A stretch of DNA of 64,000 nt from a virus. Lineage: Duplodnaviria > Caudoviricetes. The notes below the pieces were generated by a model, which saw nothing but the letters and a program-made list of their open reading frames with translations, was not told the DNA's origin and ran no database searches. Positions within the stretch are counted from its first letter, which is position 1; each line of letters starts with the position of its first letter. The position numbers were made by a program, and so were the translations under genes. This document shows positions 1 to 64,000 of this stretch, piece after piece. The DNA lies in IMG/VR virus record IMGVR_UViG_3300042291_000844, positions 96,001 through 160,000 of that record. One strand, written 5' to 3'.

Positions 1-72
1 TGTCTTATCTTTAGATTTATCTGCTAATTTAGCAAAATCAGAATTTTTATACAAGTCTAATATACTAGCCAT
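1..72 (-). CDS. 5' part of a hypothetical protein running off the window (MASILDLYKNSDFAKLADKSKDKT...)
   Basis: ATG at 72, open frame to window edge, same orientation as neighbours. Confidence 0.5.
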   Translation of the reverse strand, partial: MASILDLYKNSDFAKLADKSKDKT

Positions 73-83
73 AATTTTCTTTC

Positions 84-284
84 CTATTGGTTAACTATTA
101 TTCTTTTTATAAATCTAAGAGTTTCACCTTTTTCTAATTTAAGCTTTTCTACTATATCAAGTTCAACCGGTAAATGAAAATAAGTAAATCCATCTCCATT
201 TGTATGTTCTAATAAAGCTACTACTGCTTCTTCCGATAAATTTGATTCTACAACTGTTTGGTTTACATCTAATAAATTATACAT
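84..284 (-). CDS. small acidic hypothetical protein, paralog of 299..514
   Basis: Shares LDVN..+ESN+.EE.V..L and RFIKR motifs with adjacent ORF. Confidence 0.7.
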   Translation of the reverse strand: MYNLLDVNQTVVESNLSEEAVVALLEHTNGDGFTYFHLPVELDIVEKLKLEKGETLRFIKRIIVNQ

Positions 285-298
285 AATTTTTCCTTTGT

Positions 299-514
299 TT
301 ATTCGTTTGTGTTTTCTACTCTTTTTATAAATCTAATACTTTCAGAATATTCTGCTGTTTTGAACTCATTTAATTGAGCTACATCACCAGGATAAAAATA
401 ATAATTCAATCCATCTGGAGAGATTTCTCTATTTATTAATTCTGTTACTTTTTCTTCAGTAATATTTGATTCAATGATATTATCATTTACATCAAGAATG
501 CTAATTTGTGCCAT
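299..514 (-). CDS. small acidic hypothetical protein, paralog of 84..284
   Basis: See paralog; preceded by TATTTATA motif at 537-544. Confidence 0.7.
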   Translation of the reverse strand: MAQISILDVNDNIIESNITEEKVTELINREISPDGLNYYFYPGDVAQLNEFKTAEYSESIRFIKRVENTNE

Positions 515-547
515 AGGTTTTTATTTGTTATATGCTTATAAATATCA

Positions 548-1681
548 TTAAGTATCAAAACGGACTAAAAAATTAAGATTATAATCCGGCAAGTTTTTTA
601 TTGGTTTTGGTAATTTAGCAACAACCAATAGATTATCATCGTCATCGTACAATCCAATTGTAGTGATATAAGTGGTTAAATAAGAACCAGTCGGGTCATT
701 TGATACATTTGTATAATAATCCTCCCACGAACCACTAACCGAACCAATAGACCCGCTAAAAAACTCTCTACGTGATATATCTAATACTTCTTTTATTTTT
801 CTAGTTCCTGCTGGGAATGAATTATTCACTCCTGTTATTTCAAAATCATACGAACCACTAATTAATACATTAACAGCAGTTGGATTTTGTGAATAATTAA
901 ATTCTCCGGTATTAGCAGAAATTAAAATTTCGGTTTCATATATTGTTTGAGTTGAACGATAATCTAATGAATATGAATCAAAAAGAATATCATCTGTCAT
1001 AACAATTAACCCATCATCATAAAATACGTTACCATGTACTTGTGTTTTTATATCAGTATTATCAAACGTTAATTTAGCCGTAAAATTAATTTTATTATTT
1101 TGAAAATCAATTGCAATTATAAAATACTCATCTTCATCACTATTATAAATTAATTGACAAGACCCATCATTCAAATCCATTATACCACCTGCTGATGCTG
1201 ATTTTACTTCGATATTATAAACACCAATTCCATCATTAATAGTTAAATACCCAACCCCATTATTATCTAAATCAAGACTAACTAATGTATATGAATTACC
1301 AACTTCTCTAATAATACCATATCCATCATCAAAAAAATCTAATCCACCTGCAGTTAATACAACACTTTCTTTTTTTATTTCTTCCCCAAATCTATTTCTA
1401 TCAATTGGTATTATCTGAAACGTATTAGGAAGTTGTCGTTCATATGCTAACTCTGCTAAATTTTCTGATGTACCAAATGTTGTAAAAGTATTACCATCAT
1501 GTGAATAGTATTTACTTTTCAATGAATTATATAATGCGTGAACTAAATTTGCTTCATCTACAAACAAACCAGTTTTATTTTCTACCTTTATAATAGGATA
1601 TTCACTTTCGCTGGTATTCCAAAGTTTGTATACATTGAACGACCTATTTGAAATATTTGATTTGGGTATTGATTTAAACAT
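548..1681 (-). CDS. putative virion/baseplate protein with tail-collar-like C-terminal domain
   Basis: C-terminal EFNYSQNPT...TYITTIGLYDDDDNLLVVAKL motif shared with 1799..3019; resembles P2 gpH/DUF3751-type collar domains. Confidence 0.55.
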   Translation of the reverse strand: MFKSIPKSNISNRSFNVYKLWNTSESEYPIIKVENKTGLFVDEANLVHALYNSLKSKYYSHDGNTFTTFGTSENLAELAYERQLPNTFQIIPIDRNRFGEEIKKESVVLTAGGLDFFDDGYGIIREVGNSYTLVSLDLDNNGVGYLTINDGIGVYNIEVKSASAGGIMDLNDGSCQLIYNSDEDEYFIIAIDFQNNKINFTAKLTFDNTDIKTQVHGNVFYDDGLIVMTDDILFDSYSLDYRSTQTIYETEILISANTGEFNYSQNPTAVNVLISGSYDFEITGVNNSFPAGTRKIKEVLDISRREFFSGSIGSVSGSWEDYYTNVSNDPTGSYLTTYITTIGLYDDDDNLLVVAKLPKPIKNLPDYNLNFLVRFDT

Positions 1682-1713
1682 AGTGAATTCCTTACCTATA
1701 TAAGTATTTTAAT

Positions 1714-1744
1714 AAACAAAAACCCAACTTTTTAGGGTTGGGTT
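1714..1744 (-). terminator. intrinsic terminator
   Basis: AACCCAAC/GTTGGGTT stem followed by TTTGTTT on minus strand after 1799..3019. Confidence 0.65.
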
Positions 1745-1798
1745 CGTTAAATATGTTATTTGGTTTTTGTTCTACGATACTCCCAAATAATTTTTTAA

Positions 1799-3019
1799 TT
1801 AGAAATCTAATTTAACCGCTATTAAAACTTCCTTATCAAACGATTTTGCAATCGGTTGTGAAGTTTTAGCAACTGCTAACATTTCGTTAGCATCGTTGTA
1901 TAGACCAATTGTTGTAATATATGTTTTTGGGTCTCTTTCAAATGTTGATTCAACAAATGAACCATCAGATGAACCACTTGTAAATGTTGGATTATTTGAG
2001 AAGTTAAATTCTCTATTTGTTGCCCTTACAAAGTAATGAGAGGTTGAAACGTTTTCAGTTCTTCTTGCTTCAAAATCTGCTCCACCCTTAATTGCATTAT
2101 ACAATAAGAAATGATTTTTACCTTCATATGCAACACCACTATAAATTGATTTTCCACCAACTGAACCACTATCTATTGATGTACCTATTTTTGAATGAAT
2201 TGCTGTGGGATTTAATACAATAAGACCCTGGTCTGGATAAAATAATCCAAATCCCCTACCATTTGTATCATATCTACCATCAATACTTGCTTCAGCATCT
2301 TGTCCTAAATTTAAAGAACCGGACACAACATAAAATAATCTACCTGCTTTACCAACAGTATCAGAGAATTTTTTACCACTATCATCAATAAATGTAGTTA
2401 TACCATTTGAACCACTTAGGGATAATTCCCAATTACCGGCATCCATTGTTTCTTTATATCTAGCTCTTGCTACGTTAATAACATAGATATCGCTAGAGTC
2501 ATGTAAACCTTCACCTGATTGGGAATCAAATGTGAAAAATTCGTCCGTTTGGTCTAATAAAATAGAACGATATTGTGCATATGTTGCTTTTGTTGCTAGA
2601 GTTGAATCTCCGTTAGAAAGGTCTAATGAAATTGAACCACTTGCATATTTGTGTCCATATGCTATTGCAAATTGAACATCTGTTGAACCAGATTTATATA
2701 CATCTAAATAATAATTTGAACTTGATGCTGCTGATTGAGTTGAAGATGTTGCATAATAATTTAAACTTCCTACATCACCACTCCAAAGTCCAGTCGTTAC
2801 AACTTCTACTTTACCTGTAATTTGGTCGAATTCGCCAAATCTTTTGTAAATACCAGTTGTAATTGAACCACCTTGTGCAGCTAATTTATCACCACCTGTC
2901 ACATATTGGTTTATAAGATTTGATAATTGCTCGGTAGTTATATTTCCATTACTAGCTTGTAAATACGCTGCTAATTCTGATGTTAAGTTTACTCCTGCTT
3001 GTCCTGTAATTTGTGCCAT
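1799..3019 (-). CDS. putative virion/baseplate protein with tail-collar-like C-terminal domain
   Basis: REFNFSNNPT...TYITTIGLYNDANEMLAVAK motif; G/S/T-rich beta composition. Confidence 0.55.
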   Translation of the reverse strand: MAQITGQAGVNLTSELAAYLQASNGNITTEQLSNLINQYVTGGDKLAAQGGSITTGIYKRFGEFDQITGKVEVVTTGLWSGDVGSLNYYATSSTQSAASSSNYYLDVYKSGSTDVQFAIAYGHKYASGSISLDLSNGDSTLATKATYAQYRSILLDQTDEFFTFDSQSGEGLHDSSDIYVINVARARYKETMDAGNWELSLSGSNGITTFIDDSGKKFSDTVGKAGRLFYVVSGSLNLGQDAEASIDGRYDTNGRGFGLFYPDQGLIVLNPTAIHSKIGTSIDSGSVGGKSIYSGVAYEGKNHFLLYNAIKGGADFEARRTENVSTSHYFVRATNREFNFSNNPTFTSGSSDGSFVESTFERDPKTYITTIGLYNDANEMLAVAKTSQPIAKSFDKEVLIAVKLDF

Positions 3020-3036
3020 ATTATTTTATTCTCCGT

Positions 3037-3660
3037 TTAAGCTATATAAGATACGGTCACAGGAATAGTTTGAGAACCACCTGTTTCGTTACCATATACT
3101 GTTATAGTTGTCTTAATAGTTTGTGTTGTATTTGGGTTAGGAATGAATGAGAACGTTAATCCTCTTTCTACTGCTGCAGTTGTTGTGATTTCATCGCCTA
3201 AGAATACCGGTATTGTACCCGTACCTGCTGCGATACCACTACCAACAATTGAACCTGCATTTTTATTTGCTAATACAATTGTATATCCTGACTGTCCGTT
3301 TCCACTTGGTGAGGTTGTTGGAGTTAAAGATACCTGACCACTTCTTTGGTTTACTGAAATTGAAGGAACACCAAATTCTACTTTAGGAATTTTAGTTGTA
3401 CCCTTTGGTAAAGTTACCAATTTGTATTTTAGAACTTGAGTTTCATCAGGAGATGCTTCAGTTACAGGAATCGCTCTGATTGCTGCATCATAATAAGCAG
3501 AACCCTTTGGGTGTGCTGGTTCATAAAGTGTGTAATCAATCTCATCATCACCTAATGCGAATTTAGTAATGTTAAGACCTTGCCCAGATGCTAATTTTTC
3601 TCTACCTTTCTTAGTAAGAATCGCATCAACTGTGATTTCGGAATTATCTAAGTATGCCAT
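3037..3660 (-). CDS. putative baseplate/tail-collar protein
   Basis: N-terminal AILTKKGREKLA...LNITKFALGD resembles the DUF3751/gpH N-terminus. Confidence 0.6.
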   Translation of the reverse strand: MAYLDNSEITVDAILTKKGREKLASGQGLNITKFALGDDEIDYTLYEPAHPKGSAYYDAAIRAIPVTEASPDETQVLKYKLVTLPKGTTKIPKVEFGVPSISVNQRSGQVSLTPTTSPSGNGQSGYTIVLANKNAGSIVGSGIAAGTGTIPVFLGDEITTTAAVERGLTFSFIPNPNTTQTIKTTITVYGNETGGSQTIPVTVSYIA

Positions 3661-3718
3661 AATTTTTGTATTTTCTTTTTTACTTTCGTATATAAATATA
3701 AGTATTTAATAATTTTCA

Positions 3719-6700
3719 TTAATCAACTACTAAAATTGGTTCTCCACTTCCTCTTCCTGTATCTGAAACTTTTAGTATATTCGGGTTAGTTGTGAATGTT
3801 TGAACCGGTGAACCACCTAAAATATTAGTTGTAGAGGTTTGTTTAGACCCATTAAAATAACTATTTTGTAATCCGGTTGATAAATCACCAGTATTTCTAT
3901 AATGGGTTGAGAAATAACCATTTAACGGAGTTACCTCTACAATATTACCACCAACTGTTGGAGTTGCACCATCCCAATCTAATATAGTAACTTTTGTTCT
4001 ATAAAAAGTAGTCGAAATTAATTCTGTTCCTAAACTTTTATCTAAAGCGTTTATGTTTTCAGGTATTTTTTTTGTATAACTTTCTTTTATTAAAAATACT
4101 TTATTTCTTTCTTTTATAAAATTACCCCAAACATCTCTATACGTTCTAATTACATTCCCATTAGAACCAAACAATCCAAATCCTGCAACCGATAAAGAAT
4201 TTTTATCTAATCCAACTTGAGTAAACTCAGTTTGGTCGTATTCACCTCGTATTGAACCTGTTATTGTAGCATCTATTGGTGCAAAAATACCACCCATTGT
4301 TTTGGTTGAATCAGTTGTAATTATTCCAAACACATTTGTAGTACTAAATGTATCTACTTCTCCATTATAAGAATTATTTGTTGCAACTAAATTTAAATCC
4401 CCTTGTGTTTGAATTTCAACGGAATATTGTGGGTTTGTTACATTTAAATCAATTGCGTTAGATGTAGAAATAAACGCATTTATATTTTGGTATGATGCAA
4501 ATTGATTTGTAGTTTCATTTGTATCAATAGTGACTTGATGTTGAATATTTACAGCAGTTGGTCTATTCCATTTAACTTTACTTCTTTCTAAAATATGTGG
4601 TTCAATTAATAAACCAGATGAAACCTTTGCCCTTGCAGGAACTAATGATTCTAATGTTTCAAAAAGTGATTTATCAATATATCTTACTAATTGAATATAT
4701 TCATGTGTATTTAAATCATATCTTTGGAAATAATAATTTCTTAAAGTAGTTAAATCTGAGTATGAATCGTTATATTCATCTGCAGGATTACCAATATAAT
4801 CATCTATATTAAATTCACCTAAAGAACGTAGAATATCCATATTCACTTCTTTCATAGGTGAGAAAAATAATCCCAATCTATCCGTATCTATTGGTGCTTG
4901 GTCATATGATTTTTTAGTTACTCTACTTTTATAGTTTAAATCGCCTGATAGGGTTTGTGTTTCAAAACGAAATTTATTTCCTACCGTCAATCCACTTGAA
5001 GGAACTTTTGCTGTTACAGTTCTTTCATATGGAATGTAATTATATGGATATGTCGTATTTGCAGTAAAATTAGAAGCAGTTGCAAAATTTGAGTACCCAT
5101 TATTGATAGAAACGTTTTTAATAGAACCAGATGGTACTGATGTAGAACCGGTAGTACTGATTGGATATTCAAAATCTAAACGGAATAATAAATCAACCGT
5201 CGATGCAGAAATATGTGAACCATCAATTGCATCAGGTAATAAAGTATGGTTATCAATACGAGATTCTGGTAATGGAGTTCTCCACAAACGGAATTCATCT
5301 AAAGCACCAGTTAATCCCTCACCGACATATAGTATAGAACCACTTTTCCAAGTAGTTGAACCAATTGGTAATGGGTCTGAAATTTTAATTACTTCATTTC
5401 GGATTCTTCCTTGAAATCCTTCTTTTAAATATAATTCAAACACTTCAGTAGTAGAACCAGTTCTTCTATTTAAAACAATATTTGTATATGCATCATTGTA
5501 GAATGGCATATAATCAGTAGATACTGATTGGGTTGAATTACTACCTGTAAATTTGAATTCTAATTTAGCAAGAGAACCCGTTCCTGGTACTAAATCTAAT
5601 TTCCATTTATCAGTTCTTAATAAACTTTGAGTAATACTACTTTGCAAAGTATTAATACTAAATTCAATTGCGTTAGGGAAATCAGTACCATTGGTATCGG
5701 AGTAATCTTTAAACGGAATTTGTAAGAATGAACCAGTTCCAAATTGTAAAGCACAGGTTCTATCATCAAACGTAAACGTTGTAGTTGCATCAGATGATGG
5801 GTCATTTGGCCCACCATATTCCATTATTGTTAACATGGATGATGGGACACCATAACAAGCCATTGCTGCACTTAATGCCCTTTTTGTACCCTTATGTTTT
5901 AATAGATATGGTAAGTTATTTAGTATTCGTCTCCATACTTGATGTTGACGAGATTTTCCACTCATTGATGATGAAGAAGACCCATCTGAATTCTTACCAA
6001 ATGCGTATTCCCATAGGTATTGTGATTGAACTCCCATATCGGCGTTCCAACCTAATGATTCTAACATATGATATATTAAATCATTACCAATACCATCTTC
6101 GTATTTGTGTTCTAATTTTTTAGATTGTGCAATTCCTTTTGTATATGACCATAGGGTATCAAAGTGTTGACCCATCATATTTAAAAATAAAACAAACTCA
6201 GCATTTTCAGCATCATTTGTAATATGTGCAGGAATATTATTTACTAATATATTTTTATTGTTGTAATCATATTGTTGTGCATCATCAATAATTCCACCAT
6301 ACCAATCAGTAACTTGTGAACTTGTTGGATTGTAATATGAATATGATGATGAATTAAAAAATGGATATGTTAACCCATTTGATGATGATGTAAATAAATA
6401 TTTTTCAAATCCATCAAATCCGGCTTTAACTTTATTTTTACTTTGAACGTGTTTTTGTAATTCTAACGATGATGTTACTGAACCAGATGCATATGATAAA
6501 CTACTTGATACAAAATTTATTTTATTATTATAAAATTCAATTAATTCAACTTTATATAAAAAGTTTTTAACTCTTTCTTCTGCTGATGAGTATTTTACAA
6601 AGTTAGACCACGCATAAGTTGAACCACTTTCATATTGAATATTTAAATTCTCTAATGAAAATTCACTTGAACTTACATATGAGTTAATTAAATCAGTAGA

Positions 6701-8830
6701 GGTATTAGAACCACTAGAAATTAAATCATCTAATATTTGATATCCAATTTCATCACCAATTGTTACATTAAAATTTGGTTTTAATGGAGTACACTCACTT
6801 TTTAATTCATCAATAATAGTAACTTGTTCTATTATAGGAATTGATTGAATTTTAGATATCCATAATTGTTGGTTAGGTTGTATCTCACGAGGAAGTGGTT
6901 CGTATAACTTTAAAACTAATGATTTTTGTTCTTTAGTTTTTGTACGATTACCAGTTTCTGCATCGGTTTTATATTCAGAAAAAGTTTCAGTATCAACTCC
7001 CCAAGTTGCAATTAATTTATTATCACCATCACCTAAGTGTAAATAGTGAGTTAAAAATTTAGAAATTTCTTCTTCTAATATTTTTTGGTCTAAGTTAATT
7101 TCAAACGCACTTCTAATATCGGCAATTACACTACCTCTTCGTAATTTTAAATCTCCTTTATCAAATAAAATGGAAATTCTTTCAATCTTACCTTCGGTTA
7201 ATTCATCACCTTCTGCATTAAACGGAACTAATAAAATTTCAAATTGAACCTTATCAGTATCTTCATTAAATTGATTTTGTGCTTTTCTTAAAACCTCTTC
7301 TACATTTAATGTAATTAAACCGGAAGGTGATAGTTTACCAAGTGCATATTGTTTATCATACTTTGAGACATACATCTCAATGTAGTTTGTATTAATTGAT
7401 TGCCAACTAATATCAAAATCAACATTAAATCCTTTAAAATCCGCACCTTTAATATTCTGCGGATAATTAATATGTGTAATATCTGGCCCTGGTAAATAGT
7501 ATTTATTAACTACATTAATTGTAATCTTTGTAGTTTGACCACTACCTGCTCTATCCGAACGAGGTTGTAAATAAACTACATAGTTACCAACTCCATTATA
7601 AAAATCATTTTTAGATAAAACAATCGAACCATTTGGGGATAGTGTACGTTGGGTAGAACCTAATGAATAGATAATCTCCGATGCGTTAACACTATTATAT
7701 GGTATGTTTAAATTATTATCACCTGCTATATTAAATTCAAAGGATATACCTTCAGTTCGTAATGTAGGTGCATCTGCAACGGGTATATTATCATTTGATT
7801 TTTTAGATACCGAAACATTAACTATTACATTATCAATTCCTGGTTCTAATTTAAAATCTAATCTATCATACTTAACACTATTTCCCCTTGTAATTACTTC
7901 ATATACAACTGCATGAGTTTGAGATGATAATCCATTTGAAGTAAATTGAATATAATTACCACCACTTAAATCAAACTCATTTCTACCAGATGTAACATTT
8001 CCAGTTACACCATTTGATGCACGATATGATATTAAATCATTTTGATAAACATCACCATTTATTTGTATCCTTGCAACCGCTTCGGGAAGTGGGTCAATTG
8101 GTACTGGAAATGTTTTTAAATCAAATTTTAATGTAGTACTTAATACAGCATCAGTTTCAGTACTTGCTTCTAATATATTTTGTTGAATAAAATTACCATC
8201 AATTAATTTTTCAACTATCAATTGATAATAAGTAAAGTATACTAAACTTTCATATACCTTTGGTCTTTCTTCCCTTTTTCTAATTACTGCGTTTGGATTT
8301 TGTGGGTCTGATTCGAATGTATAACCAACCACATCATCAAATGGAATTTCTACCGGGATTTGTTTTCTATTTTCTTTTTTTAAAGTATAAACTTTATAAA
8401 CATCTGAAGATTCTACTCCTGATTTTTGAAGTGTTATCTGTTTAGGAGTAAGTAACTCTTTTTGATTAAAGGTTAATTCAGTAGGGGTTGATTTTACATT
8501 TTGTATTACACCATCTACCAATACTATTCCATCTTGTGGATTAGATTGTATTCCTATTTCAACTACTAAATTTTGTGTATTGTATACGTTAGTTGGTGCA
8601 TAGGTACATGAACCATCATTATATGTAGCAGATGCATCATAATTACTAGCACGCGGGTCAGTACAACCAAATCTTGGTGAGATTGGATTTCCTCCACCAC
8701 CACCGGAAATATCACCACCTCCTCCACCTCCACCAAAGTTGTCATTCATTGCACCCAATGAACCACCATCTGGATTCATATTCCCTGAGGTATCGTATAG
8801 TAATAATTCTTTATTTGCCGGTGCTGCCAT
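3719..8830 (-). CDS. large baseplate wedge-like structural protein (1703 aa) with P2 gpI-like segment and LamG-like domain
   Basis: LPYLLKHKGTKRAL (gpI/gp7-like); GALDEFRLW (LamG-like); one GCTDP..A.NY..A...DGSC repeat; structural context. Confidence 0.6.
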   Translation of the reverse strand: MAAPANKELLLYDTSGNMNPDGGSLGAMNDNFGGGGGGGDISGGGGGNPISPRFGCTDPRASNYDASATYNDGSCTYAPTNVYNTQNLVVEIGIQSNPQDGIVLVDGVIQNVKSTPTELTFNQKELLTPKQITLQKSGVESSDVYKVYTLKKENRKQIPVEIPFDDVVGYTFESDPQNPNAVIRKREERPKVYESLVYFTYYQLIVEKLIDGNFIQQNILEASTETDAVLSTTLKFDLKTFPVPIDPLPEAVARIQINGDVYQNDLISYRASNGVTGNVTSGRNEFDLSGGNYIQFTSNGLSSQTHAVVYEVITRGNSVKYDRLDFKLEPGIDNVIVNVSVSKKSNDNIPVADAPTLRTEGISFEFNIAGDNNLNIPYNSVNASEIIYSLGSTQRTLSPNGSIVLSKNDFYNGVGNYVVYLQPRSDRAGSGQTTKITINVVNKYYLPGPDITHINYPQNIKGADFKGFNVDFDISWQSINTNYIEMYVSKYDKQYALGKLSPSGLITLNVEEVLRKAQNQFNEDTDKVQFEILLVPFNAEGDELTEGKIERISILFDKGDLKLRRGSVIADIRSAFEINLDQKILEEEISKFLTHYLHLGDGDNKLIATWGVDTETFSEYKTDAETGNRTKTKEQKSLVLKLYEPLPREIQPNQQLWISKIQSIPIIEQVTIIDELKSECTPLKPNFNVTIGDEIGYQILDDLISSGSNTSTDLINSYVSSSEFSLENLNIQYESGSTYAWSNFVKYSSAEERVKNFLYKVELIEFYNNKINFVSSSLSYASGSVTSSLELQKHVQSKNKVKAGFDGFEKYLFTSSSNGLTYPFFNSSSYSYYNPTSSQVTDWYGGIIDDAQQYDYNNKNILVNNIPAHITNDAENAEFVLFLNMMGQHFDTLWSYTKGIAQSKKLEHKYEDGIGNDLIYHMLESLGWNADMGVQSQYLWEYAFGKNSDGSSSSSMSGKSRQHQVWRRILNNLPYLLKHKGTKRALSAAMACYGVPSSMLTIMEYGGPNDPSSDATTTFTFDDRTCALQFGTGSFLQIPFKDYSDTNGTDFPNAIEFSINTLQSSITQSLLRTDKWKLDLVPGTGSLAKLEFKFTGSNSTQSVSTDYMPFYNDAYTNIVLNRRTGSTTEVFELYLKEGFQGRIRNEVIKISDPLPIGSTTWKSGSILYVGEGLTGALDEFRLWRTPLPESRIDNHTLLPDAIDGSHISASTVDLLFRLDFEYPISTTGSTSVPSGSIKNVSINNGYSNFATASNFTANTTYPYNYIPYERTVTAKVPSSGLTVGNKFRFETQTLSGDLNYKSRVTKKSYDQAPIDTDRLGLFFSPMKEVNMDILRSLGEFNIDDYIGNPADEYNDSYSDLTTLRNYYFQRYDLNTHEYIQLVRYIDKSLFETLESLVPARAKVSSGLLIEPHILERSKVKWNRPTAVNIQHQVTIDTNETTNQFASYQNINAFISTSNAIDLNVTNPQYSVEIQTQGDLNLVATNNSYNGEVDTFSTTNVFGIITTDSTKTMGGIFAPIDATITGSIRGEYDQTEFTQVGLDKNSLSVAGFGLFGSNGNVIRTYRDVWGNFIKERNKVFLIKESYTKKIPENINALDKSLGTELISTTFYRTKVTILDWDGATPTVGGNIVEVTPLNGYFSTHYRNTGDLSTGLQNSYFNGSKQTSTTNILGGSPVQTFTTNPNILKVSDTGRGSGEPILVVD

Positions 8831-8873
8831 TTATTATAATCCTTGTTTGTATAAATATGATTTTATCTATTAC

Positions 8874-10706
8874 TTATGTAAAATTTTGTAATGATTGAGT
8901 ATCGAACTGTCCTCCACCGCCGCCACCACCGAAACTACCATCATATCCTGCTCCACCACCGAATGTATTTCCACCACCGCCGCCACCGCCTGATATAGGA
9001 GTGCTTGGAGTAGTAGGTGTAGTTACCCCACCGCATGAACCTATAAATGTAACTCGTATATTCGGTCCTTCAGATATAGTATTTTCAACTGCACATATTT
9101 CTACTGATTGGCCGGGTAGTAATGAATGTATTGTTGCTGGTGCGCCTGATGAATCTTTATAAAATATAGGAACAGATGTTCCATTATTATAATTATATCC
9201 ATTATTATTATAGTATTGGTATCCATTATAGCCAGTTCCACCATACGAATCATATCCATTATATCCATATGGATTATAGGTATAATATGAATCATTTAAA
9301 ACCCTATATAATCCCGTTGTTAACACTTCTCTAATTTTTGGTACTTCTCTTACATCTCCACTAAATGAATCTATTATTTGATATGTAATTGTCAATGATT
9401 CATATTCTCTACCAAATACATTAGTTTGTTTATTACCATCGGCATCAGTAAATAGGATTCCACCTTCAGATGACCAAACATAGAATGTTTTTGTAAATGT
9501 TTTTGGTTTAGAAACATCTGCATAGGTACATGAACCATCATCCATAACTGCAAATTTATTATAATTTAAAGCGGATGAATCCATACAACCTTTAATCTTT
9601 TCAATTGGAGTTGCATCTGGTATTGGATTGTATTGGCATGAACCATCTGATTCAGTTGCCAATGGATTATAGTTCTTAGCGTTTCTATCAGTACACCCTC
9701 TAACTACTCCTTGTTTATTACCTATACCATTAGTCTCATTTGTATTAGAACTAATTATTGATTTTAAAATCTCTTTAGTAGCATCTAATGTAATTTGTTC
9801 TTCTTTTGTTAATATATTATCTTCTTGTATATCTTGTTTAGGTAAATAAAAACTTATAATTTGAATAAGTGAACTAATTATAAATTCTTTTATTTTAACT
9901 ATTGATAATTCTATTGGTTTTGCACTAGGAAGTGGTTTACCATAGTTAAGAGAAGTTATATTAGTATCTCTATTACCAATAAAATGTTTGGTAGTTTCAA
10001 TTAATTTTTCTCTGATTGTATTTATAAAATTTTCCCAATTTTGAATTTTAAATTCGGTTTGAATTAATTTTCTATATTGTTCTCCTTCTGCAATCGTTCC
10101 CTTTTGCATTAAGAATGATTTCAGAATATTTTCTACTTTTAATGATTGTATAAATGGTTCTACAAAATAAATTGTATCATCTTTAAATTGCCCATCTTTT
10201 AATAAAATATTTAATCTGATATCTAAATCTTCAATTGTATTTTCATTAACATCTTTTAATGGTAAAACTCTGATTTCAGTACGAGATGGTGAAATTTCAT
10301 GTATCCATAATTTATCCTTATCAACTGTTTCAGAACCAACTCTCCTATTTAATAGAGTTGTCTGAGTTTTAAATATACCATTAGAATATCCAGAATCTCT
10401 TACTAATTTTTCAGTATCAATAATATATTCTCTGGCACCATTTGTTTTTACATTAGATTTATTTTCACTAAAAATAAAATATTTTGTAATATTTACATCA
10501 TCTAAAAAAATGTATCTAACCAAATCTCCGTGCTCACCTTGTGGCAATAAATTATCACTAGAATCATACAATATAAATTCAATAGTATCGGCATCACCTA
10601 ACCCAAAGTAAGATTTGGCAACTTCTTTTTCAAAAATTGCTCTATCTTTACTATCAACTTTGTAGCCTTTTTTATCTACTATTTCTTTGAATTGATTTAT
10701 TGCCAT
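8874..10706 (-). CDS. putative virion protein with two GC(T/M)D..A.NY...A..DGSC repeats and Gly-rich tail
   Basis: GCTDRNAKNYNPLATESDGSCQY and GCMDSSALNYNKFAVMDDGSCTY. Confidence 0.55.
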   Translation of the reverse strand: MAINQFKEIVDKKGYKVDSKDRAIFEKEVAKSYFGLGDADTIEFILYDSSDNLLPQGEHGDLVRYIFLDDVNITKYFIFSENKSNVKTNGAREYIIDTEKLVRDSGYSNGIFKTQTTLLNRRVGSETVDKDKLWIHEISPSRTEIRVLPLKDVNENTIEDLDIRLNILLKDGQFKDDTIYFVEPFIQSLKVENILKSFLMQKGTIAEGEQYRKLIQTEFKIQNWENFINTIREKLIETTKHFIGNRDTNITSLNYGKPLPSAKPIELSIVKIKEFIISSLIQIISFYLPKQDIQEDNILTKEEQITLDATKEILKSIISSNTNETNGIGNKQGVVRGCTDRNAKNYNPLATESDGSCQYNPIPDATPIEKIKGCMDSSALNYNKFAVMDDGSCTYADVSKPKTFTKTFYVWSSEGGILFTDADGNKQTNVFGREYESLTITYQIIDSFSGDVREVPKIREVLTTGLYRVLNDSYYTYNPYGYNGYDSYGGTGYNGYQYYNNNGYNYNNGTSVPIFYKDSSGAPATIHSLLPGQSVEICAVENTISEGPNIRVTFIGSCGGVTTPTTPSTPISGGGGGGGNTFGGGAGYDGSFGGGGGGGQFDTQSLQNFT

Positions 10707-11791
10707 GCTAGTATTTTTCTTTTACTCATTTGTTTATTATAAACATAATAACAATATTGTTTACCAAATTTATGAATTAACTTTCCTATCCAATTATCGT
10801 TAGGTAGGATTCCAACTTCGTATGCCATATGTTCTGTCCACGGCTTTACCATTGTATAAATCCATTTTGTATATTGTGGTTTTGCTTTCATAAAGTTAAC
10901 CACATTCTTAGCCCACATCATATATCCTAAAACTAATGATGGGTCTTTCTTATACATCATTTCACCATATAATTCATCCGCGTTCCAAATATGTTGAGGT
11001 AAGAACCCTTGTTTGTAAAGTTCATTACAAATAATCTTTTTCTTTTTGGTATTGGCAAGTTGTGCTTGGGTGGCTGATGCACTTGCGGTTGCAGCAGCTG
11101 CTTGAGCCTGTGATGCTGTAATTTGAGCTTGTGCTAATAATTGTTGTGCGTTTGTAACTTGATTTTGTAATTCAATTGCCCTTGCATTTGCAGCTTCTAA
11201 TTGTGCAGTTAAATTCTTTTGTAATTCATCAAAGGTTTGTTTCTCGGCCTGTAATCCTCTAAGTTGTGCTTCTAATGAAACCCTCTCAATACCTTCTTTA
11301 ATACCCTTTGAAAGTGCATTCTGAAAATCTTGAATTAGTGAAACATATTTATTATTTGTAATTTGTGATTCGTTCTCTGCAGATGCTCTTAATAATCTCT
11401 CTACATCTATTTGAGTAGCCAATGCCTCATTTGCAGTATTTAGAGTTTCAATCTCAGCCAGGGCATCACTTAATTGTTTACTTAAATCAGTATTTTTTCC
11501 TAATGATTCATTATATAATGCTTCTAATCTATCGTATGTTTTTTGAGGAACAACTTTTGGTTGTGGTTTCGCAGGTGCTGCTATTAATTCATCAACAACT
11601 ACATTAACCGCCTTTTTTAATTGCTCTTCATTATATTTAGGTCTTTCAACATATCCAGATGTTTCACCATCAAAATCTTCAGCAGTGGGTTTGACATAAA
11701 AAGTATGATTACCTTGTTCGTTTTGAGAGGTAATCACAGCAGAACCACTTGATATTAATTCTGAAACTCTAAATTCGTTTTGTAATGACAT
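10697..11791 (-). CDS. coiled-coil protein with conserved C-terminal KKIIC..L...G...D..YG...GY..WA domain
   Basis: Long heptad-rich helix followed by Cys/Trp/Tyr C-terminal module. Confidence 0.55.
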   Translation of the reverse strand: MSLQNEFRVSELISSGSAVITSQNEQGNHTFYVKPTAEDFDGETSGYVERPKYNEEQLKKAVNVVVDELIAAPAKPQPKVVPQKTYDRLEALYNESLGKNTDLSKQLSDALAEIETLNTANEALATQIDVERLLRASAENESQITNNKYVSLIQDFQNALSKGIKEGIERVSLEAQLRGLQAEKQTFDELQKNLTAQLEAANARAIELQNQVTNAQQLLAQAQITASQAQAAAATASASATQAQLANTKKKKIICNELYKQGFLPQHIWNADELYGEMMYKKDPSLVLGYMMWAKNVVNFMKAKPQYTKWIYTMVKPWTEHMAYEVGILPNDNWIGKLIHKFGKQYCYYVYNKQMSKRKILAWQ

Positions 11792-11794
11792 ATC

Positions 11795-12859
11795 TTATTT
11801 CTCTATTGTAAACGTTAAATCTTTATCTGAAAAATATTCTATTACACCACTTCTATCTATTTTTATTTCAACATAATAACTTCTATTAGTTTCCCAATTC
11901 GTTAAATTTAATTTAAAATAATTTCCGTTACTATTACAACTTACTTTTGTATAATCACTAAATGGAACAATAACCTCATCAGTAATCACATCTTTAATTT
12001 GATAATAAGTTGTAGATGGTAAGTATTTTATATCGTTATATGCAAATGAATTTGAATAAGTTTTAAGTGGGTATTTTTCTCTAGCAAAAACTCCAATTTC
12101 AGGAGTACTTCCTACTTTATATTTTGTTTTTAATTTTTTAAATGTTACATGAATATCGTCAGATGTTAATTGAGTTAACGAACCTGTTACAAACGATTGG
12201 TCATTCCAACCAATTCTAACCTTTGGTTGATATATAGTGTTTGTTTCTTTTGCAAAGAATTTTAATTGGCCATAATCTTCCGTATCATTTTCTAATACAC
12301 TTGAATGTCTTAAAATTATACCCTCATTTGGTAAAGAACCTGATATCCAAGAAGTAAACATAGTTTTTACATTCATATTAATATCTGCACTTTGATAACT
12401 AAATGATTGTGATGTTGCCGAACCCGTCCACCACACGCCACCTTTACCATTATACGAGCCAGTTACACTACCTGTAATATATAATGCGTTTGTAATCCAA
12501 TCTATCCCAGTTGTTCTATGATTCCATGTAACACCGTCAGTTGATATATCATCAAAACGAGTACCGATTCCCATATCCCAACTTTGTGTAATTGGATTTG
12601 CATAGATTACATAATCCATTGGTATTTCATTTGCTTCACATTCTCTAAGAATTAATTCTGCAGAACTCATAGTAACCGCCCCACTAGCAAGAGATGCAGA
12701 AAGAGCAGTTGTTTCAAACTTTATTAGAGTATGAGCAACATCTTTTGAATTTCCATAATAAGTTTTAGAAATTTCTAATATTTCATCCAAACCAGTGTTT
12801 TGTGTTGGTTGTTGTAAATAGATTGTTGCATCTTTTGATGCTGTTAAAAAAGTATACAT
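11795..12859 (-). CDS. putative structural protein, DNRLRE/CBM96-like N-terminal domain
   Basis: ASKDATIY...P..NTG.DE.LEI motif; located between baseplate genes. Confidence 0.5.
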   Translation of the reverse strand: MYTFLTASKDATIYLQQPTQNTGLDEILEISKTYYGNSKDVAHTLIKFETTALSASLASGAVTMSSAELILRECEANEIPMDYVIYANPITQSWDMGIGTRFDDISTDGVTWNHRTTGIDWITNALYITGSVTGSYNGKGGVWWTGSATSQSFSYQSADINMNVKTMFTSWISGSLPNEGIILRHSSVLENDTEDYGQLKFFAKETNTIYQPKVRIGWNDQSFVTGSLTQLTSDDIHVTFKKLKTKYKVGSTPEIGVFAREKYPLKTYSNSFAYNDIKYLPSTTYYQIKDVITDEVIVPFSDYTKVSCNSNGNYFKLNLTNWETNRSYYVEIKIDRSGVIEYFSDKDLTFTIEK

Positions 12860-14877
12860 TAAACAACCCTCCCTTTAATATCTTTTGCTGGAAACTTAAC
12901 TTCAAATATTGATGGGTCTAATGATGGGTATACCATTTTACCTTTTGTTGCTTCTGCAATGTTATATGAATTACTTGAATATTGACCTAAACATTTATTT
13001 ACTATTTCACATTTTGGAACTGATTGAACTCCTTCTATTCCTGCAATTAATAATTCTAATTCACTTAGGTTAATTGCCATATTAAATGTCCAATCATCTA
13101 TATTAAAGTAATTTGTAATTTCATCAATACATCTTACCAATACTTCTCTTTTATTATATCCACTATAAGTTCTGATTTCAAAATCAACGCCAATGTTTAT
13201 AATATACCCATCCATTAAATTCACACCATCTGTCAACAAACGATATTCATTTAAATAAGTTTTAAGATTTTCTTTTAGTGCTTGGTTTGTTCCAATTTGT
13301 ACTAAATTCTTATTAGAATTATATCCTAAAATATATAAGTTAATTGCAAATGGATTATTCTTTTCGTTTGTATTATTTTTCTTCCCTACTAAAAATTTGT
13401 TAACCGCATCTTTAATTTCCATTTCACTCTTACCTTGTAAACTTGTTACAATACCTGTAAATTCGCTTAGGGTATCTGGATTTGCAAGAATAGATGATGG
13501 TGAGTTATTATCCAATTCTCCATCCGGTGCACAATATGCTTTAGCAATACCACCATACTTTGCAGGTAGTGATAGGGCTCTTACTTGATAATCTTTACGA
13601 GTTACTGCTCGGTTTTGAGAACCAAATGTTGCCAGGGCGTTTTCTCTGATTTCATCAATAGTTTCTGCACCTCTTGCTCCATTTGCTGCTGTTTCGTTTT
13701 CAACTGCGATTGAACCCTTAGCTACTCTATATACTGCCAATTCGTCTCCACTAAGTGAAATTGTATCTTCATCAAAGGAAACGTTTGTTATTCTATTTAT
13801 TTCACCTTTTGGAGTATTTGCCGAAATACCACCACCTACTAAATACGAAACTGTAATAGTAGTATTAGCAGGTGCCTGACCATAACTTTTTGTCTTTAAA
13901 AAGTTTGCAGGGTCAAATGATGCACCTAAATTATCTATTGATGAATTTAATCCCAATCCTACATTTTTGAAATTTGGTATAATGCTTTCATCAGATGAGG
14001 TAGAATTACCGCCCCCAAATACAATTGTTGTAGTATTATCTGGATTTACTTTTGTTACAAACCTACGAGAAGTTTTTATTAATTTTAAAACGTTTGCAAC
14101 TGAATCTTTAAACTGAACTAAATCCTTATCGGTTTGGTTTGATATAGGATAATCAACAAATACCATCTCTTGTGCAAGATATGGGACTTCATACCATTTA
14201 TTTCCATTACCATCTCTTACATCATATATTTGAATTATATTTGTTTCTGCTAAATCTATTTTTGAAAATTCTTGAGCACTTCCAAATGTAATATCTATTG
14301 TCTTTAATTCTGCGGAGATTGCATTAACATATTTTTTAACTAAATAAAAGGTAGGTTCACCATCATCATTTTTTCTATATATGGTAATCTCTCTCTCATC
14401 TTCAACACTAAAATCTAATAATTCAGTTGTTCTAAATAGTGTAGCCGTTGTATTTGCCTCCACTACCATTCCCTCTTTAATTCTAAGAAAATAATCAGAA
14501 TCAGGTCTATTATTCGGTCCTTGACCGGTTGCACGAACTAATTGATAAACTGATAATCTTACTAATGCGGGTGATGTTACTTTTGGTTTGTATCCTAAAT
14601 ATTGTGCAAGTGCGATAACATTTTCTTTATCCTCTGCATATAACATTAAGGATTCTTTTAATGTATCATCTATATAATACCCCAAAACATCTCCAATATA
14701 CGATGCCATTTCAATGAACATCATACCGGGTGAGGTTTCGTTAAAATCTGAATATGTTTGTGGGAAATAAGTTTTTGCGTACTCAATTAAGTTTTGACGG
14801 AAACCGGCAAAATCTTTATTAAGATATTTTATATCTCTACCTTGATTACTTTTTCTTGTTATACTATTTAATGCCAT
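12859..14877 (-). CDS. baseplate wedge subunit (T4 gp6-like / baseplate J family)
   Basis: YLNKDF..FR..LIEYAK.YFP.TY.DFN..SPG; GA..ETIDEIRENA; RAVT..DY. Confidence 0.85.
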   Translation of the reverse strand: MALNSITRKSNQGRDIKYLNKDFAGFRQNLIEYAKTYFPQTYSDFNETSPGMMFIEMASYIGDVLGYYIDDTLKESLMLYAEDKENVIALAQYLGYKPKVTSPALVRLSVYQLVRATGQGPNNRPDSDYFLRIKEGMVVEANTTATLFRTTELLDFSVEDEREITIYRKNDDGEPTFYLVKKYVNAISAELKTIDITFGSAQEFSKIDLAETNIIQIYDVRDGNGNKWYEVPYLAQEMVFVDYPISNQTDKDLVQFKDSVANVLKLIKTSRRFVTKVNPDNTTTIVFGGGNSTSSDESIIPNFKNVGLGLNSSIDNLGASFDPANFLKTKSYGQAPANTTITVSYLVGGGISANTPKGEINRITNVSFDEDTISLSGDELAVYRVAKGSIAVENETAANGARGAETIDEIRENALATFGSQNRAVTRKDYQVRALSLPAKYGGIAKAYCAPDGELDNNSPSSILANPDTLSEFTGIVTSLQGKSEMEIKDAVNKFLVGKKNNTNEKNNPFAINLYILGYNSNKNLVQIGTNQALKENLKTYLNEYRLLTDGVNLMDGYIINIGVDFEIRTYSGYNKREVLVRCIDEITNYFNIDDWTFNMAINLSELELLIAGIEGVQSVPKCEIVNKCLGQYSSNSYNIAEATKGKMVYPSLDPSIFEVKFPAKDIKGRVV

Positions 14878-14882
14878 TATTA

Positions 14883-15314
14883 TTATCCCCTAACTGTAAA
14901 AGTTATTTCTTGTGTTTCAATTGTATTTCCGACCGTAAACTGAATTGTCATATGTGCTGTGTGGTTATCCTTCATAGCATCAGTCATTTCTACATCAATT
15001 TCTTCAATATTAATATATGGTAACCAATAACTGACAGTTTGGGTAATTACATCTTGTAATTGTGATTCAAACGTATCATCCATTGGTTCAAACAAAAGTG
15101 ATTGTAACCCCGTACCAAACTCTGGTTGCATTACTCTTTCACCTTTTGCCGTTAATAGTAAATTTTTTAAATTTGCTTTTGCTTGTTCGAAAGATGTAAA
15201 GGCTTGTTCAAAATAACCAGTATTACCTCTTTTAATAGGTAAAGTTATTCCATACGCGTAAGAATCAAATTCTTGCGTATCCTTTACAATTTTACTACCA
15301 AGTACATAAGCCAT
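14883..15314 (-). CDS. baseplate wedge subunit, gp25/GPW-like
   Basis: NLKNLLLT.KGER.MQPEFG..L..LLFEP. Confidence 0.9.
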   Translation of the reverse strand: MAYVLGSKIVKDTQEFDSYAYGITLPIKRGNTGYFEQAFTSFEQAKANLKNLLLTAKGERVMQPEFGTGLQSLLFEPMDDTFESQLQDVITQTVSYWLPYINIEEIDVEMTDAMKDNHTAHMTIQFTVGNTIETQEITFTVRG

Positions 15315-15315
15315 A

Positions 15316-15948
15316 TTATTTCTTAAACCTCTTAACTAATTCCGAATTATCTCTATTTAAAATTCTGTCTAATCCTGCTAATCCAGTCGTAACACCTAAC
15401 CCACCTTTTTTAATACCACTTCCTCCCATATCACCATATCCCATTTTAGAAGCCATTTGACTTCTCATTGTTTCAATCCCACCTTGTGCTCCACCTCCGT
15501 ATGATATTGTTTCATCTATATCAGGTTCCGCATCCATATAATTTGGAATGTGTGAATTTGAGTAACCTTCATTTATTGGTTGTTCCATTTGGTAATTATC
15601 TAAAATAGATGAACCACCTCCCACTTGTCCCGCACTTCTTTGTGCAGAAGTAAATGGTTTTGTTTGATTTAGTATTTCATTTATAGTTGAATTTCTACTC
15701 AATTGTTTTACCGGTTGAACTTGTCTTACTTCTTCTTTAATAGTAGTAGTAGTTGTTCTATCTTTTTCCAATAATAGAGTTGCTAATTCAAACGGGTCAA
15801 CTTCTTCCAAAATATCCTTTTTAGGTTTTGGAGTACTCGTTTCGTTTAATAACTTACTAACTTCCTCCTTAATCATTTTAGGAAGCTGTTTCTTAATTTC
15901 TTGTTCTACAACTAATTTAATTAGTTGTGCTAATTTTTTAGAATCCAT
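15316..15948 (-). CDS. hypothetical protein (late-type promoter)
   Basis: 210 aa ORF; TATTTATA at 15972-15979. Confidence 0.65.
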   Translation of the reverse strand: MDSKKLAQLIKLVVEQEIKKQLPKMIKEEVSKLLNETSTPKPKKDILEEVDPFELATLLLEKDRTTTTTIKEEVRQVQPVKQLSRNSTINEILNQTKPFTSAQRSAGQVGGGSSILDNYQMEQPINEGYSNSHIPNYMDAEPDIDETISYGGGAQGGIETMRSQMASKMGYGDMGGSGIKKGGLGVTTGLAGLDRILNRDNSELVKRFKK

Positions 15949-16029
15949 TTTAAAAATATTTGTTAACTTACTATAAATATATGTTTTGAGTATTTTGCAT
16001 TTTTATAAAGGGTGTAACCCTAATTTATC

Positions 16030-17043
16030 TTATGCTTTTTTATTTTTTTGAGATGCGACTGCAGCTTTACCATTTTCATTTAATCTCCACATAGCAATGG
16101 TTGTATTATCAACATGGTTTGCTTGAATGACATTTTGAGAAAAATCACTAACCCATTTCCATCCAGTCCAAACTTGAATATGACCATATAATTTACCACC
16201 TAAATACCCCATAACAACTATATCACCCACTTGCCATTGTGCAGGATTTTTGGTATAGACTGAATTTATTTTTACTTTTTCGTTGTAATAAACTTTACCA
16301 CCTATGTTTCCTGCAAAAGATGCCCTACCACCACCGGTAGATGGGTCTTTGAATGAAAACCAATCTGCATTACCACTTATTCTACCTAATCCACTTACAC
16401 CCGTTAATGCAACTACAACCGATTGTGTACCTTGTGGACATAATCCATGTACACCTTTGATATAACCACTTCTTAAATTTCCATAATTAACTCTTGGATT
16501 TTTACCCAACTTAGGTGCCCATGCACCTGCAATTTTTAATAACTCATCTAAATTTTTATATCCACTCTTCAAATCCGTATCAGGTTCAAGTGGTTTAAGA
16601 ATTCCCTGGTCATAAAGTGCTTGGTCTATTTTTTCTGCTTTAGAATTATCTAACTGAGAAACCCTTGCACTACCACCTTCTAAATCATCTTCTACATACG
16701 GGTCTTCAAAAATCTTTTTACTAATTTTTTTAACATCTGGATTTATTATCTCTTGTACTTCGGGGTCATCTTTGTCCAATCCAATTTTAGACCAATCCAA
16801 TTTATCATATGCAGTTTTATTATCAGCAATTTGTTCTTCTGCATTAATCGGTGGGTTTGGTGGACTTGGCGATGCCGGTGGAATAGTATATCCAACAAAC
16901 GGAACTGCACCTGGCCCTGGTGTTAATAAGGGTGGATATAGAGATGTAGTTAAAAACATTCCTTGAATTGTAGGCAAGTGAGTTTGAATCGATGCAATCA
17001 ATTGGTCTAAAAATACTGCCGAATCATCTGTTGGTTTTGCCAT
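16030..17043 (-). CDS. putative peptidoglycan amidase (CHAP/NlpC-P60 superfamily C-terminal domain)
   Basis: Catalytic-type Cys (GLCPQGT) and His (YGHIQVWTG.KWVSDF.Q). Confidence 0.65.
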   Translation of the reverse strand: MAKPTDDSAVFLDQLIASIQTHLPTIQGMFLTTSLYPPLLTPGPGAVPFVGYTIPPASPSPPNPPINAEEQIADNKTAYDKLDWSKIGLDKDDPEVQEIINPDVKKISKKIFEDPYVEDDLEGGSARVSQLDNSKAEKIDQALYDQGILKPLEPDTDLKSGYKNLDELLKIAGAWAPKLGKNPRVNYGNLRSGYIKGVHGLCPQGTQSVVVALTGVSGLGRISGNADWFSFKDPSTGGGRASFAGNIGGKVYYNEKVKINSVYTKNPAQWQVGDIVVMGYLGGKLYGHIQVWTGWKWVSDFSQNVIQANHVDNTTIAMWRLNENGKAAVASQKNKKA

Positions 17044-17065
17044 TTTGTTTAACTATATTATAATT

Positions 17066-18313
17066 TTATTTTTTATCCACACAAGTTGGGGGAATTACAA
17101 ATCCAGAAATAGTTGATACTCTTGGAGTTTTTACAAAACATCCACATCCATTTCTATTGAATCCGCCACCACCGGTATTTCCTTCTATTGTAGTTATCTT
17201 ACCATCTTTTGATATTGCTGCTACAACTCCAATGTGATGTTCCTTACCTTCCGGCCCATATAACGCTGCAGCTCCTATTTTTGGAGTTTTACTATATGTT
17301 CCATTTTTTTTACCCCACGTCGCCCAATTCTTGCATGATGCAGCACCAGGAGGAGTTTTTAACCCCGCAGACTTCCACCAAGCAGTTACCGCAGCAGCAC
17401 ACCAGTAATATCCCTCACCTGTTGCTCGGACCTGTCCCTGATTATCTAAACCCGCTAATTGAACCATTATATCAATACGGCCAGGTTTACCCGGTGGGGT
17501 TTCTCCTCCCGCTTGATTTCCCCCATAGTTCAACCCCGCACCTTTATTTGCCTTTGTACCAGTTTCTAATATACCAACATCTTTTTTAGCAAATTCAACC
17601 ACCTTTAATCCAATAGGACATGAAGTATCAACATTACCATCAATTTTAACAGGTGTTGAATTTATAGGTTCTTTTGATTCTATTGAATTGGCTTGTTTTG
17701 TGTCAATTTCTTTTTGTGTTTTATCAACATATTCTCTAGCACCATCACGTTGTTCTTCTGTGGCGTTGGGGTTATTGATTGTTTCCGAGGCCCGTTTAAC
17801 TTCTTCTTTTTTTACCTCAATATCTTCTTCAGATAATTCATAAGGTTCTTCAAATACTTTGTTAGATGATGTAGGAGCAACATCCTCTATTGGGGTTATT
17901 AACGCCGGTTCTAAACTTTGTATATCAGTTGGTTGCCAAGTTCCTGGATTTGTAATCATACTACTAACTGTCGCAATATTTACAACTGCACCGGGAGATG
18001 GTATAATTGGAGGTGGGACTGCAGACATTGTAGCACCAGTCCAATATGATATAAACGCAGGCCCCATATTGGTAATGATAGGATGTTCACCCGATGGTTG
18101 TTGAAATGCGGTTGCAAGAATTCCGTTTAAGGTTGCCTCCATTAATTCAGTATTACCCTTTGCAACTGTAATACTATTGACGGTATCAAATCCTCTTTTA
18201 ACTGCCATATCATATTCTAATGTAAGTTTTTTTGCAAAATCACCATAGGAACTAATTCCTGCTTGGTTTTGCATATAACTCAACATATTTTGTTTGAATA
18301 TTTCTAATGACAT
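17066..18313 (-). CDS. baseplate-associated protein with C-terminal CHAP domain
   Basis: YYWCAAAV...W; HHIGVV; TIEGNT. Confidence 0.8.
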   Translation of the reverse strand: MSLEIFKQNMLSYMQNQAGISSYGDFAKKLTLEYDMAVKRGFDTVNSITVAKGNTELMEATLNGILATAFQQPSGEHPIITNMGPAFISYWTGATMSAVPPPIIPSPGAVVNIATVSSMITNPGTWQPTDIQSLEPALITPIEDVAPTSSNKVFEEPYELSEEDIEVKKEEVKRASETINNPNATEEQRDGAREYVDKTQKEIDTKQANSIESKEPINSTPVKIDGNVDTSCPIGLKVVEFAKKDVGILETGTKANKGAGLNYGGNQAGGETPPGKPGRIDIMVQLAGLDNQGQVRATGEGYYWCAAAVTAWWKSAGLKTPPGAASCKNWATWGKKNGTYSKTPKIGAAALYGPEGKEHHIGVVAAISKDGKITTIEGNTGGGGFNRNGCGCFVKTPRVSTISGFVIPPTCVDKK

Positions 18314-18314
18314 C

Positions 18315-19583
18315 TTATTCAGTAAAATTTAAAGTTGATTTGAATTTTTCCAATCTACCTTTAATATCGTTAAATGTACCTCTATTTTCAGGACCAGTTG
18401 CAGTTGGACCAGACGGGGTTTTAAATATTTGTGCATTAATAGCATCAATAAGTTCCTCTAATAATCCTTGAAGAGTATCACCTCTTACTAATGGTTCAGC
18501 ATCACTTTCGGTATTAAGATATATTTGTCCTTTACCACCTAAGATGTAAGTATTGTTATCATTTGTTGTAATTCTAACATCACCATTAAAATCTAAATCT
18601 GCACCAGCTTTACCATTATCAATTGACATTTTACCATCTGATATAAATCCGTAATTTCCTTTTGAATAGAAAATCAGTTCTTTAGATTTAGCAGAGATTA
18701 TAATTCTTTCAGAATTTACTAATAATTGGTCACTACCTTTTAATTCCGATGGATATGCTTCAAAATGAGTTGGTTTGGTTTCAAAATTTGAAGAACCACC
18801 ATCATCTATAATACCTGGTTGAAAATTTAATTTGTAATCACCTGATGTAATTGCAATAATTGTACCATCTTTATTTACATCTTCTTCCGTTAAAGACCCT
18901 TTTTTTAGTTTGTTAAGTGATTCACTATTTTGTCTATTTCTTAAAATAATAGTTGGTGCAAATTTTCTATCTTCACCATCACCATTATTATATCCACTAA
19001 AGCGAATTGATTGACCAAATCGTGATTGTATTACTTTATCACCTTCATATAATTTTAAGGGATTAACTTGTTGTTCTTTAAAATATTTACCTATTTCAGT
19101 TTTTCTATCATCAGTACCACTCCCTCCACTTGGCGTACCGGTAGCACTTACAGTACTAAGTTCATTAGTACCGCTTCCAGCTGGTTGAGTATGTGGATAT
19201 GTTTTAATATCTACATCTTTTCTAGCGTTACCTATATTAATATTTCCAGTGACCGTTCTTTTATAATGTAATTTACCTGCTACATCTATAAGTTGAACCG
19301 TCTCACCTACTAATGGAATACCTTCCTCTGGATTAAATGGTGGATATGCTTTGTTTTGTTTAGTAGCAGATGTAGCATCTTTTACTGGTCTTATTGCGGC
19401 GTATCCAATAGTAGATGTATTTTTTTGTTCTACTTCACTAAAATCATATTTAAGTAATAACTCACTTGTATCATCTAATATAATATCTACTACAATACCT
19501 ACTGTGTTACTTGCACTTCCTGCTGTAGATGTTGAGTTGGGATTGAATCCACTATTTGATATACTTAATCTACTATTAGCCAT
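18315..19583 (-). CDS. putative baseplate hub/central spike protein (gp5/gpV-like)
   Basis: N-terminal OB-like P.GETV; QSRFGQSIRF; C-terminal beta repeats and TPSGPT motif; position next to gp25 and amidases. Confidence 0.55.
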   Translation of the reverse strand: MANSRLSISNSGFNPNSTSTAGSASNTVGIVVDIILDDTSELLLKYDFSEVEQKNTSTIGYAAIRPVKDATSATKQNKAYPPFNPEEGIPLVGETVQLIDVAGKLHYKRTVTGNINIGNARKDVDIKTYPHTQPAGSGTNELSTVSATGTPSGGSGTDDRKTEIGKYFKEQQVNPLKLYEGDKVIQSRFGQSIRFSGYNNGDGEDRKFAPTIILRNRQNSESLNKLKKGSLTEEDVNKDGTIIAITSGDYKLNFQPGIIDDGGSSNFETKPTHFEAYPSELKGSDQLLVNSERIIISAKSKELIFYSKGNYGFISDGKMSIDNGKAGADLDFNGDVRITTNDNNTYILGGKGQIYLNTESDAEPLVRGDTLQGLLEELIDAINAQIFKTPSGPTATGPENRGTFNDIKGRLEKFKSTLNFTE

Positions 19584-19993
19584 TACTTCTTAATTTTTTG
19601 TTTTATCTCTTCTACTTCATTTGTTAACTCATCAACCTTAGCATCTTGTTCATCTTTTACCTCTAAGACAGTTATTTCAATTTCTCTTAATAATTGCTCC
19701 TTCTCTGCATCAGATAAAAATCCAACATCTCCTTCAGATTTTGAATTCGCACTAATTATTCTTTGTGCAATTGCTGCTAATTTTATTAGAGAATCATCGT
19801 TCCTAACCGATACATCGACTAGGTCTTTTATGATTGGGCCGATAACTGCCATATCACCCGCGTGACGAATAATATTTTTCATTTCTGCTATTAACTCAGA
19901 AATTCTTTTTCTTTTGTTTTGTTGGTTATCGTAGATGTCTTTAAACAATCCACTTAAATCCTTACCAGGAAATAACTCAAAATTTATACTCAT
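19583..19993 (-). CDS. conserved helical hypothetical protein (start moved to MSINFELF)
   Basis: Downstream ATG follows TATTTATA at 20016-20023; the upstream ATG lies inside a terminator. Confidence 0.65.
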   Translation of the reverse strand: MSINFELFPGKDLSGLFKDIYDNQQNKRKRISELIAEMKNIIRHAGDMAVIGPIIKDLVDVSVRNDDSLIKLAAIAQRIISANSKSEGDVGFLSDAEKEQLLREIEITVLEVKDEQDAKVDELTNEVEEIKQKIKK

Positions 19994-20031
19994 ATTTTTA
20001 TAATTAAGTTCACTATATAAATATAAGGAAT

Positions 20032-20059
20032 AAAAAAACCCCATTTTAGTGGGGTTTTT
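20032..20059 (-). terminator. intrinsic terminator
   Basis: AAAAACCCC/GGGGTTTTT stem with T-tract on minus strand. Confidence 0.75.
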
Positions 20060-20064
20060 CTCAA

Positions 20065-20169
20065 TTATGATTTCTTTTTATAATTTCCTTTTTTCTGCTG
20101 TTCTGATACTGTCTTTTTAGCAATTTTCTTTCGGTTCTTTTCTTTTACTTCTTTTTTTGTGGTTGCCAT
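20065..20169 (-). CDS. 34-aa Lys-rich basic peptide (MATTKKEVKEKNRKKIAKKTVSEQQKKGNYKKKS)
   Basis: Translated by hand; fills the gap between 20174 stop and terminator. Confidence 0.55.
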   Translation of the reverse strand: MATTKKEVKEKNRKKIAKKTVSEQQKKGNYKKKS

Positions 20170-20173
20170 TGCA

Positions 20174-21001
20174 TTATTCCTTTTCTAGTTTGTTTATAAT
20201 AATTTTTATTTTAGGGGTATATCCTTTAGGTAGTTTATTGATAATTCCTTTAAACGATTTGATTTTATGGTCGTAATAGTTTACCTCTAATATAGTTTCG
20301 GTTAAGTTCATTATAGTTTGAGATGATGTCCACATTTTAGGAGTATCCTTTCTCATATTCAATACACTATCTTTTTTAAAGAATTGTTTTCTTAATGCAA
20401 TACCTACTTGTTTCCAATTTGTAATTTTATCAATTATCTTTTCAGCACTTAATTTTCTCATTTTAGAACTTAAATACTTTTTACCATCCGAATAACCTGT
20501 GCCAACATAAACATGTCCGTGATTTGTTCTAACAACTGGACTCTCCGTATTTTGTAATTCTAATTGAGGTTTAAGGTTTGGTATATTTTCAACACTTACC
20601 ATTTGTTTAGGAGTAGAAATAAATGTATGACCACTTAATCCCTTTTTCTTATTACCCTTCCAAACTATTGTTGCTTTGATTGCTTCTTTAAGAGTTTTCT
20701 TTGAGAATATACTTCTCATCTTAGCACCATCCTCACCATATCCTCTCATATTTTGAATCAACTTTCCTTCCGCCTCATCGTATCCAACTAAAAGTGCTGA
20801 ATTAACTACTCCTAATCCATATTCGTTCATCCCCTCACTCCAATCAGTTACCTCATCGTGTAAATACGCAACTTCAACTCCATCAATTAATTCGTGGATT
20901 ACTTCTAATTTAGGATGATATCCTCTATCGCGATTCTTTGCTAAAATAAACTTATCATCTATTTCTTTAGAAACTATAATACATTCTTGTATGATATTCA
21001 T
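20174..21001 (-). CDS. Ntn-hydrolase (peptidase C45/choloylglycine hydrolase-like)
   Basis: N-terminal C.......ILAKNRD, EGMNEYGL, RTNH motifs. Confidence 0.7.
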   Translation of the reverse strand: MNIIQECIIVSKEIDDKFILAKNRDRGYHPKLEVIHELIDGVEVAYLHDEVTDWSEGMNEYGLGVVNSALLVGYDEAEGKLIQNMRGYGEDGAKMRSIFSKKTLKEAIKATIVWKGNKKKGLSGHTFISTPKQMVSVENIPNLKPQLELQNTESPVVRTNHGHVYVGTGYSDGKKYLSSKMRKLSAEKIIDKITNWKQVGIALRKQFFKKDSVLNMRKDTPKMWTSSQTIMNLTETILEVNYYDHKIKSFKGIINKLPKGYTPKIKIIINKLEKE

Positions 21002-21055
21002 TTTAGGTGTTCGTATGAGTTGGTTACAAATCTCTATAATAAATATAGTTATAAA

Positions 21056-21079
21056 TAAAAAAAGGAGATAAACTCCTTT
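21056..21079 (-). terminator. intrinsic terminator
   Basis: AAAGGAG/CTCCTTT stem plus T-tract after carbamoyltransferase. Confidence 0.6.
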
Positions 21080-21094
21080 CTTATTAATTGTATT

Positions 21095-22810
21095 CTATTT
21101 TATTTTTTTCTTAACGATATAGTTGTTAAGAACTAACGTATCCATATCACAATCTAAAAACGTATCTATTGCATCTTTAGGGGTGTTTACAATGGTCTTA
21201 TCTTTAACATTGAATGATGTATTCAAAACGATTGGATACCCATTATCTTGTTCTAATTGCATAAGCAAGGAATATACTCTACGATGTTGTTTAAAATTTA
21301 AAGTTTGTATTCTTGCAGAACCATCTATATGTGTAATAGCAGGTAGATTTTTTATATGTTCCTCTTTTACTTGAACTACCTGATTCATATAAGGAACTAA
21401 TGGTTTGTAATCAAAGTATTTTAACCTGTCTTCCTCTTTTACAATCGGAGCGAATGGTCTAAATCCTTCTCTTTTTTTAATTACCTTATTTACCCTTGCT
21501 TTCATTTGAGGGTCTCGCGGGTTAGCAAATATAGAACGATTACCGAGTGCTCTTGAACCAAATTCCATTCTACCCTCGTACCAACCGATAACGTTACCAT
21601 TTGTAATTTCTCTAGAAATAGTTTTAACAATCTGCGAATGATTCTTAAATTCATACCATACTTCATTTTCATAGTTTTTTAATTCAGTTTCAATTTCATC
21701 ATTAGTATTAAACGTACCTAAATACGGATTTGTATTTGCAACTCTAACGGCAGATTCGTTATGGGTATAATAGTAATGTAATGCACACCCAATAGCAGAA
21801 CCTGCATCAGATGGAGCAGGTGGAATCCACAATTGCTTATAACCAGTATTTTTTAGAATCTTACCATTTGCAGTTCCGTTATATGCACAGCCACCACTTA
21901 GGCACAAATTATTTGTTGCCCTAATAGCAAACATTTTATTTAATAATCTAAAAAATAGAAATTCGTATTGATGTTGAATTGTTGCTGCTAAATCTTTATG
22001 TTCTTGTGTTAATTCATCCTCTGGTAATCTATTCGGAAGTTCAAACAACTCCGCTAATTTTTCATTAAACATTGAATTGTTTGAATAATCATATGTAAAA
22101 TAATTCATATTGATTTCAAACCCACCATCTTCCGTTAATTTATATAATTGCTTAAATTTATTTAAATACGTTTCTGACTTGCCATATGGTGCTAATCCCA
22201 TTACTTTATACTCACCTTCATTTGGTTTAAATCCTAAGAAAGCGGTCATTGCAGAGTATAACATTCCTAATGAATGTGGGAATTTAATATTTTGTAATTT
22301 TGTAATATTCTTACCTTCTGCAAATGCTAAAACAGTAGTTTCCCATTCACCCACCCCATCTACTGATAATATGGTTGCCCTTTCAAATGGAGATGTATAA
22401 TAAGAATATGCTATATGTGATAGATGATGGTCACCATATGCTAAGATTATATTTGGATTTGTAATCTCATATATTTTAGATTCAATTTCTTTGGCTTGTG
22501 CTTTATTTGAATCAATAATAGATTTTCGTTTAAAGAAATTAACCAATCCACCTCGTTTAGTAGATTCTTCAATTCTCTCTAATTTTAATTTAGGGTTTTC
22601 GTAAAAGGTAACAACTGATATATCATTACCTGTTATTTTATTATCCTTATACAACCAATTAATAGCATTAGTTGGAAACGTAGCATCGTGTTTTACTCCT
22701 GTAAAACGTTCTTCCTCCATTGCACCGATAACTACTCCATCTAATATTAATGCTGCTGAGGAATCGTGATAACCACATGCTATACCTAAAATATATTTTT
22801 TATTCATCAT
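21095..22810 (-). CDS. carbamoyltransferase (NodU/CmcH/TobZ family)
   Basis: YHDSSAA, EEERF, HHLSH, DGVGE, EGEYKVMGLAPYG, GPR-like FGSRALGNRS, LNTSFN. Confidence 0.95.
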   Translation of the reverse strand: MMNKKYILGIACGYHDSSAALILDGVVIGAMEEERFTGVKHDATFPTNAINWLYKDNKITGNDISVVTFYENPKLKLERIEESTKRGGLVNFFKRKSIIDSNKAQAKEIESKIYEITNPNIILAYGDHHLSHIAYSYYTSPFERATILSVDGVGEWETTVLAFAEGKNITKLQNIKFPHSLGMLYSAMTAFLGFKPNEGEYKVMGLAPYGKSETYLNKFKQLYKLTEDGGFEINMNYFTYDYSNNSMFNEKLAELFELPNRLPEDELTQEHKDLAATIQHQYEFLFFRLLNKMFAIRATNNLCLSGGCAYNGTANGKILKNTGYKQLWIPPAPSDAGSAIGCALHYYYTHNESAVRVANTNPYLGTFNTNDEIETELKNYENEVWYEFKNHSQIVKTISREITNGNVIGWYEGRMEFGSRALGNRSIFANPRDPQMKARVNKVIKKREGFRPFAPIVKEEDRLKYFDYKPLVPYMNQVVQVKEEHIKNLPAITHIDGSARIQTLNFKQHRRVYSLLMQLEQDNGYPIVLNTSFNVKDKTIVNTPKDAIDTFLDCDMDTLVLNNYIVKKKIK

Positions 22811-23561
22811 CTATATCGTCTTCGGTTAAATCAATTTTTGAAATATCAACCCAAAATGGTTCACTTCTAACTGTGAAATCTCCGGTTTCTAAATAATCAT
22901 TTAACATTTTTTTCTGATGTTGTTTCATCACATTTACAACCTTTGTAATATAATGAGTCTTACAATCTGTCATCTCTCTTATAAGTAGATATAAATGTTT
23001 CTTATTAAAATTTTCTATAAATTCACTTCTACGGAATAATTCTAATACTGCATCTGCAATTTGTATATCTCTTTTTTTATTAAAAATAGTAGTAAGATGT
23101 TTATCCCAATACAATAACATTAGGTCTTTGAATTCTCTAAACTCACTACCTTCCTCTACTTCATAAAAATCATTCTCCGGATTCCAACTTTCTGGCATAT
23201 CGGATATCAATGCATTTTGTTTCCAACGTTTGTAGTTACCATTATTTTTTAAAATCAAATGATTCTTTGCAATAATAGTAAAATATGAAAATGCTCTTCC
23301 CTTACCTTCTTGAAACATATGCATTTTCTCTACTAATGTAGATACAACTTCAGTTTGAATATCTTTTTTAGGAACATCAAAATATGAAAATTTAAAAGTG
23401 TTAATTACATTTTCTGCTAATTTCTCAAAAGGTGCTTTAATTTTTTCTTCGTAAAGTTTACTACGTTTTACGGGGTCTTTCAATTTATTATACTCTACGA
23501 TTGCATCTTGTGCAGGTGTACCGAAATATATTTTTGATTTTGGTTTTCTTTGTTTTGCCAT
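22800..23561 (-). CDS. phage sigma factor, T4 gp55-like late sigma
   Basis: FKFSYF...K.HMF..GKGRAFSYFTIIAKN resembles gp55 region 2; acidic C-terminus. Confidence 0.65.
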   Translation of the reverse strand: MAKQRKPKSKIYFGTPAQDAIVEYNKLKDPVKRSKLYEEKIKAPFEKLAENVINTFKFSYFDVPKKDIQTEVVSTLVEKMHMFQEGKGRAFSYFTIIAKNHLILKNNGNYKRWKQNALISDMPESWNPENDFYEVEEGSEFREFKDLMLLYWDKHLTTIFNKKRDIQIADAVLELFRRSEFIENFNKKHLYLLIREMTDCKTHYITKVVNVMKQHQKKMLNDYLETGDFTVRSEPFWVDISKIDLTEDDIDDE

Positions 23562-23569
23562 TTTGGTAA

Positions 23570-23833
23570 TTATAATATTTCGTTTAGATTTTCAACAATT
23601 GTTTTTAATTCGGTAAAAGTTGCACCAACTTCATCATCAGATTCAAATGAACCGCGAGTATCGATGTTCTTTAAATTCTCTAATGCATTAGATACTTTAA
23701 ATTTAACTTCTAATGTAGTTTCTACGAGAGTGTCTTCTAATTCCTCATTTTGTCTCAGCAAATTGAATATACCGATAGTAAATGTTATATTTAACACTAC
23801 TGAAATCAGTAAAATGATGTAAATGTATGTCAT
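23570..23833 (-). CDS. small membrane-anchored coiled-coil protein
   Basis: N-terminal hydrophobic helix. Confidence 0.6.
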   Translation of the reverse strand: MTYIYIILLISVVLNITFTIGIFNLLRQNEELEDTLVETTLEVKFKVSNALENLKNIDTRGSFESDDEVGATFTELKTIVENLNEIL

Positions 23834-23842
23834 AGGTTGTTT

Positions 23843-24097
23843 TTATGCTTCTCCCATTGGTCCGTAATAGATTCCTAACTTAGAATCATCATCAGATGTT
23901 TGAGTATTTGCTTTTTTTATATTGTTTTCTAATTGTTTTACTTTTAATTGAACTTTTTCATACCATTCTTTTTCTGATAATATACCTTTATCTATTAAAA
24001 GATTTACAAGGGTATCGATTACAATACTATGATTTAAAGTGTGTTGTTCTATCTGTTGAAGAATCAATTTCTTCTGCTCCTTTTTGGTTAATTTCAT
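23843..24097 (-). CDS. hypothetical protein
   Basis: 84 aa ORF; overlaps 3' end of 24027..24317. Confidence 0.55.
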   Translation of the reverse strand: MKLTKKEQKKLILQQIEQHTLNHSIVIDTLVNLLIDKGILSEKEWYEKVQLKVKQLENNIKKANTQTSDDDSKLGIYYGPMGEA

Positions 24098-24317
24098 TTA
24101 TTAAATCTTTTATAGTAAAATTATTAGTTTCATCTAAGTTACCAAATGCTTTTTTAATTGATTCTTCATGATAACCCAATGCAGCTGCTAATCTTGCACA
24201 TATAGTTTTAAATTCAAAAATATTCAATTCATCTGGTATTGTAAATTCTATTTCGGATGCTTCTCTTGCATGTTCAATGTAATCATCATCGGTGTACTTA
24301 AATATTAGTTTGGCCAT
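24027..24317 (-). CDS. hypothetical protein
   Basis: 96 aa ORF in operon. Confidence 0.6.
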   Translation of the reverse strand: MAKLIFKYTDDDYIEHAREASEIEFTIPDELNIFEFKTICARLAAALGYHEESIKKAFGNLDETNNFTIKDLINEINQKGAEEIDSSTDRTTHFKS

Positions 24318-24327
24318 ATTGTTGTTT

Positions 24328-25323
24328 TTAGTTTCTATTTATTTTTTTTGTAATATCTCTTGTATAATTGTTATCGTGAAAAAATTCATCAAATAGTGAA
24401 TCATTTTTTATATACCCATCCTTACACATTAAATCAAACATATAATCTGGTAATGTCTTAGAAATCCAATCATTTGATACATCATTAGAATCAAACATAT
24501 CTAACACAAATTTTTTAATTCCATTTACTATTTCAATTTTTTTATCAAAATAAATTTGATTCTCACTTGGGTCTTCATTTATAAACTCACCATTAATAAT
24601 ATCAATATAGGTGCCAACTTTATCAGTTAATACTGATTCTAAAAATATTATATTATCTTTTAATTTATGAGTTTCAAAATCATAAAATCCTTTAACATCT
24701 TCTAATAAGGGATTTCCTTTATAAGTAATATACCTACCTTTAAATTTTAATCCATATGCTTTTTCTATATTGTATTGTGTTGTTCCTTGATAACCAGTAT
24801 CAACCATCAATACATTTTTAGAATCTCCAATAACTTCCGTTATATATTTTTTATACTCATCTCGTGTTATTTTAGATTTTTGTATTATTTCTTTTAAATA
24901 CAAATCTAAATTTGGTAATGTCTCATTACTATCTACTATTACATCGTTTTCAATAATTGGACTTATGCCAAATCTACGTTTTAATAAATTAGATAGTTTT
25001 CCATTATATCGATGTAAATCAAAAGTTCTAAATATATCAGTAGTATTAAAAATTGAAACTATTGTTGATAATGTACGAGATGTTTTAAAATATACTGATT
25101 GTGGTAAATTATATTTCTCTCTAAATAATTCGTAGATTTCTTGTAAAAATAATCCTTCTCTTGAATTAAAAAGAATTTTGTCAGAATCACCTATTTCGGT
25201 TTTTAACCAATCAAAATAATTGAATAACAATGGGCCGTAGTAAATGTATCCTAAATCTTCTAATGAGGTTATACTTATCCAATCTCCTCTATCTAATAAT
25301 AATTTAGTTTGATGGCTTATCAT
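24328..25323 (-). CDS. HAD-associated domain protein of the type found in polysaccharide biosynthesis loci
   Basis: YYGPLL..YF.WL, LFNSREG.FL, SR, VDTGYQGTTQ motifs. Confidence 0.55.
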   Translation of the reverse strand: MISHQTKLLLDRGDWISITSLEDLGYIYYGPLLFNYFDWLKTEIGDSDKILFNSREGLFLQEIYELFREKYNLPQSVYFKTSRTLSTIVSIFNTTDIFRTFDLHRYNGKLSNLLKRRFGISPIIENDVIVDSNETLPNLDLYLKEIIQKSKITRDEYKKYITEVIGDSKNVLMVDTGYQGTTQYNIEKAYGLKFKGRYITYKGNPLLEDVKGFYDFETHKLKDNIIFLESVLTDKVGTYIDIINGEFINEDPSENQIYFDKKIEIVNGIKKFVLDMFDSNDVSNDWISKTLPDYMFDLMCKDGYIKNDSLFDEFFHDNNYTRDITKKINRN

Positions 25324-25760
25324 TGTATTCCTATTACTTTAAATGATGGTATACCTAATTCAACCCACATATCTATTATTCGCTCATCATCATCATACGC
25401 ACAAAAAACGTTTTCTTTAATTTCAGTTTCATATATTTTTCTTTTAAAATCAGGTGCTTTTAAAAAATTATTTTCCCAACTTCTCATATATAATTTATCA
25501 TATGATATATCGTACTTTTGTAACCACTCTTTAGTAACCTTTCTAGTGGATTCAGGTCGACCTGTTAATATAATAACTTCAACCCCATTTTCTTTATAGT
25601 TCTTTGCCAATTCAATCATTGGTAAATTAGGTTCATCCATTATCATAGTTTTAGATGAATGGACAATATCCCAATCTAATTTTCCGTTTTCTTTCTTTGC
25701 TAATTCAAATCGTTTATTACTTAAAGACAAAGTATTATCTATATCAATTATTACTATCAT
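25320..25760 (-). CDS. HAD phosphatase, T4 PNK 3'-phosphatase-like
   Basis: DIDNTL (motif I), LTGRP, LYMR, YDDD. Confidence 0.8.
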   Translation of the reverse strand: MIVIIDIDNTLSLSNKRFELAKKENGKLDWDIVHSSKTMIMDEPNLPMIELAKNYKENGVEVIILTGRPESTRKVTKEWLQKYDISYDKLYMRSWENNFLKAPDFKRKIYETEIKENVFCAYDDDERIIDMWVELGIPSFKVIGIQ

Positions 25761-26956
25761 AATTCTCTTAAACCTTGTTTTTCATAACTTACAGGTACTT
25801 TGATTCCGGTATTACATCCATTACAATTATCACAAAATGTAATATATCCTAAATCGGTATAACCTAAATCAAATTTAATTAACTCTTCATTTGATATTTC
25901 ATTTAAAGTAACAAAATCATTATCACTTAAAGGGAATAAGTTTGTTCTTACTGCTGAGGTATTAAGATGACAATAATAAAACTTACCATCATTCAATCCT
26001 CTAAATGGTGCAGTACAACTATCAAAGTGTTTAATTAGTTTATCTATTTCTAAATTCTTTTTAACTCTTAAATCTCCAAAATCATACCATTCTATTTCAT
26101 TTCTAACATAATGTTTAATGTCATAATTTTTATATTCCTCAATAGTACGCATAACTTTATTTTTAAGTTTAGGTAATTTATCTGAATAATTACTTATACT
26201 TAAAATAACATCACTATCTTTTAATAATTCTAGAGTACTTTCTTTTGGAATAACTGTACCATTAGTAGTGATTATAAATTTATCTAATTTATCTATATGA
26301 TTTAATAAAATATGTTGGATTATATTTTCAATATCTGGATGTAGGAATGGTTCTCCGCCAACTAAATGAAACACACTTACAAAATCTACAACTTTAAAAT
26401 ATGAATCTATATCAGTTATAATAGTTGATAAATTTCTATGATTTGGGTTATCATAATGTGGTATAAACATATTACAATGTGAACACGCTAAGTTACATCT
26501 TTCAGTTACCAATACATCCGTTTGAAATATATGAACTAAATTCTTATGCATTAACGGCCAAATTCCTGCTATGTGTTTGTATGTAGTATGGGTTACATTA
26601 CATTCATCCAAATACTTTGTATATCGTTGTCTATATTCATCCGTTGTAATAATAACCTTTTCATCGCCTTTAAATTCATCAATATGAATTAATTTTATAT
26701 TCCTTCTATCACTTTTATAATATTTGGCTTCTCGATAATAAGAACTTATTTCATTTAAATTATTTATAATCGTACTATTTTTTACATCGTGGTCAACAAT
26801 ATATTTTATTTTTAATGCACCACTCCCAAACAAAAAATCTATACTTCTAATAAATTGGACACACTCTTTACTTGCACCAAATAAAACATATTCAGTTTCG
26901 ATATCCCAATTAGATATAAATTGTTTAAAATTATGTAATTCTGGATTATAAATCAT
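25757..26956 (-). CDS. radical SAM protein with N-terminal Rossmann-like region
   Basis: CNLACSHC; GGEPFLHP; TNG; C-terminal CxxC.C. Confidence 0.9.
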   Translation of the reverse strand: MIYNPELHNFKQFISNWDIETEYVLFGASKECVQFIRSIDFLFGSGALKIKYIVDHDVKNSTIINNLNEISSYYREAKYYKSDRRNIKLIHIDEFKGDEKVIITTDEYRQRYTKYLDECNVTHTTYKHIAGIWPLMHKNLVHIFQTDVLVTERCNLACSHCNMFIPHYDNPNHRNLSTIITDIDSYFKVVDFVSVFHLVGGEPFLHPDIENIIQHILLNHIDKLDKFIITTNGTVIPKESTLELLKDSDVILSISNYSDKLPKLKNKVMRTIEEYKNYDIKHYVRNEIEWYDFGDLRVKKNLEIDKLIKHFDSCTAPFRGLNDGKFYYCHLNTSAVRTNLFPLSDNDFVTLNEISNEELIKFDLGYTDLGYITFCDNCNGCNTGIKVPVSYEKQGLREL

Positions 26957-26963
26957 AATTTAC

Positions 26964-27581
26964 TTATAGGATTTTTCCTCCTTGTTCAATTAAACTTTGT
27001 GCTTTTTTATACTTTACAAATTCAGTAGTACCATCTTTTAATTGTACCATCACCATCTCATTTCTACCATAAGTTTTTGGTGCAATATAAGTTGTTGAAT
27101 ATCTACGATTTGGATTTGTAATTAGAATTCCATTTAGGTGGTCAATTTCATGTTGTGCAACAACACATTCCATTAATCCTAAATCATTAAAAAATTCTTC
27201 GGAATCTTTCCAATCACCTAATTCATTATCAGGAGAAAATACAACCGTCCCTAAATTATCACATTCGACTGTAATCTTCTTTGCACGGATTGTTTTAACA
27301 GGACTCTTCATTGTTTTATCAATTGACAAACATTGTTCTACATACGCAACTGAATCCTGTGAGTATTCTACAATTTTTGGGTTGATTAATACTAATGGGT
27401 CTTTTACATTAATTATACATGCTCTAACATCTAATCCTAATTGATTAGCGGATAAACCAATACCACCGAACTTAACTAATCCACTTGCTAATATAGTGGA
27501 AATTGATTCAATATCGGCAGGTGTGAATTTTGTTTCACTAATTGGTTTTGATAATTTTAATTTGTCTTTTACTATGTTCAT
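26964..27581 (-). CDS. def: peptide deformylase
   Basis: GIGLSANQ, EQCLS, QHEIDHLNG. Confidence 0.95.
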   Translation of the reverse strand: MNIVKDKLKLSKPISETKFTPADIESISTILASGLVKFGGIGLSANQLGLDVRACIINVKDPLVLINPKIVEYSQDSVAYVEQCLSIDKTMKSPVKTIRAKKITVECDNLGTVVFSPDNELGDWKDSEEFFNDLGLMECVVAQHEIDHLNGILITNPNRRYSTTYIAPKTYGRNEMVMVQLKDGTTEFVKYKKAQSLIEQGGKIL

Positions 27582-27586
27582 TTTAA

Positions 27587-27802
27587 TTATTTTCTTAATG
27601 GATGATATGGATTTATATAATTTGGTTTAAAATATTCATCAGTATATTCTAACTCATCTGGAAATATGGATAATTGTTTACCATATTCATTTTTAGGTTC
27701 TACTAATTTGTTTGCTAACTTTCTAACTTTCTCACCCAATTCATAATTATTTGGTGTTTCGTTTATTAATGAAAGTGGAATTTCAATCGTTAATTTATTC
27801 AT
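27587..27802 (-). CDS. hypothetical protein
   Basis: 71 aa ORF downstream of a host-type promoter. Confidence 0.6.
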   Translation of the reverse strand: MNKLTIEIPLSLINETPNNYELGEKVRKLANKLVEPKNEYGKQLSIFPDELEYTDEYFKPNYINPYHPLRK

Positions 27803-27828
27803 ACTATTTATTTTAAAATATTATCTTA

Positions 27829-27860
27829 CAAAGATACAACATTTTTTTGATAAAACCAAA
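27829..27860 (-). promoter_or_regulatory. Bacteroidota housekeeping-sigma promoter
   Basis: TTTG-N20-TATCTTTG. Confidence 0.85.
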
Positions 27861-27869
27861 TAATTTTCA

Positions 27870-28115
27870 TTATTTGAATTTAGATAATGTTTTTTCGTTA
27901 CTTTTTGTCTTTGCTTTCTTTGCTTCTTTGGTTTGGGTCTGTATTAATTTCATTCGTTGTGTCCACGCAGGTTTGTATTTAAATTCAACTGATATTGGAC
28001 CATTAGCAAATTTAGTTTTATCATATTTCCAAATAGAAATACATTCATCATCTTCATAGACGTGTTCAAATTTTAATGGTTTATCTTTTACGGATGGTTC
28101 TGGTTTCTTTGCCAT
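27870..28115 (-). CDS. hypothetical protein
   Basis: 81 aa ORF in operon. Confidence 0.6.
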   Translation of the reverse strand: MAKKPEPSVKDKPLKFEHVYEDDECISIWKYDKTKFANGPISVEFKYKPAWTQRMKLIQTQTKEAKKAKTKSNEKTLSKFK

Positions 28116-28124
28116 ATAATAAAT

Positions 28125-29300
28125 TTAAAATGAAAAAAATTGATTTACCTTTTCGGTATCTACTCTATTCCCTAATCGTAGTTCACCAATAGGTTTTAAT
28201 AATTCTTCATACCCAACAATACTCTCACCTGTATACTCATGACAATATGATGCTCTTTGTTTTATTGTTTTATATACATCTGAATGGTCATTGTTATTAA
28301 TTCTAACCTTTCCATTGAATAAGGTTGGTTTCCAATTATCAGTATGATGATTTCTATAAATTCCTAATGCAGGATTGATAGTTTTGGTATAAAATTTACC
28401 ACCAATACTTTTTAATATACCACCACAAAATTCTGATATTTTACTTCCAATACCCATACCTTGATAATCTGGGTGTACTACGATTCTACTTTCTCTAAAC
28501 ACTTTAAATCCACCATTCTTTCCTAAGTGTCTACCTATAACGTTTATCCCAATAGGTTTATTGTTCCACTCAAACAAAAGAAATATATAAGTGCGATTTA
28601 CACTCTCCGTTAGATAATGATGTTTTTTGAAGAAGTCAAAAGTTTGAGGTTCGACCCTACTAACTTGTAAAGAGATTTCAGGTCTTCCGAGCCGAAGATA
28701 GTCAGGCCTTTCGAGCCCGCCTCCTTTTAATGGGGTATAAATCCAATCCGGCATTATCCATTCCATAATATCAAAATGACAAGATGCTAGTATAACCTTT
28801 TTCTTTTCTCTACGAATATATTTTTGTAATGCTAAACTCATTGCCTTAGCAACATCTCTATCCACTACTGATGTATATTCATCTACTAAAATAGTTTCAC
28901 CCTCTTTTGATGATGCAACTAAATACGCAAGATACGCACGATATTGTTCTCCGTTACTTAATAAACGAAAAGGTCTTAACCATGTCGGAACTGATGATAA
29001 TCCAATTGATGTTAGGACTCTACTTGCCTCCTCTGGTTCTAACCAATCAAAATTTGAAATAAGGGGTTTATCTACATCAAACTCAATAGTTTTAATACCA
29101 CCTAATTCTTTTAAGATTGTGGATTTACCACTGCCACTTCCGCCATATATCACACCTATATTCCATTCAAACGAATTAAGACCATCGATATCCATTGGTA
29201 TGGTTACGCTGGTCTCTTCTCTATTTTGAATATCAAACGCATCATACACATATTCGGTGTACTTATCATTTTGTATTTTTGATGTAAGTGTAATATTCAT
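28125..29300 (-). CDS. ABC-type ATPase fused to GNAT acetyltransferase
   Basis: GGSGSGKST, LSNGEQ.R, LVDEYTS; C-terminal SRIVVHPDYQGMGIG. Confidence 0.85.
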   Translation of the reverse strand: MNITLTSKIQNDKYTEYVYDAFDIQNREETSVTIPMDIDGLNSFEWNIGVIYGGSGSGKSTILKELGGIKTIEFDVDKPLISNFDWLEPEEASRVLTSIGLSSVPTWLRPFRLLSNGEQYRAYLAYLVASSKEGETILVDEYTSVVDRDVAKAMSLALQKYIRREKKKVILASCHFDIMEWIMPDWIYTPLKGGGLERPDYLRLGRPEISLQVSRVEPQTFDFFKKHHYLTESVNRTYIFLLFEWNNKPIGINVIGRHLGKNGGFKVFRESRIVVHPDYQGMGIGSKISEFCGGILKSIGGKFYTKTINPALGIYRNHHTDNWKPTLFNGKVRINNNDHSDVYKTIKQRASYCHEYTGESIVGYEELLKPIGELRLGNRVDTEKVNQFFSF

Positions 29301-29301
29301 A

Positions 29302-29628
29302 TTAAATAAATTTATTTATCAATCCCAATAGTATGTACGATAGTTTATATCCTACAAATGCACCTATTGCTGATGGAAATGGAAATATTATTAGTTTTCC
29401 AAAATCAGTTACATATTTAGGTCTATTTACAATTCTACCCATAAAGGTATAATACGTTATGTACCCTATTAGTACTGCAATATCTGCTCGAGTTGCAATG
29501 AATACAACTAACATTGCACCTAAAAATCCAAAAATGAAATTATCTCTTACACCTTCCCATATTTCTTGTGTAGTACAATCTTTCCATTCTTTAATTATCT
29601 TATCTATTTTAGCTCTTTGCTTTCCCAT
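29302..29628 (-). CDS. small membrane protein
   Basis: Three hydrophobic segments. Confidence 0.6.
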   Translation of the reverse strand: MGKQRAKIDKIIKEWKDCTTQEIWEGVRDNFIFGFLGAMLVVFIATRADIAVLIGYITYYTFMGRIVNRPKYVTDFGKLIIFPFPSAIGAFVGYKLSYILLGLINKFI

Positions 29629-29633
29629 TCTAT

Positions 29634-30755
29634 TTAATTACTTAGGGGTGCTTTAATTTTTGGATGTGATTCATATCCTATTAATTCAAAACAATCAGGT
29701 CTATAACTTTTAAGTTTTTCATCTAAAGTTTTTTCACCCAATCTTTCTTTAACCAACTGATGTTGATACCAATTCCTTTCCGTTATTTGAATTTTCGGTA
29801 AGTTATACGGGGTTCTACTGATTTGTTCTTTTGCCTGTTCAATATGGTTTTTATATAAATGAACATCTCCTAAGTTTCCAATCAATTCATCTGGCACCAT
29901 ATTAACTTCCTTTGCAATAATCTCCAATAGTAATCCATAAGAAGCAATATTAAATGGTAATCCTAAAAATGTATCAACACTTCTTTGATTCCACATTAAA
30001 GATATAGACCTCTTTGGGGTTGGTGTATAATATGAATTATCAAAATCAGGTAGTTTGTTCGGGTCAAAGAATCTTTCCATACCTGTTTCATAATTGTTAT
30101 TGAACCAAATATTATATCGTCTCTCATCACTCAATTCACTTGTATAAACTTGGAATCCATAATGACAAGGTGGTAGTACCATTTGGTCTAACTCACCCAC
30201 ATTCCAAGCAGATACCATCAATCTTCTACTATCAGGATTTGTTTTGAGTTCGTTGATTAGGTTTTGGATTTGGTCAATCGTTTCGGATTGGAGATAAAAT
30301 CCATCAGTTCCATCCGTATTTCCTTCTACCCAAGTATCACCTTTCCAACTTCTCCATTGTTTTCCATAGATTGGTCCTAAATCTCCCCATTGTTTAGCAA
30401 ACTCATTATTGGTTTTGACCTCTTTGATAAATTCTTCTTTTGTAAGTTGTCCTCCTACATCCATTGATGTTTTGGCTGCATAATTTTTATATGCATCACC
30501 ATCCCAAATATGACAATCGTAATCCAATAAGAACTTGATGTTAGTATCACCTCTTAAAAACCATAGGAGTTCGGTTACGATAGAGTTCCAATGCATCTTC
30601 TTTGTAGTAAGTAAAGGAAATCCTTCACTCATCTTATGACGTATCTGATGACCAAATTCTGATATAGTACCAGTTCCGGTTCTATCTTTTTTCTCTACAC
30701 CAAACGCAATGATATCACTAAGTAATTGTTGATACTTTTTATCTAATGTATTCAT
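29634..30755 (-). CDS. thyA: thymidylate synthase
   Basis: DRTGTGT, ELLWFL.G.TN, LPPCH, QRSVD.FLG.PFN. Confidence 0.98.
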   Translation of the reverse strand: MNTLDKKYQQLLSDIIAFGVEKKDRTGTGTISEFGHQIRHKMSEGFPLLTTKKMHWNSIVTELLWFLRGDTNIKFLLDYDCHIWDGDAYKNYAAKTSMDVGGQLTKEEFIKEVKTNNEFAKQWGDLGPIYGKQWRSWKGDTWVEGNTDGTDGFYLQSETIDQIQNLINELKTNPDSRRLMVSAWNVGELDQMVLPPCHYGFQVYTSELSDERRYNIWFNNNYETGMERFFDPNKLPDFDNSYYTPTPKRSISLMWNQRSVDTFLGLPFNIASYGLLLEIIAKEVNMVPDELIGNLGDVHLYKNHIEQAKEQISRTPYNLPKIQITERNWYQHQLVKERLGEKTLDEKLKSYRPDCFELIGYESHPKIKAPLSN

Positions 30756-31027
30756 TAAGCAATTGCTTTTACTTTTGTAAAATTAAAACTTCTCCAACCT
30801 GTTTTTTCTACATCCCAAACTGTAATTAAATCTGATTCAACTACGTTTCCATTTTCATCTAACTTAACAACCTTATCAGTTTTAGGATGAAACTCTTGTG
30901 GGATTTTACTAATTAGTTTTGTACATAACATCGTCCTATCAGTACCATCTGCTTTTGTAAAGGTTACCGATACTACTTCCGTTTGTAATTTTTCTACTAA
31001 TTCATGTTTTGTAATAATTAATTCCAT
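30755..31027 (-). CDS. WYL-like SH3 beta-barrel protein (DUF2693-like)
   Basis: VTFTKADGT.RTM.CT...VWDVEK.GWRSF. Confidence 0.8.
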   Translation of the reverse strand: MELIITKHELVEKLQTEVVSVTFTKADGTDRTMLCTKLISKIPQEFHPKTDKVVKLDENGNVVESDLITVWDVEKTGWRSFNFTKVKAIA

Positions 31028-31398
31028 TTTTCCTTTATTTTTATTGTTTTTAAATCGTTTCGTTGTTTAAATTCTCTTTCGGTTTCTCTATCATAGCGTT
31101 CTTTGAATTGTGAAATTCTAACAAACTCTTCGTATGCTTCTCTATGATAATGTTTGATATGTTCTATTCCTAGTTCATATCTGAATATGGTTTCTTCATA
31201 TCTTAATTCTTTATAATCGAACCCATCTCCTTGAACTTTTATTTCAAGTTGTAATGAATCAATTGTACGTTGTAATGAATCTATATTATTATAACTAATT
31301 GTAGTAATTTGCTTTTCCGATGAATTTCTACTCAATCCATATGCAATTATTATAATTATTATTACTAATATTATAGCTAATATATTTGTAGTTCTCAT
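31018..31398 (-). CDS. membrane-anchored hypothetical protein
   Basis: N-terminal TM helix then coiled coil. Confidence 0.6.
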   Translation of the reverse strand: MRTTNILAIILVIIIIIIAYGLSRNSSEKQITTISYNNIDSLQRTIDSLQLEIKVQGDGFDYKELRYEETIFRYELGIEHIKHYHREAYEEFVRISQFKERYDRETEREFKQRNDLKTIKIKEKWN

Positions 31399-31399
31399 A

Positions 31400-31684
31400 T
31401 TATTTTATTTGTATATATTCTGAACGTTTATACTCTTTTTTTAGTTGGTAATCCAATTTCCAATTTTTAATAATTTCTTCTGCTTGAAATTTATTTTGAA
31501 ATGGATAATCACCCGATACCCATACTTTAAAAGGCAATGTACCCATACTTGTTCTGAACCACACTTTTTGTTGTGGTTGGTACATTCGGGTTCCGTTGAC
31601 AACAAAAGTTTCTATTCTATACTTTGGTTTTGCTTCTAATGTTACCACTCCCAATAACATTAGTACTATTAATAGTTTTTTCAT
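31400..31684 (-). CDS. secreted hypothetical protein
   Basis: MKKLLIVLMLLGVVTLEA signal peptide. Confidence 0.65.
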   Translation of the reverse strand: MKKLLIVLMLLGVVTLEAKPKYRIETFVVNGTRMYQPQQKVWFRTSMGTLPFKVWVSGDYPFQNKFQAEEIIKNWKLDYQLKKEYKRSEYIQIK

Positions 31685-31692
31685 ATCAAAAG

Positions 31693-31724
31693 CTAAGATA
31701 CGAAAAAAATCTTAGAATACCTAA
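31693..31724 (-). promoter_or_regulatory. Bacteroidota-type promoter (variant)
   Basis: TTAG-N20-TATCTTAG. Confidence 0.65.
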
Positions 31725-33110
31725 TTATTTTCTAAGATTTTCTAAACGAAGAATTTCATCTTTAATTTTCTGATTATATGGATTCCATTTTATATTATCC
31801 AATAACCACTTACGATAGTAGGGTGGAATGGATGCTACCGGTTTGTTTGAATACTTACCAAATGTCATATAAATCTTTTGTATCTCCCCCTCTTCATTTC
31901 GTTGTTCTGATAAATTGATACCACCCTCTAAATGGATTCCAATTTCATGCATTGGGATACCTGTAAGTTTCTTTTTATTTTCACCATACAATTCCCATAT
32001 ACCATCCTCATCTTCTTTATAGTAAAGAGATTCTACCTTACCGAACTTATCAACTGCTCCAACAAAATCCACAACTAAACAATTTTGTTTATTATCGTGA
32101 ATACGAGTTCCTCTCCCCACAAACTGATACCACCACGAAATTGATGCAGTAGGTCGACCTGTGATTAAACAATCTAATTCTGGATAATCAAATCCAACGG
32201 TCAATACATTCACCTGAACAATAACTCTAATTTTTTGATTACGAAATTCTTCAATGATTCGATTACGTTCTCCGGTTGGAGTTTCTCCATGTACTACTGC
32301 TGCAGATGGAATCTTTCCTGCTAATTGGGTTGCTTGTTCAATGGTTGGTACTGCAATTAATATTGATTTTCTATCTTGTAGTTCTCTAACTTTCTTTACA
32401 ATTTTATCTTGTAGGTTTTGATTCTCATATGCACGTGCAATGGAATCATTTGTATATTCAGCACCAGATGAATTATATACTAATGCTCCGGTATCAAAAT
32501 CATACGATTGATATTCTAATGGAGTCCAAAACCCCATCTTTACAATTTCTTCAATTTGAGAAACGTGAATGATATGTTTAAAAAATGTTCCGTGTTTAGA
32601 CCGATTCGTTAACATTACCAATTTAGAATATGGACCAGTCTCACCCATATTGGTTTGTAGTTTAAGTGGAGTTGCAGTTAAACCCAATACGTGAGTTGCC
32701 TTCATTCCATCTATAAACTTTCTTAGTTGACCATTCTTATCTCTTGGATATCTATCACACTCATCTATAATAACTTTGGTAATTCCTAATTCTCTGAACT
32801 TCCAAGCAATGTTTATGATAGAACCGATTGTTGCATAAGTAATATCACCAATCTCTTTCTCACCCATTGATGCAGAATAGATTGATGCCTTACCACCTAA
32901 GTTAATAAGTTTATTGTAGTTTTGTTCTAATAATTCTTTTGAAGGTTGAATAACCAATACCTTTTCGTTAATACCCTTTGCGATATAGGCAATAACAATT
33001 GACTTACCGAATGCAGTAGGTGCAACGATAATTGATGGTGCCATTTTTGGTGTATTAAAAAACTCAATACCAATAGCAACTGGTTCTAACTGATAATCTC
33101 TTAATTTCAT
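31725..33110 (-). CDS. superfamily 2 DExD helicase (UvsW/RadD-like)
   Basis: APTAFGKS, IIDECD, LTATP, LTVGFDYP, QFVGRGTR. Confidence 0.95.
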   Translation of the reverse strand: MKLRDYQLEPVAIGIEFFNTPKMAPSIIVAPTAFGKSIVIAYIAKGINEKVLVIQPSKELLEQNYNKLINLGGKASIYSASMGEKEIGDITYATIGSIINIAWKFRELGITKVIIDECDRYPRDKNGQLRKFIDGMKATHVLGLTATPLKLQTNMGETGPYSKLVMLTNRSKHGTFFKHIIHVSQIEEIVKMGFWTPLEYQSYDFDTGALVYNSSGAEYTNDSIARAYENQNLQDKIVKKVRELQDRKSILIAVPTIEQATQLAGKIPSAAVVHGETPTGERNRIIEEFRNQKIRVIVQVNVLTVGFDYPELDCLITGRPTASISWWYQFVGRGTRIHDNKQNCLVVDFVGAVDKFGKVESLYYKEDEDGIWELYGENKKKLTGIPMHEIGIHLEGGINLSEQRNEEGEIQKIYMTFGKYSNKPVASIPPYYRKWLLDNIKWNPYNQKIKDEILRLENLRK

Positions 33111-33230
33111 CTAAAAAAATAATTCAGTCAAAATTATACCCAATAGAGTAAGGATTCCTCCAACTACTGCTATTGATGTGAAATTTTCTGAATCTTCAAC
33201 CTGTTGTTTTGTTTTTCCTTGATTTTCCAT
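33111..33230 (-). CDS. 39-aa membrane peptide (MENQGKTKQQVEDSENFTSIAVVGGILTLLGIILTELFF)
   Basis: Translated by hand; exactly fills uvsE-helicase gap. Confidence 0.6.
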   Translation of the reverse strand: MENQGKTKQQVEDSENFTSIAVVGGILTLLGIILTELFF

Positions 33231-33231
33231 A

Positions 33232-34125
33232 TTATTTTATAAAAGGTAATATTGCTAATTCTTTTGCTTTGGCCTCAACCATAATATCTACATTGTTACC
33301 ATATGTGTTAGGTAATGAATTAATATAAAGTGAATGGGCTTGTGGTTTTTCTTTTGGGTTATTTTCGTGTAATGCTTTTGATTCTGAGTAATGTACTACC
33401 GGGGTAATATCCTTTGGCCAAGTTGTGATTGCTAACTCTAACGCTTGTTGTTCTGATAAATCACCAGTACAAAATTGGTGGTGGTGATAATCAAAAACAA
33501 TAGGAATACCGATTGCATTATGGACATACATAAGGTCTTTAACCGAATACATAGATGTCTTGTCATCATTCTCAATTGTTAACCGCTTACGAACCGATGG
33601 GGAGAGTCTTTTGAAGTTAGTGATAAATCTATCTAATGCAGATTTTTTATCTCCGTAAACACCATTACAATGGATATTAATCTTATTATAAGGAGTTTTA
33701 GATAATCCCATCATATCGAATATCTTACCATGCAATTCTAAATCAGCAAGTGTTTTTAATACAACTGATTCGTTGGGTGAAACCAATACGTTGAATGGAC
33801 CAGGATGTGATGTAATACGCATATTATGGAATTTAGCAAAAAGACCAGCTTTTTTTAATTCCCACTTAATCTCTTTGTAATCTTTTAATTGAGTGATATC
33901 AATATGGTCGCCCCACGGGATAAGAGCAGATGATAAACGAAATAATTTAATTCCGTTCATTCTATTCCATTCTAAAATCTTAATAATATCTTTGGAGTTA
34001 AGTAGAGCTAGTTCGGAAACATAATCCATACCTTTGGCTTGGAATGTCCGGTTAACCATACTTCGGTTAGTGGTTACTTTCTTACCCATACTCATATTAA
34101 TACAAGCATATCCTAAATTCATCAT
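33232..34125 (-). CDS. uvsE: UV-damage endonuclease
   Basis: LGYACIN, FRLSS, HPGPF, IENDD, FDYHH, HYSE, EAKAKE. Confidence 0.95.
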   Translation of the reverse strand: MMNLGYACINMSMGKKVTTNRSMVNRTFQAKGMDYVSELALLNSKDIIKILEWNRMNGIKLFRLSSALIPWGDHIDITQLKDYKEIKWELKKAGLFAKFHNMRITSHPGPFNVLVSPNESVVLKTLADLELHGKIFDMMGLSKTPYNKINIHCNGVYGDKKSALDRFITNFKRLSPSVRKRLTIENDDKTSMYSVKDLMYVHNAIGIPIVFDYHHHQFCTGDLSEQQALELAITTWPKDITPVVHYSESKALHENNPKEKPQAHSLYINSLPNTYGNNVDIMVEAKAKELAILPFIK

Positions 34126-34147
34126 TCTAATACAATTTGTTGTTATA

Positions 34148-34179
34148 CAAATATACGAAATATATCTGATAATACCAAA
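34148..34179 (-). promoter_or_regulatory. Bacteroidota housekeeping-sigma promoter
   Basis: TTTG-N20-TATATTTG. Confidence 0.85.
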
Positions 34180-34578
34180 TTATTTATCATATAATTTATT
34201 TATTATATGGGTTGAGCTGAAGCCTTCCATCTTAGGGAAATATACGATTTCACCTACATATTCACTTCCTACAATTCGTTTACTCCTATATTCTTCTCCA
34301 ATAACCATAATGGCCGGTCTCATTGTTTTAAGGTGGGTTTCTAATTGTTCATCGGAATCAAATATTACAACTCTATCAACATATTTAATAGCTTCTAATA
34401 AGGTGATTCTACTTACAATATTATTTATAGGTCGTTGTTCTCCTTTTAATTCAGTAACCCTCTTATCACCATCAACCCCAACAACTAGGAAATCACCTAA
34501 TTCAGCTGCCCTCTTTAATAGTTGAATATGTCCTAAATGAACAATATCAAACGTACCATTTACCCAAACTTTTATCAT
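34180..34578 (-). CDS. nucleotidyltransferase, RfaE domain II / TagD-like cytidylyltransferase
   Basis: GTFDIVHLGH, KG..RPIN, GFSST. Confidence 0.9.
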   Translation of the reverse strand: MIKVWVNGTFDIVHLGHIQLLKRAAELGDFLVVGVDGDKRVTELKGEQRPINNIVSRITLLEAIKYVDRVVIFDSDEQLETHLKTMRPAIMVIGEEYRSKRIVGSEYVGEIVYFPKMEGFSSTHIINKLYDK

Positions 34579-34949
34579 AACAAATCATTTGGTGTTTTTC
34601 TATAAATTCGATATGAATCCGAATCAAAGTGTTCCGTACTTACCTCATATACAACTCCCTTTTCTTGTAAGGAAGTAAGTTGGTGAGGTGTTCCCTTTTC
34701 AATATAAACTGAATCACCTTCATTTAGGATTTCTTTTTTTATTATACCGATTTTGGTATCAATCCATTGGAACTCAAATCTTCCGTCTTGAATATACCAC
34801 GATTCGTTTTTAAGCATATGATAGTGCATTGAAAACTTATCACCCTTTTCTGCAAACACTAAGAGTTTGCCACAATATTGTGCATCGTTATGAACCCATA
34901 GTTCGTATCCCCACGACTTTTGTACTTTTGTTGGTCTTGTTATTATCAT
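34575..34949 (-). CDS. cupin, sugar-isomerase-like (start moved to MIITRPT)
   Basis: K.WGYE.W, SMHYH..K.ESW, H; ATGA overlap with iscA stop. Confidence 0.8.
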   Translation of the reverse strand: MIITRPTKVQKSWGYELWVHNDAQYCGKLLVFAEKGDKFSMHYHMLKNESWYIQDGRFEFQWIDTKIGIIKKEILNEGDSVYIEKGTPHQLTSLQEKGVVYEVSTEHFDSDSYRIYRKTPNDLL

Positions 34950-35269
34950 ACTGCGAAAGATTCTCCACATCCACATGTACGGGATGCATTTGGGTTTATA
35001 AATTCAAATCCCTTACCATTCAATCCATCTGAGAAATTTAATTCTGTTCCGAAAAGATATAATAATGATTTGTTGTCTACTAAAATTTTTACTCCTTTAT
35101 CTTCGGCCAGAGTATCACCTGTGTGTTGGTCGGTATCAAATGAAAGGTCATATGCTAATCCACTACATCCACCCCCCTTAACGGATACTCTGACGTAGGG
35201 AGTTTTAAATCCACTTTCTTCAATAAGTGAACTTAGTTTCTTAGCTGCTGTTTCTGATACTGTTACCAT
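34946..35269 (-). CDS. iscA: A-type Fe-S cluster carrier (HesB/IscA)
   Basis: GGGCSGL.Y and TCGCGESF. Confidence 0.95.
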   Translation of the reverse strand: MVTVSETAAKKLSSLIEESGFKTPYVRVSVKGGGCSGLAYDLSFDTDQHTGDTLAEDKGVKILVDNKSLLYLFGTELNFSDGLNGKGFEFINPNASRTCGCGESFAV

Positions 35270-35271
35270 TG

Positions 35272-36474
35272 TTAATAAGTTTTAGTTTCGAAATCAGTTG
35301 GATATTGAGATGGTTTTATATATTTAATCCAATAGTTAACTGCGTTTTGGTCATTTATCCATTTTGATTTATCAACCCAATCAAACCCAATTACTGCGTA
35401 GTAAGGTTTATAATCTCTAATTATTTGTGCTCTATTTGGATGGGCAACGACTTCATCTATCAACCCATCTCCATCCGTATCATATCCATCTACTTTACCA
35501 TCACCATCGTAATCAATTGGTCTCTTTGAATAATCAGGTTGTAAATTAGATAATTCATCATTAGAGTTATCTACCAATGGATTATCAAATGGTGGTTCAT
35601 ATAATCCTGTTTGTTGATTATTTTCCACCATATCACCTAAAATATCTTCCTTTGTAGAATTTTTTCCACTATCTTTGTATATTTTATAATTTTTTTCTAC
35701 TAAGGGTTCTTTCTCGCCATACATATTTTTCTTACCAATCAATCCGTTGAATGCAATGATAAGTGCAACTGCAAGTGGGTCAAACACAAATACTATAATG
35801 AATATAAAAAATTTAACAACGGAGTTAAGTGGTACGTTAAACGCTTCTGCCACAAAACGAAATCCACCAACTTCTTTTTCTAATTCAATATTATTGTTTT
35901 TAATAACATTTATAGAATCTAACGCTGCGTTATTTTTTATAGTTAATTCATCAATTCGTTTTGATATAGAAGTAATTTCTTTATCTGCAGAACGAATCAT
36001 CTGAGATACTCTAGATGTAGATGTGTTCTTATCAATTTGTTTAGATAAGTTACTTTCTTGTGAATTACGGATATTTTGTTGATTAGTTAATTGAGTGGTG
36101 TATCGTAATATCTCCCCATCATTCTTAGTGATTTGAGTTTGATAGACCGCAATATCCCTGTCTACTTTTTGTAATCCTAAATTTTGTTGTTGGAAAGCAT
36201 TAGAAAGATATCCAAAAATACCGGCAGAGGTAATCAACATAAGTATACCTACGGCACTTGTTAGATACCATTTATTAAACCCACTAATATCTTCCCACTT
36301 TTGTTTTAGATAAGTAGCAGCAACCAATTTAGCAAATTCTAATGAACCCGCCATTACCATTACTGCCGTTGATGCTCCAGCAAATAAAACACCCAATCCC
36401 GTTACTGAAAAGTACGCAGCACATCCAGCAACGATTACTGCTGATAATCCGACTAAATACTTTAACCAATTCAT
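35272..36474 (-). CDS. membrane protein with long coiled coil and acidic tail
   Basis: Three N-terminal TM helices, coiled coil, VFDPLAV TM, DxDGDG repeats. Confidence 0.65.
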   Translation of the reverse strand: MNWLKYLVGLSAVIVAGCAAYFSVTGLGVLFAGASTAVMVMAGSLEFAKLVAATYLKQKWEDISGFNKWYLTSAVGILMLITSAGIFGYLSNAFQQQNLGLQKVDRDIAVYQTQITKNDGEILRYTTQLTNQQNIRNSQESNLSKQIDKNTSTSRVSQMIRSADKEITSISKRIDELTIKNNAALDSINVIKNNNIELEKEVGGFRFVAEAFNVPLNSVVKFFIFIIVFVFDPLAVALIIAFNGLIGKKNMYGEKEPLVEKNYKIYKDSGKNSTKEDILGDMVENNQQTGLYEPPFDNPLVDNSNDELSNLQPDYSKRPIDYDGDGKVDGYDTDGDGLIDEVVAHPNRAQIIRDYKPYYAVIGFDWVDKSKWINDQNAVNYWIKYIKPSQYPTDFETKTY

Positions 36475-36475
36475 T

Positions 36476-36655
36476 TTACGATAAATCTACGATGTTTGTT
36501 GTTAGTTCTACTAATTTTTCAATTTCATTTGATAACTTAACGGCTTCTGCTTGATTAGCAGGGCGTTCACCCTTTAACATTTCTGCGATAACTTTAGCTC
36601 TTTTAGTAATTGCTTCTAAATTTTCTTGAGCTCTCATTTTGTATTCTGGTTTCAT
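36476..36655 (-). CDS. 59-aa helical hypothetical protein
   Basis: Translated by hand (MKPEYKMRAQENLEAITKRAK...); follows TATTTATA at 36678. Confidence 0.65.
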   Translation of the reverse strand: MKPEYKMRAQENLEAITKRAKVIAEMLKGERPANQAEAVKLSNEIEKLVELTTNIVDLS

Positions 36656-36737
36656 AATTTGTATTTAAATGTACACCTATAAATATGTCGGATATAAAAA
36701 AGAGGTAATTTTATATATTTATATATTACTAAATTGG

Positions 36738-37382
36738 TTATATTAGGGATTTTGAAAATGGAATGGTATTACTTTCATTTTTAATAAATTCTGAGTAGGG
36801 TTTCCAATCTATTCCCCTTTGAATGTATTGTAACTCTGCATTACATCTACTTTCAATATCAACATTACTTATATCTATTGTTTTAGAATAGTGTCCGGTC
36901 ATCCACCAAAAATTACCAGAGTACATTATATTTGTAGGATTACTTACTGTTTCTAATAAAACACCATAGGTATTAAACGTATTGCTATTTAAAACATTAA
37001 ATACATTATCAATATACTGAATATTGTATAATTGCATCACATTTCTCCATCGGATGGATTCGGAATCCATTTGTTTGGTTACTCCCTTTGTGTGTAGGTA
37101 AAAAATATAATCATTATTATTAAATGATTGTTTATCTTTTTCTATTAAATTTAATGTTACAAATTCATTACCCATTAATTTAATATCACCAATTATAATT
37201 TTTGAATCATATTCATAAATTAATTTGATTATATCATCTACTGAATTATTATTTTCTGATATTGAGATACCAATAGTTAATGAGTATGGTTGATTAATAT
37301 ATTTTTTTATTAATGCAAGTTGTTCATGTATTATAGATTCAACCCCCTCTATTGCATAGATGTGATAATATATCCGTATCAT
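36738..37382 (-). CDS. putative glycosyltransferase-like protein
   Basis: RIYYHI, E..TL, FYLHTKG, YSGNFWW motifs; ends KSLI. Confidence 0.55.
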   Translation of the reverse strand: MIRIYYHIYAIEGVESIIHEQLALIKKYINQPYSLTIGISISENNNSVDDIIKLIYEYDSKIIIGDIKLMGNEFVTLNLIEKDKQSFNNNDYIFYLHTKGVTKQMDSESIRWRNVMQLYNIQYIDNVFNVLNSNTFNTYGVLLETVSNPTNIMYSGNFWWMTGHYSKTIDISNVDIESRCNAELQYIQRGIDWKPYSEFIKNESNTIPFSKSLI

Positions 37383-38425
37383 ATTAAATTCGTATGGGTA
37401 GTATCAATAAATTCGTATAGGTTATGAAATAGATTTGTATTTCTACCTATCTTATTAAATTCTTTTTTAAATAATTCATGTTCTGGGTGATTAGAATCCC
37501 AAACTTGTTTTAATTTAAATTCCGCTTCAGAAAATGTTCCCCAATTAGTTATTTTACCAAAAAAAACATTTACCTTTTTGCCAAAAATAGAATACATTAT
37601 ATTATAAAAGGTTTCCATTTCCATATAGTTACTATCTTGAACAACAAACGAAGTTTTTACCCATTGTAGTGTTTTTATTGTAGAAATAAAATTTAAATTA
37701 TTTATTAAGGTATCCCATTTACCACCCAATCTTGTTTTGTTTTCATATGTATCACGTGTTCCCGCATCTATTGATATTTCGCAACTTGTTACATACTTAT
37801 GAACATTTGGCATACTATCCCACATTTCCTTTGTCCACATTGAGGCATTAGTATGTAAATGTATTCTTGTTAGTTTTGGATATTTTTTTGGATTAAAATT
37901 TTTTAAATAATTTCTAAACCCAACCGAAACGAATGGGTCACCCGTACCTGTAATATATAAAGTTTTTACGTTTGCTGAATAATGGGTATCAATTTCATCT
38001 ATTGTTTTTTCAATTCGTTCTATGCCTTTACTACTTTCAACAATTAAATCTACCCTACACGATGGACATTTATAATTACAAGTCCTATCAAAATTCATTA
38101 AAATTCTGGTCGGTGTAGTCGGTTCAACAATTGGAGTTGTATACTTTGAATTTGATTTTAATGTAATTGGACCGGATACATCTCCATATTTTAATAATCT
38201 ACTTAAATATGGACACAATTCTTTGTTACAATATTTAAACGAACCATCTAAAATAGAATTTCTAATATCTAAAATAGGTTCACTATTAAAAGCATCTTTT
38301 AATGGAATTTCATTAAGTTTAATTTCGTTTGGTAACCACGATGGACAACAAACAAAACCAACATTATTATGTATTTCTAATGATGTAAACGGAACACTAC
38401 AACTATATTGTTTTAAATCTATCAC
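37379..38425 (-). CDS. radical SAM protein with N-terminal auxiliary Cys cluster
   Basis: C..PF...CC; CNYKCPSC; GDPF; ends TNLI; GTG start. Confidence 0.9.
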   Translation of the reverse strand: MIDLKQYSCSVPFTSLEIHNNVGFVCCPSWLPNEIKLNEIPLKDAFNSEPILDIRNSILDGSFKYCNKELCPYLSRLLKYGDVSGPITLKSNSKYTTPIVEPTTPTRILMNFDRTCNYKCPSCRVDLIVESSKGIERIEKTIDEIDTHYSANVKTLYITGTGDPFVSVGFRNYLKNFNPKKYPKLTRIHLHTNASMWTKEMWDSMPNVHKYVTSCEISIDAGTRDTYENKTRLGGKWDTLINNLNFISTIKTLQWVKTSFVVQDSNYMEMETFYNIMYSIFGKKVNVFFGKITNWGTFSEAEFKLKQVWDSNHPEHELFKKEFNKIGRNTNLFHNLYEFIDTTHTNLI

Positions 38426-39078
38426 TATATCAATCCATTTATTTTTTTATCTAATCTTACTTTTTTGTAAGGCGAATTAATCCATTCATCAATACAAAAT
38501 TGATTATATTTTATCTTACAATATTCATTTAAACGTTTTATCGTTTCAATATCTTTATCAACAAATATATCTTCATAATAAAATAATGGGTATCCTTTAT
38601 TCGAGATAGATTTCAGAATCAGAGATTGGGATTCTAAATGACTAGTTAATCCTACTATATGATGTTCATCTAATTCATTTAAATCATAATACTTAGGTTT
38701 ATGCCAGTATGGAGAAACTGTTCTATTTTTTGATAATCTAATATGATAAACCAACGATTCGGCTTGTAATCGTTTATCCTTTCTTTCTAATACTATTATT
38801 TTATCAAAAAAAGAATAGAACCAATCCCAATATTCTTCTACATTTTTAAAAGATTCATATGGATAATTATCACTATCTATAAATGTTTTTAATAATACAT
38901 TTTTTTTATTTGTTATAGTATCATATGTTTTTAGTTTGTCGTCTCTATCCGGATTTATAAAATTAAATGGTTCAAAAAAAGTATTATATTTTTTGTGTTC
39001 TTTAGTTAAACAACAATTTAAATAATAAAATATTGAGGTGGAGCCACTCCTACCATTACACACAATTGCAATCCTCAT
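38425..39078 (-). CDS. sulfotransferase-like (Stf0/P-loop)
   Basis: GRSGSTS PAPS-binding loop; L.R.D...Q..S; YED; ends NGLI. Confidence 0.75.
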   Translation of the reverse strand: MRIAIVCNGRSGSTSIFYYLNCCLTKEHKKYNTFFEPFNFINPDRDDKLKTYDTITNKKNVLLKTFIDSDNYPYESFKNVEEYWDWFYSFFDKIIVLERKDKRLQAESLVYHIRLSKNRTVSPYWHKPKYYDLNELDEHHIVGLTSHLESQSLILKSISNKGYPLFYYEDIFVDKDIETIKRLNEYCKIKYNQFCIDEWINSPYKKVRLDKKINGLI

Positions 39079-39593
39079 ATAATATTAAATTTTGACTGTT
39101 TTTTTGAAAACCATATAACTAAAACATCTCTCTTACCTGATGTTACTTTTTTAATTTCATGTATATCTTTTCCACCATTAAATACAACATAATCTCCTTC
39201 ATTTTTTAACGATACGCTTTCATCATTTATATACATTTCGCCACCTGTAAAATCGGATGACAATAAAATACTGACGGTCTTGTGTGTTGTAAATCTATCT
39301 TTATGTTTTTTAGCATAACCATTTTCACCATATATTAATCTATGCATTATGTATAAATTATCAATAGGTTCTTCAAATTTATTACAAATAAATTTATTTA
39401 AATTTTTATTTTCTAAAGTATAAACCCAACTATTATCTGGAAAAAGAGAGACACCATCATCTTTTTTAAGATGTGTGGCAAAATATAATTGAGGATGGGA
39501 TGCTTTTATATATGCTAAATCATCTTCATTCATTATTCGGGTAGTATCTAATTCAGATTTTAAAAAACCTAAATCATCGATTGATAGTTTCAT
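39075..39593 (-). CDS. 2OG-Fe(II) oxygenase
   Basis: H.D (KHKD), GGE, HE+..V..G.R; ends FNII. Confidence 0.85.
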   Translation of the reverse strand: MKLSIDDLGFLKSELDTTRIMNEDDLAYIKASHPQLYFATHLKKDDGVSLFPDNSWVYTLENKNLNKFICNKFEEPIDNLYIMHRLIYGENGYAKKHKDRFTTHKTVSILLSSDFTGGEMYINDESVSLKNEGDYVVFNGGKDIHEIKKVTSGKRDVLVIWFSKKQSKFNII

Positions 39594-40222
39594 ATGATTT
39601 TATTTATTTTATTCTTAAATTCTACAATTGGTTCATCTACATTTAAAAATTTATGTAATTTAATATAAAAATCATAACAACCTCGTGCACCAGGATGCCA
39701 ATCTATTACATCGCCACCTTCATCTGCAATAGAAGTTACTTTTATTAATTCTACAAACTTTTTTGTTTTTTCATAAAAATCATCGTTCCAGGTCACAAAA
39801 ATTGGTTCATATTTTTTATAAAAATATTTTAATTTTTTAATAAATAATATTTCAGAATCCCTATCCCCATTATACCAATGTTCAGTTTCTTTGACCCTTA
39901 GTTCTAATAGTTTTTTAGCAAACGATTTATCACTATACCATTCCCAATTTAAATATTTTAAGTTGTGATTTGTATCTCTTTCCCCAAAATATCTTCGTGG
40001 GAATCTACCGGGTGCAGTAAAGACTATAACTAATCTATCACCTTCTACATAATTTGGTATATTTCCAGTTTGATATAATATAGAATTATTATCAGACCCA
40101 AATTTTCCCAATTTAATAATATTATAATGATTAGATAAATAGTCTGTCCAGTGTGTTTCTGGTAAATCCCAATCTACAAAACTATCACCACAAATGTATA
40201 TGTTATTTTTTTTGGTTAACAT
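39590..40222 (-). CDS. SGNH/GDSL-like hydrolase or acyltransferase
   Basis: GDSF block I, N, DWHP block V; ends NKII. Confidence 0.7.
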   Translation of the reverse strand: MLTKKNNIYICGDSFVDWDLPETHWTDYLSNHYNIIKLGKFGSDNNSILYQTGNIPNYVEGDRLVIVFTAPGRFPRRYFGERDTNHNLKYLNWEWYSDKSFAKKLLELRVKETEHWYNGDRDSEILFIKKLKYFYKKYEPIFVTWNDDFYEKTKKFVELIKVTSIADEGGDVIDWHPGARGCYDFYIKLHKFLNVDEPIVEFKNKINKII

Positions 40223-40788
40223 TATATAATAGTTTTATTTGATTTTAATTTAGGATAATCAAAATCAGTTTCTGTCATCCAAATATTTAATGCGTACCTT
40301 ATCCCGTTGGTTACCGGTAAAACCCCATGGTATGTATCAGACCCATTAAATGAAATACTATCACCTAATTTTAAATCACACAATGTCAGACCAGTTAGTG
40401 TTTCAAAATCATAAGGAGGATTCACATCTTCAGTTAAAGCAAATTGTCCACCGATAAAATTATCAGAAAGAACAATTACTGTAGTTAATTCGCTTGATTT
40501 ATCCTTATGTAGATTAAGATATCTACCATCATAATATGAAGTTAGACTGATATTAAAATTCTTTAAATTAAATGATAGGTAATCAAACCATAATTTAAAG
40601 TTTCCGTTTTTATAATTATCGGTTAATAAATTAATTATTCTTTTTTTAAATTCTTCATCATACATTCTTCTACAATCCCAATGTTCGGTTGAACTATATG
40701 AAAAGGGTTCACCAAATTTAAGACAAAAATTAATTATATCGTTGGCGGTTTCTCTATTACAAAAATTATTATTTATGGTATAATTCAT
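40222..40788 (-). CDS. 2OG-Fe(II) oxygenase
   Basis: LHKD, GGQF, HGV.PV..G.RY; ends KTII. Confidence 0.85.
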   Translation of the reverse strand: MNYTINNNFCNRETANDIINFCLKFGEPFSYSSTEHWDCRRMYDEEFKKRIINLLTDNYKNGNFKLWFDYLSFNLKNFNISLTSYYDGRYLNLHKDKSSELTTVIVLSDNFIGGQFALTEDVNPPYDFETLTGLTLCDLKLGDSISFNGSDTYHGVLPVTNGIRYALNIWMTETDFDYPKLKSNKTII

Positions 40789-41606
40789 AATAGATGTGAT
40801 TTTTTTGGTTTATTATATACTAATAAATTGCCGTTATTTATAAATTTATATAATTCATCGGCAATTAATTTATATCCATTATTGCTTGGATGTTTACCTG
40901 CTGTAGTACTTATCCAATTATTACCATCCTCCCATACATCTTTTCTATTAGTATCAATTAATAAGTTTGCCATTGTTTTATTTTGATAACCCCAATATTT
41001 ATCACTCTCTATTAAATCGGTTTTATCAACTAACTTATGGATATTTCTATTAATCATTATATCAAACGCGTCACAAAAAAGATATCTGATTCCTAATTCT
41101 TTAAATATAAATTGAAGATGTAAAATATAGTTTTGATTCACTATATCATAGTAAGTATCATTGAATAAATTACCTATGTAATAATCTCTAAAATTTTTCT
41201 CCGCCCTATTATAGTTTATATTATCACTATTAACTCCATCAAAAATATATTTTAAAAGGTGTTCTTTACTTTTATATCGTTTGCCCCAAATAAAAAAATC
41301 ATCTTCAGTAGGGAAAAAAGGTAATGAATCCCGTAAAGATGATGACCACATAATAACAACAAAATCATCTTGAGTGATGATTTCGTTTTTTAATTGATAC
41401 GATACTGCGTTAAATATTGCATTATTTGAAAATGCCCCAACTCCATTATTTTTAACTTCACATTTTAATAGTTCTGATAAGTGTTTAGGCCAACAATATT
41501 TTTGTCTTATTAGTGTTCTTTGTTCAAAATCATCCGTACTATATTCATCTTCAACATTTCCACCAACCCCCTCAGTCCAACTATCTCCAAATGTAAACAA
41601 TTTCAT
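40785..41606 (-). CDS. SGNH/GDSL-like hydrolase or acyltransferase
   Basis: GDSWTEG, SN..I, HPS..GY..IA; ends SHLL. Confidence 0.75.
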   Translation of the reverse strand: MKLFTFGDSWTEGVGGNVEDEYSTDDFEQRTLIRQKYCWPKHLSELLKCEVKNNGVGAFSNNAIFNAVSYQLKNEIITQDDFVVIMWSSSLRDSLPFFPTEDDFFIWGKRYKSKEHLLKYIFDGVNSDNINYNRAEKNFRDYYIGNLFNDTYYDIVNQNYILHLQFIFKELGIRYLFCDAFDIMINRNIHKLVDKTDLIESDKYWGYQNKTMANLLIDTNRKDVWEDGNNWISTTAGKHPSNNGYKLIADELYKFINNGNLLVYNKPKKSHLL

Positions 41607-41617
41607 AATGCATAATA

Positions 41618-41761
41618 TTAAAGATGTGTTTCTTTAATTTTAGCTACAAGTTCTTGAAATGCAGTTGATATTTTTGTTTTTACAACGGTCGATAATGGAG
41701 CAATAACTGTCTTAATAACTGTTAATGGTCTTTCTTCTCTAATTTTTGGTGTCTTTGCCAT
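41618..41761 (-). CDS. 47-aa basic peptide (MAKTPKIREERPLTVIKTVIAPLSTVVKTKISTAFQELVAKIKETHL)
   Basis: Translated by hand; directly downstream of the ATP-grasp-Hint gene. Confidence 0.6.
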   Translation of the reverse strand: MAKTPKIREERPLTVIKTVIAPLSTVVKTKISTAFQELVAKIKETHL

Positions 41762-41796
41762 AATATTTTTTTATTTTAATTTAAATTATATACTAA

Positions 41797-43287
41797 TTAT
41801 AGTTTGGGTGGTGGTATTCCCTGGTCACAGGTTGGACAAAAAGGAGCACAACCATACCCACCACAATAATAAGAACCACAACCCCAACAACTATTATGCA
41901 TTACACTAAATATTCCATCTCCAATATCCACTAAGAATAAATCGCCGGGTGCAAAATCTAATGAATATATTGTTTTGTATTCAAACACCATTTCTAAATT
42001 TGTAATTGTAATTGTTGTTAATTCATTTGTATTTATATCAGTTACAACTAATTTATCTCCAACATATAAACTATTTACTTTTTCAAATCTAGTTGCGGTT
42101 GAATCTTTTTCTTCAATATAATATGTACATCCAGGTGCATCTGTCCAAGTTTTACCATCTTCTAATGTTATTTTTATCATAATCACTTCTGCCGATTGCG
42201 ATACCATACCTATTAATTCAGATTGTAATGATGTTAATGTATCATTTGATTGTTGTAACGTACTATCCCAACCATATGTCACAATTTCATTTGTAAAAGA
42301 TTTAGCTTCATTTTCATTTGAATCTACAAAATTTATAGAACGAATATAATCGCCTAATTGTATGGTGGTAACATTTGTTAATGTACCATCGTAGTTTAAG
42401 ATATTTGAATCATCATCGGTATGATAATCACTCTCAGTTTTACCTATTTCTTTTGTAATATATTTATATCTTGTTTTTTGATTTAATTTTTTGGTGCCAG
42501 TAACAAATTCATCAGCGGTAAACGAAATCGGTATTATTGAAGATTGTGTGTATCCACCCATATTAATAATATCTAAATTTGAACCATATATAATATCAAT
42601 TCCTCTTATAATTGAGTATCTACCGTCTACCAAATTATCTTCTGAAAATATAAATTCTTGAATTAAATAATTACTTTCAGCTGAGTTTATTGTATCATTT
42701 AATTCAGTATTATTTGAAACTGTATATAATGCGGGGTATTGTGTTCCATCATATTGGGGATAACGATACTTTATTAATAGGTTTGGATTTGTAGTAGTGG
42801 TATAATCTACTTCATCTAATGTATTTAAATTTAACGTATCAGATGTATACTTTGTTTTTGGAATATACTCTGAATCTTTCATTAAATTAAAAAATTCAAA
42901 TTTATCAGCACAATACGTTTCATCTACTAATGCAGTTGTATCAAATGCTTGTCTTAAAATAAATTTAGTATCAGTATCTTCTATAAATGGTACAGTAACC
43001 GAACCCGCTGGTACAATATGGCCAGTATACGTTATATTATTTTCTGCACATTTTTCTTGTAATATTTGTAGAAATCTATGTGGTTGATTTAATGGTTTGA
43101 ACGCATCACCTTCCGTCCATATATAATGGAACTCAGTAATATTATTAGCATTTAACATATCAAATAACGTAGTGTAATCTAATAAATCAGCACCCTCATT
43201 ATAAATTGTGGTATTTGTATTTATTTCTAAAAACTTAACCGAACCATTTTTTTGTAGATAATCACTACCAATTATTGTTGCTTTCAT
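41797..43287 (-). CDS. permuted ATP-grasp-like domain + Hint domain + C-terminal six-Cys peptide
   Basis: N-terminal D...FLEINTN then DK, PKT, K, LIQEFI; Hint blocks (ILNYDG...IQLGD; VNSLYVGD; IYSLDF...MHN); tail SCWGCGSYYCGGYGCAPFCPTCDQGIPPPKL. Confidence 0.7.
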   Translation of the reverse strand: MKATIIGSDYLQKNGSVKFLEINTNTTIYNEGADLLDYTTLFDMLNANNITEFHYIWTEGDAFKPLNQPHRFLQILQEKCAENNITYTGHIVPAGSVTVPFIEDTDTKFILRQAFDTTALVDETYCADKFEFFNLMKDSEYIPKTKYTSDTLNLNTLDEVDYTTTTNPNLLIKYRYPQYDGTQYPALYTVSNNTELNDTINSAESNYLIQEFIFSEDNLVDGRYSIIRGIDIIYGSNLDIINMGGYTQSSIIPISFTADEFVTGTKKLNQKTRYKYITKEIGKTESDYHTDDDSNILNYDGTLTNVTTIQLGDYIRSINFVDSNENEAKSFTNEIVTYGWDSTLQQSNDTLTSLQSELIGMVSQSAEVIMIKITLEDGKTWTDAPGCTYYIEEKDSTATRFEKVNSLYVGDKLVVTDINTNELTTITITNLEMVFEYKTIYSLDFAPGDLFLVDIGDGIFSVMHNSCWGCGSYYCGGYGCAPFCPTCDQGIPPPKL

Positions 43288-43347
43288 AAATGTTTATTTT
43301 TTTCTGGATGTACCTATAAATATATTAAAATTGAATTTAAGACCATT

Positions 43348-43650
43348 TTAAATAATACTAGGATTTTTTTTAATTTCAAGTGGTTCTAAATAATTAGAAT
43401 CAACTTCATTCCATTTTTTTAATCCACATGCATTATAAGTTGTTGAAAATACTTTTTTATTCAATGGACACCCACATTCACCACAATACGCACTCCATTT
43501 TAATCCTTTTATTACTTCTTTTCTATAATCACACCCTAAACAAACATCAAGTCTTAATTTAGCTAATTCCTCTTGTTTTGGTGTGGGGTTTAAAGAAATT
43601 TTCCAAGCATCAAATATTTCTTTATAATTAATTATAGGTTTAGGTATCAT
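43348..43650 (-). CDS. small Zn-binding protein, DUF6171-like
   Basis: RL.VC..C...C..CGC...K...C...KW; ends PSII. Confidence 0.7.
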   Translation of the reverse strand: MIPKPIINYKEIFDAWKISLNPTPKQEELAKLRLDVCLGCDYRKEVIKGLKWSAYCGECGCPLNKKVFSTTYNACGLKKWNEVDSNYLEPLEIKKNPSII

Positions 43651-43651
43651 A

Positions 43652-44389
43652 TTATATTAATGTTTTATTATTTTTTTGAATATCGTAATAATCATAAATA
43701 TCATTATATTTTTTGATGAAATCATCATTCATTTTTAAATTACAATCAAAATGTTGACTTCCATTTAAGTTTTCCATTTTAAATGGTTTATCTGTTTTAT
43801 TAGATACCCATTCCTCTAATTCTGTAAAATTTCCAAATTCAAACCATTTTATTTTTGGGTTATTATTATGCCAAAATGATATTGGCCTGAATAATATTAA
43901 TAACATATTTTCCAGATAATCGTCCAAATACTTTTGAATTCCATTTCTTTTTGCAAATTCTTTAATTACTAAAATTTGAGAAGTTAGTGATATTAAATCT
44001 AAATCTTTAAAAAATAATATATCATCCATATTTAATTTTTTTAGTATATTTACTAATTCGTTTGGATATTTTAGATGTTCCATTTCGACCATATCAATTA
44101 TATGTTTCCATAATGAAATAAATCGTTCATATCTATTTCGTTTAATTGTTATGATATCATACTCATTCCCAAATTTTAATAGTAATAAATCTAATCTTTC
44201 GTGAAGATGTACCATATTATCTGCGAGCGATTCATTACTCAAAGTTAAATTAATGGGTATATGGTAATTATCTACAAATGATTGGTCAAAATGTTCAATT
44301 TTAAATCCACTTCTTAAACATGATATATAAAATGAAGTGGATGCACATCTTGGTAATGATATAAATAAAAATTTATTCTCTACTAACAC
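43652..44389 (-). CDS. sulfotransferase-like protein
   Basis: FISLPRCASTS PAPS loop; RN.YERFIS.W; ends KTLI. Confidence 0.75.
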   Translation of the reverse strand: MLVENKFLFISLPRCASTSFYISCLRSGFKIEHFDQSFVDNYHIPINLTLSNESLADNMVHLHERLDLLLLKFGNEYDIITIKRNRYERFISLWKHIIDMVEMEHLKYPNELVNILKKLNMDDILFFKDLDLISLTSQILVIKEFAKRNGIQKYLDDYLENMLLILFRPISFWHNNNPKIKWFEFGNFTELEEWVSNKTDKPFKMENLNGSQHFDCNLKMNDDFIKKYNDIYDYYDIQKNNKTLI

Positions 44390-45027
44390 TATATTAACGA
44401 TTTTTGGTTTTTAATAAAATCAAATCCAACATTACCTGCCATAACAATTCTATCTAAGGTTGATTCCGATGCACTATGTGGTGAATGGGGCATATCTGCC
44501 TCCATTATAATTAAATCATCTTCTTCCGGCATTATCCAATATTCCGTATTATCTTTTCCTTTAAAACATAATACCCCATCATCACCATTCATTACATCTG
44601 GCATTTGAATATAATAAACGTATGTATAATGTGGAATAAAGTCTTTATTTTTTTTATTAATTTCAGTATGTATATGATATTTTTCATCATTATAAAACTC
44701 TTCTTGTACTGGATTTTTAGAACGAACAACGTTGACCCAAGCATCTGTATTAATCTTATTATAATTTATACCGGTTTCATTATAAATTTCTTTACATTTA
44801 TTAATACCAATTTGAATTATTTCATCTAATTTTGTTTCTACCTTAATATCACCAATAAAATTTAAATGTTCATTCCATTCTTTTTTATAACCAAACCCAT
44901 CAGTTTTAACATTAGGCTGGGATTCTATAATAGAATATGCCTCTTTTAAAAACAATTGTTTATCACTTATTCGATTTAATTTTACTTTCCAAATATAAGT
45001 TGTCTCATCAAAAAATATCTTTTCCAT
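44389..45027 (-). CDS. putative 2OG-Fe(II) oxygenase (TIGR02466-like)
   Basis: AWVN, H.H, YVYY+.MP, H, R+V.AGN; ends KSLI. Confidence 0.75.
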   Translation of the reverse strand: MEKIFFDETTYIWKVKLNRISDKQLFLKEAYSIIESQPNVKTDGFGYKKEWNEHLNFIGDIKVETKLDEIIQIGINKCKEIYNETGINYNKINTDAWVNVVRSKNPVQEEFYNDEKYHIHTEINKKNKDFIPHYTYVYYIQMPDVMNGDDGVLCFKGKDNTEYWIMPEEDDLIIMEADMPHSPHSASESTLDRIVMAGNVGFDFIKNQKSLI

Positions 45028-45033
45028 AATTTT

Positions 45034-45639
45034 TTATATTAAAGTAGTTTGGGTTTTAAGGTATTTTTTATTTATATCTAAAAAATAAAAATTAGAACAA
45101 AACACAATCCGTTCAGTATTTGAGTTTATATTAGTTTCTGCACGATGTAACAAATTTGCATCAAATATTAATAAATCACCTACGTTTGGTAAGATTGAAA
45201 ATTCTTCGCCATTTTCATCTTTAAATATTAAATGTCCTTCTTTGTCATTTAAATTATTTGGCATTTTACTATAATAAGTTAATGTATAATCTGGTGTTTG
45301 TTTTATAAAACTTGTTGATATTTTTGAATTATGTCTATGAAAACCGGAATAACTATTATTATTTTTACTAATAAAAATCCATTCATTTGTATTATAAAAA
45401 AATGGTTTGTTAACTAAGTAAAACATAGAGTCTATGATATTCTGTCTAACAATATTTATATTTTTAGAATTTACTTGCACATACGATTGTATACCAGGTG
45501 TTTCTGGGGTTGGGTGACTTACATTCTGACTAATTTCAATAGAATACCATAATTCTTTTGATAATTGTTCATTATCTATTCCTTCTATGCGTTTTCTATA
45601 TATAATTATATTTTCACCTAATTTTATTTCCTCTAACAT
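45034..45639 (-). CDS. putative 2OG-Fe(II) oxygenase (TIGR02466-like)
   Basis: FH.H, TYY..MP, GDLLIF...L.H, RI...N; ends TTLI. Confidence 0.75.
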   Translation of the reverse strand: MLEEIKLGENIIIYRKRIEGIDNEQLSKELWYSIEISQNVSHPTPETPGIQSYVQVNSKNINIVRQNIIDSMFYLVNKPFFYNTNEWIFISKNNNSYSGFHRHNSKISTSFIKQTPDYTLTYYSKMPNNLNDKEGHLIFKDENGEEFSILPNVGDLLIFDANLLHRAETNINSNTERIVFCSNFYFLDINKKYLKTQTTLI

Positions 45640-45645
45640 ATTATA

Positions 45646-46281
45646 TTAATTTAGTTTTTTATAAAATATATCAGCTAATTCTTTATGACCTACTTCAGAA
45701 AAATGGGCATCGTTAATTACGCCATTAGTTTCATCTTGTAATCTATTTAATAAAGTTCCCACATACCAATCTGTTGGTAGTAATTGTTTTTTAAGATGAA
45801 CATCAGTACATAAAGCAAAGGGTGACCAAAAAATAACTTTAATGCCTTTTAATTTAAATATAGTACTAAGTAATTTAGACCAATTAACTATTTCATCCCA
45901 ATATAACCTACTCATTCTATTAATCCGAATTTGCTCTAATGTATTGATATCGATAAATTTATACGATTCTAACTCTGAAACTGAATTTCTGATAGTACTC
46001 CATTTATTATTTTTTTCTAACCTAAAACGAGATGGTTCTGTCCAACCTATAATAACAATATCTCTAGTATTGATAGAATCTATGTTAGTAATGATAGACT
46101 CAAAGATAGTATTATTATCAACACCCCCATTACCACATTGGTTAACTTCCATATCTAGCATTGTAGATAGGTAGTGAGAAAATATTTTTGGTTGATATCC
46201 TTTGTATTCTTTATATTTAATACCCAATCCATACATCTTTTCCCATGTTGTAGAAAACGAATCACCAAATACCCAAATCAT
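45646..46281 (-). CDS. SGNH/GDSL-like hydrolase or acyltransferase
   Basis: VFGDSFS, DN.TI, D.HFS..GH..LA. Confidence 0.75.
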   Translation of the reverse strand: MIWVFGDSFSTTWEKMYGLGIKYKEYKGYQPKIFSHYLSTMLDMEVNQCGNGGVDNNTIFESIITNIDSINTRDIVIIGWTEPSRFRLEKNNKWSTIRNSVSELESYKFIDINTLEQIRINRMSRLYWDEIVNWSKLLSTIFKLKGIKVIFWSPFALCTDVHLKKQLLPTDWYVGTLLNRLQDETNGVINDAHFSEVGHKELADIFYKKLN

Positions 46282-46841
46282 AAAAGATTTTGTTTTGTTG
46301 AATTTGTTTTAACTAATGACACCCAATTTACTAATGAATACCTAATCCCATTCACTACTGGCGTTACTCTATGCAGTAATCTTGAATTAAAAATATATAA
46401 TGTCCCAATTTTATTTTCTATTGGTACAATCTCACCTTTAATGTTTTTTATTTCTAATAGACCGCCTTCGTATGCATTGTTTAACTGAATTACTATTGAT
46501 GTAAATCTATTTCTATATATGGTACCAGTACTATCGGTATGCCAATCAAAGTACTCACCTTCTTTATACTCAGTAAATTGAAATGGTCCAAGTCCCGTAA
46601 CTTCCATACCATTTATATTAAAGGTTTTTCTTAATTTATTTGTTAATCTGTCATTTAAAAATTCTAAATTAGATATCCAGCCAATCGATGATTTTCTATT
46701 TGTTTTATTATGTGGAGTATTAGAATCATCACCATATACTTTAGCATCTGATAATGATAATTCATTTTTACATTTGTTTAAAAGCAACTCACACTCTTCG
46801 GGTGATAGGAAATTTTCAAATATGTCTATATTGTCAATCAT
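46278..46841 (-). CDS. 2OG-Fe(II) oxygenase, prolyl-hydroxylase-like (start moved to MIDNIDIF)
   Basis: WHTD, YEGG.L, LHRVTPV..G.RYS; ends QNLL. Confidence 0.9.
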   Translation of the reverse strand: MIDNIDIFENFLSPEECELLLNKCKNELSLSDAKVYGDDSNTPHNKTNRKSSIGWISNLEFLNDRLTNKLRKTFNINGMEVTGLGPFQFTEYKEGEYFDWHTDSTGTIYRNRFTSIVIQLNNAYEGGLLEIKNIKGEIVPIENKIGTLYIFNSRLLHRVTPVVNGIRYSLVNWVSLVKTNSTKQNLL

Positions 46842-46862
46842 ATATATAAATATATAAATAAT

Positions 46863-46894
46863 AAAAAAAAGGGTCACCGAAATTGATGACCCTT
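46863..46894 (-). terminator. intrinsic terminator after hsp20
   Basis: AAGGGTCA/TGACCCTT stem plus T-tract. Confidence 0.75.
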
Positions 46895-46913
46895 ATCATT
46901 TTTTTAAATTAGA

Positions 46914-47294
46914 TTATCCAATTTTGATTTGAACTTTCTTTGGTTTTGCTTCATCGTATTTGTCAGTTGTAATGATTAATAAACCATTATCAAATTTAGC
47001 TTCCGATTTAGTTCCATCATAATCCTTACCAAGTGTAAAAGTTAAATCAATATCCGTAACTAATGAAGAACTGGTTTCTTCTTTTTTTGATTTAATTAGC
47101 ATCTGAGTTTCAGTAACTTCCAATTTAATGTTCTTTGGATTGTGGCCCAATACATTTAGAGTTAATTGATACTTCCCATCTTCCAATACCTTACCCTCAT
47201 ATCTATTGAAAGATGAATAGGTTGATGTAGAATTCCAAGTTGGTAATTCGGATTCAAATAAATCCAATAAGTTTGTAATGTTTGCTGTGTACAT
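46914..47294 (-). CDS. small heat-shock protein (Hsp20/alpha-crystallin)
   Basis: Y.L..NV.G..PKNI.L, A.FDNGLL.I, V.I C-terminal motif. Confidence 0.9.
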   Translation of the reverse strand: MYTANITNLLDLFESELPTWNSTSTYSSFNRYEGKVLEDGKYQLTLNVLGHNPKNIKLEVTETQMLIKSKKEETSSSLVTDIDLTFTLGKDYDGTKSEAKFDNGLLIITTDKYDEAKPKKVQIKIG

Positions 47295-47358
47295 AATTTT
47301 TTTATTTTAGTTAAACAATACCTTTAATATTACAATTGTTATACCAAAGGGTACTTTA

Positions 47359-47402
47359 TGACATATTGTCAGTATTTTAAAATCTTATTTGACAACTTGT
47401 CA
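47359..47402. promoter_or_regulatory. two TGACA-N3-TGTCA palindromes upstream of hsp20 (candidate operators)
   Basis: TGACATATTGTCA at 47359-47371 and TGACAACTTGTCA at 47390-47402. Confidence 0.55.
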
Positions 47403-47403
47403 G

Positions 47404-48063
47404 TTAGAAAGGTTTAGTATCTTCCCATTGTTTGTTCTCCTGTCTACAACTCATATGGTCAGCCCAATGTAGAATGTATGGTAGGTCGGTTTTTAACCTC
47501 ATCTCGGGACGGAAACTGATAAAGTAAGGTTTAGTACCTTCGTTGTATAATCCGTCTGCTAACATAATCCCAATCATCTCCTTTTCGGAATAGGTAATAC
47601 CATATTGGTTAAGTAACCACAACGCCCTATGTGTTACATCCATATAATGATTCTCTCCATTAATCTTAAACAATGCACCTTGGTTCTTTTTATGCCAATC
47701 AGACCCCTCCTCTACATAATGAGGTTGACCCTTCACTCCTAACTTACCCAAATCATGATGGAAGGCTGCGAAGAATAATTCCTCATCGGTAAAATCTACT
47801 TTGATTCCACCCTCCTCATAAATCTTTTTCATCTTATACGCGTTTCGGGCAACGTTCATCACGTGGTCTAAATATCCACCAACATAAGCAGAGTGATAAT
47901 GTTCTTTACTACTTGCAGGGGCCAGAACTAATTCAGTTCCTAATTCCTCTTGTGAATACATGAACTTTAATTTCTCTAAACGTTCACCACTAAATACTTT
48001 ACTCAATGCCTCAATGAATTTATCATAATTCTTTTGTAGGTCTTCTGCTGAATAGTTTTTCAT
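47404..48063 (-). CDS. HD-domain phosphohydrolase
   Basis: H.H.AY.GGYLDH, FHHDLGK, HWAD. Confidence 0.85.
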   Translation of the reverse strand: MKNYSAEDLQKNYDKFIEALSKVFSGERLEKLKFMYSQEELGTELVLAPASSKEHYHSAYVGGYLDHVMNVARNAYKMKKIYEEGGIKVDFTDEELFFAAFHHDLGKLGVKGQPHYVEEGSDWHKKNQGALFKINGENHYMDVTHRALWLLNQYGITYSEKEMIGIMLADGLYNEGTKPYFISFRPEMRLKTDLPYILHWADHMSCRQENKQWEDTKPF

Positions 48064-48073
48064 AATTTATATT

Positions 48074-48421
48074 TTAATCTTCAATTTCTTGTCCTGTTAA
48101 TGCCCTATATAGAATTTCTAATTGTTCTTCACTCTCACAATATCCCAACCCAACCGCATCTCCAATTTCAACTATATAACTTCCCTTTGGTAATTCCATA
48201 TGTTTCCATTCATCGTTTATAGATGATATTAAACAAGGTGCATCTTCGGATGGATTATCCTTCGGTAGTGGTAATACATAATAGTACATTCCACTTGGAG
48301 CAGATTCTTCATCATCACCCTCTTCTGCCATTTCATCTACCTTTTCCCATCCCTGTCTTTCAAATGTATCTTCAGTTATAGGTGTTTCTGGAAATTCTAT
48401 TGGGGTTTCTTCTATACTCAT
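48074..48421 (-). CDS. acidic hypothetical protein
   Basis: 115 aa ORF in operon. Confidence 0.6.
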   Translation of the reverse strand: MSIEETPIEFPETPITEDTFERQGWEKVDEMAEEGDDEESAPSGMYYYVLPLPKDNPSEDAPCLISSINDEWKHMELPKGSYIVEIGDAVGLGYCESEEQLEILYRALTGQEIED

Positions 48422-49023
48422 TCTAAAACTATTTTAGTATATAAAATTATTTTTGATTCATAATGATATGTTTTTAATACTAATGTATCACCAATCATAT
48501 TACCGGTTGGTGATATTATTGTATTTATTTCACCTGTCCTATCATCACTATAAGATGCTGGATTTGTGGTTGGAACTAATGCAGTTACATTTGATATTAA
48601 TGCTGGTAAATTTACAATAGTATATTGACCTGTAAAATAGTTTATATATGATTTTGTTATTGTTGCAATTGTATCACCTTTATTAAGATGCCAATACAAA
48701 TTACTTTCCCATTCTATTTTTTCTACTGGTTTATTTGGTATTTTACCATTTAATAAAATTCTACCGGTAACTCTATATGATTGTTGCTGAGGATTTGGTA
48801 TTAATTTTATATGATAGTAACCTTTTGTATCCTTTGCAACTGAACGTAATCCATCTCTTGTTAATACAGAATCTATTGATATTGTGTATTTATTAACTAT
48901 TATTGGTGTGGTATTTGTTTTTGTTTGAACCTCTGGCCCCCATTGTGAAATAGGAGTGGGTATATCATCTTTACTGCAAGCAGTAAATAGTAAAGAACTT
49001 AATACTAACCATTTGATTCTCAT
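48418..49023 (-). CDS. lipoprotein (start moved to MRIKWL)
   Basis: Lipobox LFTAC followed by SKDD. Confidence 0.7.
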   Translation of the reverse strand: MRIKWLVLSSLLFTACSKDDIPTPISQWGPEVQTKTNTTPIIVNKYTISIDSVLTRDGLRSVAKDTKGYYHIKLIPNPQQQSYRVTGRILLNGKIPNKPVEKIEWESNLYWHLNKGDTIATITKSYINYFTGQYTIVNLPALISNVTALVPTTNPASYSDDRTGEINTIISPTGNMIGDTLVLKTYHYESKIILYTKIVLE

Positions 49024-49505
49024 AACAATTTGTTTAAGATTGATTCCCAAGTCGGATATTCATTCCATTCCTTTGTTTCATATGCCCAACCAAATTTAAG
49101 TAACTCACCTTTGAACTCTCCGGCCCCATTCTTAATTCGGTCATCAATTAGGTAATCACCTGTCAATAAGTCTTTTCGGTGGGTAACCATCATTTTTTTA
49201 TGAAAGAGATTTCCAAAGTGGTACTCAATCCAATATCGTTTGTCAGTTGAAGCATCAGGGTTTCCCCACGGTGCTGCGGTTGCGATGAACATTTCATACT
49301 TTCCACTCTCGGCCAATTTCTTAACAGCCTCAATTGCTCCTTCGTATGGAGGTGGGTTTCTGAATATACCAGGAATATGGTCAGGACATTTTTTGTATTT
49401 ATCAACTAAGTGTGGGTGGAGTTCAAACCACTTATCAAACTCGGCTTTTAAATCTACTAAAACGCCATCCATGTCTATGTAAAGAATCTTTTTGTTGTTG
49501 TTCAT
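49020..49505 (-). CDS. 5'(3')-deoxyribonucleotidase (NT5C-like HAD)
   Basis: YIDMDGVL, TAAPW, LIDD. Confidence 0.9.
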   Translation of the reverse strand: MNNNKKILYIDMDGVLVDLKAEFDKWFELHPHLVDKYKKCPDHIPGIFRNPPPYEGAIEAVKKLAESGKYEMFIATAAPWGNPDASTDKRYWIEYHFGNLFHKKMMVTHRKDLLTGDYLIDDRIKNGAGEFKGELLKFGWAYETKEWNEYPTWESILNKLL

Positions 49506-49543
49506 AATGTTAATTGTTGTTATTATCTCTCTTTCTTATACAA

Positions 49544-49575
49544 TAAAGATACGAAGAATAATTGAATTTTCCAAA
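49544..49575 (-). promoter_or_regulatory. Bacteroidota-type promoter
   Basis: TTTG-N20-TATCTTTA. Confidence 0.8.
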
Positions 49576-49631
49576 TTTTAGGTAAGTTATTTCCAAACTA
49601 ATTTTAAGTATAATGTATAACTCATTGATTA

Positions 49632-50858
49632 TCAATTGAAAGAGTATTTAACCCAGCTCCCACCTATTTTCTTATATCCATTTATTTGAGAGTCGTGGAA
49701 ATTCTCAGCCACTATATCTAATACCCCGTCCTTATCTACATCATCTACTTTAAAGGTACTCCAACCATATTTGTCCGATTGACCATACACACCCCCACCA
49801 TCTAATGAATCGTTGAAATATGAGGGGTCTAATGAGTAACCATTCGTGGTCTTTATATAAGTAACTAACTTAGTTTGTATTTGGTCTTTATCCGCCCTAA
49901 GTTCTACTATATCCAAATCGCCATCTGAATCTAAATCTATAAACTCAACATCAACACAAAATGGAAATTCGGTATGTTTTTTGAATTGTATAGTTTTAGA
50001 ATTTACAAACGTATTATTATTAAAAATAAGTGTAGTATTTCCATACACATCATTCCCACCTATTAATATATCATCTTTACCATCTTTGTCTATATCTAAT
50101 ATTTCATAGACCAAAATTGCCGATGTATAATTATTTAATTCAATATTTGATTTTATAAAATTTCCTTTACCATCCCCATACCAAACAAATGTTGCAGTAA
50201 CAACATCTACATTTCCATCCCCATTTAAATCACCTGTGGCACCATTATGAAACCAATATTTATTTGGGTTTGGTATAGTGAGGTATTCAAATTTGTTTGT
50301 GGGGGTTGATAATAGTACATTAAAGTTTCCAGTATAATCACCAATAACTCGTTCATCCACTCCTAATATTACAAAATCAGGTTTACCATCTTTATTAATA
50401 TCAGTTTTTAAAACTTTATGTGCAGTACTTCCAAATGTATTACCATTAATATAAGTTGTATCTGAATAGAAGTTTTTATTATCTCCTTTATTTACATACC
50501 ATCGTATTCCTTTATAACCAGATAACCCATTACTATATGAGGTAAGAATATCTATAAACCCATCACCATTAATATCAGAATAGGATTGTCCTGCACCATA
50601 ATCACCCTTCTCATCGTTGTTTAATATTTTTTTAGCAGAATTTAATTCAATGTTATAATACCACATAAAAAATATCCCAGATTTTTGATTAAGATATGAT
50701 TGTGAATATAGGGTATCTACTTTTTTGACAACAATAGGGGGTTCTATTGGTTTTGGTTGTGGTATATCCTCTTTGCTACAACTAGCTAAAATTAGGAGGG
50801 GTAGTAGTAAAATAGGTAAGTAGTGCTTCAGATTTTTCTTTTTCAAATTGTTTTTCAT
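49632..50858 (-). CDS. FG-GAP/VCBS-repeat lipoprotein
   Basis: Lipobox LASC+SKED; repeated D.NGDG..D motifs. Confidence 0.85.
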   Translation of the reverse strand: MKNNLKKKNLKHYLPILLLPLLILASCSKEDIPQPKPIEPPIVVKKVDTLYSQSYLNQKSGIFFMWYYNIELNSAKKILNNDEKGDYGAGQSYSDINGDGFIDILTSYSNGLSGYKGIRWYVNKGDNKNFYSDTTYINGNTFGSTAHKVLKTDINKDGKPDFVILGVDERVIGDYTGNFNVLLSTPTNKFEYLTIPNPNKYWFHNGATGDLNGDGNVDVVTATFVWYGDGKGNFIKSNIELNNYTSAILVYEILDIDKDGKDDILIGGNDVYGNTTLIFNNNTFVNSKTIQFKKHTEFPFCVDVEFIDLDSDGDLDIVELRADKDQIQTKLVTYIKTTNGYSLDPSYFNDSLDGGGVYGQSDKYGWSTFKVDDVDKDGVLDIVAENFHDSQINGYKKIGGSWVKYSFN

Positions 50859-51216
50859 TTATTTTAAGGTTTAATTTTTTTGCAATTTCCATTCCGCGAT
50901 TCCACGCATCTAATTCATTTAAGAACTGACCCATCATAAATTCTTTTGGGTGGTCGGTATCATCAATGTTTTTATATGCATTACATCCAATATTAGTTGC
51001 CGGTTGTAGGACGTGACCACATTCATGCAATAGGGCATATAAACCATTATTATTTAAATCATAATTATGGTGTATTGTTATACGACGTGTAAAGTGTCCC
51101 ATAAACAAAGTAGAATCACTCAATATAACATCAACTCCCTTTGTATCAGAAATCCAATCAACTACTTTTTGAAATTGTATTGGAAACTTACGATTTTTAA
51201 ATTTATATTTACCCAT
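50782..51216 (-). CDS. HExxH metallopeptidase-like (ImmA/IrrE-like)
   Basis: ALLHECGH; E.DAW. Confidence 0.65.
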   Translation of the reverse strand: MGKYKFKNRKFPIQFQKVVDWISDTKGVDVILSDSTLFMGHFTRRITIHHNYDLNNNGLYALLHECGHVLQPATNIGCNAYKNIDDTDHPKEFMMGQFLNELDAWNRGMEIAKKLNLKINEKQFEKEKSEALLTYFTTTPPNFS

Positions 51217-51224
51217 AGTGTATT

Positions 51225-51602
51225 TTAATATTTTATTCCGTGTCTTTCTTCAAACTTATCTTTAACCATTTGTGCAGATTTTATATAACCTTTATCATCT
51301 AACATTTGGTATGCTAATCTATCTGCCTCAACCTCTTCTTCTGCAGAATTATTCTTTGTTAATCCATGCCCCAATATGAAGTGGGCAACTTCGTGTGCTT
51401 CAATCCATTTTAGAATATGTTTATTTAATTTTTGTTCACCATCAATTAACATCAATTTTTCAGATATATTAGCGGGTATCATAAACCCAAATCCATATGA
51501 TTCAAATAATGGTTTAACAACTGAATAACGAAAATCATCAGAGCCAATTATATTGACAATGATATCATTACCAAATTCACTTCTAAATTGTTTCGTTTTC
51601 AT
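51225..51602 (-). CDS. HExxH metallopeptidase-like (start moved to MKTKQF)
   Basis: AHEVAH; E.EAD. Confidence 0.65.
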   Translation of the reverse strand: MKTKQFRSEFGNDIIVNIIGSDDFRYSVVKPLFESYGFGFMIPANISEKLMLIDGEQKLNKHILKWIEAHEVAHFILGHGLTKNNSAEEEVEADRLAYQMLDDKGYIKSAQMVKDKFEERHGIKY

Positions 51603-51960
51603 AAAATAAGTTATATTCGTTTTCCTTTGCATAAGCAATAACTTCATATGGGTGAGTGTGATAATCACATCCCATATTATAGTATCGTGTCATCCAAGCC
51701 GGAGATTGTAAATAATGTTGATATTCGTGAATAAGAGTACGAACTAAATCCTCGATAGATTTGATATTTTTCCAATATACAATCAATTCATTTTCATCAG
51801 AACAATACTCACCGATTAAATCAGGTTCGTCTGCATCTGAGTAAGGGGAATCCTCAATTGATAAGTACGGAAATGATTCTTGATATTTAGAATACCCATA
51901 GTGTTTACATATCTTATCATAGTAAACATTAACTATATTTGTAATATCTTTCTTAGTCAT
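51583..51960 (-). CDS. HExxH metallopeptidase-like
   Basis: TLIHEYQH; HPYE..A. Confidence 0.7.
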   Translation of the reverse strand: MTKKDITNIVNVYYDKICKHYGYSKYQESFPYLSIEDSPYSDADEPDLIGEYCSDENELIVYWKNIKSIEDLVRTLIHEYQHYLQSPAWMTRYYNMGCDYHTHPYEVIAYAKENEYNLFYENETI

Positions 51961-51966
51961 ATAAAG

Positions 51967-51998
51967 CTAATATACGAACAATTATTGGTATTACCAAA
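51967..51998 (-). promoter_or_regulatory. Bacteroidota-type promoter
   Basis: TTTG-N20-TATATTAG. Confidence 0.75.
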
Positions 51999-52039
51999 TA
52001 TTTTTTGATGTTTTTTCGAACCAATTGATAATCAATTAG

Positions 52040-52762
52040 TTAGCGAGTAGGGTTACTTTTTTCCTTAAATTCTTCGTATGCATCTAATAGGGCATCTACA
52101 ACTGGGTGACGGTGGTTTGTAAGTAGAGTCTGAGAATCCATATCCTTAATTTTCTTTGCTGCGGTTACTAAGAATTTGAATCCACTATCTCCTCTATATT
52201 TTAAATCTACTTGTTGTGAATCGCCACATACTACCATCTTGCTCCTCAATCCCAAGCGAGATGTAATCATTTCCATTTGGTCATTAGTGCAGTTTTGTGC
52301 TTCATCTACAATAATGAATGCATCTAAGAAAGTTCTACCTCTCATAAATGCAAGGGGTACAATTTCAACTTCACCACTTTCTAATATTTTATCAATCTTT
52401 TCTTTATTGTATAATTGATAAAAATTGGAATAGATTGGTTGCATCCACGGCTCCATCTTTTCTCTAAGGTCACCGGGTAAGAAACCGATTTCCTCCTTAC
52501 TAACTGTCGGACGAGTAATGATAATTTTGTTTATGGATTTTTTAAAAAGTAAATCTAAAGCTACCTGGCATGCCAAAAGTGTCTTACCACTTCCAGCCTT
52601 ACCACTTAAAATGGTAATTGCATTATTTAGGATTTTATCTTTAGCTTCTTTTTGTTCTTCGTTAAGAGTTAATTGAAATTTTATTGGACTCTTAGGTCTT
52701 TGTTTTAGGTCTTTGATATTTTCTGTAATCTCTTTATGCTTTGATGATGAATTATCCGCCAT
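52040..52762 (-). CDS. phoH: PhoH-like ATPase
   Basis: GKAGSGKT, GFLPGDL.EK, AFMRGRTF, DEAQN, GD..Q.D, RHP. Confidence 0.95.
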   Translation of the reverse strand: MADNSSSKHKEITENIKDLKQRPKSPIKFQLTLNEEQKEAKDKILNNAITILSGKAGSGKTLLACQVALDLLFKKSINKIIITRPTVSKEEIGFLPGDLREKMEPWMQPIYSNFYQLYNKEKIDKILESGEVEIVPLAFMRGRTFLDAFIIVDEAQNCTNDQMEMITSRLGLRSKMVVCGDSQQVDLKYRGDSGFKFLVTAAKKIKDMDSQTLLTNHRHPVVDALLDAYEEFKEKSNPTR

Positions 52763-52781
52763 AAGTTTTTTGTTATAAAAG

Positions 52782-53141
52782 TTAAATTAATTTTCTTACC
52801 TCTTTTTTTTTCTGAATAGGTTTTCTTGTATTTTGGATGTCTTCTTTATATTTGACTATCTTTGCACATATTTCATATTCTTCCTTTTCTTGAAACCAAT
52901 TTTTACAATGGTCTAATGCTTCAATAAAATCACTCTTAGGTACGATTGAAATTGCACTAGCATTTGGATGAACTAATATAGCAACTTCACTCAATCCTTT
53001 TTTTGCTGCCCTATAAATATTTGTTGAAACTTGATTCATCACTTCGAACCCACGTTTTTCTAAAAAACGAGCAACCCTTATATTGTTATTAGGGTCTAAA
53101 TATTTTTTCCAATCAAGTGTAGTAAAAGTTCTGCTTTTCAT
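52782..53141 (-). CDS. hypothetical protein with UVR-like E.YE.CA motif
   Basis: EKEEYEICAKI. Confidence 0.55.
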   Translation of the reverse strand: MKSRTFTTLDWKKYLDPNNNIRVARFLEKRGFEVMNQVSTNIYRAAKKGLSEVAILVHPNASAISIVPKSDFIEALDHCKNWFQEKEEYEICAKIVKYKEDIQNTRKPIQKKKEVRKLI

Positions 53142-53190
53142 GATGAAATTATTAGATTACTATTAAATATCAGTTACTAAAAGTTTTAGA

Positions 53191-54117
53191 TTATCGTATG
53201 TTATAATAATCATTTCGAAATTGTATTTGTGAATTATGTCCATCGTTATAATATCCTGGCCCATAGTAATCAGTTGGGTAATATACTCCACCATTTCTAT
53301 ATCCGCCATATGAATAATCGGGTGTATAGTTAGAAGGGGTGTATGGTGGTGATGGTGGTTCTGGTGGCGATGGTTCTGATTGAGGTGGTGGTATGATATT
53401 CAAACTCTTATCTGATGGTCTTGTTATAATTATTTCTTTAGGTTTAAGAGTATCAGATGTTATTGCAATTGCAAATTCTTTATCATTAAGTGTTTGTTTT
53501 AGGTAATCACTCCACCCCATACCAAAAGTTCCTTGTGGGTCATGAGTAGTTATATAAGTACCAATCCCGTCAATTGGATATATAGGGTCACTAATTATTT
53601 TACCTGATTCAGTATTTCTAAATCCATCAGTAAAGACTACCAACCATTGAATATGTAACAACATTTCTTCAATTGTTGCAATCGTTTTTATAACTTTTGT
53701 TTCTGAATAAAGTTCTCCTATTGATAATTTATTTATCCTGTGATGGTTTTTTAATTCACCATAATCCATTGGTATTATTGGAACTGTAAATTTATTAAAA
53801 TATGGGTTACCATCTTCTTTTGCTTTTAATAATTTTTCTTTAAAAGGGTCGGATGTCCATTCTTCTACAAACCCTTCTTCCTCATCGTAAAATTGAACAA
53901 TAAAATTAAAATCAACATATGGATATAGATTAGGGTCTAATACATTTAATTTATCAAGTGGATATGTTTTAAAATCAAGATAATTAGTTGTTCTATCTTT
54001 TCCATATTTACGCACGTATCCTTCCTCCTTTGAATAAAATGTTTTTATATTATTCAAATCGGTGGTTGTTTGTGCCGGATAAGTGTTTCGTAAATTTTCT
54101 AATCGAGTATAATCCAT
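53191..54117 (-). CDS. hypothetical protein with Pro/Tyr-rich C-terminus (late-type promoter)
   Basis: 308 aa ORF; TATTTATA at 54121-54128. Confidence 0.6.
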   Translation of the reverse strand: MDYTRLENLRNTYPAQTTTDLNNIKTFYSKEEGYVRKYGKDRTTNYLDFKTYPLDKLNVLDPNLYPYVDFNFIVQFYDEEEGFVEEWTSDPFKEKLLKAKEDGNPYFNKFTVPIIPMDYGELKNHHRINKLSIGELYSETKVIKTIATIEEMLLHIQWLVVFTDGFRNTESGKIISDPIYPIDGIGTYITTHDPQGTFGMGWSDYLKQTLNDKEFAIAITSDTLKPKEIIITRPSDKSLNIIPPPQSEPSPPEPPSPPYTPSNYTPDYSYGGYRNGGVYYPTDYYGPGYYNDGHNSQIQFRNDYYNIR

Positions 54118-54145
54118 ATCTATAAATATGGATATATCAAAAATA

Positions 54146-54355
54146 TTATTGTGGAGGGTCTTCTACTATTTCTGCTTCTTCGATTGTTCTGCAGAAAATA
54201 TAGGTAGCATTTTTTGTTCTAAACGCGGAATCACAATTTAACCATTCCTTTATTGGGGCAACATCAGGTATTCGCTCGATTGGGTATTCTGCTACAACTT
54301 GATATAGATTATCATTTATTTTTTGTATGGGAAAGGGTATTCCTGAGTTACGCAT
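54146..54355 (-). CDS. hypothetical protein
   Basis: 69 aa ORF, coupled to upstream stop. Confidence 0.6.
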   Translation of the reverse strand: MRNSGIPFPIQKINDNLYQVVAEYPIERIPDVAPIKEWLNCDSAFRTKNATYIFCRTIEEAEIVEDPPQ

Positions 54356-54534
54356 TATTTATTGTATTCTTTGAATCCAACGATAACAACCATTACCAAC
54401 ATCAATGCACCAAATATTTCTAATAGAGATGCTTGATTAGTTGGGTGGAGGTGTCCATCATATACATATACTGCTAGGGTTAGCAATAGTATAGTAAGGA
54501 TTCCTTTTAAGTAATTTGAAAATGATTCGTTCAT
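54355..54534 (-). CDS. 59-aa two-helix membrane protein
   Basis: Translated by hand (MNESFSNYLKGILTILLLTLAVYVY...); TAATG coupling at 54355. Confidence 0.65.
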   Translation of the reverse strand: MNESFSNYLKGILTILLLTLAVYVYDGHLHPTNQASLLEIFGALMLVMVVIVGFKEYNK

Positions 54535-54545
54535 AATTTATAATT

Positions 54546-55661
54546 TTAATGTGAATCTTCTACATTATGTTTTTCTGCAAAGATTAAATAATCTGGGTTA
54601 ATAACTTTTGCAATCTTTTGTCTTTCGCCGGTTTGGTGTTTGATTACAATTCCTTCCTCTGGTACTTTTGTATTTGGAATAAAATTATTGAATGTGTATT
54701 TATCTTGTACTTCTTGTGACCAACTTCCGTAGTGTAAAATTTCTACATAAGGTAATTCCAAAATATCTTTAATCAGTAACCTAGCATTAATAACACTTAA
54801 ATACTCACTATTCTCTTTTACATCGAATCCTACGAACTTAATCTCCGTTAACCCATAATCATATCCCTTTTGGATTCCCGCTCCGTAAATCTCACCATAT
54901 AAGGTAATACCATCACCAATCTCCGGCTCCATTGTATTACTCTTAACATAATCCCACAACTTATTTTTGATATCGTATTTCCTTTCAATATCATACCAAA
55001 CATTGGTATCATAGAATCCTTGAGAATCAGAGCCTTTCTCTACATTATGTGAACCAACTACAAATTCATATTCAGTCCATTTGTTACCAAACAACTTTTT
55101 AATTCTATCTAATATAGATAATTTAGTTTTCTTAACAATACCATAACGAGCATTTGTTCCGTGAATCTTACGAGTAATTTCCACAGTGTCATCTTCAGTA
55201 AACATTCCCGGTACATTTTTTAAGTTAGGAAACTTATAGTAGACATGAAAGTGTGGGTTATCTTGATAACGAATCTTTCTACCACTTGCTAATTGAACCA
55301 TTTTAACTGGTGGTTCATATTTGTAAATACCTAAATAATCCATCATATCATCACCTTCACTAACGATTGGTGTTAACGTATATGGAATAATTAAAGATTC
55401 ACTATAAACTCCTCTTAACTTAACAGTTCTAACCCTACCACCATTACGAAGATAATTGGTTACTCCTAATTTTTCGGATAAATCAAATGGAATTACCGCA
55501 TCGGTTGTTGCACATATTACTAACTCACCAACATTATGAGCATCTTTTTTTACTATACAATTCCAACCACCAACTACTGCTAATTCAATATTATCAGCTC
55601 CTTCGATTGGTTTGATTTCATTTATTGTTGCAACGTAGCAAACTGAATTATTATTTTCCAT
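54546..55661 (-). CDS. RNA ligase, DRB0094/Rnl2 family with N-terminal OB domain
   Basis: I.PI.GAD.IE; motif I KIHGTN; YGEI.G; FDV; EGIV; AKVI...YL. Confidence 0.9.
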   Translation of the reverse strand: MENNNSVCYVATINEIKPIEGADNIELAVVGGWNCIVKKDAHNVGELVICATTDAVIPFDLSEKLGVTNYLRNGGRVRTVKLRGVYSESLIIPYTLTPIVSEGDDMMDYLGIYKYEPPVKMVQLASGRKIRYQDNPHFHVYYKFPNLKNVPGMFTEDDTVEITRKIHGTNARYGIVKKTKLSILDRIKKLFGNKWTEYEFVVGSHNVEKGSDSQGFYDTNVWYDIERKYDIKNKLWDYVKSNTMEPEIGDGITLYGEIYGAGIQKGYDYGLTEIKFVGFDVKENSEYLSVINARLLIKDILELPYVEILHYGSWSQEVQDKYTFNNFIPNTKVPEEGIVIKHQTGERQKIAKVINPDYLIFAEKHNVEDSH

Positions 55662-55665
55662 CTTC

Positions 55666-56178
55666 TTATAATTTTACTTCAAATCTATTTTTCATTTGTT
55701 CTAACTTTTCAGCAGGAACTCCATGTTGATTTACTCCACCATGTCTATTCTCTACAATAATAGTAAATACCATATAACCATACTTTTCAGCTAACTTAAA
55801 ATATTCTTCCATCTCCCATTCTTGAGTAAATGTATTTGATACTACAATCTCTGGATAGAATTGTGGATTGACTTCGTTATCTTTCATACGAATTTCGACT
55901 TGTTCTTTACACCACTTATGTGCATCTTTTATTTTAGAACCATCAAAATTATAGTTTCCTTCTTTATTATAAAAGAATTTATCTGCTTCACAAATTGCAT
56001 ATTCGTTCCAAATGAAACCTGCTAATGTTGATTTACCACTTCCCGGCAAACCCCTTACTAATGTTAATATTTTTGGTATCATATATTTTATTTCTTGTTT
56101 ATCAATAAACTCTTTTATAGCTTGTCGTTTTTCATCATTGAATACATCTTCCAATTTAATTTCTTGTTTAGTTTCCAT
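55666..56178 (-). CDS. P-loop polynucleotide kinase-like (AAA_33)
   Basis: RGLPGSGKST, EAD, VSNTFT..WE, HGVP. Confidence 0.85.
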   Translation of the reverse strand: METKQEIKLEDVFNDEKRQAIKEFIDKQEIKYMIPKILTLVRGLPGSGKSTLAGFIWNEYAICEADKFFYNKEGNYNFDGSKIKDAHKWCKEQVEIRMKDNEVNPQFYPEIVVSNTFTQEWEMEEYFKLAEKYGYMVFTIIVENRHGGVNQHGVPAEKLEQMKNRFEVKL

Positions 56179-56184
56179 ACCATT

Positions 56185-56838
56185 TTATCTATAATTTTCA
56201 ACTATTTCGTGGTGGTCAAATGTAAACATACTTTTGATTGGTTGTTTATTCATCAATCTTAATATCTCACTCATTTCAATTGGATACAATTCGTTTCCAT
56301 CACATCCCACATCCATCATTTTACCCGAACCAATTCGTTTATCAGCCGGAAAGTGAACGTGTCCATGCAAATGGATAGCTCCCCTAGCCATATTATCCCA
56401 ACTTGCTATTGGAAAGTGCATTAGAGCGAATCTTTGTTCTCCCATTAAAGGAGTCCCTACATTCCACTTAACAACTAAGTTTAAGTATTTGTTTACGGAA
56501 CTAAATAACTTTTGACAACCTTCTTTATCACTTTCAATGTGATGGTCGTGGTTACCGGTAATGATGTGAACATTTTTACAAAAAATGCTATCTCTGAATT
56601 TTTGTATTTGTTCGAATCCTCCAAAACTCCAATCACCTAAATGGAAAAGGATATCATCCTGTTCAACCTTTTCGTTGATGTTAGCAATAAGGTGTGAGTT
56701 CATTTGTTCCAATGATATGAATTCTCTACACGTTACGGGGTCTGACCATTGGGTTGTAGATGAGCATATATTAGCATGGTTGTAGTGGGTATCACTTGTG
56801 AACCATAACCTTTGTCCTTTGTTTAGATTTAATTTCAT
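56185..56838 (-). CDS. calcineurin-like metallophosphoesterase
   Basis: SDTH, LGD, GNHD, HFP, HGHVH. Confidence 0.9.
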   Translation of the reverse strand: MKLNLNKGQRLWFTSDTHYNHANICSSTTQWSDPVTCREFISLEQMNSHLIANINEKVEQDDILFHLGDWSFGGFEQIQKFRDSIFCKNVHIITGNHDHHIESDKEGCQKLFSSVNKYLNLVVKWNVGTPLMGEQRFALMHFPIASWDNMARGAIHLHGHVHFPADKRIGSGKMMDVGCDGNELYPIEMSEILRLMNKQPIKSMFTFDHHEIVENYR

Positions 56839-56854
56839 AACCTTTTCTTATAAC

Positions 56855-56886
56855 CAAATATACAAAAAAAACCTCACATTACCAAA
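56855..56886 (-). promoter_or_regulatory. Bacteroidota housekeeping-sigma promoter of the RNA-repair operon, overlapping a terminator-like hairpin (56864-56904)
   Basis: TTTG-N20-TATATTTG. Confidence 0.8.
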
Positions 56887-56908
56887 TAATTTATGAGGTT
56901 TTTTATAG

Positions 56909-56982
56909 TGGACCAGATAGGATTCGAACCTATGACCTCAACATTATGAGTGTTTTGCTCTAACCAACTGAGCTACAAGTCC
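56909..56982 (-). tRNA. tRNA-Ile2/Met (CAT)
   Basis: Cloverleaf, anticodon CAT, GGTTCGAATCC. Confidence 0.9.
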
Positions 56983-57120
56983 ATTATCGTTTAATCTAAC
57001 GATAAAATCTGATATCGTTTCTTTCAACGATAAAAAATAAGCAGGTGTGGAATCACCTACTTATATAGTGAATGAGAAACATATGAATCTCTTGCGGCTA
57101 TATCACCAAAGCCCATAAGG

Positions 57121-57234
57121 TGCCGGAGGAAGGATTGGTTACCTACACGATTTCCTTACGGAGTAATCAACTTTTTACAAAGTCACGTCTCAAGGTTTAC
57201 TACCCAAAGGGAATGCTCTTTCCGCCACTCCGGC
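57121..57234 (-). ncRNA. atypical tRNA-like element
   Basis: GCCGGAG/CTCCGGC-A acceptor stem, expanded D region, GTA in an 8-nt loop, long variable arm, non-canonical T loop. Confidence 0.55.
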
Positions 57235-57250
57235 ATATATCTTTTTTTTG

Positions 57251-57324
57251 TGGAGGATATCGGAGTCGAACCGATGACCCTCTGCGTGCAAGGCAGATGC
57301 TCTAGCCAACTGAGCTAACCCCCC
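57251..57324 (-). tRNA. tRNA-Ala (TGC)
   Basis: Cloverleaf with G3:U70. Confidence 0.95.
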
Positions 57325-57337
57325 ATAAAATTTAACG

Positions 57338-57423
57338 TACCAGAGGTGGGAGTCGAACCCACACGAGCGATTTATGCTCAATAGATTTTAAGTCTATCGT
57401 GTCTACCATTCCACCACTCCGGC
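57338..57423 (-). tRNA. tRNA-Leu (TAA)
   Basis: Class II cloverleaf. Confidence 0.95.
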
Positions 57424-57439
57424 ATTTATTCTAATTATC

Positions 57440-57874
57440 CTAATTTAGTTTACTTAATATTACCCCATTAAGTTTAGTATGATTATCATCTGGATTTATT
57501 AATATATCGATTTTATTTTTCCATCGCGGATTCATTAAATCCCTAACGTAGTAAACTCCATTGTATTTTCCAGCATTTGACACTCTTACTTTTTCACCAA
57601 ATTTAAATTTCTTTTTTATATCTCTACTTACTGCAATCACTCTATGTTTTTTAGGATTATCCTCATCTAATTCAAAGCCACTAGCCGTTTCTAACGGAGT
57701 ATCATCAGTTTGTAAAGGGTCAATTGTATATGTAGTCATCGTAACAACAAATTTCTTAATTTCCTTAACAACCTCTTCCTTTACCATAGTTTCGATTTTG
57801 AATGGATTGGGTGGGGTTACATTTGATGGTAGGATTACCGCAGTAATTAATAATATCAATATTAATCTTTTCAT
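57440..57874 (-). CDS. secreted 3D-domain (MltA/RlpA-like) protein
   Basis: Signal peptide; T.Y, TASG, IAVS.D, V.D, IDI. Confidence 0.8.
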   Translation of the reverse strand: MKRLILILLITAVILPSNVTPPNPFKIETMVKEEVVKEIKKFVVTMTTYTIDPLQTDDTPLETASGFELDEDNPKKHRVIAVSRDIKKKFKFGEKVRVSNAGKYNGVYYVRDLMNPRWKNKIDILINPDDNHTKLNGVILSKLN

Positions 57875-57913
57875 AATTTACATTTATGGTTAATAATAAC
57901 TATTACACTTTTG

Positions 57914-57987
57914 TGATTCGGAAAGGATTCGAACCTTTGGCCTATTCATTAGAAGTGAATTGCTCTATCCAACTGAGCTACCGAACC
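57914..57987 (-). tRNA. tRNA-Arg (TCT)
   Basis: Cloverleaf. Confidence 0.95.
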
Positions 57988-57991
57988 ATTG

Positions 57992-58065
57992 CGGACTGTA
58001 CGGGACTCGAACCCGTGAACTCCACCGTGACAGGGTGGCATGATAACCAACTTCACCAACAATCC
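57992..58065 (-). tRNA. tRNA-Asp (GTC)
   Basis: Cloverleaf. Confidence 0.95.
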
Positions 58066-58183
58066 AAATTTTCGGAACTTATGGATTTTCGCCACCAAAA
58101 TCTCTTTTCTCAATTGGCCTCATTGAGTGAGTGTTATCGCGTAATTCGTCATTCCTAATCTAAGGTAATTAATCTTAGATTTG

Positions 58184-58256
58184 AGCCTCCTATCGGAATC
58201 GAACCAATGACCTACTGATTACAAATCAGTTGCTCTACCTGCTGAGCTAAGGAGGC
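58184..58256 (-). tRNA. tRNA-Thr (TGT)
   Basis: Cloverleaf. Confidence 0.95.
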
Positions 58257-58265
58257 TTATGTTTG

Positions 58266-58337
58266 TACTCCCAACGGGATTCGAACCCGTATTACTACCG
58301 TGAAAGGGTAGTGACCTAACCATTAGTCGATAGGAGC
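58266..58337 (-). tRNA. tRNA-Glu (TTC)
   Basis: Cloverleaf. Confidence 0.95.
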
Positions 58338-58356
58338 ATATAATTTTATAACAATG

Positions 58357-58388
58357 TAAAGATACGAAGAATATTCCACATATCCAAA
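58357..58388 (-). promoter_or_regulatory. Bacteroidota-type promoter internal to the tRNA array
   Basis: TTTG-N20-TATCTTTA. Confidence 0.8.
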
Positions 58389-58389
58389 T

Positions 58390-58851
58390 TTAATTGTGTA
58401 TTTTTACTAAGTGGTCAGCAGCATAAGTTGCTATTGGCCCTAATGATTTATATCTTACTGAATACCCCATACCTTCAACCATACCCACTGCTTGTCTAAA
58501 CACTTCGTTAGATTTAAAGCGTGGGTCTGGGTTCAAGTCAATATCAATCCACTTAGGTTTTGGAATACCAGCCTCGCGTAATTCTTCGGCAGTTTCAATT
58601 GCAAACCAAACTTCTTGTAATAATCTAACTGAACGGATTCTTTCTCTTTCACTATTCCATCTTCTATACAATACATGTGCACCCTTTCCTTTTCTATATA
58701 AGGCAACTACGATTGCATAAATAGTTTTGTTACCTGAATTTTGTGAATCACAACCAATTAAGATTTCTGCATCGGTATTCGTAATCATATATTCTTTGAT
58801 ATATGAAATCAATTCCACTTCTTCTGCCGTATACAATTTTTTATAAACCAT
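58390..58851 (-). CDS. RNase H-like YkuK/DUF458 family protein
   Basis: LIGCDSQ, EV..AIE.A, IDID.N, KS.G..A.YAADH. Confidence 0.85.
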   Translation of the reverse strand: MVYKKLYTAEEVELISYIKEYMITNTDAEILIGCDSQNSGNKTIYAIVVALYRKGKGAHVLYRRWNSERERIRSVRLLQEVWFAIETAEELREAGIPKPKWIDIDLNPDPRFKSNEVFRQAVGMVEGMGYSVRYKSLGPIATYAADHLVKIHN

Positions 58852-58871
58852 AATTTTACCTTTTTATTTTG

Positions 58872-58946
58872 TACCCATAGTAGGACTCGAACCTACAATT
58901 GTGTGGTGTCTAAAGCCACTGCGTATTCCAATTCCGCCATACGGGT
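58872..58946 (-). tRNA. tRNA-Leu (TAG), lacking long variable arm
   Basis: Leu-type D arm (TGGCGGAATTGG), TAG anticodon, short variable loop, C31:A39 mismatch. Confidence 0.75.
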
Positions 58947-58955
58947 ATATTTCAG

Positions 58956-59041
58956 CAGAGAGTGAGGGGCTCGAACCCTCGCGGCTTTAACACCCTAACG
59001 ATTTAGCAAACCGTCCCCTTCACCAACTTGGGTAACTCTCT
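58956..59041 (-). tRNA. tRNA-Ser (GCT)
   Basis: Class II cloverleaf, G73. Confidence 0.95.
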
Positions 59042-59043
59042 AT

Positions 59044-59120
59044 TGGGGTGATTAATGGGATTCGAACCCATACTATCAGTACCACAAACTGACGTGCTGA
59101 CCATTAACACTATAAACACC
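59044..59120 (-). tRNA. tRNA-His (GTG)
   Basis: G-1, C73 and encoded CCA. Confidence 0.95.
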
Positions 59121-59125
59121 ATATG

Positions 59126-59195
59126 TTGCGTGTTTGAGGTTTGAACTCAATTGGTCATCCTTATGAGAGATAACTCTTTTCCACTAAGCCACGCA
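59126..59195 (-). tRNA. tRNA-Met (CAT), divergent
   Basis: CAT anticodon; weak D and anticodon stems; GAGTTCAAACCTC T arm. Confidence 0.7.
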
Positions 59196-59200
59196 ATGTG

Positions 59201-59272
59201 AGGCGGGTATTGGATTCGAACCAATGTTAAAGGTTTTGCAGACCTCCTCCTAACCACTCGAGACAACTCGCC
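59201..59272 (-). tRNA. tRNA-Cys (GCA)
   Basis: Cloverleaf, U73. Confidence 0.95.
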
Positions 59273-59337
59273 ATTATTTGTTGTTCACTTTTTTTGTTTG
59301 TTCACCGATAGTGAACACTCTAAATTTGTGAACATTG

Positions 59338-59410
59338 TAGTTCCATAAGGACTCGAACCCTAACTTTTTCATCCGTAGTGAAAGGTGCTATCCAATTACA
59401 CCATAGAACT
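59338..59410 (-). tRNA. tRNA-Arg (ACG)
   Basis: Cloverleaf. Confidence 0.9.
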
Positions 59411-59416
59411 ATTTTG

Positions 59417-59487
59417 CACCCCCTGAAAGATTCGAACTTTCATCTGCGGTTTTGGAGACCGATATGCTACCATTGCACCAAAGAGAT
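59417..59487 (-). tRNA. tRNA-Trp (CCA)
   Basis: Cloverleaf, G73. Confidence 0.9.
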
Positions 59488-59585
59488 AATTAATCAAGAA
59501 GATAGCCAGAAATTAGTGACGTCAAATCTCTTTAAGCTATATGAACTATCTTCTTGTTAGGATTGGTTAATTACTCCAATCTTCG

Positions 59586-59659
59586 TTGGTAATGCGGGAT
59601 TCGAACCTGCCACCTTCTCGGTATCAGCGAGATGCTCTAACCAAATGAGCTAATTACCA
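59586..59659 (-). tRNA. tRNA-Ile (GAT)
   Basis: Cloverleaf. Confidence 0.95.
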
Positions 59660-59721
59660 ATTTTCCTCACTTCTCCGGCTTATTGGACCGGATGCCATAT
59701 AGGGAGTGTGAGGAAACTCCG

Positions 59722-59797
59722 TAGGGTAAGCAGGATTCGAACCTGCGTGCTCTTCGTCCCAAACGAAGCGAGATAAACCGGACTCCTCTATTACCCT
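59722..59797 (-). tRNA. tRNA-Pro (TGG)
   Basis: Cloverleaf. Confidence 0.95.
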
Positions 59798-59803
59798 ATG
59801 TTG

Positions 59804-59877
59804 TGAACCCGAATGGACTCGAACCATTGACTCCCTCATTAAAAGTGAGGTGCTCTAACCAACTGAGCTACGGATTC
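59804..59877 (-). tRNA. tRNA-Lys (TTT)
   Basis: Cloverleaf. Confidence 0.95.
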
Positions 59878-59882
59878 AATTG

Positions 59883-59955
59883 TGGGACCTAATGGAATCG
59901 AACCATTTCCTTTGGATTTTCAGTCCAACGTACGCACCAGCTATACCAAAGCCCC
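59883..59955 (-). tRNA. tRNA-Phe (GAA)
   Basis: Cloverleaf. Confidence 0.95.
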
Positions 59956-59961
59956 TAATTG

Positions 59962-60043
59962 TGAGAGTAGAAGGACTCGAACCTCCGAACTCGAATGAGA
60001 ACTGATTTACAGTCAGTTGCAATTGCCGCTATGCGATACTCCC
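59962..60043 (-). tRNA. tRNA-Tyr (GTA)
   Basis: Class II cloverleaf. Confidence 0.95.
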
Positions 60044-60048
60044 AATTG

Positions 60049-60122
60049 TAGAAGATATAGGATTCGAACCTATGACCCTTTGGATGTAAACCAAATGCTC
60101 TAACCAACTGAGCTAATCTTCT
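60049..60122 (-). tRNA. tRNA-Val (TAC)
   Basis: Cloverleaf. Confidence 0.95.
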
Positions 60123-60127
60123 ATGTG

Positions 60128-60199
60128 TTACTCGAATAGGATTCGAACCTATACTACATCAGTCAAAGTGAGGTATGCTAACCATTACACCATCGAGCA
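60128..60199 (-). tRNA. tRNA-Gln (TTG)
   Basis: Cloverleaf, one anticodon-stem mismatch. Confidence 0.9.
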
Positions 60200-60206
60200 A
60201 TTTATG

Positions 60207-60278
60207 AGCGGATGATAGGAATCGAACCTACGTCTCCTACTTGGAAGGAAGGAGTAATAACCATTATACGACATCCGC
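60207..60278 (-). tRNA. tRNA-Gly (TCC)
   Basis: Cloverleaf, U73. Confidence 0.95.
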
Positions 60279-60296
60279 ATGTCAAAGAACCAATTG

Positions 60297-60368
60297 AGGG
60301 AAGGGAGAATTTCGAAATCTCGACCTGATGATTAACAGTCATCTGCTCTGCCTCTGAGCTACCATCCC
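60297..60368 (-). tRNA. tRNA-Asn (GTT)
   Basis: Cloverleaf. Confidence 0.9.
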
Positions 60369-60375
60369 ATAAACG

Positions 60376-60409
60376 AAAAAACCCTTAACTTTTTTATCAG
60401 TTAAGGGTT
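60376..60409 (-). terminator. intrinsic terminator immediately 5' of the tRNA array (candidate attenuator)
   Basis: AACCCTTAACT/AGTTAAGGGTT 11-bp stem then TTTTCGTTT; tRNA-Asn begins a few nt later. Confidence 0.75.
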
Positions 60410-60439
60410 CTTAAAATATTGTTATAAAATTTTTACATT

Positions 60440-60562
60440 CTATCCACGTTTTACATCCCTTAACTTACTTCTATCCTCAATCATATTGAAGACACGATTG
60501 CCACCCCAAGCACATTTCTGTGTCGGTAGATAACTAAGCGTATGTATTGTTAAAGTTGCCAT
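60440..60562 (-). CDS. 40-aa putative leader peptide MATLTIHTLSYLPTQKCAWGGNRVFNMIEDRSKLRDVKRG
   Basis: Translated by hand; TACTTATA motif 4 nt upstream; contains AAGTTAAGGG complementary to the terminator 5' arm. Confidence 0.65.
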   Translation of the reverse strand: MATLTIHTLSYLPTQKCAWGGNRVFNMIEDRSKLRDVKRG

Positions 60563-60621
60563 TGTGTATAAGTATATTAAAAACTAATTTATGTTTGTTT
60601 TTGTGTTAATAAAATAAAAAA

Positions 60622-60690
60622 AAGTAACTCATCTTCAATATGCACCATCCATGTCATGCACTGGTTGACAAAAGCCTCGATAAATTACTT
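60622..60690 (-). ncRNA. small closed RNA structure followed by T-tract
   Basis: 12-bp terminal helix AAGTAATTTATC/GATGAGTTACTT; internal TGCA/TGCA pairing. Confidence 0.45.
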
Positions 60691-60699
60691 AATATTTTT

Positions 60700-61585
60700 T
60701 AAAAAAAAATCTGGATGAGAATACTCCATCTTGTGAACCAGCTTTATAAGGGTTATTGGTTACCTTAATTTCCACTACCTTTTGAGTAGTACCGATTCAA
60801 TGTGGGTAAGTAATGCCTACCAATCATAAAGTTACAACCTACTCTCTTTTTACTCCGCCACTTCGAATCTGCCGACCCGATTCACACCTCGCGATGCTAG
60901 AAGTTTTTCGAAAGAATCACATTTACCTTGAGAGTATTTGTGGCAGTGAACGACTCACTACTATGTACACACCTTTCACTTGCAACTGGTAACCACTTTT
61001 TCTTTTATTTTTATTTGATTTTCACCATTGAAAGTAAAAGTTTTGGTTTGTAGAAGAATTCAAGTAGTGGATTACCACTAGCTCCGTTCCATTTTGAAGA
61101 ACGGAATACTATACTACTCGATACGATATCCCTATCGTCATATTTTAAGTCCACTTCATATCTAAACCTTTGGTAAGGTAAAGATAAGGATAATAACAAC
61201 ACCACTTGTACATCATCTTACCTTTCGATTTTAAGTAAACTTTCATATTGAATCACGCAATGATATGGAGAGATTAAGTCCGTACTTCTTGCAATAACTC
61301 TATGGATTATTCTTATTGGTGTCCCCACCTCAACTGAACTTCTACCTAGCCCAGTCATTAAACCATTTCACTACGGAGTTACCCTCACTAATCAGGTCTA
61401 ATGATATTCCACTTGCATACTCAAGCTCCATTCCTTTCGGTCTGAAACCGCAAATTAATTAACCAACTAATTCACTTTATCCTACTTTCGTAGTTTATTT
61501 AACCACCATATGCGGCGGGTATGTACTATGTACCACAAGGATACTATGTACAATATGTTTCGATAATTTAAAGAACTTTTTTTTG
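60700..61585 (-). ncRNA. large structured non-coding RNA, GOLLD-like candidate
   Basis: About 0.9 kb without a credible ORF, GC above genome background, many hairpins, own promoter (61592) and 3' hairpin plus T-tract, beside tRNAs. Confidence 0.55.
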
Positions 61586-61591
61586 TTAAGT

Positions 61592-61623
61592 CAAAGATAC
61601 GAAATCTTTTTCACTTTTCCAAA
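61592..61623 (-). promoter_or_regulatory. Bacteroidota housekeeping-sigma promoter
   Basis: TTTG-N20-TATCTTTG. Confidence 0.85.
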
Positions 61624-61697
61624 TTTATTTTAAACTTTTTTTTGTTATGTCTAATACCGAGTATCTTTCATCGCCTTTAAGTTTAGAACTAACTTTG

Positions 61698-61729
61698 TAA
61701 AGATACGAAAACATTTTCACATTTCCAAA
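61698..61729 (-). promoter_or_regulatory. Bacteroidota-type promoter (tandem copy)
   Basis: TTTG-N20-TATCTTTA; spacer nearly identical to the 62005 copy. Confidence 0.8.
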
Positions 61730-61801
61730 TCTTTTTTTAATTATTTTTTGTGATATTATATATAAGTATATAAAAATATACCAAACGTAAAATAATCATT
61801 G

Positions 61802-61873
61802 TAGCGGGTGAAGGATTCGAACCTCCGACCTATAGGTTATGAGCCTACCGAGCTACCACTGCTCTAACCCGCA
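61802..61873 (-). tRNA. initiator-type tRNA-fMet (CAT)
   Basis: 1:72 mismatch, TAGAGCAGTGGTAGCTCG D arm, CAT anticodon. Confidence 0.9.
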
Positions 61874-61896
61874 ATATAATTTTAAAGAACATAAAA

Positions 61897-61998
61897 CAAA
61901 GTAAGATAATGATATCCGGCGTTATAGTTTACCACTTATGGTTGGACTTCACACATTCGGTTTTATTAGATGTTGGCTTCAACCACTATCTTATTTTG
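61897..61998 (-). ncRNA. about 100-nt closed structured RNA at the transcription start
   Basis: 14 of 15 bp terminal helix CAAAATAAGATAGTG/CATTATCTTACTTTG; starts 7 nt after the -7 box. Confidence 0.45.
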
Positions 61999-62004
61999 TT
62001 AAGT

Positions 62005-62036
62005 CAAAGATACGAAAACATTTTCATATTTCCAAA
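62005..62036 (-). promoter_or_regulatory. Bacteroidota housekeeping-sigma promoter
   Basis: TTTG-N20-TATCTTTG. Confidence 0.85.
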
Positions 62037-62049
62037 TCTTTTTTAATAT

Positions 62050-62496
62050 TTATTTTACTTTGTAAGATAATCCCAATCCTAATGTAAAATCATCACCAAT
62101 TAAATTACCAATTCCCCATAAATTTATAACACTACTTGGTCTTAGTGGATTGTACATTATAAGAAAATTTGGTTTATTACCATTAAGTGTAGGTTGTAAT
62201 CCAAACCCAATAATCGCCTTATCCTCTTTTACTTGTCTAAGAACACCAAACTTCATATTATCAGATACATTTCCTGTTTTGGTATTAACTCCCGGAGGAA
62301 TTACAATTCCACCATTTTGTCCACCATATTCACCATACGGAAGTCCCGCATAAAATCCCCATCCTTTTTTCATAAATCCACCTGTAATATATCCATCAGA
62401 TGGTCCACCCTTGCGGGTAGCGGTTATAAACCACTCTTGCCCTTTTGCAGTAATACTTATTCCGAGTATTAAAGCCATCACTAATAATTTTTTCAT
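62050..62496 (-). CDS. secreted protein, possible small outer-membrane beta-barrel
   Basis: Signal peptide; alternating beta strands; C-terminal LGLGLSY. Confidence 0.6.
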   Translation of the reverse strand: MKKLLVMALILGISITAKGQEWFITATRKGGPSDGYITGGFMKKGWGFYAGLPYGEYGGQNGGIVIPPGVNTKTGNVSDNMKFGVLRQVKEDKAIIGFGLQPTLNGNKPNFLIMYNPLRPSSVINLWGIGNLIGDDFTLGLGLSYKVK

Positions 62497-62807
62497 AGTG
62501 CCTTTACGCTCTTTGTTTTTTCAAGAGAATCCTCTCTTGCCCATTTTTGTTTTAAAATATCTATTTTTTTAATTGTTAGGATTTTACCTTTAAGTGAGGC
62601 AATCTCCTTCGAAACCTTTTCGGTCCGAACCGTGCGTGCAGCGAAATCATCTTCGGTGATTTCAATCAATTCTTTTTTTCGATTAAGAACTGATATTTCC
62701 TTTTGGATTTTTTCTACCGCTTTACCATCATTAATCAATGAAGGGTCGATAGAATTACCAATACTATTAAAAAATAATAATATGGGTAAGGTAAGTTTTT
62801 CTAACAT
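62493..62807 (-). CDS. coiled-coil hypothetical protein
   Basis: 104 aa; TATTTATA at 62837-62844. Confidence 0.6.
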   Translation of the reverse strand: MLEKLTLPILLFFNSIGNSIDPSLINDGKAVEKIQKEISVLNRKKELIEITEDDFAARTVRTEKVSKEIASLKGKILTIKKIDILKQKWAREDSLEKTKSVKAL

Positions 62808-62890
62808 TTGTAATCAATAGTTAAAAGTGTAACACATATAAATACATTATTATATATTTTTAATTAAATATATAACAATAATTTATTAAG

Positions 62891-63266
62891 TGGTGGAGGT
62901 GGAGGGAGTCGAACCCTCGTCCAAATACGGATTTAATAAACTTCATTCACAAGCTTAGTTAGTTTTTCTTAACTAACAAAATATTCGGTTGGTTCTTCAC
63001 CATCGGCAACCGATAAACAATAGGTGATTCGATTTTGGGTTCAATCACTTTTCTACCTTTGTACACATTCTTTTTAAAGTCCCACGATGTGTGCGGGAGG
63101 GATTAGGCTGCTATAGCGTAATCAGCACCAACGAAAGACATTACATCTTCGAAGGTCATTGTAGATAATTCTACGTCGTTTATTGTTCGATAGGTATTTA
63201 CGGATTTCCATCTAACCCGGCTTGCAACTTACCAACTCATCGTACCTGTCAAAACCAGGCACCCCC
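62891..63266 (-). ncRNA. ssrA: tmRNA
   Basis: 5' GGGGGTGCCTGGTTTTGACAG; 3' GGGTTCGACTCCCTCCACCTCCACCA; G3:U; tag ORF ending YAIAA-stop at 63103. Confidence 0.95.
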
Positions 63267-63268
63267 AT

Positions 63269-63955
63269 TTATTTTTTATTCAAAGAACGTTTAATTAAAT
63301 TCTGAACCTTTTCATTTCTCAAATCAATATACAACATTATAGTTGCCCGATATTCATTTGAGTAATTATACACATTATGATAATGATATGAATTAAAATA
63401 ATATGCTTTACCTACTTCTAATCTTTTTCTAAATATATTCTTAAACCAATCGGGTCTATGAAATCTCTTCCACCATTTAAACTCTGCGGAATCTACTACA
63501 CAATATTCAAACTTTTCTGGTACTATAATTGGAATTTGAATTGTCAGTTCCCACTCCTCTTGCCCGTGTTCTAATACATGCGAGTGCCAAACTAAAGATT
63601 GTTTAGGTGCGATTCGCATCACCCTAGCTCTACTATCTAATTGGTTACCACTAATGTTTGCACATATCTCATACATATAAGGTACTATCGATTTCAATTC
63701 AGTTTTCTGAAAGTCGTATTGTTCCGTACCATCTTCGTACATATCTTTATACAAACTTCCATCGGAACTAATCAATGATATCCCACTCCATGCTTTACGA
63801 TACTTTCTTCGTACTTGCCAAAAGTTAGTTCTATAATCTTTGAATTTGTATTTGTTTTTTAACAACCCATATTCATCAATTAATTTATCTAAATCAATAT
63901 CAATGTCCAATTCTAAAAATGGAATACTTTTTAGTTGTTGTATAAGTTCATTCAT
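63269..63955 (-). CDS. Asp/Asn beta-hydroxylase-like 2OG-Fe(II) oxygenase (start moved to MNELIQQ)
   Basis: R.RVMRIAP...L.WH.H; Y.FNS..YH.V.N...E.R; the upstream ATG overlaps a tRNA. Confidence 0.75.
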   Translation of the reverse strand: MNELIQQLKSIPFLELDIDIDLDKLIDEYGLLKNKYKFKDYRTNFWQVRRKYRKAWSGISLISSDGSLYKDMYEDGTEQYDFQKTELKSIVPYMYEICANISGNQLDSRARVMRIAPKQSLVWHSHVLEHGQEEWELTIQIPIIVPEKFEYCVVDSAEFKWWKRFHRPDWFKNIFRKRLEVGKAYYFNSYHYHNVYNYSNEYRATIMLYIDLRNEKVQNLIKRSLNKK

Positions 63956-63967
63956 ATTAATTAATTG

Positions 63968-64000
63968 CTGTAAGAGATGGATTCGAACCACCACGATGCG
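63968..64000 (-). tRNA. 3' part of a tRNA (probably Ser, G73), truncated by window edge
   Basis: GGTGGTTCGAATCCATCTCTTACAG T arm and acceptor strand. Confidence 0.75.

Follow-up and report, generated by a model that had tools for sequence, protein, structure and literature searches.

A predicted translation-dependent attenuator encoding all 20 amino acids precedes the tRNA array of freshwater phages

The leaders of amino-acid operons have, in segment 1, runs of the amino acids that regulate them (one to three), and they govern biosynthetic or synthetase genes. In these attenuators, the untranslated RNA terminates transcription via the 1:2 helix. Other leaders, such as those of ermK, bmrB-bmrCD and vmlR, respond to drug-bound ribosomes and control resistance genes; we know of no description of selection for a complete amino-acid set in an antibiotic-sensing attenuator. 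tRNA genes, for their part, are generally thought to be controlled at their promoters and not by attenuation, and the regulation of phage tRNA arrays is, to our knowledge, essentially unknown.

The closest tested precedent for the locus described here is whiB7/wblC, in which a translated upstream ORF (uORF) is followed by a terminator/antiterminator. The mycobacterial whiB7 uORF senses the depletion of whichever amino acids it contains, a single Trp codon being enough (PMC10274678). Read-through is induced when biosynthetic genes, tRNAs or synthetases are knocked down, as seen for 18 of the 20 amino acids. The uORF responds to Trp or His shortage only if it contains the corresponding codons, and loss of the start codon raises expression and read-through (PMC10274678). 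The M. smegmatis uORF contains 19 of the 20 amino acids, and that of M. tuberculosis is devoid of several (PMC10274678).

The phage locus lies in a 64,000-nt stretch of the IMG/VR record IMGVR_UViG_3300042291_000844 (record positions 96,001 to 160,000), called the window below, in which the minus strand carries all genes. The positions given here are those of the window, and the features are on that strand. The leader element has a size of 190 nt. A promoter-like motif, TATACTTATA (60576-60567), is located 4 nt before the ATG (60562-60560) of a leader ORF of 40 codons closed by a TAG (60442-60440), the ORF spanning 60562-60440. It encodes all 20 amino acids, and does so within its first 30 codons, as an earlier note on this DNA had described with coordinates that all hold. 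A spacer of 31 nt separates the stop codon from the hairpin of a terminator, which is composed of a 10-14 bp stem followed by a tract of six T (60381-60376) and stands between the leader ORF and the gene for tRNA-Asn(GTT) (60368-60296), the first presumed gated gene. That this gene starts just past the T-tract, as already remarked in the same note, was confirmed (60368, the T-tract ending at 60376), and the 7 nt in between leave no space for a promoter after the terminator. The presumed regulated unit would extend over 60368-57250, with 21 tRNA genes, from Asn to Ala and covering 19 amino acids, and two ORFs; the next terminator-like site on the same strand (57064-57037) is its presumed end.

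Four segments of the leader RNA can enter into alternative helices. Segment 1, CUUUAAC (codons 3-5, 60555-60549), can pair with segment 2, AAGUUAAGGG (codons 33-35, 60466-60457), the putative antiterminator strand. Segment 3, AACCCTTAACT (60409-60399), is the 5′ arm of the terminator and a potential partner of either segment 2 or segment 4, the 3′ arm (60391-60382). The sequence AAGTTAAGGG is present twice, at 60466-60457 within the ORF and at 60391-60382 as the 3′ arm, and 60409-60399 is complementary to AGTTAAGGG over 9 nt, the complement of AAGTTAAGGG spanning 60408-60399. The repetition of the 3′ arm inside the ORF, with its complementarity to the 5′ arm, had been pointed out from the first reading of the sequence and was found again at the same positions.

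With trpL, hisL, leuL, pheL, thrL, the multivalent ilvGMEDA and pheST, this element shares a short leader ORF, mutually exclusive 2:3 and 3:4 helices and an intrinsic terminator. It differs from the trp/his type by having no codon run, each amino acid occurring about once or a few times, by a weak 1:2 helix and by its presumed targets, 21 tRNA genes. The likeness with ermK, bmrB-bmrCD and vmlR resides in a general slowing of the ribosome within the leader ORF, which turns the terminator off. Like a T-box, the element would couple the state of tRNA to transcription termination ahead of genes related to translation, but a T-box binds one uncharged tRNA directly and is untranslated; the Rfam T-box model gave no match in 56000-64000 at E ≤ 1. 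The polycysteine sORFs of mycobacteria are likewise described as leaderless short ORFs acting as amino-acid-responsive attenuators of downstream genes, but they are Cys-specific through Cys runs, and cellular (bioRxiv 10.1101/834739).

The comparison with whiB7 also reveals differences. The composition of its uORF varies by species, is enriched in Ala and is not kept complete, whereas the alphabet of the phage leader is conserved; and it controls a drug-tolerance transcription factor in a cellular genome, whereas the phage element is viral and stands before tRNA genes. The phage leader has no sequence relationship with whiB7-type uORFs and would therefore work alike without being a member of that family. 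Our literature search returned no description of an all-amino-acid leader, of attenuation of a phage tRNA array or of this element near GOLLD RNA. What would be new here, for a known type of regulator, is both the sensing principle (a full alphabet) and the target class (tRNA genes), the mechanism being a prediction from the sequence.

Relatives were collected by three routes. IMG/VR contigs of 160-330 kb were reached through a nearby RNaseH-like ORF, 64 loci with 43 distinct peptides came from scanning viral and metagenome contigs with a peptide profile, and the protein database yielded 119 distinct core peptides, counted as cluster representatives of subfamily 1. A second subfamily was found by a blind scan of the small ORFs present in the loci of relatives. 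Its peptides, of 44-53 aa, follow the pattern MKTNILH..W.ER..TL.LGYCFS.. and have only their ends in common with subfamily 1, the middle part being different. The source samples of the relatives are all lake or other freshwater metagenomes. A tblastn search of GenBank phages with the peptides of both subfamilies gave no match, and we know of no cultured phage that carries the leader element. The leader keeps its place ahead of a tRNA array: in 61 of 63 subfamily-1 loci, the terminator is followed first by tRNA-Asn and then by arrays of 10-20 or more tRNAs, and in subfamily 2 it is followed by a tRNA-Phe(GAA).

Alignment of these relatives indicates that the 2:3, 3:4 and 1:2 pairings are all conserved with covariation. 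In every relative, the stretch of the ORF that pairs best with the 5′ arm of the terminator is segment 2 (ΔG of -12 to -18 kcal/mol), with a 2:3 duplex energy about equal to that of the terminator hairpin. The distance between the last 2:3 pair and the stop codon is 14 nt in 48 of 60 loci and, in most of the remainder, 11 or 17 nt; in subfamily 2, segment 2 lies 9-22 nt before the stop. Three internal pairs of the 2:3 helix show double-sided changes (U-A to C-G, A-U to G-C, and G-C to A-U). Segment 4 tracks these changes, sometimes via G-U, which speaks for RNA pairing and not for a DNA repeat. RNAalifold, applied to a 44-sequence alignment, detected four terminator pairs with changes on both sides. 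The terminator stems of subfamily 2 are unrelated (GCCCUGG, UCCUGGUU, GCCCCG and AAGCCUC), each being matched by a complementary stretch of the ORF. The pairing of segment 2 with the 5′ arm is thus kept both by compensatory changes and by different stems, in agreement with the compensatory pairing that had been anticipated among relatives.

The partner of segment 2 that forms the 1:2 helix maps to nt 8-15(20) of the ORF in 38 of 38 distinct relatives, with ΔG values between -6 and -13.6 kcal/mol. This helix, of -7.7 kcal/mol in the window, is usually weaker than 2:3, and a compensatory change, UUGAC/GUCAG, is present in the relatives L094 and L143. Beyond the 2:3 versus 3:4 layout of the trp/his type initially proposed for the locus, codons 3-5 supply a covarying partner of segment 2, but the arrangement is not a strict 1:2 / 2:3 / 3:4 relay. 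Codons 13-19 (60526-60506) form an additional small hairpin within the ORF, whose stems covary among relatives (CACA/UGUG, CAUU/AAUG and CUCA/UGAG) and which may act as a pause or timing element.

Frame statistics show that the leader ORF is coding, and we predict its translation. Over the 43 distinct relatives, the ATG frame contains no stop in 2195 codons, versus 242 and 196 in the other frames, and the composition of this AT-rich sequence predicts about 7.8% stop codons. The distance from the ATG to segment 2 takes eight lengths (95-140 nt), seven of which are equal modulo 3, the exception having a one-base bulge; the lengths of the spacer past the stop codon fall in all three residue classes modulo 3. 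The ORF, whose conservation had been suggested as a check, is kept in every relative found, with indels that preserve the frame. The reading as a chance ORF was rejected. The dN/dS ratio of the leader among relatives is about 0.37, and the variability of third-codon positions is barely above that of the others (0.31 versus 0.25). The invariant His7 and Met24-Phe25 fall inside an invariant RNA helix, so part of the conservation acts at the RNA level. Gene callers label the ORF as a hypothetical protein.

An untranslated riboswitch-like or T-box-like leader, which would bind tRNA or another ligand and in which the open frame would be incidental, could account for the strong nucleotide conservation, the several conserved internal helices and the fold z-score of -3.75. 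We regard it as extremely improbable, as the frame stays open in all relatives despite the proportion of stops expected, the indels keep it, and no Rfam family, T-box included, matches 60376-60700 even at E ≤ 1. The candidate was rejected on the missing Rfam match and on the frame kept open.

The composition of the peptides points firmly to selection on the full alphabet. Under the window's own amino-acid composition, 30 residues would include the full set of 20 amino acids with a probability of 1.1e-4, and only 2 of 16144 real 30-residue stretches of the window's proteins contain it. In subfamily 1, the complete set is present in 39 of 43 distinct contig peptides and in 114 of 119 database representatives. 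The four contig exceptions are three forms of 38-39 aa with 19 amino acids and one shortened ORF; one of the database exceptions is a frameshifted sequence. In subfamily 2, it is found in all nine distinct peptides from viral contigs and in 36 of 39 database peptides taken as called (44-52 aa, plus three longer, untrimmed gene calls). An i.i.d. model predicts a complete set in 0.3% of peptides of 40 aa and in 2.7% of those of 53 aa. Among the small ORFs of the same loci, leaders included, the full alphabet occurs in 10 of 644 (40-49 aa) and 16 of 338 (50-59 aa), and its rate in all other small ORFs of these loci is about 1-3%.

As judged from the alignments, this completeness is not a mere inheritance of fixed positions: rare residues relocate. 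Cys is spread over at least 7 alignment columns, yet 118 of 119 peptides retain it. Tyr11 is the sole Tyr only in forms without the VDYI block, among which is the 40-aa form of the window; this form has lost 14 codons and carries Tyr11, Val24, Asp30 and Lys16 instead. Mutual replacement is also observed between Pro13 and Pro31, between Arg16, Arg23 and Arg49, and between Glu18 and Glu29. Shuffling of the residues inside each alignment column predicted 7.8 ± 1.5 complete peptides versus 13 of 14 observed (P = 5e-5). In a tree-aware redraw of the derived residues, in which the inferred substitutions were fixed and the new residue was random, the mean was 6-10 and the maximum 36 over 2000 runs, versus 39 of 43 observed, the associated P being rough given the short tree and possible recombination. 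The expectation that relatives would keep full amino-acid coverage is thus borne out by the 114 of 119 and 36 of 39 database peptides, in which rare residues move and do not vanish. Two rare relatives of the window's 40-aa form, one without Glu and one without Glu and Tyr, speak against a strict full-alphabet rule. No run of codons for one amino acid exists in the leader, in which 5-10 amino acids occur once each. The 20 residues are complete 2-7 codons (mostly 4) ahead of segment 2, at a distance from which a ribosome that stalls would not yet occlude it.

These data also bear on the reading of the locus as a stand-alone small protein followed by an ordinary terminator, the alphabet and the repeat being by-products. 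The moderate purifying selection, with its dN/dS of 0.37, the conserved peptide blocks GKVDYI and LGYCFS and the annotation as a hypothetical protein would suit such a protein. We nevertheless hold it to be quite improbable, given that the ORF belongs to no Pfam family, that Cys, Tyr, Pro and Arg shift freely yet persist, unlike residues under a fold-based constraint, that covariation maintains the 2:3 complementarity, which subfamily 2 re-creates from stems of unrelated sequence, and that the ORF always stands directly before a terminator and a tRNA gene.

The effect of the ribosome on the pairings was explored with a masking model, in which the transcript was folded as it is before segment 4 is made and 29 nt were masked per ribosome. 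The probability of the 2:3 helix is about 1 without a ribosome or with a ribosome up to about 5 codons before segment 2. It drops to 0-0.17 with a ribosome on segment 2, on the last 6-10 codons or so, or at the stop codon. The model supports a choice of helix by ribosome position. With its end 14 nt from the stop, however, segment 2 lies just at the limit of what a terminating ribosome would cover. As 2:3 prevails over 1:2 without a ribosome, the switch would be a gauge of the timely arrival of the ribosome at the end of the ORF, with read-through by default. Full-length equilibrium folding favoured the terminator in all ribosome states, for the window as well as for the relative L081. The decision must consequently be kinetic, equilibrium alone giving no explanation of switching. 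Classical attenuators likewise decide kinetically.

The minimum-free-energy fold of the full RNA contains the 1:2 helix together with the terminator, a coexistence that would fit a switch of reversed polarity. Without translation, 1:2 would then leave the terminator to form; translation would melt 1:2, free segment 2 and give read-through, and the tRNA genes would be made only while translation works. The conservation of 1:2, with one compensatory change, and the position of segment 2, little of which would be covered by a ribosome at the stop codon, go in the same direction. This polarity is nonetheless improbable in our view: 1:2 is usually weaker and is displaced before segment 4, with a probability of 2:3 of about 1 without a ribosome, the positive feedback gives no ground for keeping all 20 amino acids, and in whiB7 the loss of the start codon raises read-through.

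We consider it probable, on the basis of sequence conservation and of the folding model, that the element is a ribosome-mediated transcription attenuator that monitors how each of the 20 amino acids is decoded and controls transcription into the tRNA array. This attenuator reading, which the earlier note had put forward, gains support from the conservation of the ORF, the coverage of the alphabet and the compensatory pairing, all three of which agree with it; the promoter, the polarity of the switch, the coupling of transcription with translation and the physiological trigger are parts of the model that we infer. Transcription would start a few bases before the ATG, and the leader would be translated while RNA polymerase advances. 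A prompt ribosome, located on the last 8-10 codons or at the stop as segment 3 emerges, would bury segment 2; the 3:4 terminator would then form, and transcription would end 7 nt before tRNA-Asn. Where want of the matching charged tRNA delays the ribosome, at whatever codon, or where no ribosome is loaded, 2:3 would form at once, no terminator would be made and the polymerase would enter the 21 tRNA genes. More tRNA would in turn speed up translation of the leader and shut the gate, a negative feedback on decoding capacity.

The same switch could instead report how translation is faring overall, and not each tRNA; the signal might be the supply of ribosomes, host shut-off, ribosome-directed toxins or drugs, or the stage of infection. 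The transit time through 40-53 codons, rich in slow ones, would then matter more than the full alphabet. The folding model, with read-through as the default whenever the ribosome is late or absent, is in line with this possibility, as is the enrichment of G-ending rare codons across the leaders (GAG 0.61 versus 0.18, GUG 0.60 versus 0.07, and CCG 0.55 versus 0.10). whiB7-type uORFs, too, also respond to ribosome-targeting drugs (PMC10274678). A general timer would however have no need of every amino acid, yet coverage is kept by relocation in two subfamilies, and the regulated tRNA genes serve those same amino acids; we find this reading unlikely.

Codon choice in the window's own leader was analysed further. 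The codons singled out earlier as unusual are indeed rare in the genome, with family shares of 0.07 for ACG, 0.10 for CCG, 0.09 for CAG, 0.05 for GGC, 0.04 for GTC, 0.18 for GAG and 0.11 for AGG, but GC3 alone does not set the leader apart, its value of 0.30 being equalled by 12% of 40-codon windows and thus not significant. The codons strictly readable by phage anticodons amount to 32 of 39 (82%) in this leader, versus a genome mean of 78% and a family mean of 0.85. This excess of codon-anticodon matching is weak, 39% of genome windows being as high, and was not counted as support.

Returning to the attenuator that senses every amino acid, we lean slightly towards a universal sensor of decoding capacity in giant lake phages, in which any shortage of charged tRNA would open the whole tRNA set. 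Possible causes of such a shortage are a codon mismatch with the host, host shut-off and cleavage by a host anticodon nuclease. For the last of these, a link that we infer, the one pointer comes from the genes located after the array: a phosphoesterase, a P-loop kinase and an RNA ligase, which resemble tRNA-repair enzymes. This trio fits a phage under tRNA-damage pressure and is no proof of it.

If correct, the element would provide the first known example of viral tRNA genes under feedback control and would tie phage tRNA supply to the real-time speed of decoding. The selected trait would be the presence of all 20 amino acids and not their order, a new design principle for sensing. The element would also offer a direct experimental entry point to the arms race over tRNA depletion and anticodon nucleases, and its 190 nt could act as a universal reporter of translation stress.

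Upstream of the leader, the window contains a tmRNA (63266-62891), a tRNA-Met (61873-61801) located between the tmRNA and GOLLD, the GOLLD RNA (Rfam RF02032 match at 61121-60712, 265 bits, with a 5′ half reaching about 61520) and, at 60690-60615, a conserved element that is tRNA-like, about 65 nt long and carries a U-run. The published context of GOLLD, 'often near tRNA islands' and downstream of a Met-tRNA, agrees with this locus. The leader was also considered as a part of GOLLD, which was rejected: the match to RF02032, the model of the conserved 3′ domain of GOLLD, ends at 60712, 136 nt upstream of the promoter-like motif, and the leader is a separate element. GOLLD was found upstream of the leader in 13 of 13 subfamily-1 loci scanned, and was not seen within 1.2 kb upstream of the subfamily-2 leaders. 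The leader therefore goes with tRNA arrays and not with GOLLD as such; if the model holds, it would provide a defined regulatory neighbour for this RNA.

The 10-mer TATACTTATA, to which we assign a putative promoter function, recurs before GOLLD at 61770-61761. The more general motif TATAYWTATW is not in excess in the window (11 occurrences versus 14.7 expected). When searched as TATA[CT][TA]TAT[AT], it has 8 copies on the coding strand, 7 of which fall in the non-coding 14.5% of the window. This suggests that the telling feature is the intergenic, strand-specific placement of the copies and not their total count. A like motif is present 4-14 nt ahead of the ATG in all relatives, and this short distance suggests that the leader mRNA is leaderless or nearly so, with a very short 5′ UTR at most. 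A scan with the sigma-70 consensus gave 15 matches versus 17.8 expected and revealed no host-type promoter that would convincingly serve the leader. Most genes of the window have no Shine-Dalgarno sequence and their upstream regions are A-rich; the missing Shine-Dalgarno sequence of the leader is therefore no argument against its translation.

Expression was assessed in four lake metatranscriptomes, where GOLLD reaches a depth of hundreds to thousands, the leader has a depth of about 3 and the leader and tRNA bins range from 0 to 5. Clear expression is thus seen for GOLLD alone, and uncovered stretches are uninformative. RNA-library contigs may hold DNA, the depth of leader and tRNAs is indistinguishable from that of DNA, and contigs give no starts, ends or strand. 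One RNA-library contig, 60458-60632, extends across the presumed promoter and may therefore reflect read-through that began upstream. Another, of 151 nt, ends exactly at 60376, the last T of the terminator, a weak hint of termination at this site.

Two RNA helices are located within the leader ORF that heads the tRNA array, both on the minus strand. The first is a small hairpin spanning codons 13-19 (60506-60526), the stem of which covaries among relatives (CACA/UGUG, CAUU/AAUG, and CUCA/UGAG), and these stem changes are coupled to the substitutions Q15L and C17N in the peptide. The second pairs ACAUAC with GUAUGU (60540-60545 and 60490-60495); its bases are almost invariant in relatives, and the copy in the window carries one mismatch. 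Both helices may act as pause or timing elements.

A second leader subfamily, with the consensus MKTNILH..W.ER..TL.LGYCFS.. and a length of 44-53 aa, was identified at loci L146-L160, L025, L027, L055, and L063. All 20 amino acids are present in these leaders, their terminator stems are unrelated, each with matching antiterminator segments, and the arrays that they head begin with tRNA-Phe(GAA). Among the relatives of the 40-aa leader of the window, two rare short-form variants (database proteins P0119 and P0120) lack Glu, or Glu and Tyr, so that members of this short-leader clade do not invariably carry all 20 amino acids.

Upstream of the leader, the window encodes a GOLLD RNA on the minus strand (60712-61523; Rfam RF02032 match at 61121-60712, 265 bits), and a GOLLD RNA occupies this upstream position at 13 of 13 scanned subfamily-1 loci, those with leaders of the window type. 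The GOLLD RNA of the window is preceded by the TATACTTATA motif (61770-61761), the same motif as that found before the leader, and a tRNA-Met (61873-61801) sits just upstream. Contigs from four lake metatranscriptomes cover window positions 60764-61523, within this RNA, with depths ranging from the hundreds into the thousands. A conserved element resembling a tRNA, about 65 nt long (60615-60690, minus strand), separates GOLLD from the leader; it has a 12-bp closing stem with two inner hairpins and is followed by a U-run. No Rfam family matched this element; in many relatives it lies about 148 nt upstream of the leader and is reported by ARAGORN as an odd tRNA whose anticodon has 2 or 4 bases. 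Copies with 77-90% identity are present between tRNA genes in the arrays of other phages (L009, 2942-2990; L035, 2736-2798; L015, 6747-6810).

Inside the array, a 153-aa RNaseH-like ORF (PF04308; 58390-58851, minus strand) shows 53-99% identity across more than 100 viral contigs, in which it is always found among tRNA genes. The gap between tRNA-Cys and tRNA-His contains a sub-threshold tRNA match (59126-59195, minus strand; 22.9 bits versus a gathering score of 29), which may correspond to a tRNA that is degenerate or of an unusual type. Another strong terminator-like hairpin, the second in this region and also bearing a T-run (57037-57064, minus strand), separates tRNA-Ala from the last tRNA-Met (56982-56908) and likely marks the end of the gated transcription unit.

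Directly after the array, three minus-strand genes (54546-56838) encode a calcineurin-like phosphoesterase, an AAA_33 P-loop kinase, and an RNA ligase (PF09414), a trio that resembles tRNA-repair enzymes countering anticodon nucleases. A phage tmRNA is encoded at 62891-63266 on the minus strand, with an unusually long tag of 24 residues that ends in AIAA; relatives carry either the same long form or a short one, such as GVNNYALAA in L005.

What the first reader, a model, noticed from the sequence alone, without database searches (positions are those of the whole stretch)
60700..61770. About 0.9 kb ornate non-coding RNA driven by stacked promoters
Seen: no credible ORF; many helices (for example TTCCGTTC/GGAACGGA, AGTGG/CCACT, GATAGG.ATATCG.ATC); a 3' hairpin plus T9; two host-type promoters (61592, 61698) and one late-type motif (61761) upstream. 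Known: GOLLD (about 800 nt) and ROOL RNAs occur in phages next to tRNA genes. Inference: a GOLLD-like or new giant RNA, strongly expressed across infection stages. RNase P consensus not found.
Basis: partly seen in the sequence, partly recalled or inferred. Interest (0 to 1): 0.7.

Follow-up and report, generated by a model that had tools for sequence, protein, structure and literature searches.

The report
Phage GOLLD RNA with rRNA-style leader
The gene-free stretch is a textbook copy of GOLLD, a known 800-base phage RNA that assembles into a hollow RNA cage of unknown function, so the find is real but ordinary; its promoters and leader copy those that Bacteroidota put before ribosomal RNA genes.

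Summary
Window 60712-61520 (minus strand) is a GOLLD RNA.

- **Family match.** Rfam RF02032 matches its whole 416-position model at 60712-61121, with 264.9 bits (cut-off 150) and E 2e-74.
- **5' half.** The remaining about 400 nt (61122-61518) is the variable 5' domain. About 40 full-length relatives exist in IMG/VR and in two 635-642 kb phages. In a 32-sequence alignment, 145 of 195 consensus pairs show compensatory changes, and the window keeps 188 of 195.
- **Closest solved relative.** Both domains resemble GOLLD env-38, which forms a 14-mer cage in cryo-EM.
- **Other readings.** There is no conserved ORF and no match to any other RNA family.
- **Setting.** The order is tmRNA, tRNA-Met, GOLLD, then a 22-tRNA array, all on one strand of a large phage.
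- **Expression signals.** Two stacked Bacteroidota-type promoters (TTTG-N20-TAnnTTTG) lie upstream, then a boxA word (GTTCTTTAAA), a covarying hairpin, the RNA, and U9. The boxA word precedes GOLLD in 29 of 31 relatives and occurs in Bacteroidota 16S leaders. This suggests rRNA-style, Nus-dependent transcription, which is untested.
- **Not supported.** The "late-type" motif, and expression across infection stages, which I could not test.

This scan had already reported GOLLD, and this boxA leader, on other DNA. Verdict: new member of a known kind.

The parts
60712..61520 (-). GOLLD RNA body, about 809 nt. It corresponds to the cryo-EM construct GOLLD env-38.
   Evidence: Rfam RF02032 covers the 3' half. 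nhmmer homology to about 40 phage loci spans RNA positions about 4/40 to 845/858. The printed start and end of env-38 align by eye with 61520 and 60712.
61122..61518 (-). GOLLD 5' domain. This is the family's variable half, not covered by the Rfam model.
   Evidence: There are 103 consensus pairs. 97.6% of cells are paired, against 37-41% when the 3' partners are slid by 1-3 columns. 69 pairs carry double changes, against 16-26 when slid. A P1-like hairpin at 61518-61503 covaries.
60712..61121 (-). GOLLD conserved 3' domain.
   Evidence: RF02032 model positions 1-416 of 416, 264.9 bits, E 2e-74. There are 90 consensus pairs, 97.2% of cells paired, and 74 pairs with double changes.
60995..61059 (-). 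A-rich variable linker with no tRNA inside. It is closed by a long-range helix, 61076-61070 with 60994-60988.
   Evidence: The linker is unpaired in the Rfam consensus. ARAGORN finds no tRNA here. The closing helix is paired in 32 of 32 sequences at all 7 positions, with covariation. It forms a pseudoknot with the outer helix 61121-61113/61068-61060, which also covaries.
60701..60709 (-). U9 tract two bases after the terminal hairpin (loop GUAUUCUCA at 60724-60716). Possible weak intrinsic terminator.
   Evidence: Read directly from the sequence. The loop is conserved in all 32 sequences. The terminator scan did not flag the site. Close relatives have a tRNA-like gene at this position instead.
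61522..61552 (-). Leader hairpin between boxA and the GOLLD body.
   Evidence: Present in the MFE fold. Both stem segments change in a compensatory way among the nearest relatives: UGUAC/GUACA, UGUAA/UUACA, UGCAC/GUGCA (rows window, L032, L018).
61567..61576 (-). boxA-like word GTTCTTTAAA, about 9-19 nt into the transcript predicted from promoter P1.
   Evidence: Exact match. The same word lies 24-116 nt upstream of GOLLD in 29 of 31 relatives, where 0.012 is expected by chance. It also occurs in Bacteroidota 16S leaders.
61592..61623 (-). Promoter P1: TTTG (-33), 20 nt, TATCTTTG (-7), the Bacteroidota type. The start site is predicted near 61585.
   Evidence: Exact consensus match. It is copy 1 of the 32-nt repeat. 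L032 and L018 have the same promoter at the same place.
61698..61729 (-). Promoter P2, 106 bp upstream of P1: TTTG, 20 nt, TATCTTTA (one mismatch in the -7 box).
   Evidence: Copy 2 of the repeat. Sequence read.
61801..61873 (-). tRNA-Met(CAT) immediately upstream, with its own boxA at 61881-61890 and promoter P3 at 62005-62036.
   Evidence: ARAGORN and Rfam. boxA. Promoter. GOLLD env-38 also lies downstream of a tRNA-Met.

Best explanation
This is the gene for a GOLLD RNA (Rfam RF02032) of a large, uncultured tailed phage whose host is probably in Bacteroidota.

**Shown.** It is an RNA of about 809 nt on the minus strand (61520 to 60712). It has the family's conserved 3' domain, a covarying 5' domain of the same type as the structurally solved GOLLD env-38, an A-rich linker, and no conserved ORF. 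It lies between tRNA-Met and a 22-tRNA array.

**Inferred about transcription.**
- Transcription starts near 61585 from a Bacteroidota-type promoter, with a near-duplicate promoter 106 bp further up.
- The first bases of the transcript carry the boxA word that Bacteroidota use in rRNA leaders. RNA polymerase is therefore probably converted by the host Nus factors into the termination-resistant form used for rRNA. That form lets a long untranslated RNA be completed and may help it fold (about 0.5).
- Transcription ends, at least partly, at the terminal hairpin plus U9.

**Inferred about the product.**
- By homology with env-38, which includes both small hairpin loops that form symmetric kissing contacts in that structure, the RNA self-assembles without protein into a hollow 14-subunit cage (about 0.7).
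- What the cage does is not known for any GOLLD. Given co-expression with a full tRNA set and a tmRNA, the likeliest area is the phage's takeover of translation (about 0.3).
For: - **Family match.** RF02032 over the full model, 264.9 bits against a cut-off of 150. No other family matches in 60300-62100 apart from tRNAs and one sub-threshold chance hit.
- **Relatives.** About 40 full-length relatives. The two huge phages also score as GOLLD, at 275 and 287 bits.
- **Covariation.** 195 consensus pairs, 145 with compensatory changes. Slid-partner controls. The window keeps 188 of 195 pairs.
- **Contact loops.** They are kept across all 32 sequences: a loop with self-complementary GC or CG (CGCAA, GUCGAA, CGCGAG), GGCA/GCGA, and GUAUUCUCA. 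Kretsch et al. report GC/CG switching in L21a.
- **Similarity to env-38.** The env-38 sequence printed in the paper's supplement shares both ends and long motifs with the window.
- **Published structure and setting.** 14-mer D7 cage, location near tRNA islands, and function unknown (PMC12286853). Stoichiometry depends on P21b and P11 elements (PMC12990946).
- **Promoters.**. All five minus-strand consensus hits in the window are intergenic and lie upstream of minus-strand genes.
- **boxA.**. In rRNA leaders of Bacteroidota, 13 of 27 carry exact GTTCTTT[GA]A, 18 of 27 a relaxed form, and 15 of 27 a TTTG-N-TAnnTTTG promoter.
- **Phage identity.** Baseplate wedge, helicase and endolysin families.
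Against: - No transcript data, so the start, the end, the abundance and any read-through are predictions.
- The U9 site fails a standard terminator scan.
- The window's boxA ends in AAA rather than the GAA of most rRNA leaders, and no binding or antitermination test exists.
- The second promoter has a mismatch in its -7 box.
- The host is inferred only from promoter and boxA types. No GOLLD was found in 151 sampled Bacteroidota genomes, although the tool warns that this search is weak.
- The comparison with env-38 was made by eye on printed sequence, not by a computed alignment.
- Cage formation is inferred, not shown.
Confidence: 0.93

Rival explanations
1. GOLLD is not a stand-alone unit. 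It is cut out of one long, rRNA-operon-like precursor running tmRNA, tRNA-Met, GOLLD, tRNA array. Its ends are made by RNases rather than by its own start and terminator. This concerns expression only and is compatible with the GOLLD identity.
For: - All RNA genes lie on one strand, and every ORF of 200 aa or more in the window is also on the minus strand.
- boxA words also precede tRNA-Met (61881-61890) and tmRNA (63279-63288). Antitermination would favour read-through.
- The U9 hairpin is weak.
- In L018, L032 and L022 a tRNA-like gene abuts the GOLLD 3' end, so RNase P would make that end.
- The order tmRNA, tRNA-Met, GOLLD, tRNAs is syntenic in L032, L018, L017 and L023; L006 keeps it without the tRNA-Met.
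Against: - GOLLD has two promoters of its own directly upstream, and they are conserved in close relatives.
- In the window the tRNA-like 3' neighbour has been replaced by U9.
- A further promoter-like region, leader and terminator lie before the tRNA array.
Confidence: 0.4
2. A new class of giant RNA that only resembles GOLLD.
For: The 5' half has no Rfam model, so by database search alone it is unassigned.
Against: - The 3' half matches the whole GOLLD model far above the cut-off.
- The 5' half shares long motifs and its start with GOLLD env-38.
Confidence: 0.01
3. A decayed, non-functional GOLLD remnant.
For: None specific. The nearest relatives are only 86% identical.
Against: - 188 of 195 consensus pairs are intact in the window.
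- All conserved loops are kept.
- The model match is full-length with no truncation.
- Promoter and boxA are intact.
Confidence: 0.03
4. The stretch encodes small proteins: the 64-aa minus-strand or the 59-aa plus-strand ORF.
For: Both ORFs exist. The 64-aa frame stays open in four close relatives.
Against: - In relatives the lengths differ by 1-2 nt, and stops appear in L006, L046 and L029.
- The plus-strand ORF is broken in most relatives.
- Substitutions follow base-pair compensation, not codon structure.
Confidence: 0.01

Closest known systems
GOLLD RNA env-38 (marine metagenome; cryo-EM 14-mer cage; Kretsch et al. 2025, PMC12286853)
   Same: - About 810-830 nt, with the same start and end motifs.
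- The same type of 5' domain and the same 3' domain.
- A similar A-rich linker.
- Both small hairpins whose loops make symmetric kissing contacts.
- The terminal loop GUAUUCUCA.
- Location just downstream of a tRNA-Met.
   Different: - It is a different sequence. The resemblance was judged by eye, so no identity figure was computed.
- The window's copy has a U9 tail, and its rRNA-like leader is visible. Nothing is known here about env-38's flanks.
- Cage formation is not shown for the window's RNA.
GOLLD RNAs of Lactobacillales and Mycobacterium (Rfam RF02032; Streptococcus agalactiae GOLLD forms mainly decamers; Mycolicibacterium copies carry a tRNA in the linker)
   Same: The conserved 3' domain, the setting in phage or prophage tRNA arrays, and the unknown function.
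   Different: - According to the review, the S. agalactiae RNA lacks P9, P11a-c and P21b. The window keeps an env-38-like set, judged from the two hairpins.
- The window has no tRNA in its linker.
ROOL RNA (the other phage cage-forming RNA near tRNA islands)
   Same: Large size, phage origin, tRNA neighbourhood, and formation of a cage.
   Different: Unrelated sequence and fold. No ROOL match anywhere in the window at gathering score, nor in 60300-62100 at E up to 1.
Bacterial rRNA operon control region (tandem promoters, leader boxA, Nus-factor antitermination complex) and phage lambda nut sites
   Same: - Stacked host-type promoters are followed within the leader by the boxA word and a hairpin.
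- The word is the one found 70-310 nt before 16S genes of Bacteroidota, some of which also have two or three stacked TTTG-N-TAnnTTTG promoters.
   Different: - It drives a phage non-coding RNA, not rRNA.
- In the window the hairpin follows boxA, as in lambda nut, rather than preceding it.
- Function in antitermination is untested.

Membership tests
GOLLD RNA (Rfam RF02032) | Match to the curated covariance model of the conserved 3' domain at or above the gathering score. | tested here: met
   264.9 bits against 150, E 2e-74, model positions 1-416 of 416, not truncated.
GOLLD RNA (Rfam RF02032) | Two-domain RNA of about 800 nt: a structured but less conserved 5' domain joined to the 3' domain through a variable linker. 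| tested here: met
   The 5' domain 61518-61122 has 103 covarying consensus pairs. The linker is 61059-60995. Total length is about 809 nt. The 5' motifs are shared with env-38.
GOLLD RNA (Rfam RF02032) | Non-coding: no conserved reading frame. | tested here: met
GOLLD RNA (Rfam RF02032) | Encoded in a phage or prophage, typically in or beside a tRNA array. | tested here: met
   Phage structural, replication and lysis genes. tRNA-Met lies upstream, a 22-tRNA array downstream and a tmRNA nearby. The relatives show the same setting.
GOLLD RNA (Rfam RF02032) | Loops that make inter-subunit contacts in the solved cage: a self-complementary GC/CG dinucleotide in L21a, a conserved L21b, and a conserved terminal loop. 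| tested here: met
   The window's loops are CGCGAG, GGCA and GUAUUCUCA. Across the 32 sequences the first loop switches between GC and CG forms, as reported. Assigning these loops to the published P-numbers is my inference.
GOLLD RNA (Rfam RF02032) | Protein-free assembly into a closed homo-oligomeric cage (14-mer for env-38). | not testable with these tools
   Needs in-vitro transcription with mass photometry or cryo-EM.
GOLLD RNA (Rfam RF02032) | Expression rising during phage lytic growth. | not testable with these tools
   No transcript data are available for this uncultured phage.
ROOL RNA | Match to the Rfam ROOL model. | tested here: not met
   No match in the window at gathering score, nor in 60300-62100 at E up to 1.
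rRNA-type boxA antitermination leader | boxA consensus word in the transcribed leader, downstream of a host promoter and upstream of a long untranslated RNA. | tested here: met
   GTTCTTTAAA at 61576-61567, about 16 nt after the -7 box. Present in 29 of 31 relatives.
rRNA-type boxA antitermination leader | The same word is used in rRNA leaders of the presumed host phylum. | tested here: met
   Exact in 13 of 27 and relaxed in 18 of 27 Bacteroidota 16S leaders of at least 250 nt, for example AAGTTCTTTGAACATATTG at -111. The host itself is unknown.
rRNA-type boxA antitermination leader | Binding of NusB/NusE and termination-resistant transcription. | not testable with these tools
   Needs binding assays and reporter or mutant tests.

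The most novel reading that the evidence does not exclude
The phage expresses GOLLD, together with its tRNA-Met and tmRNA, through a copy of the host's rRNA-operon control region: stacked rRNA-type promoters followed by boxA. The host's Nus antitermination complex, which also chaperones rRNA folding, would then be borrowed to complete and fold an 800-nt RNA that must assemble into a 14-subunit cage. GOLLD output would also be tied to the same growth-rate control as ribosome synthesis. No paper in the held library links GOLLD with boxA. The original GOLLD papers could not be read, and this scan has already reported the same leader on other phage DNA.
Probability: 0.45. Interest if true: 0.45.

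Novelty: new member of a known kind. Interest (0 to 1): 0.3.

Why it matters
GOLLD is one of the largest bacterial and phage non-coding RNAs. It has a solved cage structure and still no known function.

This copy adds little on its own. It is a clean, full-length member, close to the solved env-38 RNA, in a large phage that also carries a complete tRNA set and a tmRNA.

The useful part is the family-wide context gathered here:
- About 40 full-length relatives, which give strong covariation for the 5' domain.
- A conserved rRNA-like promoter-boxA leader. It suggests how such an RNA is made in quantity without being terminated, and it offers simple tests: boxA mutants, and Nus dependence in a Flavobacterium or Bacteroides model.

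Tried and rejected
- **Own genome.** It is not held. The nearest record, G001 (a 46.7 kb fragment), has no GOLLD.
- **Scan of 185,579 species genomes with the 16-mer GAGGGTAACTCCGTAG.** It gave 62 hits, about what chance predicts. Only L069 is a GOLLD: a 5.9 kb contig binned as Saccharibacteria, probably a stray phage contig. This gave no host information. Ten of the 52 IMG/VR hits were also chance matches.
- **RF02032 over 151 sampled Bacteroidota genomes.** Nothing was found, and the tool itself says the result is uninformative.
- **Plain count of GTTCTTTGAAA in three Bacteroidota genomes.** No better than the reversed control and not near 16S genes. The test only worked once anchored on 16S 5' ends.
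- **'Late-type' motif.** No enrichment.
Rejected in favour of two covarying long-range helices.
- **Sigma-70 consensus scan.** 9 sites against 8.5 expected, so it is uninformative for this organism.
- **Papers.** Weinberg 2009 and Morgado 2020 are not held, so I cannot say whether they mention the leader.
- **Alignment with env-38.** Not computed, because the sequence exists only as printed text.

Full report
**What is there.** The stretch 60700-61770 holds no ORF longer than 64 aa. On the minus strand it folds far better than shuffled sequence: -231.9 kcal/mol, z = -5.8.

A scan of the whole window against Rfam 15 gives one large hit here. GOLLD (RF02032) matches at 60712-61121 on the minus strand, with 264.9 bits against a gathering score of 150, E 2e-74. 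All 416 model positions are matched with no truncation. A permissive re-scan of 60300-62100 finds nothing else except tRNAs and one sub-threshold chance hit. There is no ROOL, no group I or II intron and no RNase P. The Rfam model covers only the conserved 3' half of GOLLD, so the other half had to be examined separately.

**The 5' half and the extent of the RNA.** BLAST against phage records found two relatives, the unannotated 642 kb and 635 kb huge phages LR756502 and LR745206. Homology runs from about 61516 to 60771, well into the 5' half. Both relatives also score as GOLLD, at 275 and 287 bits.

A 16-mer conserved in the 5' half, GAGGGTAACTCCGTAG, pulled 52 IMG/VR loci. nhmmer with the window's RNA showed that 42 of these 52 loci, and both huge phages, are homologous. 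About 40 loci are homologous over the full length, covering RNA positions about 4-50 to about 845-858, where position 1 is 61560.

I built a non-redundant 32-sequence alignment (59-86% identical to the window). Its RNAalifold consensus has 195 pairs, of which 145 show compensatory double changes.

| Domain | Consensus pairs | Cells paired | Cells paired, partners slid 1-3 columns | Pairs with double changes | Same, slid |
|---|---|---|---|---|---|
| 5' | 103 | 97.6% | 37-41% | 69 | 16-26 |
| 3' | 90 | 97.2% | 36-45% | 74 | 17-35 |

The structure was derived from the same alignment, so part of the margin arises by construction, but the size of the effect is far beyond that. The window keeps 188 of the 195 pairs.

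Two more covarying elements lie outside the nested consensus:
- A P1-like hairpin at 61518-61503.
- A pseudoknot. The outer helix 61121-61113/61068-61060 and a helix that closes the A-rich linker (61076-61070 with 60994-60988) are each paired in 32 of 32 sequences at 8 or more positions (the outer helix drops to 31 of 32 at one).

The other two named helices are real.

**Relation to the solved GOLLD.** Kretsch et al. (PMC12286853) solved GOLLD env-38. It is 833 nt and was found downstream of a tRNA-Met in a marine metagenome. It forms a 14-mer cage with D7 symmetry. Its 5' and 3' regions form separate domains, and a disordered linker points inward.

The construct's sequence is printed in their supplement. 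Its first bases (ATGGCCGCTATGGTCG...AAATAAATACGAAAGTAGGATAAAGTG) and its last bases (...GGTGTATTCTCAGCCT) line up by eye with 61520 and 60712 of the window. Long internal motifs of both domains, and even of the linker, recur. I could not compute an alignment because that sequence exists only as printed text.

The two small hairpins of the 3' domain carry loops with a self-complementary GC or CG:
- First loop: CGCGAG in the window. Across relatives it is CGCAA in 20, GUCGAA in 4, CGCGAG in 3, UGCGAG in 3 and CGGCAG in 2.
- Second loop: GGCA in the window; GGCA, GCGA or GCA across relatives.

The terminal loop GUAUUCUCA is nearly invariant. This fits the GC/CG switching that the paper reports for the symmetric kissing loop L21a and the conservation it reports for L21b. 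A 2026 review notes that GOLLDs lacking P21b and the P11 elements assemble as decamers rather than 14-mers. The window has the env-38-like set, so a 14-mer is the better guess. This is inference only.

**Setting.** The window is phage DNA. It encodes baseplate wedge, DNA helicase and endolysin families, and every ORF of 200 aa or more is on the minus strand.

Reading along the minus strand, the order is:
1. tmRNA, 63266-62891
2. tRNA-Met, 61873-61801
3. GOLLD
4. a 22-tRNA array, 60368-56908

The same order recurs in L032, L018, L017 and L023; L006 keeps it without the tRNA-Met between tmRNA and GOLLD. Nearly all relatives have tRNAs or a tmRNA within a few kb. This is the published context for GOLLD. 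The linker holds no tRNA.

**How it is probably expressed.** A 32-nt repeat occurs three times in the window and never in shuffles. Read on the minus strand it is TTTG, 20 nt, TATCTTTG. From my own knowledge of the literature, this is the -33/-7 promoter consensus described for Bacteroides and Flavobacterium.

The three copies are:
- P1, 61623-61592, an exact match.
- P2, 61729-61698, 106 bp upstream, with TATCTTTA in the -7 box.
- P3, 62036-62005, an exact match, ahead of tRNA-Met.

The consensus occurs 10 times in the window against 2.75 expected. All five minus-strand hits are intergenic and lie directly upstream of minus-strand genes.

About 16 nt after P1's -7 box comes GTTCTTTAAA (61576-61567). 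Exact copies also sit just before tRNA-Met (61890-61881) and the tmRNA (63288-63279).

In the relatives, GTTCTTT[GA]A lies 24-116 nt upstream of the GOLLD body in 29 of 31 loci, where 0.012 per locus is expected. 65 of the 69 occurrences in those loci are on the GOLLD strand. L020 has GCTCTTTGAA instead. Many relatives also have a TTTG-N-TAnnTTTG promoter just upstream.

The word resembles rRNA-operon boxA: GCTCTTTAACAA in E. coli and GTTCTTTGAAAA in Bacillus, quoted from my own knowledge. To test this against the presumed host phylum, I anchored on 16S 5' ends in sampled Bacteroidota genomes. Of 27 leaders of at least 250 nt:
- 13 carry exact GTTCTTT[GA]A, 70-310 nt before the 16S gene.
- 18 carry it or GTTCATTGA.
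- 15 have at least one TTTG-N-TAnnTTTG promoter.

One leader (L133) has three stacked promoters of the form TTTGGAA...TATCTTTG followed by AAGTTCTTTGAACATATTG.

The GOLLD leader is therefore built like a Bacteroidota rRNA leader. The likely consequence is Nus-factor-dependent, Rho-resistant transcription of a long untranslated RNA. This is an inference, and no binding or activity data exist.

After boxA comes a hairpin (61552-61522) whose two stem segments change in a compensatory way among the nearest relatives.

At the 3' end, the terminal hairpin is followed by GA and U9 (60709-60701). The stem is too weak for the terminator scan to flag. Many relatives also have a U-rich tail. In L018, L032 and L022 a tRNA-like gene abuts the GOLLD end instead, so RNase P would make that end there. 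The window has lost that element. Read-through into the tRNA array therefore remains a live possibility.

**What did not hold.**
- The 'late-type motif' at 61761 has one other exact copy (60565-60579) and no enrichment.
- Expression 'across infection stages' cannot be assessed.
- Host identity rests on promoter and boxA type only. Scans of bacterial genomes gave no prophage copy.

**Comparison and novelty.** This is a member of a family described in 2009, modelled in Rfam and solved by cryo-EM in 2025. It sits in the family's classic habitat and context. It is a new member of a known kind.

No paper in the held library links GOLLD with boxA. However, the original GOLLD papers are not held. Earlier reports of this same scan describe the same 'rRNA-style boxA leader before phage GOLLD' on other phage DNA. 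Those are unchecked AI notes that agree with what I tested here. A first-reader note on this genome had already flagged boxA-like elements and served as a lead.

The function of GOLLD remains unknown here as everywhere.

Noticed in passing
window 61881-61890(-), 63279-63288(-), 60281-60290(-): Exact boxA words (GTTCTTTAAA, GTTCTTTGAA) lie directly before tRNA-Met and before the tmRNA. A one-mismatch copy (GTTCTTTGAC) lies between tRNA-Asn and tRNA-Gly. The whole stable-RNA island looks organised like an rRNA operon.
   Followed up: partly
window 61755-61776 and 60561-60582 (minus strand): A 22-nt direct repeat (core TATATACTTATA) sits just after tRNA-Met and again just before the start codon of the 40-codon ORF that leads the tRNA array. 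There are only two exact copies and no enrichment, so its meaning is unknown.
   Followed up: partly
window 61655-61675 (minus strand GGCGATGAAAGATACTCGGTA); L006 about 30 nt upstream of its boxA: A 21-nt element lies between promoters P2 and P1 and is almost identical in L006. There it directly precedes boxA and no P1-like promoter intervenes. This suggests that P1 arose in the window's lineage by a 106-bp duplication. It can form a 5-bp hairpin.
   Followed up: no
L018:4635-4707, L032 about 4280-4350(-), L022:676-751(-), L046:7566-7637(-), L029:3109-3179(-), L001:3836-3909: In several relatives a tRNA or tRNA-like gene starts within about 10 nt of the GOLLD 3' end. ARAGORN calls several of these with abnormal anticodon loops. 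The window lacks this neighbour.
   Followed up: partly
L001 (LR756502, 642 kb) 3420-3826; L002 (LR745206, 635 kb) 3439-3844: Two of the largest known phage genomes, deposited without annotation, carry full GOLLD RNAs of the same 5'-domain type beside tRNA genes.
   Followed up: partly
L069 (contig CAYTMO010000047.1, 5.9 kb, binned as Candidatus Saccharibacteria) 4297-5152: This contig holds a full GOLLD of this phage clade. It is probably a phage contig placed in the wrong bin.
   Followed up: no
window 27829-27860(-), 34148-34179(-), 56855-56886(-): Three further exact Bacteroidota-type promoters (TTTGG...GTATnTTTG) lie in intergenic gaps directly upstream of minus-strand protein genes. They are useful for mapping the phage's host-polymerase-dependent genes.
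   Followed up: no
window 21095-22810(-): A 571-aa Nol-like carbamoyltransferase (PHROG 1601, E 1e-113) is encoded among the phage genes.
   Followed up: no
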